Source of the DNA: a virus
Strand: one strand, 5' to 3'
Virus record (IMG/VR): IMGVR_UViG_3300045988_136606
Span: 1-58,597 of that record
DNA: 58,597 nt
In this document: positions 1 through 58,597 of the stretch, piece after piece
How the letters are laid out: the number at the start of each line of letters is the position of its first letter
How positions within the stretch are numbered: position 1 is the stretch's first letter
The notes under the pieces: generated by a model
Told to the model about the DNA's origin: nothing
Databases searched by the model: none
The model's input: only the letters and a program-made list of their open reading frames with translations
Made by a program: the position numbers and the translations under genes

Positions 1-55
1 TTGGAGTGCATTGTAGGGAAACCTAAGTTCTAGGATAAAGAGCCTAGACAATGAA
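1..55. repeat. Terminal overlap; bases 1-55 are identical to 58543-58597 (circular or circularly permuted molecule)
   Basis: Direct comparison of the window ends: ttggagtgcattgtagggaaacctaagttctaggataaagagcctagacaatgaa occurs at both ends. Confidence 0.9.
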
Positions 56-61
56 AAAACG
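1..61 (+). ncRNA. 3' end of the group I intron in the tape measure gene (continues from 57534-58597 across the junction)
   Basis: Contains the block ggataaagagcct shared with the terL intron. Ends in G at 61, immediately before the in-frame exon 2. Confidence 0.7.
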
Positions 62-2280
62 TAGCTGGATGGGATGCTCAACAATCTGCAGCAGGACTTC
101 CTGGAGTATTAAATTTAGCGGCAGCTTCAGGCATGGATTTAGCACAAGCATCAGATTTGGTAACTGATTATTTGACAGCATTCGGATTAGAGGCTGACCA
201 AGCGGGTCGTATGGCAGACGTACTATCTTATGCACAAGCTAACTCGAATACAACAACTGAAATGCTAGGAGAAGCATTTAAGAATTGTGCAGTCAATGCA
301 CATAATGCGGGTATGAGTTTGGAAGAAACTACTGCAATACTTAGTAAATTTGCAGATGCTGGTCTAAAGGGTAGTGAAGGTGGTACTGCACTGAATGCGA
401 TTATTAGAGATATGACACAAAAGATGAAAAATGGTGCAATACAAATAGGCAATACAAAGGTACAAGTACAAGATGCTAATGGAAACTTTAGAGAAATGAC
501 TGATATTATAGCGGATGTAGATAAAGCAACAGAAGGTATGGGAGATGCTCAAAAGACTGCTGCACTAATGACAACATTTACGGCAGACTCTATAAAAGGT
601 ATGGGGATTTTATGTAATACAGGCGCAGACAGTATAGAAGAATTCACAAAGAAATTAGAAAATAGCAATGGCACAGCTGAAAAGATGTCTAATATGATGA
701 ATCAAAATTTATCAGGAGCTTTAAAAACTTTGAGCAGTGCTTGGGAAGCATTGCAGCTTAGCTTAGGAGACTCTACTGGACCACTCTCATTATTAGTAGG
801 TCTATTAACTAAATTATTACTAGCAATTAAAAATTTACCTGCACCAGTTAAGCAAGTAATAGTAACTTTAGCATTATTAGCAGCAACAATCGGTCCAACA
901 TTATTAATCATAGGGAAAATGATACAAGCATGGGTTAAAATGAAAGAAACTATTGGGATACTAAGATCTGGATTTGGTCTACTACGTGGAGTATTGTCAG
1001 GTTTACCTTCAGTATTTGGAATAATTCAAGGAGTAGTTAGTACTGTTGGTGGAGCATTAAGTTCCTTATGGGCAGTATTAATGGCTAATCCAATTATATT
1101 AGTGATAGGAATTATAGCAGCTTTGGTAGCTACATTTATTTATTTTTGGAATACAAGTGAAAGCTTTAGACAGTTTTGGATTAATTTATGGGAAACTATT
1201 AAGACAGCTGCAGTTAATGCTTGGAATACAATAGGTACTTTCTTTACAACAACGGTACCGCAATGGATAAGTAATATAGGAACATGGTTTAGCCAATTAC
1301 CAGAAACAATATGGTATTGGTTATGCTTTGCAGTAGCTTATGCTGTACTTTGGGTAGGACAAATGGCACAAAAGGCATATGAAGCTGGTTCAAAATTTGT
1401 GCAAAATGCTATTACATTTATCCAACAGTTACCAGGTAAAGTATGGACTTGGTTAGTAAATACTATTAGTCGTGTTGGTAGTTGGGCTACACAAATGGCA
1501 AGCAAAGCACAACAAGCCGGTAGTAAATTCTTACATAGCGTGATTACATTTATACAACAATTACCAGGTCGTGTATGGTCTTTTTTAACATCAACAATCT
1601 CAAGAGTAATATCTTTTGCAACACAATTTGCACAAAAGGGAACACAAGCGGCACAGACATTTAAAAACAATATTATAAATGGTATTAGCAGTTTACCTAG
1701 CAGAATGGTAAGTATAGGAAGTAATATCATACATGGTATTATAAGTGGTATTACAAGCGCTGCCGGCAGCTTATTTAGTACAATGCAAAATATAGCAAGT
1801 AGAGCCTTAAATGCAGCAAAAGGAGCTTTAGGAATACACTCACCTTCAAGAATATTTAGAGATGAAATAGGTAAAATGATTCCTAAAGGCGTGACTGTTG
1901 GTATCGAAGCAAATGCGGGGCAAACTATAAAGGCTATTAAAGATTATGCTAGCAGCTTGGTAACTGCGATAGATACAAATAAATTTCTAGGTCAAGTTAA
2001 TATGAGTACTGCCGGTATTAATATAAATAGTGAAAACAACACAGATAGTAGTTTATTATATGCAATAAAAAGTATGGCACAAGCAATACAAGATAGTAAA
2101 CAAGAATTTGATTATAAAGAGATGGGTAAACAATATAGAAAAGCATTACAAGATACTAACACTCCAATTATAATGGACAAAGTAGTGGTAGGGCAAAAGG
2201 TGGCTAAATCAGTACAAGACACAAATGATTACTTACAAAACCAACAAGATAGATTTAGAGGTGATAAGGATTATGTATAA
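62..2280 (+). CDS. Tape measure protein, exon 2
   Basis: The frame is open from 55. AGWDAQQSAAGL continues the conserved TMP motif begun in exon 1 (ALGYMAL|AGWD). Long hydrophobic and repeat-rich central part. Sits upstream of Dit/Tal. The tracked ORF 133-2280 is the same frame. Confidence 0.85.
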
Positions 2281-4483
2281 TTATTTTAATTTTAATGGTT
2301 CGCAAATAAATGATTTAGCAATAGTAACTAGTATAGAAAAACCTTACATACCGGAAAAATCTATCGATACCATAAATGTTAGCAGCAGGGATGGAGAAAT
2401 ATTTGACGGGGCAAAATATGATCCTGTAACTATTCCTATATCCCTTGCAGTAATAGGAGCTAGTGAGGAGGAATATAGAACTCGTGTACAATGTTTACAC
2501 GATATACTAAGTACCAAACAGGAAGTGCCAATAAAATTTTGTGAGAATATTACAATTTATGGTATGTTAAAAGGTGCATTAAAGGTAAAGAAAAAGAATA
2601 GTATGAGTGGTTATGCTGACATTGAACTTATATGCCACACACCATATAGCTATAGTGATAATGTACATGCTTACAATGCTGAGGATGGACAACAGACTGT
2701 AGTAGTTGAGAACAATGGTGAATTAGCAACTCTACCATATGTAAGTATAGGCTTTGGAGCAGATGCACATTTTGCACAGGTACAAAATAATAAAACTGGA
2801 GAAAAAATATTAGTAGGTGATTATCCACAACTACAATTAAGCACAACAAAGAGTGAACAAACATTAATATTACATGACCCTTGTACGAGCGTAGGTACAT
2901 TAATTCAAAGTGGTGCTAATATTAATTCTGGTCGTGGCACAGGTGGTTCTTTTACTATATCTTCTGGTGGTGAGAGTTTTATACTTAGTGAACTAGGTAG
3001 TAGTAGCACAGAGAAAATAAAAGGTGCGTGTGCACGTATTGCATTAAGTAAAAATATTGATGATTTTAAAGTAATGGTTAGAATGCAATGTAGGTCAAGT
3101 GGTAAGAACGGTGACCCAAACAATATTTTAAGTGAGCAGGAAAAAGTTAAAGAGAAGGTAATTGAGGGTGGCAAAGTTTATTACTATGAAGTAACTGCCA
3201 ACGGTGTTAATTACAGAACTCAACCAAGTACAAAGGGGAAATCCCAAGGTATTATTCCAAAAGGAACAAAATTAACAGATGTTACTATACAGAATGGTTG
3301 GGCAAAGATAAAATACAAAACTAAGACCTATTATGTATCTGCAAAATATATAAAAAAACAAGTAAAGGACAATTCTAAAAGTGTTGTAAAGGAATTTACA
3401 GTGGCTAATATGTGGTTAACACCAGATAAAACACTAACAGGTGGCAGTGGTGTTGTATATACAAAACCTAACCCAGGCAGTAAGGTAGAATGCACTATAC
3501 CATACGGGACAAAACTTAGAATAATTCAAAGAGCATATACATATAAACCAAAGGATTCTAATAGCGCTTCTCAAACAATAACATACTATAGAATATATAA
3601 ACCTTGGAAGGATAAAAACGGGAAAAAACATTATGGTTATATAAATGTAGATAACCTTAAGGGTGCAGCAGCAATGGATAATAGTGTTGATTATAGTGAT
3701 GACCCAGCATATGCAGACCACAAGACTGGGATAGCTGAGGTATATGGATTTGATATTAATGGTACTCAAATATTTAGATTGTATTTAGGTGATATTAATC
3801 AATACTTTGAATATAATCAAGCTGAGGTGAGTGTAAGTAAGAAATCCATATTAATCACAAGTAACGATAAACCAAAAGAAAAGACAGATAAAACTGTTGA
3901 TTCCTCAGGTAAAACTGTTACTAATCATTACATGAGTGGTCAACATGGTAGTTGGAATGATGCCAATGCTTACTTCACATTGACAAGGAAGAAAACAGGT
4001 AAAAACTATGTATATAGTGCACAAGTACAAAAGAATGATAATGGAACGTTTACTCAGTCTATATCAGCCAATAACAAACGTAGCAGTGAATACTCTACCG
4101 AACCATTAAGTTACTTAGCTATATATCTAGGAACAATGGCAGATAAGTTAGAAAATGCTTGTGGAGTCGGTATTAGTGATATAAGAGTATATGAATTGAA
4201 TCCGGAGAGTGAGGAGATTTCTAATATAAAATACTTTGAAGCAGGTGATAAATTAGACTTGGATTTTGAGAATGGTGATTGCTATTTAAACAATGAGCTG
4301 AGAAATGATTTAGTAGATATCGGTAGTTCATACTTTACTGTAGATGAAGGCGAAACAACATTACAAGTATTTAGCGACGACACTACTGCCAGTATCGGAG
4401 TATTAATAAGGGAAAAATGGTTAGGTGTGGTTGATGAGGACAGAAGTACACCATCCCAAGATTTGAATTTAACCAGCGAATAG
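2273..4483 (+). CDS. Distal tail protein (Dit) with an inserted SH3b-like domain
   Basis: The ATG at 2273 overlaps the TMP stop (ATGTATAA), with RBS agaggtga upstream. N-terminal siphovirus tail-component-like sequence. SH3_3-like segment GVNYRTQPSTKGKSQGIIPKGTKL...WAKIKY. Confidence 0.7.
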   Translation: MYNYFNFNGSQINDLAIVTSIEKPYIPEKSIDTINVSSRDGEIFDGAKYDPVTIPISLAVIGASEEEYRTRVQCLHDILSTKQEVPIKFCENITIYGMLKGALKVKKKNSMSGYADIELICHTPYSYSDNVHAYNAEDGQQTVVVENNGELATLPYVSIGFGADAHFAQVQNNKTGEKILVGDYPQLQLSTTKSEQTLILHDPCTSVGTLIQSGANINSGRGTGGSFTISSGGESFILSELGSSSTEKIKGACARIALSKNIDDFKVMVRMQCRSSGKNGDPNNILSEQEKVKEKVIEGGKVYYYEVTANGVNYRTQPSTKGKSQGIIPKGTKLTDVTIQNGWAKIKYKTKTYYVSAKYIKKQVKDNSKSVVKEFTVANMWLTPDKTLTGGSGVVYTKPNPGSKVECTIPYGTKLRIIQRAYTYKPKDSNSASQTITYYRIYKPWKDKNGKKHYGYINVDNLKGAAAMDNSVDYSDDPAYADHKTGIAEVYGFDINGTQIFRLYLGDINQYFEYNQAEVSVSKKSILITSNDKPKEKTDKTVDSSGKTVTNHYMSGQHGSWNDANAYFTLTRKKTGKNYVYSAQVQKNDNGTFTQSISANNKRSSEYSTEPLSYLAIYLGTMADKLENACGVGISDIRVYELNPESEEISNIKYFEAGDKLDLDFENGDCYLNNELRNDLVDIGSSYFTVDEGETTLQVFSDDTTASIGVLIREKWLGVVDEDRSTPSQDLNLTSE

Positions 4484-4494
4484 GAGGTATATGT

Positions 4495-7400
4495 ATGAAT
4501 AAAAACTTATATATTTTAGACAACACGAAAAAACTGATAAAAATTATAAATACCATAAACACAATTAGTATAAAAGTATACGATGATACATATACCAGTG
4601 AACTTTTAACGGGGGCAGAAACTTACACTGCCTCTTTTAAAGTAAGTTATCAAGACCAACCAATATTTTTAGAAGGTAATTACATTGGATTTTATTGGCA
4701 AGATAATTTCAAATTGATGCAAATTAAGAAAACAACTAGTATTGAACATATAGACGACGTAACTATTACAGTTTATGCGGAGTTTATAGGAATTGAATTA
4801 TACAATAGTTATGTAGATAAATTTGTGGCAGACGGGAATGCAACAAAACTATTGGAAACTATATTAATGGATACTAATTACAAGGTAGGTTATGTAAGCC
4901 CTTCATTAGACCAGGAAGCCTTTAGGGTAGAAGCTACAGAGGTTACTAGTGTATATTCAGTAATACAGAATGCTACTTCAATTTTATACGAGTGTGAGTG
5001 GCAATTTAGAACAGTTCCAGTGGATATAAAACGTGGTAAATTTAATTTTTATGTAGACTGTTTTGCAAGTGGAGAGCGTGGCACTAAAAGATATAAACGT
5101 TTTGAAAGTGATAGAAATAGTTATGGCATGAAACGTACTGGAGATATTACAAACTTTTGCAGTGGTATTATACCAATAGGAAAAAATGGACTTACTATTA
5201 GTAATGTAAAATGGGAAAAAGAACAAGGAGATCCAACGGATAAACCCCTTGGTCAGAACTACATTTTCGATGAGAAAGCACATGAAATGCTTAATAATGG
5301 TGGCAAATACGTATTAATGAAATACAAAAGTGATGCTGATGATATATACACATTAATACACGAAGGGTATGTCAAATTAAAGGAATTAAACAAGACTAAA
5401 TTTAGTTATGAAATTCCTATATATATGAATGAAAGAGATTATGAGGAGATTGATGTCGGTGATACTAACTATGTTGTGAGTAGAAAATTCAACCCACCAA
5501 TTCAATTAGAGGCACGTATTACAAAGTTTGAAATTAGTTTTACAGATAGAACTAAGAACAGTGTAACACTAGGTAACTACAAGGAAATACGTAGCAAAAT
5601 GAAATCTTTAAATAAAGATGACATAGTTAATGATGTTGTAGACATTATAAAGAAACATGGTAAATTAACCGCTAGTGATTTACTTGCTATTAGAAATTAT
5701 CTAAATCAATTAGGAGTGGATAAAAAATTAATTGATAAACTTATTAAACAATATACAGATAAAGTAGTACCTGACCCAGTAAAACCTGGAGATGATACAA
5801 GTAAAATAAGTGAGGACACAGAAGATTATAGAGCAATAAATATAAAGAAAATAGACAATGGATTATGGATAGGAGATAGTAGAATTCATGACTGTATAAA
5901 ATACAAATGTGGAGAAATAAAAGGTAAAACACCTACTACTCAACCACAACCTGATAAAAAAGAAGATAGTAGTAAAACTGCAAAACAATACAAAGCAGCC
6001 GTAGATTATTATGCAGGATTTGGACTAGGTAAATGGAGTGATAAATATAGCGATTTAAAAAATATGAGAAGTAAATCTAATCATTGGAAAATATATGCGC
6101 CAGTTGAATATTATAGTAAAAAGTTTGGACTTGACCCTCAACTAGTTTATGCGATGATATACGCTGAGTCTAGTGCTAATCCATATGATGCTACCAAAGA
6201 CTCAACAGGTGGATATGGACTTATGCAGTGTGAGAGAGGTACTTATTTCAATAAGAAGATGAAAATAAAATACTTAGATGGTAAAGTTGAGTACTTTACT
6301 CCATCTTATTCTAATATGAAGCCTAAATCTTGTGGAACTAAAATAATAAATGGTGAAAAAGTAGATAGAGCTATATGTAATCAAATAATGTTTGGTTGTA
6401 ATGAACTTAGAAAATCATTAAAACGTTTTAAATGGAACATATTTGCAGCCTTGGTTGGTTATAACTTCGGTCTATATGGATGTGATTTATTGATATGTAG
6501 ATACGTTGCAATGAAAAATGGTTTATCTTGGGTCAATAAATATGGATATACAGTGCAAAGTTCAAAAGTACAATCTTTATATTTCAAAGAATTAGAGAAA
6601 GGTACTGCTGCATGGGCCGGTGGTAGAAAATGGTATGTAGAAAATAAACACGCCGGAACTGCTACTAATATTGAATGTTACCTTAGATGGTATAAGGTAG
6701 TAGACGGTCAATTGCCATATTGTATTGATGAAAAAGGTAAAAAAAGAGGTTATGGAGCAATAAAACCAGGCACATCAAATAAGAGTGCCGAAGCTACTGC
6801 CGTATCTACAGAGTCTTCAATGACTAGAGCAGCAAGTGTTAAAAATGCACCTACATGGAGCATAAGTGATAACACTACTACTAAAAAAGGCGTTGCAGAA
6901 AATGTAAGAAAGAAAATAGTAAATAAAGCTAGAGAGATAGCAGAATTACATCAAAAGTATAAAAAAGCTACATATTATGCAGGAGCTTGTATTTATGATG
7001 ATAGTAAAAGACATAGAGTAAGTGGAACTATAAATGGTATTAAAAATCCATACTGTTATGTGTGTTCTTCTCTTAGTTCATGTGCTTACTTATATGCAGG
7101 TCTTAGAAGTGTAACTGCCAAATATGGTGGAGCCAACTGTTCATATGGGACTTTAGTTAAAAGTGCTTGTAAATACAGTGGCTATACATTAAAGAAACTA
7201 ACAAGTACAACAATTAATGAATTACTACCTGGGGATTTAATAATGTTAAGTAATGCCACAGTTCCATCAAGTGTAACCGTTAGTTGGGCATCAAAGTCTG
7301 GAGGTTCCTCTAAATATGCTAGTGGTGGCACACATCACGTAGTAGTATATTGCGGAAAAGTAAATGGTAAACGTATGATAGCTCATGCTAGTGCACCTTA

Positions 7401-9048
7401 TAAATGGCCTAGAGCTATAAGATATGAAGACATGAGTATAACATATAGTTCAAGAGGTAGTATGACTCACTGGTATACACATGGCATAATACTTAGACCT
7501 TGGGACTTAGCAAGGGCGGACAAGGAAGCCAAAGTTAAAAACCAATCAGCTACTAAGCCAACACCACCAAAAGACATAGTAGACGACCCAGATGGTTCAA
7601 CTTATGAAGTTACATTTAAAGGACTTAACAGTGCAGCTCCTAAAGACTTTGTAGAAGGTGGAAAACTTATTACTAATATCACTGTCAATGGAGTTACTGA
7701 CAAAACTCCATATCCTAAGACTGTCAGTCATGTAATGCTAGCATTTGGAGTTCCTGCACTAGGGGATAATGTGGATAACGTTGTGGAAGATTATAAATCT
7801 CTTATAAAAGCCTTACTAAAGAAATACCCTAAAAAGCCTATATTTGTATGTGAGGAAGCTCGTTTAAGAAGTTCTCAATCAGGCAACTACAAACAAATGA
7901 ATGAAGCAATAGACTCACTTAATAATATGATGTTGGATTACTGCAATAAAACAAAATACGTAATATTCTTAAGAAAACCAAAGGATATGTGTGATACCAC
8001 TGATAAATATTACTGGCTTAGCAGCTTAACTACCGACGGGTATAGAATGAAGGATAAAACATCTACTCAGACTTATTATAAAGAGTATAAGAAAAAGATA
8101 TTATACTTTGGTGAGGGAGCAGAATGGGAGAGCGACAGTGTTACAAGTAATAAAATGTTAGACAGTCAACGTGTATACTCTTATAATAAACCACTAACAA
8201 AATTACAATTTAGAGTGCCGGCAACTTCATCAACAAATTACAATGATAGTTACTATGCACGTATTGTATTCACTACTGCAAAAGGATTCAAGCTAATACA
8301 ACCTGGCACAGTATACCTAGAAGGTGTGGACTGTAAGAATGGAGTACTATTACCTAAAGTAGGTACTACTTATATTGTATCTGTGTATTATAATCCCGAC
8401 ACTACAATAAGTGACAAGCCGTATTTAGGAAGTGTTGGAGCTAAGAAAAAAGGCACTAATTATGCACAACCATTATTTAAATATTCAGCTGATCTAGTTA
8501 AAATTGCTAATAGTTACTATAATAATAATAGTAAGTTCAGTTATAATAGTACAACTCCCGCAGATTTCAAGAATCCATCCGAAAACATTAGTAAATGGAA
8601 GGTCAACAATAAATATCAAATAGATGATAGCTGTTTTCTTAACTACGTATTAACAGGTTGGACTTATGAAAAATCTCCTTTTGGTAACGAGAAAAAGACT
8701 GATAATAATAGAAATAATAGTGTTAGCTGGGCTATACCAAGTACTAGAAATGAAGCTAATATAGGAAAATATTTTGTACAGAAAAACTGGGTAGTAGATG
8801 TAGCAGATTTAGAAACATTTAAGAATCTAGCAATTGGAGATATAATATTCATGGACGCTGACAGTAAAAATAATGGTGAATTCATGGCGATATCACATAC
8901 TGCCATAGTAATAGAAAAAGATAAAGCTGGAGATTATGTGGCACTTGAATGTACTAATGGATTATCAAGTGGCGTATTTAGGAAAGTGAAAGTAAAAAAC
9001 CTTGCGAGTAAAAATATATTATTTGTAGGCAGATTTATGATAGGATAG
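4495..9048 (+). CDS. Tail-associated lysin (Tal): SLT lytic transglycosylase plus two NlpC/P60-like domains
   Basis: 1517 aa following Dit. SLT motif YAESSANPYDATKDSTGGYGLMQ. Cys/His peptidase-like segments (CSSLSSCAYLYAGL...HHVVVYCG, and C-terminal DDSCFLNYV...GDIIFMD...SHTAIVIEK). RBS taggagg. Confidence 0.75.
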   Translation: MNKNLYILDNTKKLIKIINTINTISIKVYDDTYTSELLTGAETYTASFKVSYQDQPIFLEGNYIGFYWQDNFKLMQIKKTTSIEHIDDVTITVYAEFIGIELYNSYVDKFVADGNATKLLETILMDTNYKVGYVSPSLDQEAFRVEATEVTSVYSVIQNATSILYECEWQFRTVPVDIKRGKFNFYVDCFASGERGTKRYKRFESDRNSYGMKRTGDITNFCSGIIPIGKNGLTISNVKWEKEQGDPTDKPLGQNYIFDEKAHEMLNNGGKYVLMKYKSDADDIYTLIHEGYVKLKELNKTKFSYEIPIYMNERDYEEIDVGDTNYVVSRKFNPPIQLEARITKFEISFTDRTKNSVTLGNYKEIRSKMKSLNKDDIVNDVVDIIKKHGKLTASDLLAIRNYLNQLGVDKKLIDKLIKQYTDKVVPDPVKPGDDTSKISEDTEDYRAINIKKIDNGLWIGDSRIHDCIKYKCGEIKGKTPTTQPQPDKKEDSSKTAKQYKAAVDYYAGFGLGKWSDKYSDLKNMRSKSNHWKIYAPVEYYSKKFGLDPQLVYAMIYAESSANPYDATKDSTGGYGLMQCERGTYFNKKMKIKYLDGKVEYFTPSYSNMKPKSCGTKIINGEKVDRAICNQIMFGCNELRKSLKRFKWNIFAALVGYNFGLYGCDLLICRYVAMKNGLSWVNKYGYTVQSSKVQSLYFKELEKGTAAWAGGRKWYVENKHAGTATNIECYLRWYKVVDGQLPYCIDEKGKKRGYGAIKPGTSNKSAEATAVSTESSMTRAASVKNAPTWSISDNTTTKKGVAENVRKKIVNKAREIAELHQKYKKATYYAGACIYDDSKRHRVSGTINGIKNPYCYVCSSLSSCAYLYAGLRSVTAKYGGANCSYGTLVKSACKYSGYTLKKLTSTTINELLPGDLIMLSNATVPSSVTVSWASKSGGSSKYASGGTHHVVVYCGKVNGKRMIAHASAPYKWPRAIRYEDMSITYSSRGSMTHWYTHGIILRPWDLARADKEAKVKNQSATKPTPPKDIVDDPDGSTYEVTFKGLNSAAPKDFVEGGKLITNITVNGVTDKTPYPKTVSHVMLAFGVPALGDNVDNVVEDYKSLIKALLKKYPKKPIFVCEEARLRSSQSGNYKQMNEAIDSLNNMMLDYCNKTKYVIFLRKPKDMCDTTDKYYWLSSLTTDGYRMKDKTSTQTYYKEYKKKILYFGEGAEWESDSVTSNKMLDSQRVYSYNKPLTKLQFRVPATSSTNYNDSYYARIVFTTAKGFKLIQPGTVYLEGVDCKNGVLLPKVGTTYIVSVYYNPDTTISDKPYLGSVGAKKKGTNYAQPLFKYSADLVKIANSYYNNNSKFSYNSTTPADFKNPSENISKWKVNNKYQIDDSCFLNYVLTGWTYEKSPFGNEKKTDNNRNNSVSWAIPSTRNEANIGKYFVQKNWVVDVADLETFKNLAIGDIIFMDADSKNNGEFMAISHTAIVIEKDKAGDYVALECTNGLSSGVFRKVKVKNLASKNILFVGRFMIG

Positions 9049-9059
9049 GAGGTGAATAT

Positions 9060-10751
9060 ATGATAGGTGATGGACAAGAGCGTGTAGACAGACCCGTATA
9101 TGATGATGACGGTGAGATAATTATATGGCCAACACTAGATGAGGATATGGAAGAATTTGCAGAGGAACCAGAAGTAGCTACTGTAGCTGCTTCTGACGAT
9201 ACTACAGAAGATGATACGTATTATGAAGTACCTGACACTGTAGAAGATGACCAAGATAGAATTGATGTGCAAGTTGAAGGTATAGAAGACGAAGAATGTG
9301 AGGATCCCAAAATAGGTGATATTCAACAAGCCGGAGAAGATTATAATGAGGCTATGGATAGAATTGTTGGTGTATTAATGCAAGCATTAAGTACAGAAGA
9401 AATGACAGAGGAGATGAGTGCAGAACTACAAGACGCAACTAACAACATGGAAACTGCTAAACAAACTATAACTGATTTATGTGGTGACCCTGAAACAAAA
9501 GCATTACAAACTGACCCTGATACTAAAATTCCACAAAATCTACAAGAACTGTTAGAGACACTTACAAAAGATGGAAAGGCTCCATGGCTATATATAGATG
9601 ATGAAGGTAATTTATTATTAGATGGAGAAAGCGTACCCAAACTAAAAGTAGTAGAGTTGGAAGCACAAAAGATAAAAGCTGACTATGGTGAGTTCAAAGA
9701 CCTTACTACTAAAAATTTTACGGCAGTTAATGCTAAAATAGATAATTTAAATGTTGGAGATTTAGATGCTATTAATGCGACTATCACTAACTTAAAAGCT
9801 ACAGTAGCACAGATACAAACGTTAATAGGCGGAAACTTAACTATGGATAATATCCACTCTTTAGTATTAACAAGTGATAAAGTAACTATAGCTAATGCAT
9901 TAATAAAGGACGCAATGATTGATACTGTTAGTGCCAATAAGATTAATACAGGTATTCTTAATACAAATAATGTGCAAATACAATCAAAAGATGGAAGTAT
10001 GTTATTGCAAGGCAATCTTCAACAATTTAAAGATGACAAAGGCAATGTACGTATTCAAATAGGAAAAGATGCCACAGGTAATTTTACATTCAGCTTATTT
10101 GATGCTACTGGCACAGGTGTATTAATAGATGAAAAAGGTATTAAATCCGGTGCAGTAGCTAATGGATTAATAGTAGATGCCATGGTTAATGATAATGCTA
10201 ATATCGCTGGTAGTAAATTGGATATAAGTAGTGTTATTAGTAGTATAAATAATAATACTAATACCATAAAAGCGAGTCATATAAAATTTGATGATACTGA
10301 ACAGACATTAGATGTATCATTCAATCAGCTTAAAAAGACAGTTGATACAATTAAGAATATTACTGTAGATGGAGACTTAAGCAGTGTTATTGAACAAGTA
10401 ACTACTAATACAACTAATATCAGTGTTGCTCAAGGTCAAATATCCAGTCTTATTAGTAATACAACTATAACTAAGACGGACGGAACTGTAACACAATTAA
10501 AGGATGAATATAATAGTACAAAAGACACTGTGGATAAACATACAACTACAATAGGAAAATTAGAAACCAATGTAAATGATGTAACTAGTAAACAGTCAAA
10601 ATTAGAGCAGTCTTTAGATGGGTTCAAGATGACAGTTAGTGATACATATGCAACAAAAGAGGGATTAAATCAAATAAAAGAGTCAATTCAGAATTTGGAT
10701 GGCTATACTATAATACTTAGTAAAGAGTGTCTTGTAACTACTTGTGATTAA
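9060..10751 (+). CDS. Tail or baseplate structural protein (acidic N-terminus, coiled-coil or fibre-like)
   Basis: RBS ggaggtg. Position in the tail module. Long Asn/Thr-rich fibre-like sequence. Confidence 0.5.
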   Translation: MIGDGQERVDRPVYDDDGEIIIWPTLDEDMEEFAEEPEVATVAASDDTTEDDTYYEVPDTVEDDQDRIDVQVEGIEDEECEDPKIGDIQQAGEDYNEAMDRIVGVLMQALSTEEMTEEMSAELQDATNNMETAKQTITDLCGDPETKALQTDPDTKIPQNLQELLETLTKDGKAPWLYIDDEGNLLLDGESVPKLKVVELEAQKIKADYGEFKDLTTKNFTAVNAKIDNLNVGDLDAINATITNLKATVAQIQTLIGGNLTMDNIHSLVLTSDKVTIANALIKDAMIDTVSANKINTGILNTNNVQIQSKDGSMLLQGNLQQFKDDKGNVRIQIGKDATGNFTFSLFDATGTGVLIDEKGIKSGAVANGLIVDAMVNDNANIAGSKLDISSVISSINNNTNTIKASHIKFDDTEQTLDVSFNQLKKTVDTIKNITVDGDLSSVIEQVTTNTTNISVAQGQISSLISNTTITKTDGTVTQLKDEYNSTKDTVDKHTTTIGKLETNVNDVTSKQSKLEQSLDGFKMTVSDTYATKEGLNQIKESIQNLDGYTIILSKECLVTTCD

Positions 10752-10764
10752 AGGAGGTAATAAA

Positions 10765-12654
10765 ATGGCAAGTATAACAGTAACAAGTAACCCCAGTACA
10801 ACTGAAGATACATTAACAGTTAATTTTACAACGGACGCTACCAATATTACAGATATATTAATTAGTAAAGATGGAGGTAATTCGTACACTAGTGCTACTT
10901 CATTTACTAACACTACAGCTGTTTTCAATGTTAGTAGTTGGAGTAATGGGACATATAGTAACTGTAAATTAAAATGTGTATATACGGAATCTACTGGTGG
11001 TGGAGGCACTGGAGGTGGTGATACTACTGAAACACTAACTATAAGTAATATATCAAATATAACACAAAATACTAAAACACCATTCTATATAGAATATTCC
11101 ACAAATATACCAGTAACAAAACATGAAGTATCATGGGATGGTGGACATACATTCTACGATAAAACTAGTGAAGTTACCTCTAGTGGGAATAACCATAAGT
11201 TTTTACATGATGATAAAGCGAATGCTGGAACATACAAGATGGCTATAAGAGTTACAACTGCTAAGGGTACAACTAAGACAAGTAATGTATTCACAGTTAC
11301 ATTAGTGGATAACAGTGGATTAACTTTTACTCAATATAAAAAATTGGATAACGGCGTAGTTACTGATACTACAGATACAAAATATTATAGTACAGTGGAT
11401 AAAATAGCAGTAACTCCATCTGGAAAATATACACTTGATTTAAATCCTGTAAGTTATGTTTGTGTATGTTTCTATAATAGTAGTGATACTTATTTAGGTA
11501 ATGATTCAGGAGGATTTATAGAAAACAATACTCCAGACTGGTCAGTTGGTTCATTATCAACAACAATTAATGTTCCAGCAAGTGCTTCATATATTAGAAT
11601 ATGTGGTACAAGTGATAATACGCAAGTAACTGGAACACTAACTAAATCAAGTAGTGGTGGTACAACTACACCAAGTGAATTATTAGATAGTGATGGAGCA
11701 TACGTTGTTGATGACTTCTCAAGTGGCACAATAGATTCACGTAAGTGGTCATATGAATTAGGATATGTAAGAAATGGTGAAACTCAAAAATATACAAATA
11801 CAAATGCTGAAGTTAACGACGGAATATTAGCTTTAAGAGGTAAAAAAGCAAGTGATGGTTCTTGGACATCTGCTTCTATTATTTCAAAAAAACATTTTGC
11901 TTTCATGTATGGTAAGATAGTTGCTAGAGTTAGAGCATGTAATTATAATGGAGCATTCGGTGCGTTTTGGACTTTAGGTGATAGTTTTGAATTTGGATAT
12001 AAGGAAAATGGTAGTCCTGATACATTAGGTGAATGGTGGGCTTATTGTGGTGAGTTTGACGTCATGGAATTCTATAATGGAAAATTAACTTGTGGTACGT
12101 TCTTCAATGAAAAAGAGGAAAGTGGACGTGTATGGTACAATAATTATCCTACTGGCGATTGGCATGAATTTGCAATGCAATGGAATACAGATGGTAGTTT
12201 GATTTTCTCTATTGATGGAAATGAATTATCAAGAACAAGTGCTACTGATAACAGAGCATTCCATATACCACACTTTATTTTACTTAACCAAGCGATTGGT
12301 GCTAGTGGCGGTACTCCAGATAGTGATACAACTGAAATAACACAATATGTTGATTGGGTTAAATATTATCCATTGAGTACTGATAATCTAGTATTAAATT
12401 CTAACGACTTCTCTTTAACTGCTATGGATTGGAATGATAATTCTCACAACTGTATGGTAAGACCTACTTTTAATGATAATTGTATTAATAAATCATTAAC
12501 ATGGTCATCTAGTGATAGTAAATTAGTGTGGGTTCATAGTGGATTATGTACTACTTATGCAGGGGCTAATGGTAGTGTTGTAATAACTGCCACAACACAA
12601 GATGGAGTATCAAGAAGTGTAACATTAACAGTAAGCAATGGTACGTTGAGATAG
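10765..12654 (+). CDS. Tail fibre or receptor-binding protein with a GH16 glycoside hydrolase domain and a C-terminal Big_2 domain
   Basis: Strong RBS aaaggaggtaataaaATG. GH16 catalytic motif EFDVME, plus GAFWTLG and WHEFAMQWNTDGSLIFSIDG. Ig-like C-terminus (SLTWSSSDSKLVWV...VVITATTQDGVSRSVTLTVS). Confidence 0.75.
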   Translation: MASITVTSNPSTTEDTLTVNFTTDATNITDILISKDGGNSYTSATSFTNTTAVFNVSSWSNGTYSNCKLKCVYTESTGGGGTGGGDTTETLTISNISNITQNTKTPFYIEYSTNIPVTKHEVSWDGGHTFYDKTSEVTSSGNNHKFLHDDKANAGTYKMAIRVTTAKGTTKTSNVFTVTLVDNSGLTFTQYKKLDNGVVTDTTDTKYYSTVDKIAVTPSGKYTLDLNPVSYVCVCFYNSSDTYLGNDSGGFIENNTPDWSVGSLSTTINVPASASYIRICGTSDNTQVTGTLTKSSSGGTTTPSELLDSDGAYVVDDFSSGTIDSRKWSYELGYVRNGETQKYTNTNAEVNDGILALRGKKASDGSWTSASIISKKHFAFMYGKIVARVRACNYNGAFGAFWTLGDSFEFGYKENGSPDTLGEWWAYCGEFDVMEFYNGKLTCGTFFNEKEESGRVWYNNYPTGDWHEFAMQWNTDGSLIFSIDGNELSRTSATDNRAFHIPHFILLNQAIGASGGTPDSDTTEITQYVDWVKYYPLSTDNLVLNSNDFSLTAMDWNDNSHNCMVRPTFNDNCINKSLTWSSSDSKLVWVHSGLCTTYAGANGSVVITATTQDGVSRSVTLTVSNGTLR

Positions 12655-12667
12655 GTGGTGATTTTTT

Positions 12668-14635
12668 ATGAGTGAAATATACAGTAATTTATTCACAACA
12701 AAAGTCGATAGACCAGCTACGAGTACTACGATATATAGTAACCAATTTACTACAACAATTAATAAAACAGTTGTAGGAGAAACTAGTAATAATACTCAAA
12801 TTAACATCTATAATGGAACTACTCAATTAGTCGCAGTTGATAGTACACCAACTACTGGTCAATATAAAGTAACTATAACCGACACTACTAACTGTACTGC
12901 AAAATTAGAGAGTGATTATAAAACAATCACTCTCCTTACAGTAACAGGTAATGCGGGAGAAATACACGTAACTATTAATATTGAAGGAAAAACAACTGTA
13001 AACAAAACTATACCTGTAGCAGCTATTACTAAAAGTTCTGTAATTAAAGCTGCTGAAACACAATATCAACAATTATCTGATAGATTTTCTTGGTGGGTTA
13101 GAGGTAATAGTACAAGTTCAATGCAACTAACACAAGATGCATTAAATATAATAACAAAACAAGTAAAAGTAGATGGTGATATGATAGTTGATGGGGCTAT
13201 TGATGGTAAAACTATTACAGGAGCAACTATTATAGGTAGTACTTTTAGGAATCAAGGTAATACTTTTAGTGTAGATAGTGAAGGAAATATTGTTGGAGCA
13301 CAAATAAAAGGTAGTGAAGTTGTAGGAGATAGTTTCTCAGTTGAAGGTGAATTAACTGCTGATACAATCACCGCCAATAAAATAAATAATGCACAATATC
13401 CAAGCACACTGGATGACGATATACAAATTGAAATAGACCCTTCATCAGGTAGTGATGATGTTGAATTAACAGAAGGTGCAGTATATAAAACAATGGGAGG
13501 AGTAATAGATGCCTTACCTAAATTTCTTAATGGTAAACGAATAAATATATGGATGCGTGGGGATATAACCGAAAATGCTGACTTCCAAAATTATACTAGT
13601 GGACAAATAAGACTTTATTTAGATGGGCACACATTATACGGATACATTAGAAACTATATGAGTAGTGCCAAATTATGGGTATATGGTGGCTGGCCAGGTA
13701 CCGAAGAAGGACAAATCGGTGTTGTCCACCCCGACACAGGTTGTGCAGTAGCTGGTAGAACTGGTAGTATTATATCGCAGGAAAGTAGTTCACTCAATAC
13801 ATACAGCGTTAAAGTTTATGGTAGTGATAATAAACACAGTGATGGGCAAAGTAATATTGTAGGTTATATCGGGGATGCCTTTGCCTCAATGTATATTAAA
13901 AATACTACATTAGTTAACTGTGAAATAGGGTACAGAGGTAGTGCCTGTGCAAGAATACACGATGCGAGTTCCGCCGGTGTATGTAGTGAATACGGATTTC
14001 AAACTACTAGTGGTGCATTTATAACAATAGCCAATGCAGCTCACTGCGGTGGTTTAACTGCAAATACCGCTCAAACATTACCAGGACAAATTATACAACA
14101 CGCAAAAGCAACATTTGCTGGAGGTAATCAAACTACAGACCCAGACAAAGCCCCTACTACATCAACTACAAAAGTAATTACTATAAAATCTAATAGTGGG
14201 GACACTTATAGAAGTTCTGTATATAATAACTGGAAACAAGATAATACTGCAAGACAAGGTGATTATGGCTACGGAGATTGTAATGGATGTTGGTTCTTTG
14301 GTACTCAATTCAATCGATTCAAAGAAAAAAATATCACTAAGATTGAACTTACTATTAAGAGAATATCTGGTGGTGTTCATGCAGCAGTACCTATAGTAGT
14401 TAAGACTCATAACTATGCAAGTAGACCAAGTGGGAAACCTTCATACGGTTCAAGTTGTGGAAGTGTTAGTATAGCAGTTGGTAATAGTGGAAAGTTAACT
14501 ATAACTAATAGTACTATACTTAATGCACTTTCAGGTGGTACTATAAAAGGATTCGGTATTCAATCAGCTTATAATGCTAGTAGTTATGCAGTATGTAGCG
14601 GCAGTGTAACAATGAAAGTAACTTATACAGAATAG
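12668..14635 (+). CDS. Putative tail fibre or receptor-binding protein
   Basis: RBS ggtggtg. Tail-module position. Thr/Gly-rich beta-rich sequence. Confidence 0.5.
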   Translation: MSEIYSNLFTTKVDRPATSTTIYSNQFTTTINKTVVGETSNNTQINIYNGTTQLVAVDSTPTTGQYKVTITDTTNCTAKLESDYKTITLLTVTGNAGEIHVTINIEGKTTVNKTIPVAAITKSSVIKAAETQYQQLSDRFSWWVRGNSTSSMQLTQDALNIITKQVKVDGDMIVDGAIDGKTITGATIIGSTFRNQGNTFSVDSEGNIVGAQIKGSEVVGDSFSVEGELTADTITANKINNAQYPSTLDDDIQIEIDPSSGSDDVELTEGAVYKTMGGVIDALPKFLNGKRINIWMRGDITENADFQNYTSGQIRLYLDGHTLYGYIRNYMSSAKLWVYGGWPGTEEGQIGVVHPDTGCAVAGRTGSIISQESSSLNTYSVKVYGSDNKHSDGQSNIVGYIGDAFASMYIKNTTLVNCEIGYRGSACARIHDASSAGVCSEYGFQTTSGAFITIANAAHCGGLTANTAQTLPGQIIQHAKATFAGGNQTTDPDKAPTTSTTKVITIKSNSGDTYRSSVYNNWKQDNTARQGDYGYGDCNGCWFFGTQFNRFKEKNITKIELTIKRISGGVHAAVPIVVKTHNYASRPSGKPSYGSSCGSVSIAVGNSGKLTITNSTILNALSGGTIKGFGIQSAYNASSYAVCSGSVTMKVTYTE

Positions 14636-14646
14636 GAGGTGATTGA

Positions 14647-14811
14647 ATGGATGCAATAAATATAATAACTGAAATATATAAACAAGAATTGGCACAAGCT
14701 AATCATCAAAAAGTACTATTTCAAGCTCAATGTGAAATATATAAGCAACAAATAGATAAACTTAAAAAAGAAAATGAAGAATTAAAATCCACAGATAAAA
14801 TAGATAAATAA
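14647..14811 (+). CDS. Small coiled-coil protein (54 aa)
   Basis: RBS ataggaggtgattgaATG. Untracked ORF MDAINIITEIYKQEL...KIDK. Followed by a terminator. Confidence 0.5.
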   Translation: MDAINIITEIYKQELAQANHQKVLFQAQCEIYKQQIDKLKKENEELKSTDKIDK

Positions 14812-14813
14812 GC

Positions 14814-14850
14814 AGAGAATTAAAATTAAATTTTTAGTTCTCTTTTTTAT
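14814..14850 (+). terminator. Rho-independent terminator
   Basis: Hairpin AGAGAAtTAAAA/TTTTAgTTCTCT followed by a T-run. Confidence 0.6.
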
Positions 14851-14871
14851 TTTGAAAGGAAGGTGTTTGAA

Positions 14872-17313
14872 ATGGCTAATAATGATTACATCACAACCGA
14901 TTGTAAGTTGACAGTTTCAAAGAATACAGCCAAATTAGATGAAGAAATATTTCTATATAAGAATGATAGAAATATTAAATTGTTAATAGAAATTGTAGAT
15001 AATAAATACAGATATAAGTCAGATGATTTAAGTAACTTACTAGTGAAATATAAAGCATCCTATGCACAAGTTAAGTGGTATAAAAATGCAGAGGTGAAAA
15101 AGGAATTCCCAATACAAGCTACTGACGATGGTAAAGTTGTATTTGTAATAGAGGGACAATTAATAGATGAAGATACTGAATTAGGAGATTATGATTTACA
15201 ACTAAGACTTCTTAATGAAAGTCAAGAAAGTATAAGATCACTTCCAATAATAAAAGGTGCAGTACATATTCTAAAACCATTGTTTGAAGAAGGTGACATA
15301 GCAACAGTTAACAGTGCTGTAGCAGATGTATCTATGCTTAGTTTAGATGGAGATGCAATTGATACTTATAATAGTGACGGAACTTACAATCAAACTAATT
15401 GGGGAAATGGAGATGTAATCTCTAGTGCAAAATTAAATAAACTTGAAAAAGTAGCAAAAGACAATGTAGACAAAGTAAATAAAATGCCTGCTAAATCTAT
15501 AGTAGAAGGTGGAAAAATATACTTAGCAAAAGAGGATGGAACAAAATTAGATAGTGGGACTGAATTACCTGTAGGTGGAAGTACAATAGAAGTTGTAAAT
15601 AATCTAGAAAGTGACTCAACTACTGCTGCTTTGAGTGCCGCACAAGGTAAAGCACTTAATACACAATATAAAGATATTGCGCCTACTATGAATGGAATTA
15701 CAAAAACAACTGCGATAGAAAAACCAACTCCATTAGTAACTTTTATTGATGATGATGGAGGAATAGGTAGTTATACTCATACATTTCAGGTATTTAAAGA
15801 GAAAAAAGAAAAGTTTAATTGTGCAATAAGCGTAAATTATCTAACTGACGCTAAAATAGGTATGAATGTAGAACAGGTAAAAGAAATTATAGCAGCGGGT
15901 AATACGATAAGTTCTCATACACTTAACCATTTTAATATGGGTAATTCTGATATGGCATTAATAGAAAAACAATGTAAAGAAAGCAAAGAGCAATTAGAAA
16001 GTATGCTAAACACTAAGGTTAATATATTAACCTTACCTTGGGGAGGATTAGCTAATTCTAGTTATGAAGGTCGAAAAATAATGAGGAAGTATTATGAGGC
16101 CGTAATATCTACAACAAAAGGATATAATCAAAAATTAAATACTTTTCATATAGAAAGACAGGGTCTTGACAATAATTTAGACAGAAATAAAAAATATATA
16201 GATAAAGTTAAAGAATGTAATGGATGGTTAATATTTATGAGTCATGGTACTCAATTCACCGACACATCCACTGGAGACGCCGCTATGCAAACTCTAAGAG
16301 ATACGATAGACTATGTAAAAGAACAGGGCATAGAAATTGTTACACCGGAAGAAGGCCTATCTAGAAAAAGAAATATAATAGAAGTATCAAATGACCCTGA
16401 AAAAGATGGTGGATTTACAGTTAGTATTGAAGGGAGTGTGTCATTTAAAAATAGTGACAGAATTAATTATTTAATTGATTATAAGAATTTATTTGAAAAT
16501 TTATCTACAGGAATAAAAAACGATACTACTATAACAAATTTTCCAATTAATTCAATACAGGAAACAACATTGACAGCATTTGATGGGCAAACTAATTTCC
16601 CTATGGGACATACAGGTGTATTAAAAACACATAGAAAAAGTCTAGTTCAATTTTCATATCAAATTTGGCAACCATCTAATTCGAATTATGTCTTTAAAAG
16701 AGTATGTGATAATAATGGTATTTGGAAAGATTGGGTTAATATAACGAAAATTGATAATTATCATCAAATGACATCTCCTTCTAAAGGAATGCAAATCACA
16801 AATGACACATTGCCTAGCGAATTTGATAGCAATATGATAACATATACTTCAATAATAACAGCTGGTAGAAATTTTCCTCATGACGGAAAATCCTTATTAA
16901 TAACTAATTATGTGGATTCAAATTCATGTTTTCAATTATTAATCCCTACTGCCAATGATGCTTTTGGGGATAGACACGTATATATGAGATTTAGCATAAA
17001 CGAGAAGGGTTGGTATCCTTGGAAAGATATATTAGGTAAAAACGGACATACTTGTTATGACACACCTGCTGATGAGATAGTATCTACTACAAAACCTTCT
17101 GAATTAATAAAAGGTAAGGTTATGTACACAGCTATATCAGATACCAGTAAAACTGGATTTCCTGAGGATAAAAGAGGTGTATTATTAACAAATACAATAT
17201 CTAATACTGATATATATAACTTTTACCAAGAGTATGTAATACGCGGTGAGGGGAAAAAATATATAAGAAGTGCCGCAGGAGCTGAAGCTTGGAGTGAATG
17301 GAAATTATTGTAA
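14872..17313 (+). CDS. BppU-like baseplate or fibre protein with a polysaccharide deacetylase (CE4/NodB) domain
   Basis: RBS aaaggaaggtg. N-terminal BppU/DUF2479-like segment. NodB motifs TFIDDDGG and SSHTLNH. Confidence 0.65.
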   Translation: MANNDYITTDCKLTVSKNTAKLDEEIFLYKNDRNIKLLIEIVDNKYRYKSDDLSNLLVKYKASYAQVKWYKNAEVKKEFPIQATDDGKVVFVIEGQLIDEDTELGDYDLQLRLLNESQESIRSLPIIKGAVHILKPLFEEGDIATVNSAVADVSMLSLDGDAIDTYNSDGTYNQTNWGNGDVISSAKLNKLEKVAKDNVDKVNKMPAKSIVEGGKIYLAKEDGTKLDSGTELPVGGSTIEVVNNLESDSTTAALSAAQGKALNTQYKDIAPTMNGITKTTAIEKPTPLVTFIDDDGGIGSYTHTFQVFKEKKEKFNCAISVNYLTDAKIGMNVEQVKEIIAAGNTISSHTLNHFNMGNSDMALIEKQCKESKEQLESMLNTKVNILTLPWGGLANSSYEGRKIMRKYYEAVISTTKGYNQKLNTFHIERQGLDNNLDRNKKYIDKVKECNGWLIFMSHGTQFTDTSTGDAAMQTLRDTIDYVKEQGIEIVTPEEGLSRKRNIIEVSNDPEKDGGFTVSIEGSVSFKNSDRINYLIDYKNLFENLSTGIKNDTTITNFPINSIQETTLTAFDGQTNFPMGHTGVLKTHRKSLVQFSYQIWQPSNSNYVFKRVCDNNGIWKDWVNITKIDNYHQMTSPSKGMQITNDTLPSEFDSNMITYTSIITAGRNFPHDGKSLLITNYVDSNSCFQLLIPTANDAFGDRHVYMRFSINEKGWYPWKDILGKNGHTCYDTPADEIVSTTKPSELIKGKVMYTAISDTSKTGFPEDKRGVLLTNTISNTDIYNFYQEYVIRGEGKKYIRSAAGAEAWSEWKLL

Positions 17314-17519
17314 TAATAAATAATATAAATTACACAATTTGAATCAATTGCGTAAGAAATATGTTTATAAAAATGAAGTCATGTTAATACTTTGTAATAA
17401 AAAGGAGTGTTGGCATGGCTTTATTATATATAGCATTAGTATTATGTTTAATAGGCATATTAATAGGTATTCTGTCTATAATAGGGATAATTGTACTTTA
17501 TAAATCAATATAGAAAGTT

Positions 17520-17549
17520 AAAGGACTTAATTAATTTTAGGTCCTTTTT
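17520..17549 (+). terminator. Rho-independent terminator
   Basis: AAAGGAC...GTCCTTT hairpin followed by Ts. Confidence 0.55.
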
Positions 17550-17572
17550 AAATGTAAAAAAGGGGTGATATT

Positions 17573-17848
17573 ATGGATTTTCATTGCTGGAATGAACAAG
17601 GATGTACAGTAGAATTAGATGAAAGAGAGAAACAGGCATATATAGATTATGTTCAAAAGAAAAATCCAGGACAACAAATTAAAAGCCTGGTTGTAAAATT
17701 GGATGGCGATTATGTTGATTTGAAATATGAGGTAGTTCCAATTCCATTTAAAAGAATTCGCAGAATTACAGGCTATTTGGTAGGTGATACAACGACTTGG
17801 AACGATGCAAAATTGAATGAACTCAAGGATAGAGTCAAACATAGCTAG
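17573..17848 (+). CDS. Stand-alone NrdD C-terminal-like glycyl-radical domain protein (91 aa)
   Basis: RBS aaaaggggtg. C-terminus RIRRITGYLVGDTTTWNDAKLNELKDRVKH matches the anaerobic RNR glycyl-radical signature R-[IV]-[CT]-G-Y...WN.[GA]K..E...R.KH. Confidence 0.6.
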   Translation: MDFHCWNEQGCTVELDEREKQAYIDYVQKKNPGQQIKSLVVKLDGDYVDLKYEVVPIPFKRIRRITGYLVGDTTTWNDAKLNELKDRVKHS

Positions 17849-17864
17849 AATAGAGGTGTTGTCT

Positions 17865-18089
17865 ATGAATACAGAAATAATTGTTGCAATACTAGCATTT
17901 GTTGGAACCCTAGCAGGTTCTTACTTTAGCAATAACAAGACAACTGCAGTAATACAAGAACAGATAAAAAATATAAAAGAAGATATATCTATTCTGAGTA
18001 ATAGGGTGGATAAGCATAATAATCTTATAAGTAGAATGAGTGTTGTTGAAGAAAAAATAAAGGAATTAGAAAATAAAGGAGAGAGATAA
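17865..18089 (+). CDS. Small membrane or coiled-coil protein of the lysis cassette (XhlA-like arrangement)
   Basis: RBS agaggtg. N-terminal TM helix IIVAILAFVGTLAGSYF followed by a coiled coil. Immediately upstream of the holin. Confidence 0.45.
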   Translation: MNTEIIVAILAFVGTLAGSYFSNNKTTAVIQEQIKNIKEDISILSNRVDKHNNLISRMSVVEEKIKELENKGER

Positions 18090-18362
18090 ATGTTAGATTT
18101 AAGTGTTATAAGTAATTATTTAGTAGTTGCAGTAATATTAGTATGTTGTTGTATAGGATATGTAATAAAAACAAGTTTAGATTTTATACCTAATAAATAT
18201 ATACCATTAATCATGGCCTGCATAGGAGTGGTTTTAAACTACTTTATAGCAGGCTATTTTAATGTAAATGTATTACTAGGAGGAATGTTGAGCGGTTTAA
18301 GTTCTGTAGGACTTCATCAAGCTTTTAAAAATTTAATTGAAAATAAAGAAGGTGATAAATAA
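18090..18362 (+). CDS. Holin
   Basis: 90 aa with 2-3 TM helices and a charged C-terminus. Directly precedes, and overlaps the start of, the endolysin gene. Confidence 0.7.
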   Translation: MLDLSVISNYLVVAVILVCCCIGYVIKTSLDFIPNKYIPLIMACIGVVLNYFIAGYFNVNVLLGGMLSGLSSVGLHQAFKNLIENKEGDK

Positions 18363-19240
18363 TGAAAACTCAAGGTGGTTTTACCTTACTTGAAAATGAA
18401 AAGGATGTTAAAAATTGGCTTAATAAACAAAAGGTAACTAGAACAATAACAAAACTACAAGTACATCATATGGACTTACCTAACTACAGTACTTGGGAAA
18501 AGACAGATAAAAAAGTATTTGCAGAACCACATTTTGGCAGAACTCAATCATTAGATAGTTATGGAAAATCTACATGGCATGATAGTGACGGGCATGGACA
18601 TTTTATAGCTCAGCACTTCAATGTATTTCCAGACGGCAAAATCACTACAGGAAGAAATCTTAATTCTACTCCAATAGGAATTAGAAAATGGAACACAAAT
18701 GCTATATGTATAGAAATATATGGTTGTTTTGATAAAGGCCACGATAAAATGACATCTGCACAAAAGAAGGCAGTAATATATCTTTATGGTGAGTTGTGTA
18801 AGAGATTTGATATCCCAGTTAACACTTCTCATATAAGACCGCATTGTTGGTTTACTGCTGGAGGAACTTATTTAGGCAAATATAATCCTTCAAGAAGTGC
18901 TAAAACTTGTCCAGGTACTGCATTCTGGGGATATGGATGTTCTCCAGATGGCTTCAGTCACTTCATTAAAGATGTAAAAAACTATGTAGATGGTAAAAAA
19001 GCAGAACCTAAGAAGGAAGAAACCAAGGCAACTACAAAGAAATTCCAAATACAAACTTTAGATAAATTAAATGTTCGTAAAGTGGCAGATTGGAATGCTT
19101 CAGCAGTTACTACAGTCAAGAAAGGGCAAATATTGGATGTGGTTGCTGAAGTATCACCTAAGAATGGATCTACAAAAATGTATAAACTTGAAAGTGGACT
19201 TTATATAACTGCATCTGAAAAATATGTAAAGAAAGTATAA
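18362..19240 (+). CDS. Endolysin: N-acetylmuramoyl-L-alanine amidase (Amidase_2/PGRP type) with a C-terminal SH3b domain
   Basis: Motifs QVHHMDLPN and CPGTAFWG. C-terminal SH3-like FQIQTLDKLNVRKVADW...GQILDV. Position after the holin. Confidence 0.8.
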   Translation: MKTQGGFTLLENEKDVKNWLNKQKVTRTITKLQVHHMDLPNYSTWEKTDKKVFAEPHFGRTQSLDSYGKSTWHDSDGHGHFIAQHFNVFPDGKITTGRNLNSTPIGIRKWNTNAICIEIYGCFDKGHDKMTSAQKKAVIYLYGELCKRFDIPVNTSHIRPHCWFTAGGTYLGKYNPSRSAKTCPGTAFWGYGCSPDGFSHFIKDVKNYVDGKKAEPKKEETKATTKKFQIQTLDKLNVRKVADWNASAVTTVKKGQILDVVAEVSPKNGSTKMYKLESGLYITASEKYVKKV

Positions 19241-19242
19241 TA

Positions 19243-19285
19243 AAAAGGCTGGTAGGGATTATTTTCCTTACCAGCTTTATTTTTA
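19243..19285. terminator. Bidirectional terminator between convergent genes
   Basis: 10-bp stem GCTGGTAGGG/CCTTACCAGC flanked by an A-run and a T-run. Confidence 0.7.
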
Positions 19286-19945
19286 TTTAAGGATTTCTTC
19301 ATCATCTTTGTCATTGTATTGTTGTGATTGGTTATTATCTTGTTGTGTTTGTGTATTACGTTCTATAATTTTTTCGTTTATACTGTCAGAATCTCCAAAT
19401 TGTCCTTTTCTTCCATTATATTCTTCTTCTGTTACTGGGTGACCATTGTAATAATATTCAGTATTGCCATCTTCAGTATATTTGATAAATTCCTGTTTAT
19501 CATCATTAATCCATGCATCTTCATCACTTTCATCATCTTTATTAAAATCACATATGCAATCATCAATAGGGTGTTTACAGTTATCACATATTGAATTTTT
19601 TCTATCATCCATTGAACTATGTTTAGGGCCTACATATTCACCATTTTCATCATAATAGTCATCTTCCTCTTTGGTTGTTATTTTCTTTTTCTTTTGTTGA
19701 ACTTTCTTAGTTGTATTATTTTTTTCTGTATTGGAATTAGTTTTTTCGGTTTGCTCTTTATTATTTGTACTTTCTTTATTAGTATCTACTTTATCCTTAT
19801 TTGTATTTGTGTTTTTCTTTTCTATTTGTTGTTCTTGCTTAACATTATTTGTAGTATCGTCTTTCTTATTTATATTATCACTACAACCTACCATACTTAC
19901 TGCTAATATACTCGCTGCTAATATGCTTGTTATTCTTTTATTCAT
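19283..19945 (-). CDS. Lipoprotein, low-complexity and Cys-containing (possible surface or exclusion factor)
   Basis: Signal peptide with lipobox (ILAVSMVGC|S). RBS aaagggga. Asn/Lys/Glu-rich. CDNCKHPIDDCICDF. Confidence 0.65.
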   Translation of the reverse strand: MNKRITSILAASILAVSMVGCSDNINKKDDTTNNVKQEQQIEKKNTNTNKDKVDTNKESTNNKEQTEKTNSNTEKNNTTKKVQQKKKKITTKEEDDYYDENGEYVGPKHSSMDDRKNSICDNCKHPIDDCICDFNKDDESDEDAWINDDKQEFIKYTEDGNTEYYYNGHPVTEEEYNGRKGQFGDSDSINEKIIERNTQTQQDNNQSQQYNDKDDEEILK

Positions 19946-19967
19946 ACTAACATCCCCTTTAAAGAAA

Positions 19968-20459
19968 TTATTTAATATGTTTTTCTAATCTGTTTATTTC
20001 TTTTTTCATTCTAGCTATTTTCTTTTCATTTGTTGTATTTTCTATCTTTTTTTCCAACTTTTCTATTTTGTTTATAAATATATGATTATTTGAACTATTA
20101 TTCCAAGTTTCTTTAATGTTATCAGTAAAACTATATTCTTTTTCTTGTGTAGATGTATCACCCTTTTTATATTTCTTGTATTCTTCTTTAGTTAGAGTGT
20201 ATTTAGTTTTACAGTTCTCACATTCTACAATTGCCCCAGCAGTTAAAGATGATATAATACCAAGTACTATAAATACAATTCCTATTAGAAATGCAAGTGG
20301 TGCACCTATCCAGCCTATAATTGGTATCCAAAGTAAACAACCTCCTGCTAACCACAATATAGCCCCTGCACTAAAGAATATACTTGATGCAGATTTTATA
20401 GATGCTTGTTTACCGCACTTAGGACATTCAATATAAGATTTATTTTTTACTTCATTCAT
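19968..20459 (-). CDS. Membrane protein with a split zinc ribbon (LITAF-like topology) and a C-terminal coiled coil
   Basis: CPKCGK ... about 60 hydrophobic residues ... CENCKTKY. RBS aaggggga. Confidence 0.55.
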   Translation of the reverse strand: MNEVKNKSYIECPKCGKQASIKSASSIFFSAGAILWLAGGCLLWIPIIGWIGAPLAFLIGIVFIVLGIISSLTAGAIVECENCKTKYTLTKEEYKKYKKGDTSTQEKEYSFTDNIKETWNNSSNNHIFINKIEKLEKKIENTTNEKKIARMKKEINRLEKHIK

Positions 20460-20534
20460 GTTAACATCCCCCTTAATAATTTATATTTTAGAATTCTATT
20501 TTATTTGACAATTTCCTCTTTGTAGACTATACTA

Positions 20535-20804
20535 TCATTTACAATATTTTGGTTCAAATGATAATGTATATGGATTTAATCCCATAATAAAAAACTCAAT
20601 AACTGGTGATGGATTTTTAGCATATATTCCAACTGTATATGAAGTATGATTACGATGTTTAAAATACCTTTCTATTTTATATTTAAGACCAACATTAGGG
20701 AATGTTTTTTGAAATATCTCAGCCTCTTTTTTTAAGTTTTCAAGTTTATCATCTCCACTAAAATAAATATACGTAACATTTTTTAATCTGCTCATGAATA
20801 ACAA
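20535..20804 (-). CDS. Hypothetical protein (89 aa) immediately downstream of the RuvC nuclease gene
   Basis: Same strand, 9 nt after the nuclease stop, with a purine-rich aaagggg upstream. No recognisable motif. Confidence 0.4.
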   Translation of the reverse strand: MLFMSRLKNVTYIYFSGDDKLENLKKEAEIFQKTFPNVGLKYKIERYFKHRNHTSYTVGIYAKNPSPVIEFFIMGLNPYTLSFEPKYCK

Positions 20805-20813
20805 CCCCTTTAT

Positions 20814-22025
20814 TTATTTTATAAATTTTTCACTTCTAGCTATATTAATACTTGCATTATGGTCAGCGTTTAATTCAAATCCACATTCAGTACACTTGAA
20901 TTTTTCTTGAGTTTGTCTATTATCCTTATCAATATGACCACATATGCAACAAGTTTGAGAAGTATAAGCTGGGTCTATATATCTTACTGTTATTCCAACT
21001 CTTTCAGCTTTATACTCTACCATATTTTGTAACTCATAATAACTCCAATTTCTAAGTAATTTATCGCCAAATCCATCCTTTGTAAGTTTTTCCATGTTTA
21101 TAAACTCACATTGATGTTTTATTGCAAAATCTACTATCTTTTTAGATAGTTGATGATTATAAGTTTTAGCCCAGTTTCTTTCTTTGTCTTTTAACCTATT
21201 TAGTGCTTGTGTTTTTTTAGTACGTCCTTTACCACCTTTTGTAAGTTTTAAAGCCTGTTGTAAATTTCTTGCTCTTTGTTGCATTTGCTCTCTAACTTTC
21301 ATAAAGTCATTAATACTTCCTAAATGTTCTCTTTTGTATGTATCATCATTTAAGCATACATAAGCTGGATATTTAATTCCTAAGTCAACACCTAATACTC
21401 TACCTTCTACAAAGTTCTTTTTAGGTGTATAAGGTATATCTAATGTTAAGTTAAGTATTAGGTTATTATTTTTATCAAAGCATAAACTTGACTGCATTAC
21501 CTTATATTCTTTGTCTATTACCTTGTGCAATGTATGTTGCAACTCTATGCTATTTTCTTTTCTTTTAGTTGCTCCTAAGACAACTTTGAATATTATTTTA
21601 TTTACCCATTTTATTAGTATGTCATCGCCTTCATACATGAATTTTAAATCTCTTCCACGTGTCATAAGAGGATAATTTCTCTTATAGTTTGTTATAGTTC
21701 TTTCCCCTTTAGCTAATCCATTTTTTAATGATGTTTTAAAATCTTTCTTTACTCTTTGCGTTATAGATGATTTAGTATCAATACCAGTACCAAAAGCAAT
21801 TCCTTCGAAAAGTGGATTACTATTGGTTAAACTCTTTTGTGCATTCTTGAATGTATCAGATTTAATGTCTCTATTGCTTTCTAAGTATGCACTGCTTAAT
21901 ATTCCCATTGCTAAGTTAAGTCCTTGATATTGAGCATATTGGCTATCTCTTATGAATTTATAGCCTTGTTTTCTTTCTTCGTCAGTTCCTATTACTGTTA
22001 ATTTTATTTTTCTTACTGTAATCAT
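20814..22025 (-). CDS. Miniature RuvC/zinc-finger RNA-guided-nuclease-like protein (Cas12f-like / TnpB lineage), 403 aa
   Basis: RuvC-I VLGVDLGIKYPA, RuvC-II FINMEKL, Zn finger CCICGH...CTECG, RuvC-III NADHNASINIA. GGKGRTKKTQALNRLKDK and TITNYKRNYPL resemble my recollection of Cas12f1/Cas14 rather than canonical TnpB. RBS aaggagg at 22033-22039. Confidence 0.75.
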   Translation of the reverse strand: MITVRKIKLTVIGTDEERKQGYKFIRDSQYAQYQGLNLAMGILSSAYLESNRDIKSDTFKNAQKSLTNSNPLFEGIAFGTGIDTKSSITQRVKKDFKTSLKNGLAKGERTITNYKRNYPLMTRGRDLKFMYEGDDILIKWVNKIIFKVVLGATKRKENSIELQHTLHKVIDKEYKVMQSSLCFDKNNNLILNLTLDIPYTPKKNFVEGRVLGVDLGIKYPAYVCLNDDTYKREHLGSINDFMKVREQMQQRARNLQQALKLTKGGKGRTKKTQALNRLKDKERNWAKTYNHQLSKKIVDFAIKHQCEFINMEKLTKDGFGDKLLRNWSYYELQNMVEYKAERVGITVRYIDPAYTSQTCCICGHIDKDNRQTQEKFKCTECGFELNADHNASINIARSEKFIK

Positions 22026-22054
22026 AATGAAACCTCCTTATTAATATAAAATAC

Positions 22055-22541
22055 ATTTACATACTACTTAGTTGATAGCTAACGCAAATAAGTAAGATGT
22101 GAGTTATATTCAGATGCATCATTTACATATCACATAGTTAATAGTTAACAACTTGCCAACTCCTCTATTACTAAAAATATATGCTTATTTACATACCACT
22201 TAGTTAATATGAAATACCTAAATTTTCATCTAAGCACTTATAACCTGTCGAATTTACATACCACTTAGTTAATATGAAATATATCCTTCTAAACTCTCTA
22301 CTATATAATCTCCAATATTTACATACCACTTAGTTAATATGAAATTATTTTAGATTCTTCTTCTTGATACTTATTGAATATAATTTACATACTACTTAGT
22401 TAATATGAAATTGTCCTTTTCTTCTACAATGATAATATCTGTCATTTCATTTACATACTACTTAGTTAATATGAAATTATCCTAAATATTTCTTAATTAC
22501 TGACTTAATAATATTTACATACTACTTAGTTAATATGAAAT
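22055..22541 (-). CRISPR. CRISPR array: 6 well-conserved plus 2 degenerate 29-nt repeats, with 35-37-nt spacers
   Basis: Repeats start at 22055 and 22121 (degenerate) and at 22187, 22252, 22317, 22383, 22449 and 22513. Plus-strand unit ATTTACATA[C/T]CACTTAGTTAATATGAAAT, minus strand ATTTCATATTAACTAAGTGGTATGTAAAT. The degenerate copies lie at the low-coordinate end, which implies the leader is at the high-coordinate side and transcription is on the minus strand. Confidence 0.9.
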
Positions 22542-22975
22542 CCTAAAATTAATTTAAGTAATTCCAATGTATTCCTTTATATCAAGTGATATATTATGCA
22601 GTGTACTTATGATAGCGCCTTATCTAAATGATATGTAAACACTTAAAGTTAAGTAGTTTCAAGTGATACGATTATTTATGAGTTTTATGTCGCTCACTGC
22701 AATTTATATAAATTAACTAAGTGATTTTCCGAGTGAATAAGAAGAATATTAGTTTACACCCATTCTTTTTAATCTTATTCCTCAGACTTAGGACGGTAAA
22801 TCGCCCTCATAAGATTTTTATTAAGTTTTCAAAGAGCTTGTCTTGTTTGATTTCTTATTGTTACTATTATAATAGCACCATTGCTATCATAATGCAAGCA
22901 CTTTTATTTATTTTTATTGAAATATTTTTAAAATGCTATCACTATGCTATAATAGAAATAAAAAGGAGTGATTTT
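22542..22975 (-). promoter_or_regulatory. CRISPR leader and/or candidate non-coding RNA region with repeat-derived fragments
   Basis: About 430 nt with no credible ORF. 22712-22723 ATTAACTAAGTG is the exact reverse complement of the repeat core. 22632-22655 carries further repeat-like pieces. Confidence 0.4.
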
Positions 22976-23131
22976 ATGGCTTTAAAAGAAAACATGACTA
23001 GAATAACAGTTAATATTGATAAAGATAAATATGAAAAAGTAAAAGAAATGGCAATGAAAGAGGGAAGAGCAGTAAGTAATTACATAAATTTTTTAATAGA
23101 TAAAGAAATAAAAAAGAACCAAGAGAAGTAA
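22976..23131 (+). CDS. Ribbon-helix-helix (CopG/Arc-like) DNA-binding protein, 51 aa
   Basis: RBS aaaaggagtg. MALKENMTRITVNIDKDKYEKVKEMAMKEGRAVSNYINFLI is a typical RHH pattern. The upstream part of tracked ORF 22721-23131 is judged non-coding. Confidence 0.6.
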   Translation: MALKENMTRITVNIDKDKYEKVKEMAMKEGRAVSNYINFLIDKEIKKNQEK

Positions 23132-23152
23132 TTTCCCTTGGCTCTTTTATTA

Positions 23153-23359
23153 TTAACAACTATAATATTTATTTTCTATATTATTGTATCTCTTTAGAAG
23201 AATATCATTTTCTCCCCAAAATCTTGCTTCTACTTGGTCAATATCAACTTTTTCTTTACAAATTTCTCTAAATAGATTAATTGCACTTACATAATCAGTC
23301 CAACCACTATATAGTTCTAAACCTTCATTATTTATCCAACTAACTTGAAAATTATTCAT
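23153..23359 (-). CDS. Hypothetical protein (68 aa)
   Basis: Start abuts the upstream small ORF (TAAATAAATG), whose GGAGGG serves as its RBS. Confidence 0.45.
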   Translation of the reverse strand: MNNFQVSWINNEGLELYSGWTDYVSAINLFREICKEKVDIDQVEARFWGENDILLKRYNNIENKYYSC

Positions 23360-23503
23360 TTATTTACCCTCCATGTCTTTTAATATTATATTTACAAGTT
23401 CTTCCTTAGTAAATTCATCTCCTGGATAATATCCTCTTGCATCATAGAAGTATTCTTTTAACATTTCCATGCTAGTTTTTTCTAACATTTCTTTCATTTT
23501 CAT
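23360..23503 (-). CDS. Hypothetical small protein (47 aa), first gene of a two-gene minus-strand cassette
   Basis: RBS aaagggggatATG. Untracked ORF MKMKEMLEKTSMEML...DMEGK. Confidence 0.4.
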   Translation of the reverse strand: MKMKEMLEKTSMEMLKEYFYDARGYYPGDEFTKEELVNIILKDMEGK

Positions 23504-23728
23504 ATCCCCCTTTTTCTTTTATAGTAATATATATGCAAGAGTTATATAAAAATTGCATAAATTTATATAAATTTTAAATAATTTTTTATTAATTTTATGT
23601 AACACTTATATAAAAATTACATATATTTATACAAAGAAAATAAATAGAGGATTTCAAGAAAAAATAAATAATATATAAATTATACATTTTTTAGGTAATA
23701 ATTGAATAAAAATTAGTGAGGTGAGATT

Positions 23729-23899
23729 ATGGCAAAAGAAAAACCAACTATAATCAATATAAGCTTCAAAACACAAACACTAGATGATAAGATGCTCTTA
23801 GATTGGCTAGAAGTCAAATTTAAAGAATATGGGAAATCAAATTATATAAAGAATGTGCTTAGAGAAAAGATGTATAAAGAAATAAATAAAGAAGAGTAA
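23729..23899 (+). CDS. Small RHH-like DNA-binding protein (56 aa)
   Basis: RBS agtgaggtgagattATG. MAKEKPTIINISFKTQTLDDKMLLDWL...NYIKNVLREKM. A hairpin terminator follows at about 23908-23940. Confidence 0.45.
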   Translation: MAKEKPTIINISFKTQTLDDKMLLDWLEVKFKEYGKSNYIKNVLREKMYKEINKEE

Positions 23900-24076
23900 A
23901 CAAAAGAAAAAGCCGAGAACGGATATCTCAGGCTTTTTTATTATGTTAAAATAGAATTTTTTCTATTATATCTAGAGCAATAACACACCCAAACCAAAAT
24001 ATAGCTTCACTCATTATAATTCACCTACTTGCGATTTTGTGTAATCTTATTATTTACAATTTAAGGAGGTTTATGT

Positions 24077-24451
24077 ATGGAAACTTATACTATAAGTGAA
24101 TTTTTACACAAAGATAAATACGATATAAATGCCATAGATAAATTTATAGGAAACTTAAAGAAGAATAAAAAAGAGTATGCTAGATTAGTATTTTTATTGG
24201 CTATTTCTATTCCAAAACCTATATTCGCCCAAAATAATGATATGGGATTAGGAGATGTAGCCTATGAAATAATTCACATGGTCCTTGTATTCGCTAAATA
24301 TGGATGCCTAGGCAAAGGTATACTATGTATGACAAATGAAATGTTAGCAGGAGCTAATTTAAAACAGGCATTTGGAGAAGGAATACAATATTTTGTTTTT
24401 TATATTGTATTAAACATTTATCCAAGATTATTTAGTATGGTTAAATTTTAA
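24077..24451 (+). CDS. Small polytopic membrane protein (VirB2/pilin-like organisation)
   Basis: RBS aaggagg. A signal-like TM ending IFA|QNN, then two TM helices. Confidence 0.4.
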   Translation: METYTISEFLHKDKYDINAIDKFIGNLKKNKKEYARLVFLLAISIPKPIFAQNNDMGLGDVAYEIIHMVLVFAKYGCLGKGILCMTNEMLAGANLKQAFGEGIQYFVFYIVLNIYPRLFSMVKF

Positions 24452-24463
24452 GGAGGTATTTAT

Positions 24464-24673
24464 ATGGATAAATTAAATGCTTTTTTAGGCAAATTTACAG
24501 TTGAGTGCTTAGAAACTTTAAGTATCGTTTGCTATGATTGGCTAGTAGTAGCCGGATTGATAGCTTTAGTTTTATATATATTTGGTTGGGAAAAAGGAAA
24601 GAGAGTAGGATTAATGTGTCCTGCTATATATATCATAATCAACATATTAAGTAAGGTGTTATGCCATGCTTAA
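24464..24673 (+). CDS. Small membrane protein (two TM helices; VirB3-like position)
   Basis: RBS aaggagg. 69 aa, hydrophobic. Overlaps the next gene's start. Confidence 0.4.
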   Translation: MDKLNAFLGKFTVECLETLSIVCYDWLVVAGLIALVLYIFGWEKGKRVGLMCPAIYIIINILSKVLCHA

Positions 24674-26948
24674 TATAATTCCTAGTAAACCTAAAAGTAT
24701 GAAATTAAGTGATTATTACGAATATAGAAAATGCGAATATTCAATTATCAGATTAGTTCCTACAAAGAGCAACAAAAATAATAATACTGAACAAATAGCA
24801 TCTCTAATTAATAAAATGTTTAAGCAGTCTAATAAATATATAAATCAAGCTAGTAAAAAGTTAATTATCGTTCAAAAGCCCAAAGTATCCTTTTATATTC
24901 ATATTACAAAAGGAAAGGTCCAATTTTATTTTATAATTCCTAAATCATATCTAAATCAATTTAAAATAAAATTTCAAGAGGTTTGGAAAAATATAGAGAT
25001 TGAAGAAGTGGATAATATTCCAATGGATATTAATAGCTGCAGTAAATTTGATTTGCATTATAAATATGATGAGTCATTATCTCTTGCGGTTGATAAAAGA
25101 AATAATGACTTACTCAATAGCAACATGACGATTACATCTATATTGGAAGAAAATGAAATGGTGGGAATATTATATAATTTTATACCGACTAGCGAAAAAG
25201 AATCCAACTATTTTAGATCTAATACCTATCCAAGAGCAATTCAAAGATACAAAAATGGAGAAAATCTAAAAAAGTCAAAAAATATTACAGATTTATCTGT
25301 AATAGCATTAAAAAATTTTATCTCACTCATAAACGACCTCTTAAATTGTATTTTAAACGTACCACAAAATAATCAGCTTATACTTAATCCTTTACAATGT
25401 GAAATCTCTCATAGCACTAAAAGAAAGGGTAAGAAGGCAATTTGTAAAAATCAGAGTATAATTTTAACCAAATCTAGTGAGAAATCAAGAGAAATTGAAC
25501 TTTCTAACGCCTTTTCTAATACTTTCAAGATAATTTCAGATGATAATGAGTTAATCATTAATGAAATTACTAAAAACATTGATATAAAAAAGACAATCAT
25601 AAATCATGTGAATATTAATAAAACTACAATTGAAGAAAGCAGTAATTTTATAAGTATGCCTAGTCTAGAGGTTATAGATCAATTTAAGATGATTGAACAT
25701 AATAAGTGCCTAGAGTTGAAAGCCCCTAAGTGTTTAGAAGATGGAGAAATAAGGATTGGAACTGTAAAGAATAAAGAAAATAAACAAGAGGTATACTACT
25801 CCATGGATGAGCAAATGAAAAGACTAGGAAGAGTATTACTTGGAAGTATGGGTAGTGGTAAATCTTATTATATGCAAAATATGGCAAGTGATATTATAAA
25901 AGCTGGTAGAGGATTAGTAGTAATAGATTATATAGATAAATGTCAGCTATCAGATAATATAAAGAAAATAACTTCAAAGGATAAATTAGTAGAAATTAAT
26001 TTCAATGATCCTAAGCAAGTTCAATCATTTAACTTCAATGAGTTAATATTTAATGAAGATGATGACATATACTATAAGGTTAATATAGCTATGCAGAAAG
26101 CTGAACAAATGCAATTATTATTAGACAGTATAAATGATGACAATAGTAAACTTACACCAAGAATGCTTAGATATTTTTATGCAGCAGCTACAGTAGTTTA
26201 TTATAAGAATGTAAATGCTAGTTTTAAAGACATTATTAATGTATTGAAATATCCAGATAAAAGATTAGAGTTAATAAAGAATGTACCAGATATTTTAATA
26301 GAAGAAATAGAAGATTTAAAGGATCTAGACAAAATAGATAGCAAAGGTAGAGTAGAGAATTATGATAGTAAGATAGATGGAATACTGGACCGTGTTAGCT
26401 GGTTAAAAACTAATTTATATACAAAACTAGCATTTAATAAAGAAGCTGATAATAATATTAATTTTGTAGAAGTTATGAAGCAGAATAAAGTAATTCTGAT
26501 AAAAATACCTGAACAGTATTTTAAAAGCAGAATGATTAGAAATGTAATTGCCACATACTTTTTAAATAAAGTTTGGATTAGTAAACAGATAGATTGTAGT
26601 ACACACACAGAATTATTCTTTGATGAATTACATCAATGTTATCATTGCCAACTGCTTATGCAAAACATATTGGTAGAATGTAGAAAATTTCAATTAACTC
26701 CCACTTTAGCTTTGCATTATTTAGACCAATTAACTCCTAAATGTAAAAATAGTGTATTGGCATCTGGGTCTAGTTATTTATTATTGCAAGGATGTGATGT
26801 AAAAGCATTTAAAGAATTATCTACTTACTTCGAGAAAGATGGATATAGCGAAATAGATTTAGCTGAATTAGATAGATATAATGCTTTATGTTTAATTAAA
26901 AATGAAGATACTGGATATTCCAGCTTTATTGCAAGACTTCCTTCTTAG
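24666..26948 (+). CDS. P-loop ATPase of the FtsK/HerA/VirB4 superfamily (760 aa)
   Basis: Walker A LGSMGSGKSYY and Walker B-like ELFFDELHQ. C-terminal LALHYLDQL...SYLLLQG resembles the T4SS ATPase or coupling-protein core. Confidence 0.6.
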   Translation: MLNIIPSKPKSMKLSDYYEYRKCEYSIIRLVPTKSNKNNNTEQIASLINKMFKQSNKYINQASKKLIIVQKPKVSFYIHITKGKVQFYFIIPKSYLNQFKIKFQEVWKNIEIEEVDNIPMDINSCSKFDLHYKYDESLSLAVDKRNNDLLNSNMTITSILEENEMVGILYNFIPTSEKESNYFRSNTYPRAIQRYKNGENLKKSKNITDLSVIALKNFISLINDLLNCILNVPQNNQLILNPLQCEISHSTKRKGKKAICKNQSIILTKSSEKSREIELSNAFSNTFKIISDDNELIINEITKNIDIKKTIINHVNINKTTIEESSNFISMPSLEVIDQFKMIEHNKCLELKAPKCLEDGEIRIGTVKNKENKQEVYYSMDEQMKRLGRVLLGSMGSGKSYYMQNMASDIIKAGRGLVVIDYIDKCQLSDNIKKITSKDKLVEINFNDPKQVQSFNFNELIFNEDDDIYYKVNIAMQKAEQMQLLLDSINDDNSKLTPRMLRYFYAAATVVYYKNVNASFKDIINVLKYPDKRLELIKNVPDILIEEIEDLKDLDKIDSKGRVENYDSKIDGILDRVSWLKTNLYTKLAFNKEADNNINFVEVMKQNKVILIKIPEQYFKSRMIRNVIATYFLNKVWISKQIDCSTHTELFFDELHQCYHCQLLMQNILVECRKFQLTPTLALHYLDQLTPKCKNSVLASGSSYLLLQGCDVKAFKELSTYFEKDGYSEIDLAELDRYNALCLIKNEDTGYSSFIARLPS

Positions 26949-27057
26949 GGAGTCTTTTTATGTCGAAAACTTTTTTAAATAAATTTAATAAAATATGTTT
27001 AATTCGCCTCGAATTGTGCTACAATATAATTAATAAAAGATATAGGAGGTAAGGAAG

Positions 27058-27510
27058 ATGAAAAGAAATTTAATGAAAGAAGCTCATAAAATGACAAGGG
27101 AAATAGTAAATAAATATGGAGATGTTGATTATATGACTCAATTAAGTTTATGTTTGTCTTTCTTATCTCAAGAAGGAGGTAAAGAAATGGTAGAGCTTAA
27201 AGGAACTGAAAAACAAGTTAAATGGGCAGAAGACATAAGAAATAGAATTATAAAAGTAAATGAAATATTTGAAAAAGCAATAGAAGGTGTTGACATGGAT
27301 ACAATGGCAAAATCTACATGGCTAGATGATAATATGTATGTTATAGCTCAGGCATCATTAAAGAATATATTAGTTCAAGAAGAAGCTAAGTTCTTTATAG
27401 AAAATTTCAGAGGTTTAAAAGATTATATGATAGAAAATACTTTGTTATATGAACCTAAAAAACAAGTTAAATTTATATGGTCATTAGTAAGGGAATTTGA
27501 AAACATGTAA
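27058..27510 (+). CDS. Hypothetical protein (150 aa)
   Basis: RBS ataggaggtaagg. No motif recognised. Confidence 0.5.
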   Translation: MKRNLMKEAHKMTREIVNKYGDVDYMTQLSLCLSFLSQEGGKEMVELKGTEKQVKWAEDIRNRIIKVNEIFEKAIEGVDMDTMAKSTWLDDNMYVIAQASLKNILVQEEAKFFIENFRGLKDYMIENTLLYEPKKQVKFIWSLVREFENM

Positions 27511-27528
27511 ATTTTGGGAGGTGTTATT

Positions 27529-27954
27529 ATGAATAAATGGTATAGATTAGGTAAAAAATATTCAAACTTTTTTGAGGGATTAAGAGAAGTAAATGAATTT
27601 TTAAGAAAAAATGGTATGAATTTTGAACCTTATTCATTTGATGATTTTTCAGAAGAAAATTATGATTTTCTTTGTAAATATATAGATGTATATCCAGAAG
27701 TAGAAAGCTACGAGTATGATAGAGCAGGAAGAAGATATATGTTTGAATGGGGATTTTTAGCTATTCCTAAGTATAATCAAAGAAAAGCAAAAATGCAGTT
27801 TGCAAAAAGTGGAGGCACTGCAAGAGGCAATGCTATAACAAATAGAGTTACTATTCCTACATCTTGGGTAAAATCATTAGGTATAACAGAAGAAGATAGA
27901 AATGTTATTATTAAATTAATAGATAATAAAATAGTAATAGAAAAGGGGAAATAG
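27529..27954 (+). CDS. Protein with a C-terminal AbrB/SpoVT-type DNA-binding domain
   Basis: RBS gggaggtg. C-terminus NRVTIPTSWVKSLGITEEDRNVIIKLIDNKIVIEK. Confidence 0.55.
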   Translation: MNKWYRLGKKYSNFFEGLREVNEFLRKNGMNFEPYSFDDFSEENYDFLCKYIDVYPEVESYEYDRAGRRYMFEWGFLAIPKYNQRKAKMQFAKSGGTARGNAITNRVTIPTSWVKSLGITEEDRNVIIKLIDNKIVIEKGK

Positions 27955-28240
27955 TATGTTTGATTTTAAAAATATGTCATCAGAAGAACTTAAACAATTA
28001 TCAAAAGATATTAGGATTGAAATAGACAATAGGATGATTAATATTAAAAATATTAAAAAAGAAATAGATAAATTAAACGAAGAATATACGTTCTTTTTTT
28101 AGAAGTGTTAGAGAGATTAAGCATTGAACAAATGAGAGTTGCAAGCCAGTTTAATGATTGCGCGGTAAACAGTTTAAAAATATATAAAGTTATAGAGCCT
28201 AACACATGGGCAAAATTAGTTGGAAGAGTAAATAGAATTA

Positions 28241-28399
28241 ATGTCAAATATAATATCAGAATTAGTTGAAAGCGGAATGTCAGATGCTTGGATAGCTAAA
28301 AACATAGGAATGGATTTAGATGAAATACTAAGATTAAAACAAATAACAGGATTAGCATCATTGTTTAAAGATAAGGAATTTAGCAAATCATGGAATTGA
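28241..28399 (+). pseudogene. Possible remnant of a ParB/Srx-like gene C-terminus
   Basis: 52-aa frame ...AWIAKNIGMDLDEILRLKQITGLASLFKDKEFSKSWN is preceded by short broken frames (27957-28240) without a good RBS. Confidence 0.25.
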
Positions 28400-28639
28400 A
28401 ATCTATGTAAAATTATATAAAAAGGGAGTACATACGTAGAAGCATATACTCCCCTATGGACACTAACCATATCGTAAATCGTGTATTAAATATCTAAACA
28501 AGTTTAGAACGTTTCACTTATCAAATACACTTGATATAGTGTATGCAAATCACTGGTTAAAAATTGCATGTCCTTTAGTCTTTTAACATATTTTTAACAT
28601 TTAATCTATTTTATTCTATTTATACTATATATTTCCTAA

Positions 28640-28685
28640 CTGTTATGGTCATACGGATTATTGTTTGTCAGTATGACCATAACAG
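28640..28685. repeat. Perfect 15-bp inverted repeat with a 16-bp spacer next to the recombinase gene (candidate attP or regulatory site)
   Basis: CTGTTATGGTCATAC-N16-GTATGACCATAACAG. No flanking U-tract, so it is not a classical terminator. Confidence 0.4.
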
Positions 28686-28692
28686 TAAAAAA

Positions 28693-30213
28693 CTATATTG
28701 GTAATCTTAATTTTATATCAAGTTCAAATTTACCATTTCTAATTCCTTTTTCTTTATAGTATATAACCTCTTCTATTACTGATTTAAGTAATATATTTTT
28801 ATCTAATATATTTTGTGTATTTTTATAACTATTAATTATTTTCTCAACCCTTGGAATTAGTTCGGAATAATTTAAATCTATTTTCATTTCTTTTTCTATT
28901 AATTCTTTTAGATTATTAATTGCAGTTTCATTTTTTTCTGTTTTAACTCTTAATACATTAGTTCTTTCTAAATAAGTATCAATATCATAGACACCTCTTT
29001 CAAGAAAATCGTGTAATTTATTTTTTTGTTTTTGAAGTTCTATAGTTTCCTTTTCTAAAAGAGATAAAGTATGCTTAAGATTACTTATTCTATCATTATT
29101 ATTATCAGATATATCTTTTTTTAATATTTCATTTTGATATTCATTTAAAAACTGTTGCATATATCCCAAAATAGTATTTTCAACGCTTTCTAACTTTGAC
29201 GATGAATTTTTATTACAATGGGCACACTTTAAGAATAATACTATATCGTTATTTTTATAGGTTGATTTAGATACAATCATAGTATGATTACAACAAGCAC
29301 ACTTGATTAATCCAGCAAGAGGATTGATCATTTTTTTATTTTGTGATACAGAGGGAACTTGATTACCTTCTAAAATATTTTGTGCCAAATTAAACATATC
29401 CTCACTTATAATAGCTTGATGTCTACCTTTTGCATAAATTATTTTATCTTTTGAATTGACAATAGATTTAGTACCTTTTCTCTTTACTTTATTCCAGCTA
29501 ACATACCCACAATAAATGCTATTCTTTAAAATTCTTCTTATAGCTTGTTCTGAAAATGGTTTACCAGAATTAGTTTTAACGCCTATTGTATCTAAATATA
29601 CTTTTATTTTATAAGAACCATAATTTGATATATATAAGGCAAATATTTCTTTCACTATTGCTGCTTTATCTTCATCGATTATAAGTAACCTTTTCCCTTC
29701 TCTGTCATACTCAAACTTGTATCCAAAAGGAGCATTAGAGGCAATAAATTTTCCCTCTTCAATAGATTTTATTCGACCTCTTTGCATACGTTTAGTAATC
29801 ATTTTAAGTTCACGTCTAGCAAAGAATGACTTAAATTCAGTCATCTCTTCATCAAGTTCATTATTTAGATCATAAGTTTTATCTGGAGTAACAATTAAAG
29901 TGTTAGTTTCTTTAAAAGTATCCAAGATTAATCCTTGGTCCTGCATTCCTCCACGGCCTAAACGATCCAAATCCATACATAGCACAGCATCATACATATT
30001 ATTTCTAACTTCTTCTAATAGCTTTAACATCTTAGGTCTAGATGCTATACTTCCTCCAGATACTATTTCTTCATGTACTTCAATGATATCTAGATGTTGT
30101 TTTTTAGCAACTTCTAATAGAGTGCTTCTATGCCTTGCTAGTGTATCAGTATTTTCTCTTTTTTCTAATTCTTCGTCTTGACGGCTTTTGCGCAAGTACA
30201 TACATACTTTCAT
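28693..30213 (-). CDS. Large serine recombinase (integrase)
   Basis: N-terminal resolvase catalytic pattern YLRKSRQDE, a recombinase domain, a Cys-rich zinc ribbon (CACCNH...CAHC) and a C-terminal coiled coil. 506 aa. Confidence 0.85.
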   Translation of the reverse strand: MKVCMYLRKSRQDEELEKRENTDTLARHRSTLLEVAKKQHLDIIEVHEEIVSGGSIASRPKMLKLLEEVRNNMYDAVLCMDLDRLGRGGMQDQGLILDTFKETNTLIVTPDKTYDLNNELDEEMTEFKSFFARRELKMITKRMQRGRIKSIEEGKFIASNAPFGYKFEYDREGKRLLIIDEDKAAIVKEIFALYISNYGSYKIKVYLDTIGVKTNSGKPFSEQAIRRILKNSIYCGYVSWNKVKRKGTKSIVNSKDKIIYAKGRHQAIISEDMFNLAQNILEGNQVPSVSQNKKMINPLAGLIKCACCNHTMIVSKSTYKNNDIVLFLKCAHCNKNSSSKLESVENTILGYMQQFLNEYQNEILKKDISDNNNDRISNLKHTLSLLEKETIELQKQKNKLHDFLERGVYDIDTYLERTNVLRVKTEKNETAINNLKELIEKEMKIDLNYSELIPRVEKIINSYKNTQNILDKNILLKSVIEEVIYYKEKGIRNGKFELDIKLRLPI

Positions 30214-30452
30214 TATGCTATTTCTCCCCCAAATTCATATTTATAATTATTGTATTTATTTAGAAAATATTTAGCAACCTCCAGTTCATTAATCGATAGT
30301 GCTTTACTTAATTTTATTATTTCAATCAAAGTAACATTAACAAATTCATCACTTTCTATTTTTGAAATATAGGCTTGAGAAACTCCTATCATCTCAGCCA
30401 ATTGCTTTTGAGTTACTTTTTTCTTTAGTCTTGTATTTCTAATTATATTCAT
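30213..30452 (-). CDS. XRE-family HTH protein
   Basis: VTQKQLAEMIGVSQAYISKIE. Overlaps the recombinase start (ATGA). Confidence 0.7.
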   Translation of the reverse strand: MNIIRNTRLKKKVTQKQLAEMIGVSQAYISKIESDEFVNVTLIEIIKLSKALSINELEVAKYFLNKYNNYKYEFGGEIA

Positions 30453-30742
30453 ATTATAAATCTCCTTAAATGTTTTAATAAATTGTCATAATTTTTCTAT
30501 AAATATAACTACCAGTTATATTTATTGTCCTATAATATAAATAGAAATATATAAATTAAATGTTGAATGTAGAACATATATTCTATAAAATATAAGTATG
30601 GATATATAAATGGGGGGATTTGATTGGAGAAAGGAATTATAAAATTGGCAAAAGAGCTGTCTCAACTAAAGAAAAATGACCCAGAAGCGTATAAATTAAT
30701 AATTGAATTAGTAAAAAAATTAAGACAAATAGGTTGATTAAC

Positions 30743-31093
30743 TTATTTGTCTTTATCATTTAAACTTCTTATTAATTCTTTGATTATTTTCTTATCTTTA
30801 TCATTTAGGTTTTCGATTTCTCTAGCTAACTCTATATATTCAGTCAATTCTTCAGAGTATCTATATACTCGTCCTAAATGTTGAATATTACTCCTACCAG
30901 TTAAATCATCCATACTAACATTAAAAATCGTAGCTAATTTATCGATAGTTTTATTCGTAGGAGTTCGATTACCATTTTCCCAGTTTGAAACAGTTTGTTT
31001 TGTAGCATCTACTAATTTACCTAATTCAGTTTGACTTAATCCTAATTTTTCTCTTTCTCTTCTTATGTTATAGCCCAATAATTTATTTTCCAT
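30743..31093 (-). CDS. CI-like repressor (XRE HTH)
   Basis: LGLSQTELGKLVDATKQTVSNWENG. Divergent from the Cro-like gene. RBS ggag 8 nt upstream of the ATG at 31093. Confidence 0.7.
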   Translation of the reverse strand: MENKLLGYNIRREREKLGLSQTELGKLVDATKQTVSNWENGNRTPTNKTIDKLATIFNVSMDDLTGRSNIQHLGRVYRYSEELTEYIELAREIENLNDKDKKIIKELIRSLNDKDK

Positions 31094-31311
31094 ATATAAC
31101 ACTCCATACTTATAATATCAATATTCGCAACTAAATTATATTTAGAATATGCAAACATTAATAAATACATTGAAAATACCATGTGAATACATATTTAATT
31201 CATTTAAAAGTGTTTACAACTAAATTGTATTACATTTAAATTATAACTTAAAATCATATGAAATAAAATTCTTATTTATGAATACTTTTTATAAAAAAGT
31301 AAAAAATATTG

Positions 31312-31340
31312 TTGACATATAAAAAATATAATACTACTAT
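31312..31340 (+). promoter_or_regulatory. Candidate early rightward promoter
   Basis: TTGACA (31312-31317), 17-nt spacer, TACTAT (31335-31340), upstream of the Cro-like gene. The 10-nt direct repeat CAACTAAATT occurs at 31128 and 31217 in the same intergenic region. Confidence 0.45.
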
Positions 31341-31382
31341 TAAAGCATAAAGGTATTCAAATAATTGACAGGAGGTGATTAG

Positions 31383-31628
31383 ATGAGTAAACAATACAAA
31401 CTAAAAGAAATGAGAGATAAATATCATTATACTCAAGGGGATATAGCTATAAAGCTTGGCATTTCAACTAGGGCATATGCTAACAAAGAAAATGGTTCAT
31501 CTGAATTCACATTATCAGAGGCTAAAAAAATAGCTACTATATTCAATGCTAACATATATGAAATTTTTTTCACAAATGAAGTCAACAAATTGAATACATT
31601 ATTATTATCTACAAATATTGAAACATAG
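31383..31628 (+). CDS. Cro-like XRE-family HTH protein
   Basis: YTQGDIAIKLGISTRAYANKENG. RBS aggaggtg. Confidence 0.7.
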   Translation: MSKQYKLKEMRDKYHYTQGDIAIKLGISTRAYANKENGSSEFTLSEAKKIATIFNANIYEIFFTNEVNKLNTLLLSTNIET

Positions 31629-31692
31629 AATAGCTAATTATTAGCTATAGGACAAAATATTGACTTCATAAACATAATTAGGGGTGATTGTT

Positions 31693-31875
31693 ATGAACCA
31701 ATCTAACGATAGCTATATTACTGAATATGAAACTGATGTAGCAAAGATAAAAGTTAGGTTTAATGATACTAGTAATTTAACTAGAGAACAGGTTTTCAAT
31801 AGAATAGCACAAGCAGCATTTAATTTATGCATTCATGAACATGAAAGAGAAATGAGGGTCAATAAAGATGAATAA
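31693..31875 (+). CDS. Hypothetical protein
   Basis: RBS aggggtg. Small early-region ORF. Confidence 0.45.
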   Translation: MNQSNDSYITEYETDVAKIKVRFNDTSNLTREQVFNRIAQAAFNLCIHEHEREMRVNKDE

Positions 31876-32389
31876 CTTATCTGAAGAAGAATTAGAATTT
31901 ATTCGTAAGACAAAAGAAAAAGTTGAGAATATGAATTTATTCAAGCAATCAAACTGGACAGAAGAAGAAAAAGAATATTTGCTTAATTCAGATAAAAACT
32001 TTACTGAAATAGCAAAAGAATTAAATAAAAGCTCTTCATCAGTTAGATCAATGGCATCTCATATGGGAATAAAAAAACCTCATAGGCAATGGGAAAGTGA
32101 AAAGGTTGCGAATTTAATTAAGCACTATTCGGACCCGAATATCACTATCAGTCAAATATGTCAGCTATTAGGAGAGACAAAAGGAGCAGTAGATTATCAA
32201 GTTAGAAAATTAGGCCTTAAAAAAGCTACAAATTTAGGCTGGACGGCTGACCAAGAAGAATTATTAAGACAATTATATTGTGAAGAAAATGAGACAATAG
32301 AACTTATAGCTCAAAAATTGGGGAAAAATACACCGGCGGTAAATTCTAAGATTGCAAGAATGAAGCTAAAAAGAAACAAAAGAAAATAA
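31868..32389 (+). CDS. Putative DNA-binding protein with repeated Myb/SANT-like HTH units
   Basis: Repeated W-x-EEE/DQEE-x-L segments (WTEEEKEYLL, WTADQEELLRQLY), each followed by an HTH-like stretch. Confidence 0.4.
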   Translation: MNNLSEEELEFIRKTKEKVENMNLFKQSNWTEEEKEYLLNSDKNFTEIAKELNKSSSSVRSMASHMGIKKPHRQWESEKVANLIKHYSDPNITISQICQLLGETKGAVDYQVRKLGLKKATNLGWTADQEELLRQLYCEENETIELIAQKLGKNTPAVNSKIARMKLKRNKRK

Positions 32390-32407
32390 ACAGGAGGTGA
32401 TAAACAA

Positions 32408-32524
32408 ATGATAATCATTCCAGAAGCTTTACAAGTATATTGCATCTTAGTTAAGCATTTTGGATTTGATGACAGTTGGACTAGCTTTGAAAAATGGCAA
32501 TATAAATACAAGAATTTATTCTAA
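32408..32524 (+). CDS. Small hypothetical protein (38 aa)
   Basis: Strong RBS acaggaggtg. Untracked ORF. Confidence 0.35.
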   Translation: MIIIPEALQVYCILVKHFGFDDSWTSFEKWQYKYKNLF

Positions 32525-32538
32525 GGGGGGAGTAATTT

Positions 32539-33306
32539 ATGAGTGATTTATATAACAGTTATAAAACATTTAGTAATAATGAATTTGGAGAAATAAGAGT
32601 ATTAGAAATTGAAAACGAGCCTTGGTTTGTAGGTAGAGATATAGCAACTGTTTTAGGTTATAGCAACCCACCAAAAGCAGTAAGAACTCATGTAGATGAA
32701 GAAGATAAAGGGGTGAACGAAATGGACACTCCTGGCGGTAAACAAAAAATAATAGTAATTAATGAAAGTGGATTATATAGTTTAATTCTCAATAGTAAAT
32801 TACCAAATGCTAAAAAATTCAAACGTTGGGTAACAAATGAAGTTTTACCTTCTATAAGAAAACATGGAGCTTATATGACAGAGAATACAATAGAAAAAGC
32901 ATTAACTAGTCCAGATTTTCTTATACAGTTAGCAACTAAGTTAAAAGAGGAACAAGAAAAATCTAAACAACTTGAGGACAAGCTAGAGAAAAATAGTAAG
33001 ATGCTGAACCAAATATCTGCTAGTAAAAATTCCTTATTGGTTAGAGAAGTAGCAAAGATACTAAGTAATCACCATGGCATAGTTATAGGAGAAAAGAAAT
33101 TGTACCAAAAGCTTAGAGATTGGGGCTGGATATTCAAGAATAGTACAGAAGCTAAGCAAGAAGCGATAATACATGGATACTTAGAAGTAAGAGAAGGGAC
33201 TAGAGAAAGTTCCAAAGGAGTATTTACATTCCATACAACTCGCGTAACCGGAAAAGGACAAAGAAAGATATTAGAAAAATTATTGGAAGAATTAGAAAAT
33301 AAGTAA
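32539..33306 (+). CDS. Antirepressor (BRO-N plus KilA-C/ANT domains)
   Basis: FGEIRVLEIENEPWFVGRDIATVLGY is a Bro-N pattern. C-terminal ANT-like region. Confidence 0.75.
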   Translation: MSDLYNSYKTFSNNEFGEIRVLEIENEPWFVGRDIATVLGYSNPPKAVRTHVDEEDKGVNEMDTPGGKQKIIVINESGLYSLILNSKLPNAKKFKRWVTNEVLPSIRKHGAYMTENTIEKALTSPDFLIQLATKLKEEQEKSKQLEDKLEKNSKMLNQISASKNSLLVREVAKILSNHHGIVIGEKKLYQKLRDWGWIFKNSTEAKQEAIIHGYLEVREGTRESSKGVFTFHTTRVTGKGQRKILEKLLEELENK

Positions 33307-33364
33307 TACAAGTTTTAACTGAGGTCCAAATGGATGCGAGTGAATATTAAAGGGGGGATTTAAA

Positions 33365-34116
33365 ATGAATGATTTATTACAAGAAATTTGGAATGATATA
33401 CAAGGCTATGAAGGATTATATCAAGTAAGCAATTTTGGTAGAGTTAAAAGTTTGCCTAAAAAACATGATATTTCTATGGGAAAAGGATACTACATTACAA
33501 AAGAACGTATTTTACAACCAGGCGAAGATAAAGACGGATATTTACAAGTTGGATTACGTAAGAACAAAAAAACAAAAATGAGAAAAATTCATAGATTGGT
33601 GGCAGAAACATTTATACCGAATCTAAACAATTTGCCACAGGTAAATCATAAAGATGAAAATAAACAAAACAATGATGTTATTAACTTAGAGTGGTGTAAC
33701 AATTCTTATAATCAAAATTATGGAACTTGTGGACAAAAAAATCTGAAAGTATGAAAGGGTTTAGACATACAGAAGAAACTAAAAGAAAAATGAGCGAAGC
33801 ACGAAGAGGTGAAAAAAATTATTTTTATGGCAAGCACCATACAGAAGAAAGCAAAAATAAATTAAGTAAAGCAAACAAAGGACGTAAAACATCAGAAGAG
33901 ACTAAAAAGAAATTAAGTGAAGTAACTAAAGGCAGTAAAAATCCAAGAGCTAAAAAAGTAAGATGCATTGAAACAGGGCAAGTATTTGATTATATAAGAG
34001 AAGCAAATGAATTTTTAGGTAAAAATAGATTAAGTTCTGATATAAGCAAATGTTGTAAAGGTAAATTAAAAACATGTGGGGGTTATCATTGGGAATATGT
34101 AGAGGAGGATATATAA
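33365..34116 (+). pseudogene. HNH homing endonuclease (NUMOD4 plus HNH_3 plus NUMOD3 repeats) split into two frames at an A7 tract
   Basis: ORFs 33365-33754 (GYEGLYQVSNFGRVKS, VNHKDENKQNN) and 33727-34116 (NUMOD3-like TEETKRKMSE repeats) join in one frame if 33735-33741 had 8 As, or through a -1 slip on A_AAA_AAT. Confidence 0.6.
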
Positions 34117-34117
34117 T

Positions 34118-34273
34118 ATGAAAAAATATTTAGATTACATTAAACACTTAGAAAGTAAATGCGAATATTTTCAGCAACTAGCCCTAGCAGAAAGAGAAAA
34201 GAACATTAAATTAGAAGAAATCATTAAGAAAATTGAAGAAAAGATATACAACTTAGAGGATAAGGAGGATTAA
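34118..34273 (+). CDS. Small coiled-coil protein (51 aa)
   Basis: RBS agaggagg. Untracked ORF. Confidence 0.4.
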   Translation: MKKYLDYIKHLESKCEYFQQLALAEREKNIKLEEIIKKIEEKIYNLEDKED

Positions 34274-34274
34274 T

Positions 34275-34814
34275 ATGAGTCAAGAATATCATTATGTTTA
34301 CCTAATTGTTAATAAAATTGATTTAAAGCTTTATATTGGAAAGCACAGTACTAATGATTTAAATGATGGATATTTTGGTAGTGGCGCTGATTTAAAAAAA
34401 CAAATTAGATTGTATGGTAAAGAAAATTTTGAAAAAATAATACTTGTTTATTGCAAAAATGAAAAAGAAGCGTATATCAAAGAAAAACAGTATTTATTAA
34501 TAGCTAAATCATGGGATAATGGGCAATTCTTAAATTCTAATAATGGTGGAGTTAGTAGGGTAAAACAGGCAATGGCAAATATGCCCGTTGATGAAAAAAC
34601 AGGCAAAAGATATTCTAAAAAAACAGGTAATATAATTGGTCGTCCACCGCTTGATTATCCAGATAATTTTATAGATATAGTTCAAAAACAACAAAAGAAA
34701 CAAATGACTATGAAACAAGCTTTATTATCCCTAGATATGAAAAAATCAACTTATTACAAGTTAATCAAGAAATATGAAGAAGAACATCAAGTGTCTTTAA
34801 TAAATAAATATTAA
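34275..34814 (+). CDS. GIY-YIG homing endonuclease with a C-terminal HTH
   Basis: YVYLIVNKIDLKLYIGK...GSG. C-terminal MTMKQALLSLDMKKSTYYKLIKKY. Confidence 0.7.
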   Translation: MSQEYHYVYLIVNKIDLKLYIGKHSTNDLNDGYFGSGADLKKQIRLYGKENFEKIILVYCKNEKEAYIKEKQYLLIAKSWDNGQFLNSNNGGVSRVKQAMANMPVDEKTGKRYSKKTGNIIGRPPLDYPDNFIDIVQKQQKKQMTMKQALLSLDMKKSTYYKLIKKYEEEHQVSLINKY

Positions 34815-34826
34815 AGGGGGATTAAT

Positions 34827-35132
34827 ATGAACTGGATATTAGATGAAGTTAGAGAAAGCATACAAAATAAGATTACAGCATGTGAGAGTTTCATGGAACT
34901 ATGTGATAGCCAAATAAAACTATATAAAGATAGATATAGCACAAACGATTTACAAGTTGCTTGTAATTATGAATACTGGAGAGCATGCAAAATAAGAACA
35001 GCATACGAAATCAAGGATTTAAAAGAAATACTACAAGAAATAGATGTAATGATGCAAGAAGAAGTAAGAGACCTTGAGGAAGCAGATGAAGATGAAAGAG
35101 AAAATAGAGCAGATGCTTACATGGGAATATAA
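34827..35132 (+). CDS. Hypothetical protein
   Basis: RBS aaaggggg. Confidence 0.5.
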   Translation: MNWILDEVRESIQNKITACESFMELCDSQIKLYKDRYSTNDLQVACNYEYWRACKIRTAYEIKDLKEILQEIDVMMQEEVRDLEEADEDERENRADAYMGI

Positions 35133-35231
35133 AAATAGAACCTACGGCAATAGGTCCTATCTTTAGAAAAAGTTAAGTAATTAGAAATTTACTTTTTCTA
35201 TATTATATCACGAAAGGATATGATTTAGAAC

Positions 35232-35531
35232 ATGAAAATTAGAGATTTATTTCAAGGATGTAATCAGGCTTTTAGAAATAGTGAGCCTACATTTCAAACT
35301 AGGCTATTATATGCAGAATTAAGTAGTCCTTATGATGTATACGCAGATAGCAAATGGGGTTATATAGATGGAGCAAGGGAATGTTTAGAAGGATATAAAC
35401 CTATTGAAGAACTTGAAGAATATGTTAAACGATACGAAATAGATAATAGCCCTTTAGATGAATATGATTTAAGTTATTGCCTTGCAATAAAAGATTTCAT
35501 AAAACAAGAGAAAAATAAGGAGAGTGTATAA
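35232..35531 (+). CDS. Hypothetical protein
   Basis: ORF with a moderate RBS. Confidence 0.45.
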   Translation: MKIRDLFQGCNQAFRNSEPTFQTRLLYAELSSPYDVYADSKWGYIDGARECLEGYKPIEELEEYVKRYEIDNSPLDEYDLSYCLAIKDFIKQEKNKESV

Positions 35532-35750
35532 ATGAATAATAAAGAAATAAATGAACTTATATTTTGCTTAGGTAAGGTTACTTTAGAAATTTATGAATAT
35601 AAAAAGATGAAAGAAAAATTAGATACTGACTATAAAGAAGCAATTGAATATTTAGGTTTGCCTGATTCAATACTAGATTCTTTCGAACAAAATCAAGAAT
35701 TTATTATTAATGAAATAATCAAGGAGCGTGAAGCTAATGAATCTATATGA
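35532..35750 (+). CDS. Hypothetical protein
   Basis: RBS aaggagag. Confidence 0.45.
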   Translation: MNNKEINELIFCLGKVTLEIYEYKKMKEKLDTDYKEAIEYLGLPDSILDSFEQNQEFIINEIIKEREANESI

Positions 35751-36360
35751 AAAGTTATCGGCAATACAAAGTAAATTAAAAGCACCTAAAAATCAATATA
35801 ACAACTTTGGGAAATACAACTACAGAAGTTGTGAAGATATATTAGAAGGATTAAAACCTTTATTACTGGAGTATAAAGCTACAGTTACTTTATCAGATGA
35901 AATAAAACAGATAGGCGATAGATATTATTTAGAAGCTACGGCAACTTTTGTAGACACCGAAAAAGGAGATAAGATAGAAGTTAAGGCATTAGCTAGAGAA
36001 GATGAAACTAAGAAAGGAATGGATTTGGCTCAGGTTACTGGTTCGGTTAGTTCATATGCTAGAAAATATGCTTTAAACGGGCTATTTGCAATAGATGATA
36101 CAAAAGATAGTGATGCTACTAATAAGCATGATCATGATAAAGACAAGCCTAGTCAATCACCGGATATATGGAATAATAGTAAATTATCAGAAAAACAAAT
36201 AAGCAGATTATATGCAATAGCTTATAGTAAAGGGATAGATAAGGATACGGTTAAAAAGCATGTATTTAAAAAATTTACTAAAGATGTAGTTAATATGACT
36301 AAAGACGAGTATGATTTCATGTGTTCTGGATATGAAAATATGCAACAAGTTGCAAACTAG
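35737..36360 (+). CDS. ERF-family single-strand annealing recombinase
   Basis: LYEKLSAIQSKLKAPKNQYNNFGKYNYRSCEDIL...SYARKYALNGLFAIDD. RBS aaggag. Confidence 0.8.
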   Translation: MNLYEKLSAIQSKLKAPKNQYNNFGKYNYRSCEDILEGLKPLLLEYKATVTLSDEIKQIGDRYYLEATATFVDTEKGDKIEVKALAREDETKKGMDLAQVTGSVSSYARKYALNGLFAIDDTKDSDATNKHDHDKDKPSQSPDIWNNSKLSEKQISRLYAIAYSKGIDKDTVKKHVFKKFTKDVVNMTKDEYDFMCSGYENMQQVAN

Positions 36361-36411
36361 GAGGGATTAATTTCCCTTCTGCTATCAAAAGAGAAATGAG
36401 GTGGGTATTAA

Positions 36412-37389
36412 GTGGCAAAAAGAAAAGGAATATCTAAATCAACTAGATTTGAAGTATTTAAAAGAGATAGTTTTACTTGTCAATATTGTGGGAAAAGTGC
36501 ACCAGATGTTGTATTAGAAGTGGACCATATAAATCCAGTTTCAAAAGGTGGAGATGATGATATATCTAATTTAATCACAGCTTGCTTTGATTGTAATAGA
36601 GGTAAAAGTGATAAAAAACTTACTGAAAATCAAGTCATAAAAAAGCAAAAGGAAGAATTAGACAAGTTAAATCAAAGAAGAGAACAATTAGAAATGATTG
36701 CTCAATGGAGAACAGAATTATTGGATTTGGAAAATAAAGAAGCTGATAAAATTATGGAATTAGTTAGTGACTCTTTAGGATTAAATTCAAGATTAACAGA
36801 CTATGGAAGAACTAAAATGAAAAAACTTATTAAAAAATATGGATTTGATGAAGTGCTGGAAAGTTCAATTATAGCCTATGAACAATATGATATTAACACG
36901 GCTTTTAATAAAATAGAGCCTATTATAAAAAACAAGAAAATGCAACAAGAGCATCCGGAAATGAAAGATTTGTTTTATATAAGAGCAATAGTTAAAAATA
37001 AATTTTCTTACTATGACTTAAATACAGCAATTATGTTATTAAAAAAATGCTATAAATTAGGGGCAACAATAGACTCATTAAAAGATTTTACAAAGAGATG
37101 TGAAAACTGGACCCAATGGAAAGATGGACTCAATCAATTTATAGAAGAAAGTGAAGACAGTGGAGTTGACATTATTTCAATATGCAAAAGAAACAATATA
37201 AATCCTAATGATATAGAAGATATTATCGAAAAAGTAGGCGAATTATATTATGCGTTAATGGATGAATTGATAGAAAAATCAGATTTTTTAGGAGAACGCG
37301 AATACAGTAAAATAGCAAAATATATACAAGAAAATATTAATGGTTATATACAAGTAGATACAGATTTTAATAGCAAAATGAAGGAGTGA
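36412..37389 (+). CDS. HNH endonuclease domain protein
   Basis: CQYCGK...EVDHINPVSKGGDDDISNLITACFDCNRGK. GTG start with RBS gaggtgg. Confidence 0.7.
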   Translation: MAKRKGISKSTRFEVFKRDSFTCQYCGKSAPDVVLEVDHINPVSKGGDDDISNLITACFDCNRGKSDKKLTENQVIKKQKEELDKLNQRREQLEMIAQWRTELLDLENKEADKIMELVSDSLGLNSRLTDYGRTKMKKLIKKYGFDEVLESSIIAYEQYDINTAFNKIEPIIKNKKMQQEHPEMKDLFYIRAIVKNKFSYYDLNTAIMLLKKCYKLGATIDSLKDFTKRCENWTQWKDGLNQFIEESEDSGVDIISICKRNNINPNDIEDIIEKVGELYYALMDELIEKSDFLGEREYSKIAKYIQENINGYIQVDTDFNSKMKE

Positions 37390-37393
37390 TAAT

Positions 37394-38209
37394 ATGGCTA
37401 AATATAGAGCAATACAAACAGATTTCTGGGAAGATGGATTTGTATTAGACTTAACTCCGGAAGAAAAATATTTTTATCTTTATATATTAAGCAATCCTAG
37501 AACTACTCAATGTGGATGTCATGAGTTACCTTATAAAGTTATAGAAATGCAAACTGGATATAACAGAGAAACAGTTGAAAAGCTATTACAAAGATTTGTT
37601 GACTATGGAAAAATTGAATATTCACCTGATACAAAAGAAATTCTCATAAAGAATTGGCATAAATTTAATTTTACTAAATCTCCAAAGGTTATGAACTGCA
37701 TACTAAAAGAAATTTCAGAAATTAAAAATCCAGACTTTAAAAAATATATGATAGATGTTTGTATAGGGTATGGATACCCTATGGATAGTCTATATATAGA
37801 CTTGGGGGAAAAAGAAAAACAAAAAGAAAAACAAAAAGAAAAACAAAAAGAAAAACAACAACAACAAGCAAAAAATACCGTATCACCTGTTGTTGTTGAT
37901 AAAATAAAGTCTTATTTCGATTTGAAAAATGAAGATATACAAACTATATATGAAGCTCTTATAAGTGCAGATAAAGATGTTTCATATTTAGATGAAAAAC
38001 TTCAAATTACTAAAAGTTCAAATGTAAAAAATGTTACTGGTTTTATTATTAAAGCAATTAAGGATAATTATACATTAAACAATAAAACTAACAATATTCA
38101 ATTTAAACCGACTAAATTTCATTATAATGCTGGGAATGAAAACTTTAGACAATATGATCCTGATGAACTAGAAACACTTCTAAAAGAAAGTCAAAAGGGA
38201 AAATTTTAA
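37394..38209 (+). CDS. Replication initiation or replisome-organizer-like protein
   Basis: FWEDGFVLDLTPEEKYFYLYILSNPRTTQCG...MQTGYNRETVEKLL pattern. Position next to the recombination genes. Confidence 0.55.
   Translation: MAKYRAIQTDFWEDGFVLDLTPEEKYFYLYILSNPRTTQCGCHELPYKVIEMQTGYNRETVEKLLQRFVDYGKIEYSPDTKEILIKNWHKFNFTKSPKVMNCILKEISEIKNPDFKKYMIDVCIGYGYPMDSLYIDLGEKEKQKEKQKEKQKEKQQQQAKNTVSPVVVDKIKSYFDLKNEDIQTIYEALISADKDVSYLDEKLQITKSSNVKNVTGFIIKAIKDNYTLNNKTNNIQFKPTKFHYNAGNENFRQYDPDELETLLKESQKGKF
37808..37870 (+). repeat. In-frame tandem repeat (12-nt unit gaaaaacaaaaa, about 4 copies, then caa repeats)
   Basis: Encodes (EKQK)n QQQQ inside the replication protein. Confidence 0.85.
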
Positions 38210-38243
38210 TCCAGGGGATTTCCCCTGGTAAGGGGGAGTAATT

Positions 38244-38741
38244 ATGAAATACAAACATATGCCAGTAAAGAAATACCATTCTAAATATACAGATCCAAAC
38301 GACAATACATCACTTAACTATCTTGCTTTAGCAGCAGCAATACTAGACCCAAATCCGAAGAAAGACTCAAGAAATTACATGCTACCAGAGTTATTTAATC
38401 CAGAGGAAGCAGAAGAAAGAATAAGAGAAATTGACAATATAAGAGCAACTGGAGGAATAACAGAAGCAGAAATGATTGTCATTAACGAAGAAAATGCTAA
38501 TTATGATATAAAAGTCAGAAAAGAATTAGAGGCAATTAAAAAAAGAAGAGTTTTCAAGAGAAGACAAATTAGAGTAATTAACAAGTATGCAGGAGAAGAG
38601 AGAATATTTTCTTCTATGAAGGAAGCTTGTGAAGAATACGATTTAAATTACAACAGTGTACAAAATACATATAAATATTATCAAAAGAGATACGGAGCAA
38701 ACAAAATTAAATATCATGGATTAATCATAGAGAAGATGTAG
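38244..38741 (+). CDS. Hypothetical protein
   Basis: RBS aagggggag. Confidence 0.5.
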   Translation: MKYKHMPVKKYHSKYTDPNDNTSLNYLALAAAILDPNPKKDSRNYMLPELFNPEEAEERIREIDNIRATGGITEAEMIVINEENANYDIKVRKELEAIKKRRVFKRRQIRVINKYAGEERIFSSMKEACEEYDLNYNSVQNTYKYYQKRYGANKIKYHGLIIEKM

Positions 38742-38754
38742 AGGGGGAGTAATT

Positions 38755-39729
38755 ATGAGTATCGATAAAAATATTGTTGAATTGTTTGGAAAGGCTCAAA
38801 ATGGCGATAGAGAGGCTGTAACAAGCATTGTTGAGGATAATATGGGGCTTGTATATAAGCAAGCAAAGAAATTCAAAGGTAAAGCAATAAGTTACGATGA
38901 TGCAATTCAGGTTGGGAGTCTAGGATTATTACATTCTATACAAAATTATGACCCAGAACTAGGAATAAAATTTTCAACTTATGCAACAAGCAATATAATA
39001 GGTAAAATAATGCATACTGTAAGAGATCATAGAGAAGATGTACCATTCAGAATTCCAAGAAAAAATTTTAATGAATATAGACAAATCAAGCAAATTAGAA
39101 AAGAATTCGAAAAAATGCAAAGAGAACCCACTCTAAAAGAAATGTCAGAAATTATGGGAATAACAATACAAGAAATTACAAAGACATTACATCTTATGGA
39201 GGGTAAACTTCCCATGGACAGCACAATGAAAGCATCTAAACATAAAACAAAGGCTGTAAAATTTTCAGAAACATTAGAGAGCAATAGCATATCAGAAGAC
39301 CAAATAATTTTCAAAATAGATATCCCTAATGCTATTAATAAGCTACCAGAAAGGGAAAAATTAGTAATAATAAAAAGATTCTACGAAGAAAAAAGTCAGT
39401 CAGAGATTGGAAAAGAATTACAAACAAGTCAAGCACAAATTCACAGAATAGAAAAAGGAGCATTAAAAAATCTAAAAGATATTTTGAACGGAAAGAATAT
39501 AGAAATATTGGACTTGGACAAGCTAGTAACTAGAAAACGCAGAGATATAGATGTAGTAACAACGGATTTAAGTTGTCTTACACAGAGACAAAAGAAGTGT
39601 GTTGATTTAGTATTTGGCAAAGGACTAACACAAGCTGAGGCAGGCAAAATATTAGGCGTGAGTAAACATAATGTATATGCAGCGATAACCGAAGCAATAA
39701 AAAAACTAGATAAAAAGAAAATTAGTTAA
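38755..39729 (+). CDS. Sigma-70 family RNA polymerase sigma factor with an extra C-terminal region-4-like HTH
   Basis: Region 2 DDAIQVGSLGLLHSIQNYDPELGIKFSTYATSNIIG. Region 4 LPEREKLVIIKRFYEEKSQSEIGKELQTSQAQIHRIE. A second HTH: LTQRQKKCVDLVFGKGLTQAEAGKILGVSKHNV. Confidence 0.75.
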   Translation: MSIDKNIVELFGKAQNGDREAVTSIVEDNMGLVYKQAKKFKGKAISYDDAIQVGSLGLLHSIQNYDPELGIKFSTYATSNIIGKIMHTVRDHREDVPFRIPRKNFNEYRQIKQIRKEFEKMQREPTLKEMSEIMGITIQEITKTLHLMEGKLPMDSTMKASKHKTKAVKFSETLESNSISEDQIIFKIDIPNAINKLPEREKLVIIKRFYEEKSQSEIGKELQTSQAQIHRIEKGALKNLKDILNGKNIEILDLDKLVTRKRRDIDVVTTDLSCLTQRQKKCVDLVFGKGLTQAEAGKILGVSKHNVYAAITEAIKKLDKKKIS

Positions 39730-39743
39730 GGGGATGAAAACTA

Positions 39744-39935
39744 ATGAAAAAGGTACTAGGAGGTAAAGAAAAAAGCTGCATAAACTGTGGAGGCACAATG
39801 ATACATCTTAAAGTAAAAGGACTAGGCGTAGTAAGCCAGTGTCGAGAATGCGGTAATTTAGTAAATGGAAGAATAAAAGATGAAGTTAGAGTATGGAGTT
39901 ATGATCCAATAACAAAAGAGGTTATTAACAGTTAA
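39744..39935 (+). CDS. Small zinc-ribbon protein
   Basis: CINCGG...CRECGN. Confidence 0.5.
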   Translation: MKKVLGGKEKSCINCGGTMIHLKVKGLGVVSQCRECGNLVNGRIKDEVRVWSYDPITKEVINS

Positions 39936-39965
39936 ATAAAAGTTACTTTAAAAGGAGTTGATTGT

Positions 39966-40697
39966 ATGAACTTATTAAGTATAGAAATTACAATGACATC
40001 TTTAGAAGTAGTAGACTTGATAAATAAATTTAGAGAGGAAGAAGGAAATAAAGGGGCAGTAAGACACGACAACTTTATGGCTAGTATACGAAAAGAAATT
40101 AAATCACTTGAAAATGTTGGTATAAAAAAGGATGAATACATAGACAAACAAAACCAACAAAGACCATACTATATACTAAATTATGAATGTATAAATTATC
40201 TTAAAAATAATAGTAAACATGATATATCAGCATATTGTTATATGTTAGAGAAACTAGGAGGAGACAAAGTTAACCTAGAAATATTACCAGCGACATCAAC
40301 AAGAAAAGAATTATTGATAGATAAAATACTATTAGCGTGGTTTGATAAGGAGCAAATATATCGCCAGTATCCTGTATTAAACTATAGATTAGATTACTAC
40401 ATCCCTGATTGCAACTTAATCATAGAATACGATGAGTCGAGTGGACATAAAAACAAAGAAAAGGATAATAAACGAATGCAAGAAATTTTAGAGTTTTTAA
40501 TCCAAGAATGGGTAAATGATCCTGAATCTGATGGATATGATGTAGATAGATATATTAGCGGGAAATTTAAATTAAATGACATCATAACTGTTATAAGGAT
40601 TGAAGAATTTAAAGAGGAAAGGGGATTAAATGAGCTGTTTGAGTTCTTAACTGGTGATGTTAAAGGGGCAAGTAAATTAGTAAATTTAAATAGATAG
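39966..40697 (+). CDS. Rha-like regulatory N-terminal domain fused to a PD-(D/E)XK-like domain
   Basis: MTSLEVVDLINKF...AVRHDNFMASIRKEI. C-terminal YRLDYYIPDCNLIIEYDE. Confidence 0.45.
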   Translation: MNLLSIEITMTSLEVVDLINKFREEEGNKGAVRHDNFMASIRKEIKSLENVGIKKDEYIDKQNQQRPYYILNYECINYLKNNSKHDISAYCYMLEKLGGDKVNLEILPATSTRKELLIDKILLAWFDKEQIYRQYPVLNYRLDYYIPDCNLIIEYDESSGHKNKEKDNKRMQEILEFLIQEWVNDPESDGYDVDRYISGKFKLNDIITVIRIEEFKEERGLNELFEFLTGDVKGASKLVNLNR

Positions 40698-40758
40698 TAA
40701 CTGAAACACTAAATAAAAAATACGAAAGAAAATTATTAAGTGCGGAGGAAATAAATTA

Positions 40759-40923
40759 ATGAAATTAACAGGATTACAAATAAGAAATATACAGATGTTG
40801 CAAGACCTAGAAAAAATGATAAAAGAACTTGAGATAAAAAGGATAGAGCATGATTTATTAAATAAAAACAAATATGCTGAACTATATAAGGTTTATCATA
40901 GATTGTTAGAGGGGATTAGATGA
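40759..40923 (+). CDS. Small hypothetical protein (54 aa)
   Basis: RBS gcggagg. Untracked ORF. Confidence 0.35.
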   Translation: MKLTGLQIRNIQMLQDLEKMIKELEIKRIEHDLLNKNKYAELYKVYHRLLEGIR

Positions 40924-41028
40924 AAGAGGTTATAAAGTTTGCTAGATTCTACTATGAGCTAGGATATAGCTTAAATGAAGCGATAACTATGGCTATTAAT
41001 ATAGCTAGAGAAGTGGAGATGAGTAAAT

Positions 41029-41385
41029 ATGAAAGGTGAAGATTTAGAACAAGCAACTTTAATACAATGGTGCAATTTACAGTCTTGCAAATATGAAGAA
41101 TTAAAATGGATTTATGCAATTCCTAATGGTGGTTATAGAAATAAAGCAGAAGCAAAAAAATTAAAAGCTACCGGAACAAAACGTGGATGCCCAGACCTTT
41201 GCTTACCAGTTGCTAAAAATGGAAAACATGGCTTGTATATTGAGATGAAATATGGAAAGAATAAATGCACCATAGAACAAGTTAAATGGCTAGATTGGTT
41301 ATATAAGCAGGGATATATGTGTAAAATATGCTATTCAGCAGATGAAGCAATAGAGGTAATAAAAGAGTACTTGGGGATTAAATAG
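41029..41385 (+). CDS. VRR-NUC domain nuclease
   Basis: EQATLIQWCNL...IPNGG...GCPDLCLP...GLYIEMKYGKNK...QVKWLDWL. Confidence 0.7.
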   Translation: MKGEDLEQATLIQWCNLQSCKYEELKWIYAIPNGGYRNKAEAKKLKATGTKRGCPDLCLPVAKNGKHGLYIEMKYGKNKCTIEQVKWLDWLYKQGYMCKICYSADEAIEVIKEYLGIK

Positions 41386-41413
41386 TTTTGTAATAAAAGA
41401 AAGGTGATATATT

Positions 41414-41542
41414 ATGAAAGAATTGCTTTTGAAAATTGAAATTACAGATGATCCAACGGAAAAGTTAAGACTATACAGAATTTTAAAAAGAATAATAAAC
41501 ATTCAGATGATGAATTTAAAAAAACAATTGGAAAAACAATAA
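41414..41542 (+). CDS. Small hypothetical protein (42 aa)
   Basis: RBS aaaggtg. Untracked ORF. Confidence 0.3.
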   Translation: MKELLLKIEITDDPTEKLRLYRILKRIINIQMMNLKKQLEKQ

Positions 41543-41628
41543 AATAACAATTAAATAGGGGATTATGCAATACCAGTATAGTTCCCTATTATTATTTGAA
41601 AATCAAATGAAAATATGGAGGTGATATT

Positions 41629-41745
41629 ATGCTAGACGAGTTAAAAGAGATACTTAGCAGTTTATATTGCCAACTAGGATTGACCAGTGAAGTAGTAAGG
41701 CTGAGTGAGGTAATAGATGAACTAATTAATCAAGAAATGAAATAA
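41629..41745 (+). CDS. Spo0E-like small protein (38 aa)
   Basis: RBS ggaggtg. MLDELKEILSSLYCQLGLTSEVVRLSEVIDELINQEMK fits the Spo0E-family helix-hairpin pattern (...vv.lSq.lD.li). Confidence 0.45.
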   Translation: MLDELKEILSSLYCQLGLTSEVVRLSEVIDELINQEMK

Positions 41746-41758
41746 GGGGGATTTAAAT

Positions 41759-42124
41759 ATGTTATTAAATAGAAAATATATAAATGACCTTACAGAAGAA
41801 TTAGAGAGAGCACAAGAAACAAATAAAGATTGTCTTAAAATAATAGAATTCTGGAGAGAAAGAAGCAACAAATTAAAGGAAGATATAGAAGTAAAAGAAG
41901 ACACAATCGAAAATCTATTAGATTCAAATAAAGAGTTAAGCCTAGCAAATACTTACTTAGAAAAACAAAATATATCATTTGCAAAGGAAAATGCAAAGTT
42001 GGAAAAAGAATTACAAGAGTTAAAAACTAAACACAGTAGAGTCACTGGACAATTGGACAAGTTAAGAAATTACTGTAGACAGTTAACAGGCATAGATATA
42101 TTAGGAACAGGGGAGGATGAATAA
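41759..42124 (+). CDS. Coiled-coil hypothetical protein
   Basis: RBS aaggggg. Confidence 0.5.
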   Translation: MLLNRKYINDLTEELERAQETNKDCLKIIEFWRERSNKLKEDIEVKEDTIENLLDSNKELSLANTYLEKQNISFAKENAKLEKELQELKTKHSRVTGQLDKLRNYCRQLTGIDILGTGEDE

Positions 42125-42125
42125 T

Positions 42126-42443
42126 ATGGAGGTTGCTAAAATAACTGTAACAGATATCGGAGGAACTTATAGAGATGTAGCAGATGCAGCAAGAACTACA
42201 ATAGGATTGAAAGAAGGGAAAAAAGAAATATCAGAAAGTTATATGTACAAAATGTGGAAAAAGAAAGGTGTTGAAATAATGAAAATAAAATTAAAAGGTC
42301 CAATTGATAATTATTGTCAACGCTGTTTAGAAGTTAGAAATATGGAATTACCAAACTGTGAAAGAGAATGTGAATATTATAGAAGAGGGTTACAAGTTAA
42401 TCCTATTATTTATGAGGAGGTAAAAAGAAATGAAAATAGATAA
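42126..42443 (+). CDS. Hypothetical protein; the N-terminus resembles the N-terminus of the next gene
   Basis: YRDVADAARTTIGLKEG versus WQDVKDATMNTIGKNTG in the next ORF. Cys-rich C-terminus. Confidence 0.4.
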   Translation: MEVAKITVTDIGGTYRDVADAARTTIGLKEGKKEISESYMYKMWKKKGVEIMKIKLKGPIDNYCQRCLEVRNMELPNCERECEYYRRGLQVNPIIYEEVKRNENR

Positions 42444-42990
42444 ATTTAAACATGCTGATAATTGGCAAGACGTTAAGGACGCAACTATGAATACAATAGG
42501 AAAAAATACAGGAGCATACCCTGATAGTAAATGGAAAAGACAATTGATATTATCAGAGCATTCACCAATAAGAAAATTAAAATTTGAATGGCGTTGGTAT
42601 GATTTGAAATCTTGGGTTTCTGTGCATTTTGTTAGACATAAATTTGGTATAGACCACTTTGTTAAAACTCAAAGAACTGACCGTACAGGAATTAACAGAG
42701 ATGATTTACCACAAGGTAGTTTAGTAAACCATGAAGTTGAAGCAAATGCACAAGCACTTATCAATATATCTAGAAAAAGATTATGTAGCTGCGCGTCTCC
42801 TGAAACTAGGGAGGCGTGGCAAGCCGTTAAGGATGAGGTAGCTAAGACTGAACCGGAATTAGCAAGCTGCATGGTTAGAGAATGTATTTACAGAGGTTTC
42901 TGTCCTGAGATGTTTGGTTGTGGTTATGATAAGACTGAGGCTTTTAGAAAAGAGGTTAAAAAATATAGGGGGTTAGAATATGGCTTGTAG
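42430..42990 (+). CDS. ThyX-like (flavin-dependent thymidylate synthase-like) divergent protein
   Basis: SEHSPIR...FEW...VHFVRHKFGIDHFVKTQRTDR resembles the ThyX RHR..S....SqRY core, but with RHK and no conserved Ser. 186 aa. Confidence 0.35.
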   Translation: MKIDKFKHADNWQDVKDATMNTIGKNTGAYPDSKWKRQLILSEHSPIRKLKFEWRWYDLKSWVSVHFVRHKFGIDHFVKTQRTDRTGINRDDLPQGSLVNHEVEANAQALINISRKRLCSCASPETREAWQAVKDEVAKTEPELASCMVRECIYRGFCPEMFGCGYDKTEAFRKEVKKYRGLEYGL

Positions 42991-43168
42991 AAGAAAAACA
43001 AAAGGAGAACGTGAACTTATAGCAGATATAAACAAGAGATTTAAAGTATTCTGCAATGAGTCTTATGATTTAGAGGGAATAGGTTGTATGAATTGTGAAC
43101 TAGACTTTGAAGATGAAGAAAGTTGTGAAATACAATATGTGAAAAAGTTACTAGGAAAGGATGAATAG
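42980..43168 (+). CDS. Hypothetical small Cys-containing protein
   Basis: RBS agggggt. Confidence 0.4.
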   Translation: MACRRKTKGERELIADINKRFKVFCNESYDLEGIGCMNCELDFEDEESCEIQYVKKLLGKDE

Positions 43169-43474
43169 ATGAATATAGAAGAAATTAATGGAGCTATAAA
43201 AGAAATAGCAGATAATTTTGGTTTAGTTACGCAACAGTTAAAACTAATTGAAGAACTGGGAGAATTGACAAGGGAAATATCAAAAGATATAGCAAATGGT
43301 AGGGAAATATCAGATGAAACAATTTCAGAAATTGCAGATGTAAATATCTTAATCAATCAAATATTGTATCTATCAAGTAATAAGGATTACAACTCAAAAG
43401 AAAAGCTAAAAGAACATATAGAATATAAACTTCAAAGAACTATCCAAAGAATAAACATAGGATATTATAAGTAA
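43169..43474 (+). CDS. MazG-like nucleotide pyrophosphohydrolase
   Basis: LKLIEELGELTREISK...ISEIADVNILINQI. Confidence 0.65.
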   Translation: MNIEEINGAIKEIADNFGLVTQQLKLIEELGELTREISKDIANGREISDETISEIADVNILINQILYLSSNKDYNSKEKLKEHIEYKLQRTIQRINIGYYK

Positions 43475-43490
43475 GAGGAGTTGAGGGAGT

Positions 43491-43889
43491 ATGGAGAAAA
43501 GAGAATTACAAGAATACATAGAAACCAAAAGAGAATTAGATATTATAAAGGATAAAATAGAGTACCTAGAAGAAAAGAAAACAAGCATTAAAAGTATGAT
43601 AATAGATGATATGCCAAAAGGTGGAAGTTTTGAAAATGATAGATTAGGAGCATTGCTAGGAGAAATAGAAGAACTACTTAATATATACAATGAAAAACAA
43701 ATAAGATTACTTAAGCAACAAAGGGCAATAGAAAATACAATAGATAAATTGGAAGATGCAGTAGATAGAAATATAATGAGATTAAGATATATTGACGGAT
43801 ATACGTGGGAAAGACTATGTGTTTTGATGAATTACAGTTGGAATGGAATACATAAAAAGCATAGAAAAATATTAGAAAAAATAAAATAG
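43491..43889 (+). CDS. DUF1492/ArpU-RinA-like late transcriptional regulator (sigma region-4-like)
   Basis: ...DAVDRNIMRLRYIDGYTWERLCVLMNYSWNGIHKKHRKILEKI. Positioned before the packaging genes. Confidence 0.55.
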   Translation: MEKRELQEYIETKRELDIIKDKIEYLEEKKTSIKSMIIDDMPKGGSFENDRLGALLGEIEELLNIYNEKQIRLLKQQRAIENTIDKLEDAVDRNIMRLRYIDGYTWERLCVLMNYSWNGIHKKHRKILEKIK

Positions 43890-43901
43890 GGGAGTAAAGC
43901 A

Positions 43902-44483
43902 ATGAGAAACTGTATATATAGATTAATTGGAGATAATAGACAAATTCTTTATATTGGTAAAGCTGGTAATTTAAAGCAAAGATTGAGTAATCATATACAT
44001 TTACCAGAAGGATGCTATGAGAAAACAAAAAAAATTGAGTATCATTCATTCCTTACAAAAGCAGATATGGATTTTGCTGAAAAGTATTATATAGCAAAGT
44101 ATAAGCCTTTTTATAATGATTTATTGAAGGAAGATATAACAATAAAAGTCAAAGAATTAGATGATGCAAAATTTACATTATACGAAACTAAGCAAAAAGA
44201 AAGCAAAAGAAAATCTAATAATACAATGAGAGATGTAGAGCTATATATTAAACACAATTCTTTTGATAATTATACTTTAAAAGATGGCTTTATAAGATAT
44301 AGAGTTCCAAAAGAAATTGTATTTTCAATAGAAGATAAATTTGAAAATGTATATATCTTTTTTGATGGAGTTGATGGATTTGTTTTAAACGGTGAGAAAT
44401 ACGAAAAATGTTATTATGGAGTATATTCTTATGAAGACCTACATAAATTTTACGTATATTATGAAGATAAGCCACCATTTTAG
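43902..44483 (+). CDS. GIY-YIG nuclease domain protein
   Basis: CIYRLIGDNRQILYIGKAGNLKQRLSNH...YYIAKYKPFYN. Confidence 0.65.
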   Translation: MRNCIYRLIGDNRQILYIGKAGNLKQRLSNHIHLPEGCYEKTKKIEYHSFLTKADMDFAEKYYIAKYKPFYNDLLKEDITIKVKELDDAKFTLYETKQKESKRKSNNTMRDVELYIKHNSFDNYTLKDGFIRYRVPKEIVFSIEDKFENVYIFFDGVDGFVLNGEKYEKCYYGVYSYEDLHKFYVYYEDKPPF

Positions 44484-44529
44484 ATATAAAGAGTTGATAG
44501 AAGTGTACTATTTATGTGTGATATATTTA

Positions 44530-44830
44530 AAGTAGGAAGATTGGTCAGATAACCACACTATCTGGAGACATGAGAATAACATTCTTAAAAATTAAGTTCT
44601 GTCGGGAAGCATAACAGCAGAGGTGCTGGCTTCCCAATATGTTGCTATGGGATTTATATACAAGTGGATTATTAAATTGTCGACTATATATGAAACAAGT
44701 ATATACTCGTGTTCAACTCATGAGGGCGACTAATATATATATTAAAACATAGTAGTAGGAGTGAGAGGACCACTTTAAAACCTCCGGAGTAAACCGTGAT
44801 AAAATCAAAATATTCATATATATTGTGTTT
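44530..44830 (+). ncRNA. Candidate structured non-coding RNA or packaging-site region
   Basis: No ORF, and locally higher G+C. Nested hairpins include CAGATA-N7-TATCTG, GGGAAGC-N18-GCTTCCC, CTATATA-N9-TATATA and GGAG...CTCC. Confidence 0.35.
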
Positions 44831-44988
44831 AAAAAAATCTATATAATATATCTATATATCTATATCTTTAATTATTTATATTCCATTTTAATGCACCCAA
44901 ATCAATGGGTGCAATATGAAGGTATGAGTATTATCCAGTGCAACTCTGGAAACCTTCTAATGATTGTTTTTTATTCATTACTCCCACA

Positions 44989-45022
44989 AGGGCGCTAATA
45001 ATTTAGTGCTCTTTTTTATTTT
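44989..45022 (+). terminator. Rho-independent terminator immediately upstream of the late operon
   Basis: AGGGCGCTA-N6-TAGTGCTCT followed by TTTTTTATTTT. It ends 19 nt before the RBS of the 45041 gene. Confidence 0.6.
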
Positions 45023-45040
45023 GTATGAAGGTGTGATTAT

Positions 45041-45475
45041 ATGGTGAAAAGATGGAAGGAAATAGATGAAGTTATAAAACCTACAATAGAAATTCCAAAG
45101 GAATTGTACAAATATGATGACATTATGAAGGAAATACCAAACTTTGATAAAACGGATGGAGCAAAGAAAGTGTATGAAAGAAAAGAATACATAATACTAG
45201 CAGTAAAGAAAGGATATGTTGTATATAACACTGAGAAGCCATTTATAAAAGGACATTCCCATATATATGGTTTTAATGTCGCTAAAACAGTAATAGATAA
45301 CTGCATAAGAAAAAAGATGCCTAAAACTAGAAACTTGTATCTATTGACCAGTCATGCGAGGGTAAGTAATGATGAAAAATATATAAGATTAGTTCAGGAA
45401 TTAATAGAAGCTAAGTCGGACAAAAGAAAGCTAAAATATAGAAATAAAAATATAAATAGCAAAAGGAGCAAATAA
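45041..45475 (+). CDS. Hypothetical protein (first late-operon gene)
   Basis: RBS gaaggtgtg. Confidence 0.55.
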   Translation: MVKRWKEIDEVIKPTIEIPKELYKYDDIMKEIPNFDKTDGAKKVYERKEYIILAVKKGYVVYNTEKPFIKGHSHIYGFNVAKTVIDNCIRKKMPKTRNLYLLTSHARVSNDEKYIRLVQELIEAKSDKRKLKYRNKNINSKRSK

Positions 45476-45476
45476 A

Positions 45477-45683
45477 ATGATATTTAAAATATATTTAGCG
45501 TTTGTAATAGTATCGTTAATATCATTTGCATTATATTTTCTAAGAATTAATGAATATTTAGCAGAACAAGGATTGCGATGTGTGGCAAATATGTCTACTG
45601 TGAAAATGCATAATATATTGCTTTATACCTTTATTTCATATTTATTTTGGCCACGAGTGCTATTACTTTGGAGTTATAGCTAA
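45477..45683 (+). CDS. Small membrane protein
   Basis: RBS aaaaggag. Two hydrophobic helices. Confidence 0.45.
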   Translation: MIFKIYLAFVIVSLISFALYFLRINEYLAEQGLRCVANMSTVKMHNILLYTFISYLFWPRVLLLWSYS

Positions 45684-45757
45684 TGATGAAGAGTTTGAAG
45701 AATTTTATAATGGAAATGAGGAAGATGCTTAAATAGAAAAGATAATGGGGTGGTGAT

Positions 45758-46618
45758 ATGGCAAGGGTAAGAAGTCCAAACAGAGATAAAGCATTTGAGA
45801 TATATAAATTAAATAACGGTGAAATCTTACTCAAGGATATTGCTACGCAGCTTGGGGTTAAAGATACTCAGATAAGGAAATGGAAATCTCAAGACAAATG
45901 GGAAGAAAAAATAAAAGGAACGTTACCTAAGAATAAAAGGAACGTAACTAATAAAAAAGTAGCTAAAAAGAAGAATACAGAACAGACTGATTTTAATGAA
46001 GTGGAGTCAATATTAGAAAATACTAAACTTACTGATAAGCAAAAGCTTTTCTGTATTTATTATATAAAGAGTTTTAATGCTACCAAAGCTTATCAGAAAG
46101 CTTATCAATGCAAGTATGATGTAGCTAATTCAGAAGGATATAAGCTTCTTGTAAAACCTTGTATCAAATTAGAAATACAAAAGCTTAAGAAAAATAAACT
46201 TAATAGAGCTATGTTAAGTGAAGATGATATATTTCAAAAGTATATAGATATAGCTTTTGCAGATATAACAGATTACTTAGAGTTCAATAGTAAGGAAGTA
46301 CAAGGCGAATATGGAACATACACTAAAAATACTATAAGCCTTAAAAATAGTGGCGAAGTAGATGGAAGCTTAATAAGTGAGATATCAGAAGGCAGAGACG
46401 GAATAAAAATAAAGCTACAAGACAAAATGAAAGCATTGCAATGGCTATCAGATAGAATGGACTTATTACCTACTAGTGTAAAAACTAAACTTGATATAGA
46501 AATGCTTAAACTGGAAGTGGAAATGAACAAACATGATAATACACAAGAAGAAGTAGAAAACGATGGATTTATAGAAGCTTTAAACAATGCGACAGATGAG
46601 GTATGGAACGATGAATAA
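45758..46618 (+). CDS. terS: Terminase small subunit
   Basis: N-terminal HTH (ILLKDIATQLGVKDTQIRKWK) and Terminase_2-like LTDKQKLFCIYYIKSFNATKAYQKAY. Confidence 0.8.
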   Translation: MARVRSPNRDKAFEIYKLNNGEILLKDIATQLGVKDTQIRKWKSQDKWEEKIKGTLPKNKRNVTNKKVAKKKNTEQTDFNEVESILENTKLTDKQKLFCIYYIKSFNATKAYQKAYQCKYDVANSEGYKLLVKPCIKLEIQKLKKNKLNRAMLSEDDIFQKYIDIAFADITDYLEFNSKEVQGEYGTYTKNTISLKNSGEVDGSLISEISEGRDGIKIKLQDKMKALQWLSDRMDLLPTSVKTKLDIEMLKLEVEMNKHDNTQEEVENDGFIEALNNATDEVWNDE

Positions 46619-47348
46619 GCTTGATGTATTAGAAAAGAAATGGTCCAAAATAAAAAATAATAAAGTCCATACAGTGAAAAAAGCTACTATAAAATTTAAA
46701 CCATTTTCCACTAAACAAAAGAAGGTCCTTACATGGTGGATGGACAATTCACCAGTACATGATATGGATGGAATTATAGCAGATGGAGCTATACGTTCAG
46801 GAAAAACTGTATCAATGTCACTAGCTTATGTTGTATTTGTCATGGAAAAGTTTAATGGACAAAACGCTGGTATGTGCGGTAAAACAATAGGCTCATTTAG
46901 AAGAAATGTACTGTTTTGGCTTAAATTAATGTTAAAAGCTAGAGGATATAATATACAAGATAAAAGAGCAGACAATCTATTAATAGTAACAAAAGGTAAT
47001 GTTACTAATTATTTTTATATATTTGGTGGAAAAGATGAAAGGTCACAGGATCTTATTCAAGGGGTTACATTGTGTTCGTGTTTCTTTGATGAGGTTGCGT
47101 TAATGCCTGAATCTTTCGTTAATCAAGCCACTGGTAGATGTTCAGTGACAGGAAGTAAGTTTTTCTTCAATTGTAACCCAGGGGCACCTTTCCATTGGTT
47201 CAAGAAAAAATGGATAGATGAAGCTGAAAAGAAAAATTTATTGTATTTACATTTTACAATGGATGATAATTTGTCTCTATCAGAAAAGATAAAAGCTAGA
47301 TATAAAGCAATGTATACTGGAGTGTTTTATAACAGATATATTTTGGGT
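46611..47348 (+). CDS. terL: Terminase large subunit, exon 1 (ATPase domain)
   Basis: Walker A GAIRSGKT and Walker B FFDEVALM. Ends ...FYNRYILG. The ATG overlaps the terS stop. Confidence 0.85.
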
Positions 47349-47650
47349 TAACATATTGGCCCCACATATCAGAAATGATATGTTGCAAATTGGGTTAAAA
47401 TTGGAAGGCTAAGTACATAAGTACAAATGTATATGCTAATCAATTACCAATCCTAATGAGAAATCTTAGGAAGGTTTAACGACTAGATAAAGTAAGCTAA
47501 GTAGAAGATACTCTTTTGAGTATCTTTTTATATGCAGAAATATCCACGAAATCCAAAACCTTACCAAGTAAAGTTGAAGGTTATGAGATAGTCTGAACTA
47601 TATAGAAATGTATAGAAGTGAAGGATAAAGAGCCTTTACGATAACAAATG
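47349..47650 (+). ncRNA. Group I intron (ORF-less, 302 nt) in terL
   Basis: Exon 1 ends in U and the intron ends in G. An in-frame TAA sits at the first intron codon. Splicing gives ...RYILG|QWAVADG.... It has P1 (GGGU/GCCC) and P2 (ACATATC-agaaat-GATATGT), and shares long blocks with the TMP intron. Confidence 0.8.
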
Positions 47651-48289
47651 CAATGGGCAGTGGCAGATGGAGCTATATATCCTATGTTTAATCCGGAAAT
47701 ACACGCAGTTCAAATGAAAAGAAACTGGACAAGGATATTTATAGCTGGAGACTTTGGGATACAAAATGCCACTACTTTTGGCATATTTGGATATTACGCA
47801 CCTGAAAAGAGATATCATCAAATAGCATCCTATTATCATAATGGTAGAGAAGAAGGGCAAAAGACAGTAAAAGAGTATGTGTCAGATTTAAAGAATTTTA
47901 TACGAGAAAACATGGTTATGCCAGAATATATTGCTATTGACCCAAGTGCAGCACCACTAAGAGTAGAACTACTAAAAGATGAATATTTTAGTAGACATAA
48001 TATAAGAATTATAGCAGCTAAAAATAATGTAGAAATAGGAATACAAATGGTATCTTATTTACTTAATATAAATAAATTCACTTTAGATCCAAGCTGCATT
48101 CATGATATAGAAGAATTTGGTTCGTATGTATGGGATAGTGATAAATTAGATAAAGGAAAAGAAGAAGTTGTAAAAATAAATGACCATGCCATGGACAAGA
48201 TAAGATATGCACTAATGACAGATACAACTATACATAGAACATTTGATAGAGAGCTTAAACTATTTAGCGGTAAAGGAGCAAGAGAATAG
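47651..48289 (+). CDS. terL: Terminase large subunit, exon 2 (nuclease domain)
   Basis: QWAVADGAIYPMF...IAGDFG...NDHAMD. Same frame as tracked ORF 47648-48289. Confidence 0.85.
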   Translation, partial: QWAVADGAIYPMFNPEIHAVQMKRNWTRIFIAGDFGIQNATTFGIFGYYAPEKRYHQIASYYHNGREEGQKTVKEYVSDLKNFIRENMVMPEYIAIDPSAAPLRVELLKDEYFSRHNIRIIAAKNNVEIGIQMVSYLLNINKFTLDPSCIHDIEEFGSYVWDSDKLDKGKEEVVKINDHAMDKIRYALMTDTTIHRTFDRELKLFSGKGARE

Positions 48290-48300
48290 GAGGTGATAAA

Positions 48301-49857
48301 GTGGATATATATAACAAAATAGAAAAATCGTTACTAGGATTAAATAGTACTGATACCAAGTTTGCCAAAGAACTCCAGGAAGTAAAAAAATATTATGAAT
48401 TCTATGAAGGTAGACCAGAAACAATTGAAGATGACACAGAAGATGAAAGAGGGCAACTATGGAAAGTGAAAACTGACGATTATAAGCCTACTAGAGAAAT
48501 CAGAAATATAACCAAGAAATTAATGAAAAAGCAGAAAAGATTTATGACCGCAGTAAAACCAGATTTTATTATTAAATCGATCGATGGAGCAGATGTTGAA
48601 AGAGTTGACAATAAAAAAGCTATAATAAATAAAATATTAAATGAAGGTAAGTTCTGGAATAAATTTTCTAAAGCTTTTTTAGATTGCACAATTGGTAAAA
48701 GAGTAATGCTTTGCTTAATTACTGATATAGACGACCAAGGAAATGTTTTATCAGAAAAACCTATTAGGTTTAGATTTTATACAATGCCAGAGTTCACATA
48801 TGAATATGATCCAAATGATTGCGATAAATTGATAAAAGTACAAATAGCATACCAAGATGAAACAACTATAGGTAAACTACAGACTGAACAAAGATGGCAT
48901 AAATGGATATATGAAATGAGAGGCAATGAATGCTGGGCAACTTATCAAGTTGTTGACGGTATAAATACTCAGGCATATATAGAAACAGTAAATGAAAATG
49001 GTGAAAAAGAGAAAGAAGAGATTAAGCAGGATTGGAATACAGGATTAAATCAATTGCCATGTAAAATAATATTCAACGGTGGACTAACAGGAGATGTAAG
49101 AGGACATAGTGATATAAAGGATTTAATGGATATGGCCATGGATTATAATAGAACTATTTCCGATTATAGAGATGCATTAAAATTTAAAATGTTTGAACAA
49201 GATGTATTTGTAAATGCAGATCCTAATTCTATTGCTGGTATTAAAATAGCACCTGGTTCAATAATTGATTTAAAAGGAGACCAAAGCTTAACAATAGATG
49301 GGAATATTCCTACTCCTACATATGGCAAATTAACTTCTGCATTTAACTTTCAAACTGCAGCCGATAGTTATTTAACTGGGCTAAAAAAGGATATGTACGA
49401 GTTGATGGACCAACCTTTGCCAGAGTCATTAGTTAATGTAGCAAGCGGTAAAGCACTTAGAATGTTAAATGATGATTTAATAGGAAGATGTGAAGAAAAA
49501 TGGCAAGAATGGGATGATGCATTTAGATGGTTAATAGATATAATAATTGAAACTGTCAACAAAGGAAATCTTTATAGAGATGTTAAAGATATTGAAGATT
49601 TAAACCTAAATACATCATTAGAATTTTATCACAATTATCCAATACCTGATGATGAAACAGAAACAAAAGAATTAGCTATGAAAGAAGTTGAAGCTAATGT
49701 ACGTTCTCATCAATCATATATTAGAGACTTTGGAGAAGCACAAGAAGCAGATAAAGAATTTGAAGAAATCTTGAATGAACAAGATAAACTTAATATGACA
49801 CTTAATAGTTCTAGTGGATTAGATGATTTTAATGCTGGCGGTGAAGGCAATGAATAA
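48301..49857 (+). CDS. Portal protein
   Basis: 518 aa directly after terL. GTG start with RBS taggaggtg. Confidence 0.75.
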   Translation: MDIYNKIEKSLLGLNSTDTKFAKELQEVKKYYEFYEGRPETIEDDTEDERGQLWKVKTDDYKPTREIRNITKKLMKKQKRFMTAVKPDFIIKSIDGADVERVDNKKAIINKILNEGKFWNKFSKAFLDCTIGKRVMLCLITDIDDQGNVLSEKPIRFRFYTMPEFTYEYDPNDCDKLIKVQIAYQDETTIGKLQTEQRWHKWIYEMRGNECWATYQVVDGINTQAYIETVNENGEKEKEEIKQDWNTGLNQLPCKIIFNGGLTGDVRGHSDIKDLMDMAMDYNRTISDYRDALKFKMFEQDVFVNADPNSIAGIKIAPGSIIDLKGDQSLTIDGNIPTPTYGKLTSAFNFQTAADSYLTGLKKDMYELMDQPLPESLVNVASGKALRMLNDDLIGRCEEKWQEWDDAFRWLIDIIIETVNKGNLYRDVKDIEDLNLNTSLEFYHNYPIPDDETETKELAMKEVEANVRSHQSYIRDFGEAQEADKEFEEILNEQDKLNMTLNSSSGLDDFNAGGEGNE

Positions 49858-50140
49858 AGCAATTTGTGACAAATGCAATAGAAAATTCACAATAAAGCTT
49901 CACACAAAAGAAAAAGATAATATGCAAATAACTTATTTTAAATGTCCTGAATGTTATAAAGAATACATTGTGAATGTAACAGATGAAAAGCTTAGAGAAG
50001 GTATGCTTAAAGCTATAGAGCTAAGAAATAAGATGATTAGCGATGTAAACGATAAAGAAGCTATAAGAGATTATCATATTATAAAAACTAAGAATTGCAT
50101 AAGAGGTAAAAAACTTAAAGAAAAATATTTGGGTGGTTAA
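49850..50140 (+). CDS. Small zinc-ribbon protein
   Basis: CDKCNRKF...CPECYKEY. The ATG overlaps the portal stop. Confidence 0.5.
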   Translation: MNKAICDKCNRKFTIKLHTKEKDNMQITYFKCPECYKEYIVNVTDEKLREGMLKAIELRNKMISDVNDKEAIRDYHIIKTKNCIRGKKLKEKYLGG

Positions 50141-50141
50141 T

Positions 50142-51086
50142 ATGAATAGATATTTAAACGATTTAAATAATTACCTAAAAAGAAACAAATTAAAACTTAA
50201 TAAGCAAGAGCAACAAGCAATACTTAAAGCATATAATAAAGCTTTTGATAGTATGTTGAAGCAATATAAAGCTAATTCACATAAGAAAAATGCAACTCAA
50301 ATAGCAAGAACAGCATACTGCAAACAATTACATAATGAAATTCTAAAAATTATTAAAGAATACAATATGAAAGTTACTGATAATATTCTTAATGCACATG
50401 TTGATATTTTAACGAAAGATGTAGACTATTATAAAGACACAGACCTATACAAAGAAATCAAGAAAAATGTCAATATAGTTAATAGACAAGTAATAGAGCA
50501 AATGATTAAAGGGCAAATATATAAAGATGGCCAAGGACTTAGCAAAAGACTATGGAAAAGTGTTAGCAGAAGTGGTGATAAGATAGAAGAAGCTATTACA
50601 AGCATGATAGCTGAGGGAAAAGGAGCTACTGAAATAGCTAAAAATTTAACTCAATTTGCTAAACAAGGCCATAAGACTTGGGATAAAGCTAAGATAAAAG
50701 AAAAGTTAGGTAGTGCTTATGCTAATAGGTATGGAGCTGGTGGCATAGATTATGAAGCATTAAGACTTGCAAGAACTACACTTAATCATCAAGCACAATT
50801 AACTCAAAAGAATGCAAACAAAGTAAATCCATATGCCCGAAAGTTAAAATGGCATAGTGTCCATCAAGCGGGAAGAACTTGTCAACAATGTGAGGATAGA
50901 GATGGGAAAATATTTGATGTAGAAGATTGCCCTTTTGACCATCCTAATGGATTATGTCATCTTGAAAATATATTCTGTATAAATGGAAAAGAAGTATCTA
51001 ATATTCAAATGGCAGAAGACATAGGTAAATGGATTAGAGGAGAAGAAAACAGTGGAACTATGGATATATTGTATGAAGATTTATAG
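50142..51086 (+). CDS. Head morphogenesis protein (SPP1 gp7/Mu F-like)
   Basis: LKWHSVHQAGRTCQQCEDRDGKIFDVED pattern. Position after the portal gene. Confidence 0.7.
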   Translation: MNRYLNDLNNYLKRNKLKLNKQEQQAILKAYNKAFDSMLKQYKANSHKKNATQIARTAYCKQLHNEILKIIKEYNMKVTDNILNAHVDILTKDVDYYKDTDLYKEIKKNVNIVNRQVIEQMIKGQIYKDGQGLSKRLWKSVSRSGDKIEEAITSMIAEGKGATEIAKNLTQFAKQGHKTWDKAKIKEKLGSAYANRYGAGGIDYEALRLARTTLNHQAQLTQKNANKVNPYARKLKWHSVHQAGRTCQQCEDRDGKIFDVEDCPFDHPNGLCHLENIFCINGKEVSNIQMAEDIGKWIRGEENSGTMDILYEDL

Positions 51087-51095
51087 GGAGGAAAT

Positions 51096-51284
51096 ATGAT
51101 AGAGAAACCAACAAATACAATGACAATAAAAGTTAAAATGACTGAAATGGATGAAGTTAAAGATATAATAGCTTCATTTATTTTTATGCTAGAGGATACT
51201 AGAATAGATAGAAACATAAGGGAACAATATTTAGAAACCTGTAAGCCTTTAAAGGAAAATTTCTTTGTAAGAATTGATAAATAA
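51096..51284 (+). CDS. Hypothetical protein
   Basis: RBS agggagg. Confidence 0.4.
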   Translation: MIEKPTNTMTIKVKMTEMDEVKDIIASFIFMLEDTRIDRNIREQYLETCKPLKENFFVRIDK

Positions 51285-51293
51285 GGAAGAATT

Positions 51294-51575
51294 ATGGCAA
51301 GATACAAAACAAAACCTTGTGAAATAGAAGCTATTCAATTTACAAACGCATCAATAGATGAAGTTATTGAATTTACAGAAGGAAAAGCACAATTATGTCA
51401 TGACTTGGTGTATAGGATAAACAGACCTCAATCTGATGGAAACTATTTATTAATAGAAACTCTAGAAGGACTTATGAAAGCGACTCAAGGTGATTATATT
51501 ATTAGAGGATTAAGAGGAGAATATTATCCATGTAAACCTGATGTATTTGAAAAGAAATATGAGGAGATTAAATAA
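51294..51575 (+). CDS. Hypothetical protein
   Basis: RBS aaggaag. Confidence 0.45.
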   Translation: MARYKTKPCEIEAIQFTNASIDEVIEFTEGKAQLCHDLVYRINRPQSDGNYLLIETLEGLMKATQGDYIIRGLRGEYYPCKPDVFEKKYEEIK

Positions 51576-51576
51576 T

Positions 51577-51840
51577 ATGAATGAACAACAATTTTTAGAC
51601 TGGTGTAAATATGAAGTAGTAAAATATACAAATAGTCATCTAGATAAATCAGATAAAAAGGAAATAACAAAAGATGATGTATTTATGGTTTGGTGTTGTA
51701 AAACACTTCAAAATAATAAAGCATTATTAAGTACTACTTTATTTGATGGGATGTATTATGAATGTACATATAATGGAGACAAAGAAGAAATGTACTTTGA
51801 TGCTTACAAGAAATGGGAAAATAAAAAGATAGTGAGATAA
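51577..51840 (+). CDS. Hypothetical protein
   Basis: RBS gaggag. Internal start of tracked ORF 51541. Confidence 0.45.
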   Translation: MNEQQFLDWCKYEVVKYTNSHLDKSDKKEITKDDVFMVWCCKTLQNNKALLSTTLFDGMYYECTYNGDKEEMYFDAYKKWENKKIVR

Positions 51841-51849
51841 GGAGGAAAT

Positions 51850-52035
51850 ATGAATAAAGAAGTACAAGAGCTCCTAAAAGCAGCTAAACAATTTAGAGAG
51901 ATAGCTGACTTATATGAGGAAATGGCAAATTTATATATTGCAGAAGATACTAAAGAAAATAATGAAAAAATAACCATGTTGGTTGGAAAATTAATGATAG
52001 CCTTATCTGATATTGAAAAATTAAAGTCCTTATAG
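51850..52035 (+). CDS. Hypothetical protein
   Basis: RBS aaggagg. Confidence 0.45.
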   Translation: MNKEVQELLKAAKQFREIADLYEEMANLYIAEDTKENNEKITMLVGKLMIALSDIEKLKSL

Positions 52036-52197
52036 GGCTTATTTTTATTGCCTTTTTCATTATTTGTAGGCGTAAAAGAACAAATAACCTATTAAGTTCC
52101 TGGTTACTTCATAACCTTGTATGATAAAAATACTTTTTCTATGTTTTAGTAAAAACATTGATATATCATCCACCAGGATGTAAAAGGAGGATTTAAT

Positions 52198-52872
52198 ATG
52201 GCAAAACAATTAAAAGATTTCTTAGCAGGATTAGATAATGCTACTGAAATAGAGAATAAAATAAATGATGCTTTAAAAGAAGCTGGATGTAAAATTTTCG
52301 TTGATGATGGTAAAGAAAATATATATGTACCTAAAACTAGATTAGATTCTAAGATATCGGAGCTTAAAAACTCCAATGATAAAATAAAAGAACTAAATAC
52401 ACAAATAGGGACACTTAAAGATGAATTAAAAGGTACAGAAGGAGCTTCTGAAAAGATAAAAGTCTTAGAAGATTCAATAGCAAATTATGATAAGACTGTT
52501 AAGGAAATGCAATTAAATAATGCCGTAAAAGATATGGCCTTAGAATTTAAAGCTAAGGACAATACAGGTAAAGATATACTAGCTTTTTTAGATAAAAGTA
52601 AAATAACTGTAGGTACCAACGGTGAAGTTACTGGAATTAAAGAGCAAGTAGAAAGCCTTAAAAAAGAAAAATCTTATTTATTTGAAATTGAAGAACAACA
52701 AAATAAAGGTGGATTTAATTTTTTTGGAACTGGATCACCAGGAAAACCAAGTAATTTAAATCTATTTGGTTCTAAGACAACAAATGAAGGAGATTTTGGA
52801 AAAATGCTATCGAAACAAAACAAACCAAATTCAGATGAACAAATAGATAGCGATTATTACTTTAAAAAATAG
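52198..52872 (+). CDS. Scaffolding protein
   Basis: Coiled-coil, acidic, 224 aa. Upstream of the capsid genes. RBS aaaaggagg. Confidence 0.7.
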   Translation: MAKQLKDFLAGLDNATEIENKINDALKEAGCKIFVDDGKENIYVPKTRLDSKISELKNSNDKIKELNTQIGTLKDELKGTEGASEKIKVLEDSIANYDKTVKEMQLNNAVKDMALEFKAKDNTGKDILAFLDKSKITVGTNGEVTGIKEQVESLKKEKSYLFEIEEQQNKGGFNFFGTGSPGKPSNLNLFGSKTTNEGDFGKMLSKQNKPNSDEQIDSDYYFKK

Positions 52873-52884
52873 GAGGAAAATAAC

Positions 52885-53274
52885 ATGCCAAAATTAAATA
52901 CTACAAAAATATTAGCACCTGAAAAAACTTTTTTAGCATTTCCTGACCATTATGTTAATGTAACTGCTAAAATAGAATATTCAGTATTAAAAACATTTAC
53001 TACTACTGACCCAGCAGGAAATAAAGCATTATTAGCTGGACAAGTGGTAGCACTTGCAGATGATGGAACTGTTACTAAATCCGCTGCTGCAGCAAGCTCA
53101 ACTAAAGCTACAGGAAACGCAATAGTATTCAATACAGTAAGATTAGATGATTATACTGAAAATACTGATGACTATGTAAATGTAACAGTACTTGTTCATG
53201 GATTCGTTAGAAAAGATAGACTAAAAGATGCAGCTAACTTAGATGCACCATTAATTCATGTAATAGCACAATAA
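52885..53274 (+). CDS. Head decoration-like protein (DUF2190-like)
   Basis: Position between the scaffold and major capsid genes. ...LLAGQVVALADDGTV... pattern. Confidence 0.5.
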   Translation: MPKLNTTKILAPEKTFLAFPDHYVNVTAKIEYSVLKTFTTTDPAGNKALLAGQVVALADDGTVTKSAAAASSTKATGNAIVFNTVRLDDYTENTDDYVNVTVLVHGFVRKDRLKDAANLDAPLIHVIAQ

Positions 53275-53293
53275 TTCAAAGGAGGCAAAGAAT

Positions 53294-54400
53294 ATGAATA
53301 TTAATTTATTTGATTTTATAAACGCAAAAGAAATAGCCGCTTTTGTAACTGAAAAACCAGAAAATAAAATACCATACTTTGGTGAAACTTTATTCCCGGC
53401 GCAAAAGCAATTAGGAACAGATATAAGTTGGTTAAAAGGGGCAAATGGATTGCCAGTAGCAATACAACCTTCTAACTATGATGCAAAAGCAAGAATGAGA
53501 GAAAAAGAAGGATTTGACAGAGTTGCCACTGAAATGGCATTCTTTAGAGAAGCAATGAGAATTGGTGAAAAAGATAGACAACAAATAAATCTTTTATTAA
53601 ATAATCCACAATCTCAATTGGCTTTACCTCTTATAAGAAATATTTTCAATGAAACAGCTAGATTAGTTGAAGGAGTTAGAGCTCGAGCTGAAATAATGAG
53701 AATGCAATTATTAACATCCGGTAAAATAGATGTTACTTCTGCTGACGGTAGAGCAAAATATATATATGATTATGGCCAAGCTAATAGTTTTAAGCCAAGA
53801 CAAGGAACTGCTGGATGGGGAAATGATACAGCTGATCCAGTTAAGGATATAATAGCTTGGTGCGATTATATGGAAACTAAAACAGGTACTAGACCAACTA
53901 GACTTGTAATGAACAGAAATACTTTCTTAAAATTATATGGAAGTAAAAAAATTCATTTAATGATGTATCCAAACGATAACAATACTAATTATTTTGTATC
54001 TGAAGCTCAATTGAAAGCATTCGTAGAAGATGTGACTGGATGCTCTATATTTATATATTCTAAAAAAGTTGCAAATTTAGACAACTCAACAGGATTAGCA
54101 TCTACTTCTCCAGTATCATTAATACCAGATAATAAAGTTGCAATAATGCCATCTGGTCCTTTAGGCTCAACTTGGTATGGAACAACTCCTGAAGAGTCAG
54201 ACCTTATGACAGGCTCAGATGCTCAAGTATCAATAGTAAACACAGGAACTGCAATAACTACTTATAAAGAAAAACACCCTGTGAATGTAGTTACAATTGT
54301 ATCTTCTGTGATGATACCTTCATTTGAAACAATTGATTATTGTGCAGTTGCAGATATAAGTGCAGCCAAAACAGGTGGCAGTACAGGAGATATAATATAA
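53294..54400 (+). CDS. Major capsid protein (capsid protein E-like)
   Basis: 368 aa. FGETLFPAQKQLGTDISWLKGANGLPVAIQPSNYDAKA. Strong RBS. Confidence 0.8.
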   Translation: MNINLFDFINAKEIAAFVTEKPENKIPYFGETLFPAQKQLGTDISWLKGANGLPVAIQPSNYDAKARMREKEGFDRVATEMAFFREAMRIGEKDRQQINLLLNNPQSQLALPLIRNIFNETARLVEGVRARAEIMRMQLLTSGKIDVTSADGRAKYIYDYGQANSFKPRQGTAGWGNDTADPVKDIIAWCDYMETKTGTRPTRLVMNRNTFLKLYGSKKIHLMMYPNDNNTNYFVSEAQLKAFVEDVTGCSIFIYSKKVANLDNSTGLASTSPVSLIPDNKVAIMPSGPLGSTWYGTTPEESDLMTGSDAQVSIVNTGTAITTYKEKHPVNVVTIVSSVMIPSFETIDYCAVADISAAKTGGSTGDII

Positions 54401-54486
54401 TTTAGCTCATTTATATTCCTTTTATATAACCTCTAGGTTTAGAGACTTCTATTCCTAGGGGTATTTTAACGTAAGGAGGAATTTTA

Positions 54487-54792
54487 ATGTTAAATGTAGA
54501 ACAAGCGAAAATATTTTTACAAGAAGAAAATTATCCGTATTTCTCAGATGATCAATTAGAAGCTATGTGCAATTTATATGATGATATGAATGAATTATGC
54601 TATGTTGCTTGCATGATGAAAGCAGATGCTCAAGATATTACAGTTGGACCAATCAGCATAAAAAATAATTCTCAAATGTGGCAAAATTTAGCTCAAATGT
54701 TTTATAAAAAATGGATGGCAAATCCCAGTGGCGCTTCAACTATATCTAAATCTTTAACAGGGAAGTGTGTAGGTAGAGCAGATGAATATTAA
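54487..54792 (+). CDS. Head-tail connector protein
   Basis: Size and synteny. Confidence 0.5.
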   Translation: MLNVEQAKIFLQEENYPYFSDDQLEAMCNLYDDMNELCYVACMMKADAQDITVGPISIKNNSQMWQNLAQMFYKKWMANPSGASTISKSLTGKCVGRADEY

Positions 54793-55168
54793 TGCTATAA
54801 AATCAAAAGTCGATGCAGTTATCAATCAATATGGCACAGAGATAAAAGTATACAGGGATATTTATAGCGAGGACGAATACGGATGTAAAAATTTAAATGA
54901 GAATATGGCATATATAGGTACAATAAAAGGAATTATAGACAATGCTAGTAGCTCACGTTTACCAACCAAAACTAACGAGAGACAAGGAATTGTAGAGTTA
55001 GATGCCTCAGCAACTTTATACATGCCTTACGAGAAAGATATTCTTATACAAGAAGATGATTATCTTGAAATTGATGGGATTTATTATAGAGTTGGGATTT
55101 TCTTAGACATAGTACACTACAATTTATTATATGAAATACCGATTGAAAGGATTGAGTTAAATGAGTGA
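54782..55168 (+). CDS. Head closure or head-tail adaptor protein
   Basis: Size and synteny. Confidence 0.45.
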   Translation: MNINAIKSKVDAVINQYGTEIKVYRDIYSEDEYGCKNLNENMAYIGTIKGIIDNASSSRLPTKTNERQGIVELDASATLYMPYEKDILIQEDDYLEIDGIYYRVGIFLDIVHYNLLYEIPIERIELNE

Positions 55169-55511
55169 TATTACTATAGATGCTAGTGAAGTAATAAACA
55201 ACCTAAGAAATATGGACCAAAGAACTAAGGCAGGAATAACTACCATAGGCAATACCGTAGCTTCTCAAATGAAAGAATATGCTCAATCTAATCATAAATG
55301 GATTGATAGAACTGGTAGCGCAACAGCCGGGATTACTGCAGACGCTAAATGGGAAGGAACAACACTTGATATATCTATTACTCATGGTGTTGACTATGGT
55401 ATATGGCTTGAGACTAGAAGAGCTTTTGAAGGTAAATACAAAATATTAGAAGAAGCTAGAGATAGCCAAATTGAAACATTTAAAAGTATGTTATTAGCAC
55501 TGAGATTATAG
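55161..55511 (+). CDS. HK97 gp10-like tail-component protein
   Basis: ...ISITHGVDYGIWLETRR... pattern, plus synteny. Confidence 0.55.
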   Translation: MSDITIDASEVINNLRNMDQRTKAGITTIGNTVASQMKEYAQSNHKWIDRTGSATAGITADAKWEGTTLDISITHGVDYGIWLETRRAFEGKYKILEEARDSQIETFKSMLLALRL

Positions 55512-55518
55512 GCGGTGA

Positions 55519-55866
55519 ATGTATGTGAACCGTATTAAAATATATGAAATGCTAAGTGAAATATGTAAAGTCGATATAACACAACAAGTTAAAAGCAAAA
55601 TATCAGAAGATACTTTAGTATTAAAACAAAATAGTGTGTTAACTAGCATGAATAATGATTTGGCCGGATGGGACATATGGATTATATATATTTATTGTCC
55701 TAATAGTCCAATTAAGTTAGATGAATTAAGAAAAAAAGTTATAAGAATGTTAACTGAAAATGACATTGAAGTAATACATGAATTAAAGCAAGAGTACTGG
55801 GATGAAAATTTGCATTGCTACATATCAACGGTATCATGCAAAACACCGAGTACTTATGTTTATTAA
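55519..55866 (+). CDS. Tail completion protein (the start could instead be the GTG at 55525)
   Basis: Synteny. Confidence 0.45.
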   Translation: MYVNRIKIYEMLSEICKVDITQQVKSKISEDTLVLKQNSVLTSMNNDLAGWDIWIIYIYCPNSPIKLDELRKKVIRMLTENDIEVIHELKQEYWDENLHCYISTVSCKTPSTYVY

Positions 55867-55882
55867 AGGAGGATTGAAACGA

Positions 55883-56449
55883 ATGGCAATATTATACAAT
55901 ATCAAGAAAGTTGTACTGACTGAACTTGATGAGTCAACTGGAGCTGCTAAAAGTAGTGGGATAGTAACTCACATTAAAACTGCACAAAAAGCAGAACTAG
56001 AAGCTGTGTTAAGCGAAGGCGATGAAGATATATTAAGAAGTCCAGAACAAATACTCGCAGTTGTAAGAACTAATGATTTAATCTACGGATATGATATGAC
56101 TTTAACTGATAATACTTTTGACGCCAAAGCAGCTGAATTAGTTGCAGGTTATAAAGTTACTGGTTCTGGCAAGGAAGAAAAATGGTCTACTCCAATGATG
56201 ACAGAAGGATTTACAGGGAAACCATTTAAATGCGATATATATGTTGCAAACTATTCAGGAGACTCCATAGTAAATTATGTAAAAATTACTCTTAATAAAT
56301 GCTATGGAAAATTCCCAGATATGGAAGTTGGCGACGGATATTACGCACCTGAATTTAAGATAAAAGCAAGAGAAAATACAAAAGCTAGTCTTCCAATAAA
56401 AGAAATAACTTTCGTTGATGAAGTGCCAGCTGACCCAGAAGCATCTTAG
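55883..56449 (+). CDS. Major tail protein
   Basis: RBS aaaggagg. 188 aa. Sits upstream of the chaperone pair and the TMP gene. No sheath gene is present, which indicates a siphovirus-type tail. Confidence 0.7.
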   Translation: MAILYNIKKVVLTELDESTGAAKSSGIVTHIKTAQKAELEAVLSEGDEDILRSPEQILAVVRTNDLIYGYDMTLTDNTFDAKAAELVAGYKVTGSGKEEKWSTPMMTEGFTGKPFKCDIYVANYSGDSIVNYVKITLNKCYGKFPDMEVGDGYYAPEFKIKARENTKASLPIKEITFVDEVPADPEAS

Positions 56450-56472
56450 AAAAACTGTTAGGAGGAATATAA

Positions 56473-56871
56473 ATGAGTGTTATAAGTGCTGAAGCTTTTA
56501 AAAATAAAGCCACAAGAATTATAAAAATAGATGGATTTGAACCAAACGAAAAAATCGAAGTAAGAATAAAACCTGCGAGTATGTTAGGAATGATAGCAGC
56601 GGGAAAACTTCCTAATAATCTATTACAAACAGTAGATGATTTATTTATTAGTAAAGGTAATAAAAAATCAAAAGGAAAAGTTGATACATCTGATATGAAT
56701 CCAGATGAACTTAAAATGGTAATGGAAATGATAGATACTATCTGTAGAGATTGCATGGTAGAACCATTATTTGATGATATAAAAATGTTTATGACTGATA
56801 CTCAAAAGATGCAAATAATGAGTGAATCAACGGGAACTGTTAATGCAGTTATACCCTTTATTCAAAAGTAG
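56473..56871 (+). CDS. Tail assembly chaperone (gpG-like)
   Basis: Position between the major tail protein and TMP genes. RBS taggagg. Confidence 0.65.
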   Translation: MSVISAEAFKNKATRIIKIDGFEPNEKIEVRIKPASMLGMIAAGKLPNNLLQTVDDLFISKGNKKSKGKVDTSDMNPDELKMVMEMIDTICRDCMVEPLFDDIKMFMTDTQKMQIMSESTGTVNAVIPFIQK

Positions 56872-57103
56872 GAAAATAATAAATGTTATTAGTACTGCTA
56901 AAACTTTCGGATGTCGCCCTAGTGATATACTAGGCATAGAAGACGATGACATATATGCACGATACTGTATAGATGAAGCATGTACATATCTTTATAATAG
57001 AATGCAACCAAATAAGGATGGAAAGAGTGAAAAGCCTACGTTTATAGAAGATATACAAGAAAGCAAGCATCATAATCCAGGATTAGATTTATTAATGAAT
57101 TAG
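56822..57103 (+). CDS. Tail assembly chaperone extension (gpT-like), overlapping in the +1 frame
   Basis: Overlaps the gpG-like ORF by 50 nt with no convincing RBS of its own. Candidate shift sites are CCC_U (56854-56857) and C_AAA_AG (56863-56868). Confidence 0.45.
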   Translation: MNQRELLMQLYPLFKSRKIINVISTAKTFGCRPSDILGIEDDDIYARYCIDEACTYLYNRMQPNKDGKSEKPTFIEDIQESKHHNPGLDLLMN

Positions 57104-57104
57104 T

Positions 57105-57140
57105 AACTGTAAGATTATAAAAGTCTTACAGTTTTTTATT
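57105..57140 (+). terminator. Strong intrinsic terminator-like hairpin between the chaperone and TMP genes
   Basis: AACTGTAAGA-N9-TCTTACAGTT followed by TTTTTATT. Confidence 0.6.
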
Positions 57141-57160
57141 ACATAAAAGGAGGTGAGGCT

Positions 57161-57533
57161 ATGGCAGGAGTAGATTTAGGTAGTATAGTTGCACATTTAA
57201 AACTAGAGATGAATGATTTTAATAGCAAGCTAAATGAAGCGGTTGCAAAAGTTAAAGATACACAGACACAATTTGAAGGATTGAGTTCTTTTGGTAAATC
57301 ACTATCAACTGTAGGTGCAGGGCTTACTGCCAGTATAACAGCGCCGGTAATGGCATTAGGTGCTAGCGTAGTAAAAACACAAATGCAATTCGAACAAGCT
57401 ATGTCAAAAGTTCAAGCATTATCTGGTGCTACTGGTAGTGATTTACAATTATTAGAAGATACTGCTAAGCAGTTAGGTGAGAGCACCGTTTATAGTGCAA
57501 GTGAAGCAGCAGATGCTTTAGGTTATATGGCGT
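57161..57533 (+). CDS. Tape measure protein, exon 1
   Basis: RBS aaaaggaggtgagg. Ends ...EAADALGYMA(L). The codon TTA is split t|ta across the intron. Confidence 0.8.
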
Positions 57534-58597
57534 TAAAGGCTAGCGCGGTTATAGAGAAATCTATAGCATAAATAGAGGGTTAAAATTGGAAAGCTAAGTA
57601 CAAATGTATATGCTAATCAATTACCACTTCATATAGGGATATATGAAAGGTTTAGAGACTAGGAGAAGTACTCTAGAACAGAAGAAACTTCCACGAAATC
57701 CTCTGCCCTAACGTAAAGCCGAGGGCAATGATATAGTCCAACTCTTATTTTGAATTTTCATATAGAGTATGCTATAATAAATATAGAATAACAAATATGA
57801 AAAGGAGAAATGCAATGTATAAAAATATTGATTTTTTTAAAAAGATGAAAGAAGAAGGCAAGACATTACAGGAAGTATCTCAAATGTGCAATGTAAGTAC
57901 TAAAACTATAACTAATTGGGAAAAAAGATTCGATATAAAATTAAGTAGAAGTAATACTAGAAAATACTATTTTGATGAAGAATACTTTTTAAACATAGAT
58001 AATGAAGAAAAAGCTTATTTTTTAGGATTAATAATGGCAGATGGGTACATAAATAAAGAAAACAGAACTCTAGTAGTTACTTTAAAAAATGAAGATTCGT
58101 ATATTTTAGAACAATTATTAAAAAGTGTAGGAAGTAATAATACTCTAAAAAATAAAAAAAATAATACTCAAAAATCAGCTATATTATGTTCTAAAAAAAT
58201 GGTAAATATATTGAATGAAAAATTTAGTTTGTATCCTAATAAAACTTATAATTTAAAATTTCCTGTTTTAAAAGAAGAATTAATGAGACACTTTTTAAGA
58301 GGATATTTTGATGGAGACGGATATATAGGAGAAAGACAATGCTCATTAATTATAGCTAGCGAGTGTTTTTTAAATGGAGTTTTATCATTTTACAAAAAAG
58401 TTTTTAATAAAGATATTTACGTTGAAGAATTTGAACATTATTATAATTTGAGATTTAATAAAAAGGATAGAGATATTATAAAATATATGTATGAAGATTC
58501 TAACATTTTTTTAAAAAGAAAAAAAGAAAGATATGAAAAATATTGGAGTGCATTGTAGGGAAACCTAAGTTCTAGGATAAAGAGCCTAGACAATGAA
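57534..58597 (+). ncRNA. Group I intron in the tape measure gene (about 1070 nt; continues to position 61 after the wrap)
   Basis: Exon 1 ends in U. P1 GCGU/GCGC and P2 TATAG-agaaat-CTATA. It shares these blocks with the terL intron: GGGTTAAAATTGGAA.GCTAAGTACAAATGTATATGCTAATCAATTACCA, CCACGAAATCC, ATAGTC..AACT and GGATAAAGAGCCT. Confidence 0.8.
57815..58558 (+). CDS. LAGLIDADG homing endonuclease (intron-encoded, double-motif)
   Basis: Motifs YFLGLIMADGYI and LRGYFDGDGYIG. RBS aaaaggag. The C-terminus overlaps the intron 3' core. Confidence 0.85.
   Translation: MYKNIDFFKKMKEEGKTLQEVSQMCNVSTKTITNWEKRFDIKLSRSNTRKYYFDEEYFLNIDNEEKAYFLGLIMADGYINKENRTLVVTLKNEDSYILEQLLKSVGSNNTLKNKKNNTQKSAILCSKKMVNILNEKFSLYPNKTYNLKFPVLKEELMRHFLRGYFDGDGYIGERQCSLIIASECFLNGVLSFYKKVFNKDIYVEEFEHYYNLRFNKKDRDIIKYMYEDSNIFLKRKKERYEKYWSAL

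Follow-up and report, generated by a model that had tools for sequence, protein, structure and literature searches.

A temperate phage of gut Clostridia, whose DNA forms the 58,597-nt stretch analysed here (the window), is likely to carry as cargo a type V-F1 CRISPR-Cas12f1 locus that works by the following mechanism. An upstream promoter (extended -10 element at 22877-22866) would drive transcription, on the minus strand, of a tracrRNA, the leader, an array of eight repeats and probably cas12f1 itself. The tracrRNA scaffold would pair with the 3' part of the repeat, the loop of its stem 1 forming a pseudoknot with the GTAAAT end, the tip of its stem 2 would mimic the PAM, and the anti-repeat would come next. 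From its homologs RhCas12f1 and CnCas12f1 one would expect Cas12f to load the tracrRNA:crRNA dual RNA as a dimer, to read a 5' C-rich (CCN) PAM and to cut double-stranded DNA in which the initial ~20 nt of the spacer are matched. The targets would be sibling temperate phages, as judged from sequence matches, and a resident phage could in this way exclude competitors from the lysogen. New spacers would most likely be obtained via the adaptation machinery of a host type I-B system, and arrays probably also recombine between phages. The system is real, and it is a clear relative of characterised genome-editing enzymes, not a new type.

The effector gene cas12f1 (20814..22025, minus strand) is an intact ORF that encodes a protein of 403 aa, starts with ATG and is preceded, 7 nt 5' of this codon, by the ribosome-binding site AAGGAGG (22033..22039, minus strand; read directly from the sequence). 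The first-pass annotation had proposed a profile comparison with the Cas12f and TnpB families, and in this comparison Cas12f wins: the PADLOC model Cas12f (PDLC01699) covers residues 1-403 with 495 bits (3.7e-149), PADLOC Cas12u3 scores 459 bits and Pfam Cas12f1-like_TNB reaches 3e-25. Among proteins of known structure RhCas12f (9NZP) scored 446 bits and CnCas12f1 (8HR5) 429, as compared to 34 bits for ISDra2 TnpB, in line with the earlier view that the protein is Cas12f-like rather than an ordinary TnpB. The resemblance to AsCas12f that was noted at that stage pointed to the right family, but the same comparison places RhCas12f1 and CnCas12f1 nearest instead, with 56% and 58% full-length identity, respectively. 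RhCas12f1 stems from Ruminiclostridium herbifermentans (415 aa; PDB 9NZP) and CnCas12f1 from Clostridium novyi (497 aa; PDB 8HR5). Together with Cs2Cas12f1 and ChCas12f1 they constitute a clostridial Cas12f1 clade that uses C-rich PAMs (PMC10090079, PMC13186708).

The complete split RuvC domain and the CxxC...CxxC zinc finger recognised before are indeed present. The RuvC triad is formed by D214 (GVDLG), E312 (INMEKL) and D388 (NADHNAS), and the CCCC zinc finger of the TNB domain by C359/C362 and C378/C381. In an alignment of the homologs both the D-E-D triad and the four cysteines are invariant down to 56% identity. The residues with which RhCas12f1 reads its C-rich PAM, D77/R117/R119 (PMC13186708), are found as D83/R123/R125 in the phage protein. 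By these comparisons the nuclease is a genuine type V-F1 Cas12f1 and not a transposon TnpB.

Relatives of the protein are encoded by at least 43 IMG/VR viral contigs, at least 29 of which have an adjoining array, and the gene order (RHH gene, tracr, array, cas12f, endolysin, tail genes) is conserved among contigs of pig and human gut metagenomes and of IMG/VR. Most contigs break off at the array. The module, described earlier as unusual, is less so than it appeared: the clade includes several experimentally validated orthologs, and phage or prophage relatives with arrays recur in IMG/VR. Among the phages in GenBank, a megablast search with the 3-kb locus gave no match and a tblastn search with the protein only distant TnpB-like matches (at most 37% identity), and therefore no cultured phage with the module was found.

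The array of the window also has features that could be taken as signs of decay, as its two cas12f-proximal repeats (the trailer end) are degenerate. A truncated remnant of the locus was found elsewhere (L016/L017), most sibling phages lack the module, and one relative (L097) carries a spacer that perfectly matches the contig itself, beside the consensus PAM CCA. Constitutive activity would be difficult to square with this self-match, except if the contig is a chimera or the system is under some form of control. Nevertheless, we consider it unlikely that the module is a relic, in decay or unable to cleave, or that it has been repurposed for regulation (repressing phage or host genes) instead of interference. 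The intact and invariant catalytic triad argues against this, as do the more than 100 homologs in which the length of 403 aa is kept and the strong purifying selection that follows from dN/dS values of 0.13-0.17 against homologs at 71-83% identity. Moreover, array turnover is seen among near-identical phages. Where cas12f is 99% identical, the loci hold different spacer sets, the spacers that they share are older ones located at the gene-proximal end, some of them in shuffled order, and spacer 3 of the window recurs in L090 at another position of the array. Finally, the spacers match competitors and not the phage that carries them.

A BLAST search with the spacers, which the first-pass annotation had put forward as a check, was informative for one of the seven. 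Spacer 7 matches the sibling phages L069, L070, L081, L078 and L001, beside CCA (the protospacer lies in the gene adjacent to the RHH gene, in its L070/L069-type allele), whereas the other six matched nothing in anything searched; for spacers 2 and 5 this included exact-match scans of IMG/VR. Five independent protospacers were identified, all in sibling phages. In three of them, in genomes of low G+C content, the adjoining motif is CCA or CCT (CCN), and in the remaining two it is ATA and TCA. The PAM of RhCas12f1 is 5'-CCD (PMC10090079). Some spacers point at the CRISPR loci of sibling phages. Sibling phages thus appear to be what the system is directed against, and the role in inter-phage competition that had been assigned to it fits the matches of the spacers in this phage family. 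A BLAST search of 57 concatenated spacers against the phages in GenBank yielded no true protospacers; its only matches came from a 47-nt pseudo-spacer, which is a fragment of RAGATH-18, and from spacer 10 of L015, with a weak match (91%, E = 0.02) to the integrase gene of a Bacillus phage.

The array itself (22055-22541, minus strand) consists of eight repeats of 29 nt and seven spacers of 35-37 nt, with a repeat-to-repeat spacing of 64-66 nt. Six of the repeats are well conserved and read ATTTCATATTAACTAAGT[A/G]GTATGTAAAT on the minus strand. The array runs in the direction of cas12f1, and 29 nt separate the end of its final repeat, at 22055, from the ATG; the closeness of the ribosome-binding site to this last degenerate repeat had been reported before, and both positions are borne out in the sequence. 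Comparison of the loci places the leader at 22542..22616 (minus strand), with a conserved block CTATCATAAGTACACTGCATAAT, which is kept in L001, L008, L010, L011 and L015, and a leader-repeat junction that reads ...TTACTTAAATTAATTTTAGG.

The Rfam model CRISPR-DR14 matches the repeats of the window at 31-37 bits, below its gathering score of 45. The repeat variant of the L008/L097 type in sibling phages is identical at 28 of 29 positions to the repeats of C. difficile phage arrays, and the last ~27 nt of the leader together with repeat 1 show 87.5% identity over 56 nt to the leader-repeat junction of CDKM15. On the basis of these similarities, the repeat and the leader junction are placed in CRISPR-DR14, the family of clostridial type I-B arrays. 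A full-text search of the literature for the repeat sequence gave no matches. The repeat family, the spacer length and the leader junction are thus as in the cas-less arrays of C. difficile phages, the CCN motif is equally the PAM of the C. difficile type I-B system (PMC4173771), and the only NCBIfam model that the protein passes is that of the generic TnpB family (NF040570; 220 bits). One could therefore regard the array as an orphan type I-B array that is read only by Cascade and Cas3 of the host, and the nuclease as an unrelated or array-independent gene of the TnpB lineage. The region between the array and the promoter makes this improbable.

In that region a tracrRNA gene is predicted, which the first-pass annotation had overlooked. 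Its scaffold core (22713..22810, minus strand) was delineated by RNAalifold and by alignment with the validated tracrRNAs of RhCas12f1 and CnCas12f1 (sequences from PMC10090079, Suppl. Data 1). Stem 1 would be formed by pairing of 22807-22802 with 22795-22790, and its loop ATTTAC (22801-22796) is complementary to the 3' end of the repeat, GTAAAT. The putative stem 2 (22786-22728), which includes a GG..C(C/U) tip, is followed by a conserved CACTCGGAAA linker and a first anti-repeat-like segment, ATCACTTAGTTAA (22725-22713). In the alignment of the two validated tracrRNAs with five related loci the motifs GATTTA, AAG, TGAG and ACTCG are invariant. The consensus of RNAalifold contains 26 pairs, 18 of which show compensatory double changes, and folding of the 319-nt upstream region gave z = -2.86. 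In the full candidate transcript (22617..22859, minus strand) the scaffold would be preceded by a 5' leader and followed by ~100 nt of inserted sequence that includes a degenerate pseudo-repeat (22698-22682). A hairpin (about 22667-22642) would come next, and after it the best candidate anti-repeat, TTTACATATCATTTAGATAA (22639-22620), an inverted repeat that is complementary to the repeat at 17 of 20 positions.

This candidate anti-repeat lies directly 3' of the hairpin, as in the validated Rh tracrRNA. Both candidate segments are conserved in L001 and L008, and the segments equivalent to 22639-22620 complement the repeats of these two loci themselves. RNAduplex found the best site of pairing with the repeat at 22641-22619 (-13.9 and -16.9 kcal/mol for two repeat variants), and for the segment 22725-22713 it gave -11.2 kcal/mol, which is at chance level. 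Taken by itself the duplex energy is no proof of an anti-repeat; the value of -13.9 kcal/mol is only modestly better than that of shuffled sequences (-10.9 +/- 2.0 kcal/mol). At gathering thresholds no Rfam family matched the window, Rfam being without a model for this tracrRNA, and the matches within 20400-23200 were to CRISPR repeats only. Exact scans for the stem 1 motif retrieved just three viral and four metagenome contigs, because the motif varies. With the predicted tracrRNA gene upstream of the array the unit would therefore extend over ~2.06 kb (22877-20814), and the earlier description of a module of ~1.7 kb, made up of array and nuclease, is to be enlarged accordingly.

A candidate promoter (22866..22897, minus strand) was read from the sequence ahead of the tracrRNA gene. 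It consists of TTGCAT (22897-22892) and the extended -10 element TGCTATTATAAT (22877-22866), with a predicted transcription start near 22859. A simple sigma-70 scan does not list this site, because its -35 element matches at only three of six positions, and the assignment is therefore one of conservation only. L001, L010, L011 and L015 all retain the element TGCTATTATAAT, also those in which the -35 region is different, and the block 23199-22852 is 96.8% identical in the sibling phage L070, where it stands before a different type V module. From this we infer a promoter function. From the upstream promoter through the array to cas12f1 the sequence has no predicted terminator-like sites, and co-transcription of the predicted tracrRNA, the array and cas12f1 is plausible.

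A scaffold homologous to the tracrRNAs of validated Cas12f1 enzymes thus adjoins the array, with a loop that complements the repeat end, whereas the scaffold motif is absent from the C. difficile phage arrays. In addition, the repeats of the validated Rh, Cn, Cs2 and Ch Cas12f1 systems belong to the same ...ATGTAAAT family, and the linkage of tracr, array and cas12f is kept across diverged loci. An array that serves the host only is difficult to combine with these observations, although host Cascade could be an additional user of an array that serves Cas12f1.

The window contains the portal, major head, head morphogenesis and tail proteins of a temperate phage, and the locus lies between its lysis and lysogeny modules (endolysin, 18362-19240; serine integrase, 28693-30213), as had been described. 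PADLOC and NCBIfam scans of the 79 ORFs of at least 60 aa included no Cas1-class, Cascade or TnpA-class families among the matches listed, which agrees with the earlier statement that adaptation genes, Cascade and tnpA are lacking; these matches comprise the best 25 families per scan, and a weak match to Cas2 or Cas4 is possible beyond those. The homology to L005, L007, L008, L012 and L077 does not extend beyond the stop codon of cas12f1 (20814), and hence there is no conserved 3' omega-RNA or IS end; such element ends and a 3' omega-RNA, which had been named as the signs of an ordinary TnpB, were not found. The boundaries of the module relative to the sibling phages correspond to the promoter and the gene stop, not to IS ends. 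It is highly improbable that an IS200/IS605 or IS607 TnpB, with its own omega-RNA and a function in transposon maintenance, has inserted beside the array: membership of the superfamily (the 220 bits for NF040570) and the annotation of relatives in the databases as TnpB or transposase would agree with this, but the specific models fail (IS200_TnpB, 77 bits with a cut-off of 425; IS607_TnpB, 56 bits with a cut-off of 350), a TnpA-class match is lacking among those listed for the 79 ORFs, the homology ends exactly at the stop codon with the next ORF 10 nt on, and among characterised proteins the CRISPR-guided Cas12f1 enzymes come closest.

The phage-borne Cas12f1 locus thus resembles those of RhCas12f1 and CnCas12f1 in the protein (56-58% identity, RuvC, zinc-finger and PAM-reading D/R/R residues), in the homologous stem 1 (pseudoknot loop) and stem 2 of the tracrRNA and in repeats that end in ...ATGTAAAT, and it shares with the C-rich-PAM clade the lack of adaptation genes. 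It differs from the Rh/Cn clade in the slightly smaller protein (403 aa), in the order tracr-array-cas12f, in which the array borders directly on the start codon, and in the ~100 nt that are inserted in the predicted tracrRNA after the CACTCGGAAA linker and ahead of the probable anti-repeat. Furthermore, it resides on a complete temperate phage, whereas the orthologs in the literature were mined from bacterial genomes, without comment on a mobile context. The locus adds a naturally very small Cas12f1 ortholog to a clade already used in genome editing; a tracrRNA is predicted for it, and it has numerous natural sequence variants.

With the cas-less arrays of temperate C. difficile phages (CDKM15, phiSemix9P1, phiCD24-1 and others; Hargreaves et al. 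2014, PMC4173771) the locus has in common the CRISPR-DR14 family (the repeat variant in sibling phages is identical at 28/29 positions), a similar leader-repeat junction, spacers of ~36-37 nt aimed at related phages, the CCN PAM and the location in phage accessory regions. The C. difficile phages have neither an effector nor a tracrRNA-like motif and depend wholly on the type I-B Cas proteins of the host, whereas the phage in the window brings its own Cas12f1 and a predicted tracrRNA. The TnpB proteins of IS200/IS605 and IS607 elements are similar in superfamily, size range and a guide-RNA scaffold with a pseudoknot, but the guides of the phage would come from a CRISPR array and a separate predicted tracrRNA, and tnpA, IS ends and a 3' omega-RNA were not found. 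CasPhi and Cas-lambda, which are likewise found on phages, are not known to need a tracrRNA. Cas12j/CasPhi, Cas-lambda and the Cas12r of Thermus phages (preprint) all combine a single small RuvC effector with an array on a phage, without adaptation genes and with a presumed role in competition with other mobile elements. They represent different Cas12 families, with weak matches here (at most 27 bits), and the Cas12f1 described here, which would depend on a tracrRNA, resides on a phage of ~59 kb and not on a huge phage.

Since the repeat, the leader junction, the spacer length (35-38 nt) and the CCN PAM match those of clostridial type I-B systems, it appears that the spacers may be supplied in trans by the type I-B machinery of the host. 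Plasmid type IV-A3 systems take spacers in trans from the type I-E machinery of their host (bioRxiv 10.1101/2023.06.23.546257), and a co-occurrence hypothesis has been put forward for V-F1 and I-B (PAMPHLET preprint, 10.1101/2024.04.09.587696). The phage locus is similar to both, being a mobile interference module without cas1/cas2 of which the repeat and the PAM would match a co-resident type I system of the host; here, in contrast to plasmid IV-A3, trans-acquisition is deduced from array diversity, repeat/leader similarity and the PAM. The locus is a natural case for two questions, namely where type V-F1 loci without cas1/cas2 obtain their spacers and, given that its spacers point at sibling phages and also at their CRISPR loci, what role phage-borne CRISPR systems play.

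More tentatively, and as a single combined proposal that we regard as possible but rather doubtful, the array might be a currency shared by host and phage. Its host-type I-B repeat and leader would allow refilling in trans by Cas1-Cas2-Cas4, and host Cascade as well as the tracrRNA-Cas12f1 of the phage would use the crRNAs made from it, with the same CCN PAM. Within the same proposal the site behind the conserved promoter might be a slot in which miniature type V modules are swapped, occupied by Cas12f1 here and by a TnpB/Cas12n-like module with a RAGATH-18 scaffold in L070, and the phages might gain spacers against each other's CRISPR loci. If this were the case, immunity against sibling phages would persist where Cascade is absent or inhibited.

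Finally, a putative ORF of 89 aa (20535..20804, minus strand) starts 10 nt after cas12f1. It has no significant family matches, and it is absent from L005 and L077, where the stop codon of cas12f is directly followed by sequence homologous to positions 20549-20440 of the window. The ORF was therefore rejected as a part of the system, and probably represents a lineage-specific insertion outside it.

The first-pass annotation had described a Cas12f-like nuclease with a split RuvC domain and a zinc finger, and both points hold for the 403-aa protein encoded from an ATG at 22025-20814 (minus strand). The protein contains the Pfam Cas12f1-like TNB domain (3e-25) and is matched over residues 1-403 by the PADLOC Cas12f model PDLC01699 (495 bits), and also by the old PADLOC V-U3 model (459 bits). 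In a sequence search of all PDB chains the best full-length match was 9NZP (446 bits), which is RhCas12f of Ruminiclostridium herbifermentans (PMC13186708). It was followed by 8HR5 (429 bits). This 497-aa chain was deposited under the name 'Transposase', and its aligned sequence agrees with the CnCas12f1 sequence of Clostridium novyi given in PMC10090079; the remaining Cas12f structures scored 95-184 bits and the ISDra2 TnpB 34 bits. Identity amounts to 56% with RhCas12f1 and 58% with CnCas12f1. When homologs down to 56% identity were aligned, no variation was seen at the RuvC residues D214, E312 and D388 or at the four cysteines of the zinc finger, and the same holds for D83, R123 and R125, the equivalents of RhCas12f D77, R117 and R119, which read the C-rich PAM and the PAM-like tip of guide-RNA stem 2 (PMC13186708). 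The dN/dS of cas12f1 is 0.13-0.17 against homologs at 71-83% identity, and a length of 403-405 aa is kept in more than 100 diverged homologs. Judged from these sequence characteristics, the gene belongs to the C-rich-PAM Cas12f1 clade and looks functional; DNA cutting in human cells was shown for the Rh, Cn, Cs2 and Ch orthologs (PMC10090079).

The sole passing NCBIfam model is a broad TnpB-family one; the IS200/IS605 TnpB model reached 77 bits against a cut-off of 425, and the IS607 TnpB model 56 against 350 bits. A transposon TnpB with IS ends and a 3' omega-RNA, the alternative named in the first-pass annotation, can be dismissed, as there are no IS ends, no conserved 3' RNA and, in agreement with the absence of tnpA noted there, no TnpA-class family among the matches listed for the 79 ORFs of the window. 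Homology of the related contigs L005, L007, L008, L012 and L077 stops at the cas12f stop codon, and on the upstream side the homology with the sibling L070 goes no further than 22852, a few bases past the predicted start site. The 89-aa ORF downstream of cas12f was rejected as a part of the module, since it is missing in L005 and L077.

The CRISPR array (22541-22055, minus strand) lies directly upstream of the gene on the same strand and consists of eight 29-nt repeats and seven spacers of 35-37 nt, with a spacing of 64-66 nt. Its last repeat is separated by 29 nt from the start codon, which is preceded by AAGGAGG (22039-22033, minus strand). The locus had been described accurately before. The six gene-distal repeats are near-identical (ATTTCATATTAACTAAGT[A/G]GTATGTAAAT), whereas the two that adjoin cas12f1 are degenerate, in keeping with a position at the trailer end. 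Array and nuclease had been proposed to form one unit; both are present, but a predicted tracrRNA upstream of the array, revealed by alignment with the Rh and Cn tracrRNAs, had been overlooked.

This predicted tracrRNA is contained in the roughly 320 nt between the array and a divergent ribbon-helix-helix (RHH) gene. The segment 22810-22713 (minus strand) can be aligned with the tracrRNAs published for RhCas12f1 and CnCas12f1 and with the corresponding stretch of five related loci; throughout, the motifs GATTTA, AAG, TGAG and ACTCG do not vary. Of the 26 base pairs in the RNAalifold consensus, 18 carry compensatory double substitutions. Stem 1 pairs 22807-22802 with 22795-22790 (minus strand), and its loop ATTTAC exactly complements the repeat 3' end GTAAAT; guide RNAs of Cas12f and TnpB typically have such a pseudoknot partner. 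Stem 2 extends over 22786-22728 (minus strand), with a tip, GG...C(C/U), that corresponds to the PAM-mimic described for Rh. Two segments on the minus strand are complementary to the repeat: ATCACTTAGTTAA (22725-22713), right after the conserved CACTCGGAAA linker, and TTTACATATCATTTAGATAA (22639-22620), directly after a hairpin, as is the validated Rh anti-repeat. The latter is the best duplex site of the region (-13.9/-16.9 kcal/mol), a modest gain over shuffles (-10.9 +/- 2.0), and the duplex energy of the former is at chance level. Both are conserved, and in the related contigs L001 and L008 each complements the repeats of its own locus. Given the strong alignment and covariation, the predicted tracrRNA scaffold is well supported, whereas the duplex energies leave the anti-repeat as two candidate segments.

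The related contigs L012 (5549-5600), L013 and L014 encode a Cas12f of 71% identity, and behind their tracr linker comes an anti-repeat, ATCACATAGTT. An 11-nt loop separates it from an exact duplicate of the final 13 nt of the repeat (GTGGTATGTAAAT), after which there is a T-run. The arrangement resembles a naturally occurring single-guide-like fusion or the fossil of a first repeat; a decayed counterpart (AGTGAGCGACATAAAAC) is found in the window at 22725-22682 (minus strand).

Upstream of the tracrRNA a conserved extended -10 element TGCTATTATAAT is located at 22877-22866 (minus strand). Since no terminator-like site is predicted from this element to the cas12f end, a single tracrRNA-array-cas12f transcript is plausible. 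The RHH gene, which is CopG-like and encodes 51 aa (22979-23131, plus strand), is divergent from the CRISPR promoter.

By all V-F1 features that are testable by sequence except the anti-repeat, for which there are two candidate segments, the locus appears to be a type V-F1 CRISPR-Cas12f1 system in mechanism and membership. Four points set it apart from the described Cas12f1 orthologs: a complete temperate phage carries it, the genes are ordered tracr-array-cas12f with the array directly next to cas12f, the predicted tracrRNA is longer and the protein slightly smaller. V-F loci are also known from virus catalogues. Loci of this type have been reported on mobile elements before, with enrichment on plasmids (PMC11656645); no paper describing this specific phage family was found in the literature. 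The locus adds another very small Cas12f1 ortholog and offers a natural, tractable case of putative trans-adaptation and of CRISPR warfare between phages.

The carrier is a temperate phage, as had been recognized before, and belongs to the tailed type: portal, head-morphogenesis, major head and tail proteins are encoded, as are an endolysin (18362-19240) and, at 28693-30213, a large serine integrase. It also encodes a 324-aa SigF/SigG-like sporulation sigma factor (38755-39729, plus strand; NCBIfam SigB/F/G 3.8e-50, PHROG sigma factor 5.5e-67), consistent with a spore-forming Firmicute host. The order RHH gene, tracr, array, cas12f, small ORFs, endolysin/holin and tail fibre is found again in contigs from gut metagenomes of pig and human and in IMG/VR viral contigs; many of these contigs break at the array. 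At least 43 IMG/VR viral contigs encode relatives (29-99% identity in a profile-based scan), 29 of them with a CRISPR array no more than about 350 nt from the gene, on one side or the other. The module is variable cargo, since among 17 IMG/VR loci (16 contigs) with the neighbouring 760-aa gene (62-99% identity) cas12f occurs in one (L077). No close homolog was found in cultured GenBank phages; homologs of 56% identity, annotated as TnpB, are located on ~265-kb plasmids of Clostridium botulinum and C. sporogenes. Two small IMG/VR contigs (L016 728-1056; L017 5825-6153) hold a decayed locus in which the tracr-like scaffold is intact, one repeat is left and cas12f is reduced to its last ~51 codons.

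No Cas1-class match is among the 25 best families listed per scan for the window ORFs, as had been noted for cas1. The window repeats fall in Rfam CRISPR-DR14 (31-37 bits, under the gathering score of 45), and a sibling repeat variant, GTTTTATATTAACTAAGTGGTATGTAAAT, is 28/29 identical to the array repeats of C. difficile phages (phiSemix9P1, CDKM15, phiCD24-1, phiCDHM19 and others). The last ~27 nt of the window leader plus repeat 1 are 87.5% identical to the CDKM15 leader-repeat junction. The spacer length of 35-38 nt fits type I-B better than the need of Cas12f, which is about 20 nt. The most economical reading would be that Cas1-Cas2-Cas4 of a host type I-B system load the phage array in trans; the same crRNA precursors could be used by host Cascade and the phage Cas12f alike. 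C. difficile phages with arrays are devoid of cas genes and presumably rely on the type I-B system of the host, of which the PAM is CCN (PMC4173771). In contrast, the present phage brings its own effector and tracrRNA, and the tracr motif is absent from the C. difficile phage arrays checked. Borrowing of type I-B adaptation by V-F1 has been proposed from co-occurrence and shared PAMs (2024 preprint 10.1101/2024.04.09.587696). Plasmid type IV-A3 systems form an experimentally supported analogue of trans spacer supply, a step that is inferred here.

The spacer sets of L010, L011 and L015, with a cas12f 99% identical to that of the window, differ, as do those of L089 and L090, which share the tracrRNA motif. 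The arrays share older spacers towards the gene-proximal end (e.g. L011 s6/s9 = L015 s5/s12), and shared ones are sometimes reordered (window spacer 3 = L090 spacer 2), which indicates that the arrays gain spacers and recombine. When 82 distinct spacers were compared by local BLAST with about 1.5 Mb of DNA from related phages, five independent protospacers emerged. The proposed check of the window's own spacers thus gave sibling-phage matches for one of the seven, spacer 7, and none for the other six in the phage DNA searched; spacers 2 and 5 had no exact match in IMG/VR. Spacer 7 matches the gene next to the RHH gene in L069, L070, L081, L078 and L001 (29/30, first 30 nt; 5' flank CCA, in L090 CTA); its window counterpart is the small, allele-variable gene at 23153-23359 (minus strand), beyond the RHH gene. 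L010 s4 matches L082 perfectly (flank CCT). L097 s4 matches its own metagenome contig perfectly (387-422, 36/36, flank CCA), about 2 kb upstream of the array, possibly reflecting self-targeting or a chimeric assembly of co-existing variants. The window phage is, by sequence match, itself targeted by an L001-type spacer 3 at the intergenic site 24019-24056 (plus strand; 37/38, flank ATA); the copy of this site in the L001 phage differs at 4 positions. Finally, L015 s2 matches the leader of an L001-type array immediately beside repeat 1 (34/37, flank TCA). A CCN flank is found in three of the five cases (rough chance estimate ~1e-3 or less in such A+T-rich DNA), in line with the 5'-CCD PAM of RhCas12f1 and with CnCas12f1 (PMC10090079). 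Sibling phages, and in two instances the CRISPR loci that they carry, are the targets, which supports a role of the array in inter-phage exclusion. L015 spacers 2 and 7, and L090 spacers 3 and 5, appear aimed at the CRISPR loci of competitors; one such spacer includes the first 17 nt of the repeat in reverse complement, together with the sequence next to it, suggesting acquisition from inside another array.

Another miniature type V module occupies this site in sibling phages that are 97% identical to the window in their flanks (L070 6185-8360, minus strand; also L075 and L080 by tblastn). The promoter block is common to both (window 23199-22852 versus L070 8659-8313, 96.8%), and the RHH gene, kept with both module types, may regulate the slot. 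In L070 a RAGATH-18 RNA (8243-8181, minus strand; Rfam 67 bits) is followed by TTGTATATTGCACTTGT, complementary to ACAAATGTAATATACAA of the repeat, about 8 repeats, each of 37 nt and with ATTGAAAC at the end, and a 409-aa nuclease. The latter is nearest to the PADLOC Cas12u4 model and to PDB 8IAZ (248 bits), possibly an IS607-type TnpB. RAGATH-18 is the reRNA scaffold of IS607 TnpBs (PMC11061315). Its position upstream of a CRISPR array, like that of a tracrRNA, indicates that the L070 guide is split and the module Cas12n- or TranC-like; it may be more novel than the Cas12f1 locus. The terminal 47-nt element (AATTTACGTCTTTGGAGTGTCATACAAACTCAAGTAGCTATTAAG.A) of the Cas12f arrays in L011 (5463-5509), L089 and L090 was rejected as a spacer, being a RAGATH-18 fragment of the alternative module (L070 8205-8251; L080 8044-8090). 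Its presence at the array ends suggests past recombination between both module types at this site. The element also matches the RAGATH-18 of Staphylococcus phage 110, just 3' of a 'transposase' CDS.

What the first reader, a model, noticed from the sequence alone, without database searches (positions are those of the whole stretch)
57534..58597. Second, paralogous group I intron with a LAGLIDADG endonuclease inside the tape measure gene, spanning the window junction
TMP exon 1 ends ...ALGYMA-t (57533) and exon 2 begins ta-GCT GGA TGG GAT at position 62 of the circular map. Joining them restores the conserved TMP motif GYMALAGWD in frame.

The intron is about 1070 nt. It shares near-identical blocks with the terL intron (57577-57626 versus 47392-47450, plus CCACGAAATCC, ATAGTC..AACT and GGATAAAGAGCCT). 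It also has the same P1 and P2 layout, including an identical P2 loop (agaaat).

A double-motif LAGLIDADG ORF is inserted in a peripheral loop where the terL intron has only a short hairpin. Its last codons overlap the 3' core. Two related introns in two late structural genes suggest intragenomic intron spread. Introns in tape measure genes are not commonly annotated.
Basis: partly seen in the sequence, partly recalled or inferred. Interest (0 to 1): 0.65.

Follow-up and report, generated by a model that had tools for sequence, protein, structure and literature searches.

The report
Mobile intron splitting phage tail-length gene
The tail tape-measure gene of this uncultured phage is interrupted by a 1,070-base self-splicing group I intron that carries its own LAGLIDADG homing-endonuclease gene; this is a well-supported new example of a kind of mobile element already known in phage tail and packaging genes.

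Summary
The window is a circular contig with a 55-bp terminal duplication. The tape measure (TMP) gene is split at 57533 | 62 by a 1,070-nt insert.

- **Splice junction:** removing the insert gives an 863-aa in-frame TMP, and intron-less homologues have the same continuous ALGYMALAGWD motif.
- **Ribozyme:** the insert has all the group I hallmarks: P1 with a U•G pair at the 5' splice site, P10, P2-P9, the P3/P7 pseudoknot, P7.1 and a terminal G. It scores 48.5 bits on Rfam RF00028 (threshold 50, E 1e-11). The terL intron scores 51.5 bits.
- **Covariation:** in 35 distinct family members from viral contigs, 98% of pair cells are paired and 21 of 44 pairs show compensatory changes.
- **Endonuclease:** the 247-aa ORF is a double-motif LAGLIDADG enzyme (AlphaFold pLDDT 95). 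It is inserted in the 5' strand of P9.
- **Mobility:** near-identical phages lack this intron, or carry it together with a second, HNH-encoding intron 104 nt downstream. The exon between the two is mosaic in the way co-conversion predicts.

The suggested intragenomic spread is not supported. The TMP intron is closer to same-site TMP introns of distant phages (82-87%) than to its own terL intron (70%). TMP and terL group I introns were described in 2008, so this is a new member of a known kind.

The parts
57161..57533 (+). TMP exon 1 (aa 1-124 plus the first base of codon 125)
   Evidence: The exon frame reads on into the intron and stops at the TAA at 57569-57571.
57534..58597 (+). Group I intron, the part up to the window end. 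58543-58597 duplicates 1-55, so on the circle the intron is 57534-58542 plus 1-61 (1,070 nt).
1..61 (+). Last 61 nt of the intron, ending ...GACAATGAAAAAACG. G61 is the terminal (omega) G.
62..2280 (+). TMP exon 2 (TA GCT GGA TGG ... stop TAA at 2278-2280)
57530..57546 (+). P1. Exon GCGU (57530-57533) pairs with the internal guide GCGC (57543-57546). U57533•G57543 is the wobble pair at the 5' splice site.
   Evidence: Read. In relatives the exon and guide bases covary: GGGU/GCUC, GGCU/GGUC, GCCU/GGGC, GGGU/GCCC. The Rfam alignment also pairs this region.
57539..57542 (+). P10 guide GCUA, which pairs with exon 2 UAGC (62-65)
   Evidence: Read. The MFE fold of the ORF-deleted intron makes this pairing. 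The terL intron has the equivalent AUUG/CAAU.
57550..57565 (+). P2 hairpin UAUAGA-GAAA-UCUAUA
   Evidence: The stem sequence differs while the GAAA loop is kept in relatives.
57575..57581 (+). P3 5' strand, which pairs with 57697-57703
   Evidence: Two of its pairs show compensatory changes.
57584..57622 (+). P4-P5-P5a domain
57623..57651 (+). P6/P6a hairpin with a GGGA loop
   Evidence: Seven of its 11 pairs show compensatory changes.
57657..57661 (+). P7 5' strand GACUA (R element GGUUUAGAGACUAG). It pairs with UAGUC at 57734-57738 (S element AUAUAGUCC) and forms a pseudoknot with P3.
   Evidence: Both strands are invariant in the set, and both were fixed by the search and extraction patterns.
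57662..57691 (+). P7.1 / P7.1a, an extra domain between P7 and P3' that is typical of subgroup IA
   Evidence: Five of its 6 pairs show compensatory changes.
57697..57703 (+). P3 3' strand
57704..57727 (+). P8 hairpin
   Evidence: All 5 pairs covary.
57734..57738 (+). P7 3' strand UAGUC
57746..58555 (+). 810-nt endonuclease cassette (GC 22%, against 37-38% for the ribozyme and exons). It is inserted in the 5' strand of P9, between CU (57744-57745) and UAGG (58556-58559).
   Evidence: ORF-less same-site introns (L022, L042, L011, L032) have an intact P9, CUAAGG-GAAA-CCUUAG, at this place.
57750..57778 (+). Promoter-like site TTGAAT-17-TG-TATAAT upstream of the endonuclease gene. It is a consensus match only.
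   Evidence: It is the best match in the region, but the number of matches is not above chance.
57815..58558 (+). LAGLIDADG homing endonuclease gene (247 aa plus stop). It has an N-terminal 3-helix HTH and two alpha-beta-beta-alpha-beta-beta-alpha domains. The motifs are LGLIMADGY and LRGYFDGDGY.
58556..58569 (+). P9 distal hairpin UAGG-GAAA-CCUAAG. The stop codon UAG (58556-58558) is part of the stem.
58572..58589 (+). P9.1 hairpin CUAGG-AUAAAGAG-CCUAG. The loop is identical in the terL intron and the stem is compensated (AAGG/CCUU).
47349..47650 (+). Homologous ORF-less group I intron (302 nt) in terL. Exon 1 is 46587-47348 (...RYILG) and exon 2 is 47651-48289 (QWAVADG...).
   Evidence: (RF00028 51.5 bits, above the gathering score of 50).

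Best explanation
The insert is a self-splicing group I intron of the phage-type IA architecture (IA2-like, with P7.1 between P7 and P3'). It interrupts the tape measure gene after the first base of codon 125.

**Splicing (inferred from structure).**
- The last exon bases GCGU pair with the internal guide GCGC to form P1, with a U•G wobble at the splice site.
- An exogenous guanosine bound in P7 attacks after U57533.
- The guide bases GCUA then hold exon 2 (UAGC) in P10.
- The freed exon 1 attacks after the terminal G61, and the join restores ...GYMA-L-AGWD....

**The endonuclease.** An 810-nt AT-rich cassette carrying a monomeric double-motif LAGLIDADG homing endonuclease with an extra N-terminal HTH has been inserted into the 5' strand of the peripheral P9 stem. 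Its stop codon UAG has been built into the stem.

**Mobility (inferred).** During mixed infection the enzyme cuts intron-less TMP alleles near the insertion site. Repair from the intron-carrying genome then copies in the intron together with a few tens of bases of flanking exon.

**Shown here:** the anatomy, the covariation, the covariance-model match, the intron-less alleles, the presence/absence polymorphism with a mosaic flank, and the protein fold.

**Not shown here:** splicing and DNA cleavage themselves.
For: **Junction**
- Splicing gives an in-frame 863-aa TMP.
- PF10145 matches as a single stretch across the junction.
- Intron-less homologues have a continuous ALGYMALAGWDA.
- L003 exon DNA is 100% identical to the window for the first 371 nt of exon 1, up to 2 nt before the insertion site, and has no insert there.

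**RNA**
- RF00028 matches over the full model (positions 1-253) at 57524-57760, with 48.5 bits and E 1.2e-11. The terL paralogue gives 51.5 bits and E 2e-12.
- The P4-P7 core pattern was found at 51 places in 49 viral loci; all but three also have the S element within reach, giving 35 distinct sequences from P3 to P7'.
- RNAalifold predicts P3, P4, P5, P6, P7.1 and P8, and 21 of the 39 predicted pairs are compensated.
- With P7 added, 98.1% of cells are paired, against 28-47% when partners are slid. There are 258 double-change cells against 77 in shuffles, and 0 of 500 shuffles reach the observed values.
- The P1 guide covaries with the exon in relatives.
- There is a U before the 5' splice site, a G as the last intron base, and a 4-bp P10.

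**Protein**
- PF14528 E 5e-14.
- The acidic residues of both motifs are invariant in 26 homologues: D76, and D166/D168 within FDGDG.
- The AF2 model has pLDDT 95 and two alpha-beta-beta-alpha-beta-beta-alpha units.
- The top Foldseek hits are the TliVMA intein endonuclease, I-Tsp061I, the bI3 maturase, I-AniI and I-DmoI.

**Mobility**
- L003 lacks this intron; L056 has it together with an HNH intron 104 nt downstream.
- In L056 the first 31 nt of the exon between the two introns match the window type and the rest match the L003 type.
- L013 carries the same cassette with the ORF deleted between A/T-rich repeats.
- Family members also occur in genome records of Romboutsia, C. difficile and S. 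suis.
Against: - No RNA or enzymatic data exist for this element.
- The RF00028 score is 1.5 bits below the curated gathering score. The match was also missed when the whole window or 12 kb was searched, because of the speed filters.
- P7 and P4 are invariant in the family set. Their strands were fixed, wholly or largely, by the search and extraction patterns, so they carry no covariation evidence.
- The family alignment was collected with a pattern that fixes part of the core, so the diversity sampled is biased.
- The mosaic exon in L056 could also come from ordinary recombination between phages.
- Metagenome contigs can be chimeric.
Confidence: 0.9

Rival explanations
1. The ribozyme splices, but the LAGLIDADG protein is no longer (or not only) a homing nuclease. 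It could act as a maturase that helps its own intron fold, as I-AniI and bI3 do, or it could be an inactive passenger. In either case the intron would now be inherited only vertically.
For: - The bI3 maturase and the bifunctional I-AniI are among the best structural matches.
- The ORF cassette interrupts the P9 stem, which could make folding less autonomous.
Against: - The acidic residues of both motifs are invariant across 26 homologues.
- The ORF is intact and 100% identical in other samples (P0121: 26 member sequences, 3 contigs).
- There is presence/absence polymorphism between near-identical TMP alleles, with a short flank that travels with the intron.
- ORF-less relatives at the same site keep the same core, so the ribozyme does not obviously need the protein.
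Confidence: 0.12
2. The TMP intron arose recently by transposition of the terL intron, or the reverse, inside this genome.
For: The two introns share the same architecture and exact blocks of 15-24 nt. An analogous homologous terL/TMP pair in one prophage is reported in PMC2504315.
Against: - Identity between the two cores is 70% (57% counting gaps). The TMP intron is 82-87% identical to TMP-site introns in phages with only 31-45% TMP identity.
- The terL intron is of the 'long' form, with an extra P7.2 hairpin, which several terL-site introns of distant terminases share.
- P1, P2, P3, P6, P8 and P9 all differ in sequence between the two.
Confidence: 0.05
3. The insert is a non-splicing disruption (a dead gene or defective phage) or an assembly artefact at the circularisation point.
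For: The feature spans the contig ends, and no expression data exist.
Against: - Three independent assemblies (L056, L057, L007) contain the same sequence at 96.7-98.8% identity. L056 and L057 run straight across the window's circularisation point; L007 stops 35 nt short of it.
- The exons are perfectly in frame, with conserved residues on both sides.
- The RNA structure is under purifying selection with compensatory changes.
Confidence: 0.02

Closest known systems
Group I introns TMP-IVS1/2/3 and term-IVS1 of Bacillus cereus-group prophages (Tourasse & Kolsto 2008, PMC2504315)
   Same: - They are IA1/IA2 group I introns inserted in frame in conserved parts of the tape measure gene.
- Several insertion sites exist per gene.
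- A homologous intron sits in the terminase large-subunit gene of the same prophage, with a different P1.
- Some copies carry homing endonuclease genes, and different endonuclease families sit in homologous introns.
   Different: - The hosts and phages are different.
- The one compared directly, the Tavor_SA intron, sits at another TMP site (GL|KGS); the published IVS1-3 positions were not compared with this one.
- The endonucleases reported there are GIY-YIG and H-N-H, not LAGLIDADG.
- Sequence identity to the one GenBank relative found (Bacillus phage Tavor_SA) is only 73% over 107 nt.
Split tape-measure gene of Bacillus phage Tavor_SA (KY963369, Wbetavirus)
   Same: It has the same ribozyme architecture: P2 with a GAAA loop, the R/S elements, a GAGAUAAAGAGCUC hairpin and an ...AACAAAUG 3' end. 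It interrupts the TMP and is left unannotated between two 'tail length tape-measure protein' CDSs.
   Different: It has no ORF and is about 257 nt long. It is inserted about 100 codons further downstream, in the GLKGSxAGT motif.
terL introns of Lactobacillus phage LL-H, Bacillus phage Moonbeam and the Bastillevirinae
   Same: They are group I introns in the terminase large subunit, often several per gene and carrying HEGs. Splicing has been shown experimentally for some of them (PMC4299906; PMC11878797).
   Different: The phage groups are different. No sequence comparison was made here. Only 1 LAGLIDADG ORF was reported among the Bastillevirinae introns.
Phage T4 td / nrdB / nrdD (sunY) introns, the subgroup IA2 archetypes (from general knowledge, not compared here)
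   Same: They have the IA2 layout with P7.1/P7.2, a free-standing HEG in a peripheral element with its own expression signals, and homing with co-conversion of flanking exon markers.
   Different: The T4 introns encode GIY-YIG or HNH-type enzymes and sit in nucleotide-metabolism genes rather than virion genes.
Monomeric LAGLIDADG enzymes I-DmoI, I-Tsp061I, I-AniI and bI3, and the endonuclease domain of the TliVMA intein
   Same: They share the two-domain alpha-beta-beta-alpha-beta-beta-alpha fold, with one LAGLIDADG helix per domain ending in an acidic residue.
   Different: Sequence identity is only 13-22%. The window protein has an additional N-terminal MerR/HTH_23-like three-helix domain.

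Membership tests
Group I intron (Rfam RF00028; Michel-Westhof architecture) | Match to the curated covariance model at or above its gathering score | tested here: inconclusive
   The TMP intron scores 48.5 bits against a gathering score of 50, with E 1.2e-11 and the full model length. The homologous terL intron scores 51.5 bits, above the threshold. Both were missed in whole-window searches because of the speed filters.
Group I intron (Rfam RF00028; Michel-Westhof architecture) | Conserved core helices P3-P8, supported by compensatory base changes | tested here: met
   In 35 distinct sequences, 98.1% of cells are paired and 21 of 44 pairs have changes on both sides. Slid controls give 28-47%.
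Group I intron (Rfam RF00028; Michel-Westhof architecture) | P3/P7 pseudoknot, with P7 (the G-binding helix) formed by the R and S elements | tested here: met
   GACUA (57657-57661) pairs with UAGUC (57734-57738) and crosses P3 (57575-57581 / 57697-57703). P7 is invariant, so it is supported by complementarity and by the Rfam alignment only, not by covariation.
Group I intron (Rfam RF00028; Michel-Westhof architecture) | 5' splice site after a U that forms a U•G pair in P1 with an internal guide sequence; last intron base is G; P10 with the 3' exon | tested here: met
   U57533•G57543 lies within GCGU/GCGC. G61 is the last intron base. P10 is UAGC (62-65) with GCUA (57539-57542). The guide covaries with the exon in relatives.
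Group I intron (Rfam RF00028; Michel-Westhof architecture) | Precise removal restores the host reading frame and its conserved sequence | tested here: met
Group I intron (Rfam RF00028; Michel-Westhof architecture) | Guanosine-dependent self-splicing | not testable with these tools
   This needs in-vitro transcription with GTP, or RT-PCR from infected cells.
Subgroup IA2 | Extra P7.1/P7.2 helices between P7 and P3' | tested here: met
   P7.1 (57662-57665 / 57688-57691) and an inner helix have compensatory changes in 5 of 6 pairs. The terL form has a further hairpin.
Subgroup IA2 | The remaining subgroup-specific criteria that separate IA2 from IA1 and IA3 (J-region lengths, P2/P9 tertiary contacts) | not tested
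   No subgroup-specific models were available. The assignment rests on the layout and on the similarity to the Bacillus phage Tavor_SA TMP intron; B. cereus-group phage introns are classed IA1/IA2 in PMC2504315.
LAGLIDADG homing endonuclease (monomeric, double motif) | Two LAGLIDADG motifs, each ending in a conserved acidic residue | tested here: met
   The motifs are LGLIMADGY and LRGYFDGDGY. D76, D166 and D168 are invariant in 26 homologues. PF14528 gives E 5e-14 with two stretches.
LAGLIDADG homing endonuclease (monomeric, double motif) | Tandem alpha-beta-beta-alpha-beta-beta-alpha fold | tested here: met
   The AF2 model has pLDDT 95 and the element order matches. Foldseek gives probability 1.00 to I-Tsp061I, I-DmoI, I-AniI, bI3 and the TliVMA intein endonuclease.
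LAGLIDADG homing endonuclease (monomeric, double motif) | Site-specific cleavage of the intron-less allele | not testable with these tools
   This needs a cleavage assay on the L003-type site ...GGTTATATGGCAT|TAGCTGGTTGGGATGC....
Mobile (homing) intron | Presence/absence polymorphism at the same site in otherwise near-identical genes, with exon flanks that travel with the intron | tested here: met
   L003 is 100% identical to the window through position 371 of the 373-nt exon 1 and has no intron there. In L056, which has both introns, the first 31 nt of the 104-nt exon between them match the window type and the remaining 73 nt match the L003 type. Ordinary recombination cannot be excluded.

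The most novel reading that the evidence does not exclude
The tape measure gene of this phage group may be a battleground of competing mobile introns. There are at least two independent elements 104 nt apart in this phage group, one LAGLIDADG and one HNH, and Bacillus phage Tavor_SA has an intron at a third TMP site. In this reading the LAGLIDADG enzyme works mainly as an interference weapon. In mixed infections it cuts the TMP gene of related intron-less phages, which lowers their yield and imposes its own exon flank on them. That would be more than neutral selfish homing.

A related possibility is that splicing of two late structural genes (terL and TMP) couples virion production to the GTP or energy state of the cell.
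Probability: 0.15. Interest if true: 0.55.

Novelty: new member of a known kind. Interest (0 to 1): 0.3.

Why it matters
**For annotation.** The tape measure gene of this phage and of its relatives should be annotated as one spliced 863-aa gene plus an intron-encoded endonuclease. At present gene callers produce a 127-136-aa fragment, a 'hypothetical' ORF and a truncated TMP. Database entries P0004, P0005 and P0007 start at an artificial Met taken from the intron end of the neighbouring HNH intron. Tail length predicted from TMP length would be wrong if the fragments were used.

**For biology.** The locus is a clean natural example of several known behaviours:
- intron sub-lineages that largely track their insertion site (TMP YMA|L and terL ILG|xW) and are shared across very distant Firmicutes phages, with relatives in Romboutsia, C. 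difficile and S. suis genome records;
- gain and loss of the endonuclease gene within one ribozyme lineage;
- short co-conversion tracts between two closely spaced introns.

It also adds a LAGLIDADG enzyme with an N-terminal HTH to the small set of phage-borne LAGLIDADG homing endonucleases. That enzyme is a possible new rare-cutting specificity.

None of this changes current concepts.

Tried and rejected
- **Rfam searches on large stretches.** The whole window at gathering thresholds, and 12 kb at E<=10, gave no group I hit. This was a filter effect, not an absence: stretches of about 300 nt gave RF00028 at 51.5 and 48.5 bits.
- **Megablast of the TMP/intron region against GenBank phages.** No match. 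The 'distant' mode found only Bacillus phage Tavor_SA and Streptococcus phage SW18, at 72-73%.
- **P0015/L005 and the break in L001.** I first suspected these marked further introns. tblastn shows simple frame changes with almost no inserted DNA, so they are frameshifts or assembly errors rather than introns.
- **A second copy in the window of the other intron lineage (the HNH/GIY-YIG type seen in L003 and L009).** None was found, even allowing 3 mismatches.
- **Other possible identities.**
  - Intein: rejected because the insert has in-frame stops, and the ORF is in its own frame with its own ribosome-binding site.
  - Group II intron: rejected because the structure is that of group I.
  - Free-standing HEG between two genes: rejected because exon 2 has no start codon and the conserved motif is continuous across the junction.
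- **Naming the host genes of the remaining family members.** A quick script that took the longest upstream ORF was unreliable, so I dropped it.
- **Sequence search of the ORF against the PDB.** It gave only weak hits to intein endonuclease domains. The fold comparison was needed.
Full report
**1. What is in the sequence**

The window is a circular contig. Bases 1-55 repeat 58543-58597, so the true length is 58,542 bp.

The reading frame that starts at 57161 follows a pair of overlapping tail-chaperone-like ORFs and encodes the N-terminus of a tape measure protein (TMP). It runs to ...GCT TTA GGT TAT ATG GCG T at 57533 and stops 38 nt later. The TMP frame resumes at position 62 with TA GCT GGA TGG GAT.

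The part between is 57534-58542 plus 1-61, which is 1,070 nt. Deleting it gives an open 863-aa frame ending at 2280. In this spliced protein the Pfam domain PF10145 matches as one continuous stretch (residues 99-297) across the junction at residues 124/125.

An independent assembly (L056) is collinear with the window through the circular junction at 98.8% identity, so the join is not an artefact.

**2. The junction is the one used by intron-less genes**

A search with the spliced N-terminus found many uninterrupted TMPs (88%, 77%, 58% ... identity). All of them read ALGYMALAGWDA, or close variants, without a gap.

The most telling case is contig L003. Its TMP DNA is 100% identical to the window for the first 371 nt of exon 1, it has no insert at the site, and it starts to differ by silent changes 2 nt before the insertion point.

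**3. The insert is a group I ribozyme**

These elements can be read directly from the sequence:
- P1: exon GCGU pairs with the guide GCGC at 57543-57546, with U57533•G57543 at the splice site.
- P10: the 4 bases just 5' of the guide (GCUA) pair with the start of exon 2 (UAGC).
- P2: a hairpin with a GAAA loop.
- R and S elements: GGUUUAGAGACUAG and AUAUAGUCC, which form P7.
- 3' end: the last intron base is G61.

The whole-window Rfam search was negative, but this was due to the speed filters. Given about 300 nt, RF00028 (Intron_gpI) aligns over its full length to 57524-57760 with 48.5 bits and E 1.2e-11, which is 1.5 bits under the gathering score. It aligns to the terL intron with 51.5 bits, which is above it.

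A pattern built from the P4-P7 core matched 49 viral-contig loci. Nearly all of them also have the P3' motif and the S element at the expected spacing. An alignment of the 35 distinct cores gives an RNAalifold consensus with P3, P4, P5/P5a, P6/P6a, P7.1 and P8. In that consensus, 21 of 39 predicted pairs keep pairing through changes on both sides.

I then added the P7 pseudoknot and counted pairs:

| Measure | Observed | Control |
|---|---|---|
| Cells forming a standard pair | 98.1% | 28-47% when 3' partners are slid by 1-3 columns |
| Cells with a change on both sides | 258 | 77 ± 9 in shuffles |
| Shuffles reaching the observed values | 0 of 500 | |

P4 and P7 are invariant, partly because the search pattern fixed them, so they carry no covariation evidence.

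The P1 guide changes together with the exon in relatives: GCGU/GCGC, GGGU/GCUC, GGCU/GGUC, GCCU/GGGC and GGGU/GCCC. The presence of P7.1 between P7 and P3' is the layout of phage-type subgroup IA (IA2-like).

The MFE fold of the intron with the ORF cassette removed recovers P2, P3, P4-P6, P8, P9, P9.1 and the P10-type pairing.

**4. The ORF and where it sits**

ORF-less introns at the same TMP site in other phages (L022, L042, L011, L032) have P9 as CUAAGG-GAAA-CCUUAG, followed by the hairpin CUAGG-AUAAAGAG-CCUAG.

In the window, an 810-nt block (57746-58555) is inserted between the second and third base of the 5' strand of P9. Its GC content is 22%, against 37-38% in the ribozyme and exons. 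The stop codon UAG (58556-58558) forms part of the re-made stem UAGG-GAAA-CCUAAG.

The gene most likely starts at ATG 57815, 8 nt after AAAGGAG. The identical database protein P0121 is 247 aa. A TTGAAT-17-TG-TATAAT promoter-like site lies just upstream, but this is a consensus match only.

The evidence that the protein is a LAGLIDADG enzyme:
- It hits LAGLIDADG_3 (E 5e-14) and has an N-terminal HTH.
- The acidic residues of both motifs are invariant in 26 homologues.
- The AlphaFold model (pLDDT 95) has a three-helix N-terminal domain and two alpha-beta-beta-alpha-beta-beta-alpha units.
- Its best structural matches are the TliVMA intein endonuclease, I-Tsp061I, the bI3 maturase, I-AniI and I-DmoI.

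The nearest relatives (54% identity) sit in an intron of a major capsid gene in other phages, again in P9.

**5. Evidence for mobility**

Four observations bear on this:
- **Presence/absence.** Among near-identical TMP genes, the window has only the LAGLIDADG intron. L003 has only a different 1,289-nt intron with an HNH ORF, 104 nt downstream at VT|DYLTAFG. L056 has both.
- **Mosaic flank.** In L056, the first 31 nt of the 104-nt exon between the two introns carry the variants seen in the window, and the remaining 73 nt carry those of L003. This is what short co-conversion tracts on either side would produce, although ordinary recombination is not excluded.
- **Endonuclease loss.** L013, in a distant TMP, has the same cassette with the ORF deleted between A/T-rich direct repeats. 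This is the expected degeneration step of the homing cycle.
- **Distribution.** Family members also occur in genome records of Romboutsia lituseburensis, Clostridioides difficile, Streptococcus suis and a Bacilli MAG.

**6. Relation to the terL intron**

The terL gene is split after ...RYILG (47348) by a 302-nt ORF-less intron that ends ...AACAAAUG (47650). It has P1 GGGU/GCCC and P10 CAAU/AUUG. It is clearly homologous to the TMP intron: they share exact blocks that are not expected by chance, and P2, P3, P6, P8 and P9.1 are compensated between them.

They are not each other's closest relatives, however. Core identity between them is 70% (57% counting gaps). The TMP intron is 82-87% identical to introns at the same TMP site in phages whose TMP is only 31-45% identical. 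The terL intron shares its long P7.2-containing form with several introns at the same terL site in terminases that are only 24-31% identical. This argues for sub-lineages largely tied to their insertion sites that move between phages, and against a recent jump inside this genome.

One detail is worth noting. The related TMP-site introns are inserted one base earlier (ATGGCU| or ATGGGU|, phase 0) than the window's intron (AUGGCGU|, phase 1). The position follows where a U is available.

**7. Comparison with what is known**

- Tourasse & Kolsto (2008, PMC2504315) described IA1/IA2 group I introns at three sites in the TMP genes of B. cereus-group prophages. They also described a terL intron in the same prophage that is homologous to a TMP intron but has a different P1, and unrelated HEGs (GIY-YIG and H-N-H) in homologous introns.
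- Bacillus phage Tavor_SA in GenBank has its TMP split into two CDSs by an unannotated intron of the same architecture, at another site.
- terL introns are known from LL-H, Moonbeam and the Bastillevirinae.
- Reviews state that phage introns mostly encode GIY-YIG, HNH, PD-(D/E)xK or EDxHD enzymes (PMC3984707), and only one LAGLIDADG ORF was found among the Bastillevirinae introns. The LAGLIDADG gene is therefore the less usual feature here, but it is not unprecedented.

**8. Verdict**

The main interpretation is right and the intragenomic-spread inference is not supported. This is a new member of a known kind, and it is of moderate-to-low interest beyond correct annotation. The phage itself is only distantly related to cultured phages: its major capsid protein is at most 50% identical to those of Streptococcus phages Dp-1 and MS1 and of Brevibacillus phages.

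Noticed in passing
window 1-55 and 58543-58597: There is an exact 55-bp terminal duplication, which is the signature of a circularly assembled contig. The true length is 58,542 bp. Any feature near either end, this intron included, must be read on the circle.
   Followed up: yes
L003 1153-2441; L056 from about 4894; L002 1-72; L004 upstream of 171: Close relatives carry a second, different group I intron (1,289 nt in L003, with a 288-aa HNH ORF) in the same TMP gene. It lies 104 nt downstream, at VT|DYLTAFG. Gene callers start the downstream TMP fragment at an artificial Met taken from the intron's terminal ...AAATG (P0004, P0005, P0007).
   Followed up: partly
L009 12506-13470 and 13758-14478 (also L006, L010): In related phages terL carries two introns. 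One, with a GIY-YIG ORF, is at aa 159/160 (DLIQG|VTLCS). At the window's terL site, L009 and L006 carry a version of the window's intron with a LAGLIDADG ORF inserted just after the P7 5' strand; L010 has the ORF-less form there. The window has only the ORF-less form. The 3' part of the GIY-YIG intron resembles the HNH intron of the TMP.
   Followed up: partly
L013 673-830: The same P9 cassette as in the window is present, but with the endonuclease ORF deleted between the repeats TTTTTTTAAAAAG. In the window these repeats lie at about 57834 and about 58506. This is a degenerating copy in a distantly related TMP.
   Followed up: partly
L055 (KY963369.1 9240-9496): GenBank's Bacillus phage Tavor_SA annotates two separate 'tail length tape-measure protein' CDSs. 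The gap of about 257 nt between them is an unannotated group I intron of the same architecture, inserted in GL|KGSDAGT.
   Followed up: partly
L058 3690-4811 (also L059, L060): A LAGLIDADG protein 54% identical to the window's lies between a 271-aa Phage_capsid fragment and a 116-aa ORF. It appears to be inside an intron of a major capsid gene with a different ribozyme core, and is again inserted in P9.
   Followed up: partly
window 56473-56871 and 56822-57103; 57105-57133: Two overlapping ORFs lie directly upstream of the TMP. This is the usual position of the tail assembly chaperone pair that is expressed by programmed frameshift. They are followed by a terminator-like 12-bp hairpin plus a T-run just before the TMP start.
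   Followed up: no
L001 about 2518-2521; L003 about 3038-3089; L005 about 3743-3748: The TMP reading frame changes without inserted DNA in three metagenome contigs. This is probably assembly or sequencing frameshifts, and these are not introns.
   Followed up: partly
This hints at the host range of the intron family.
   Followed up: no
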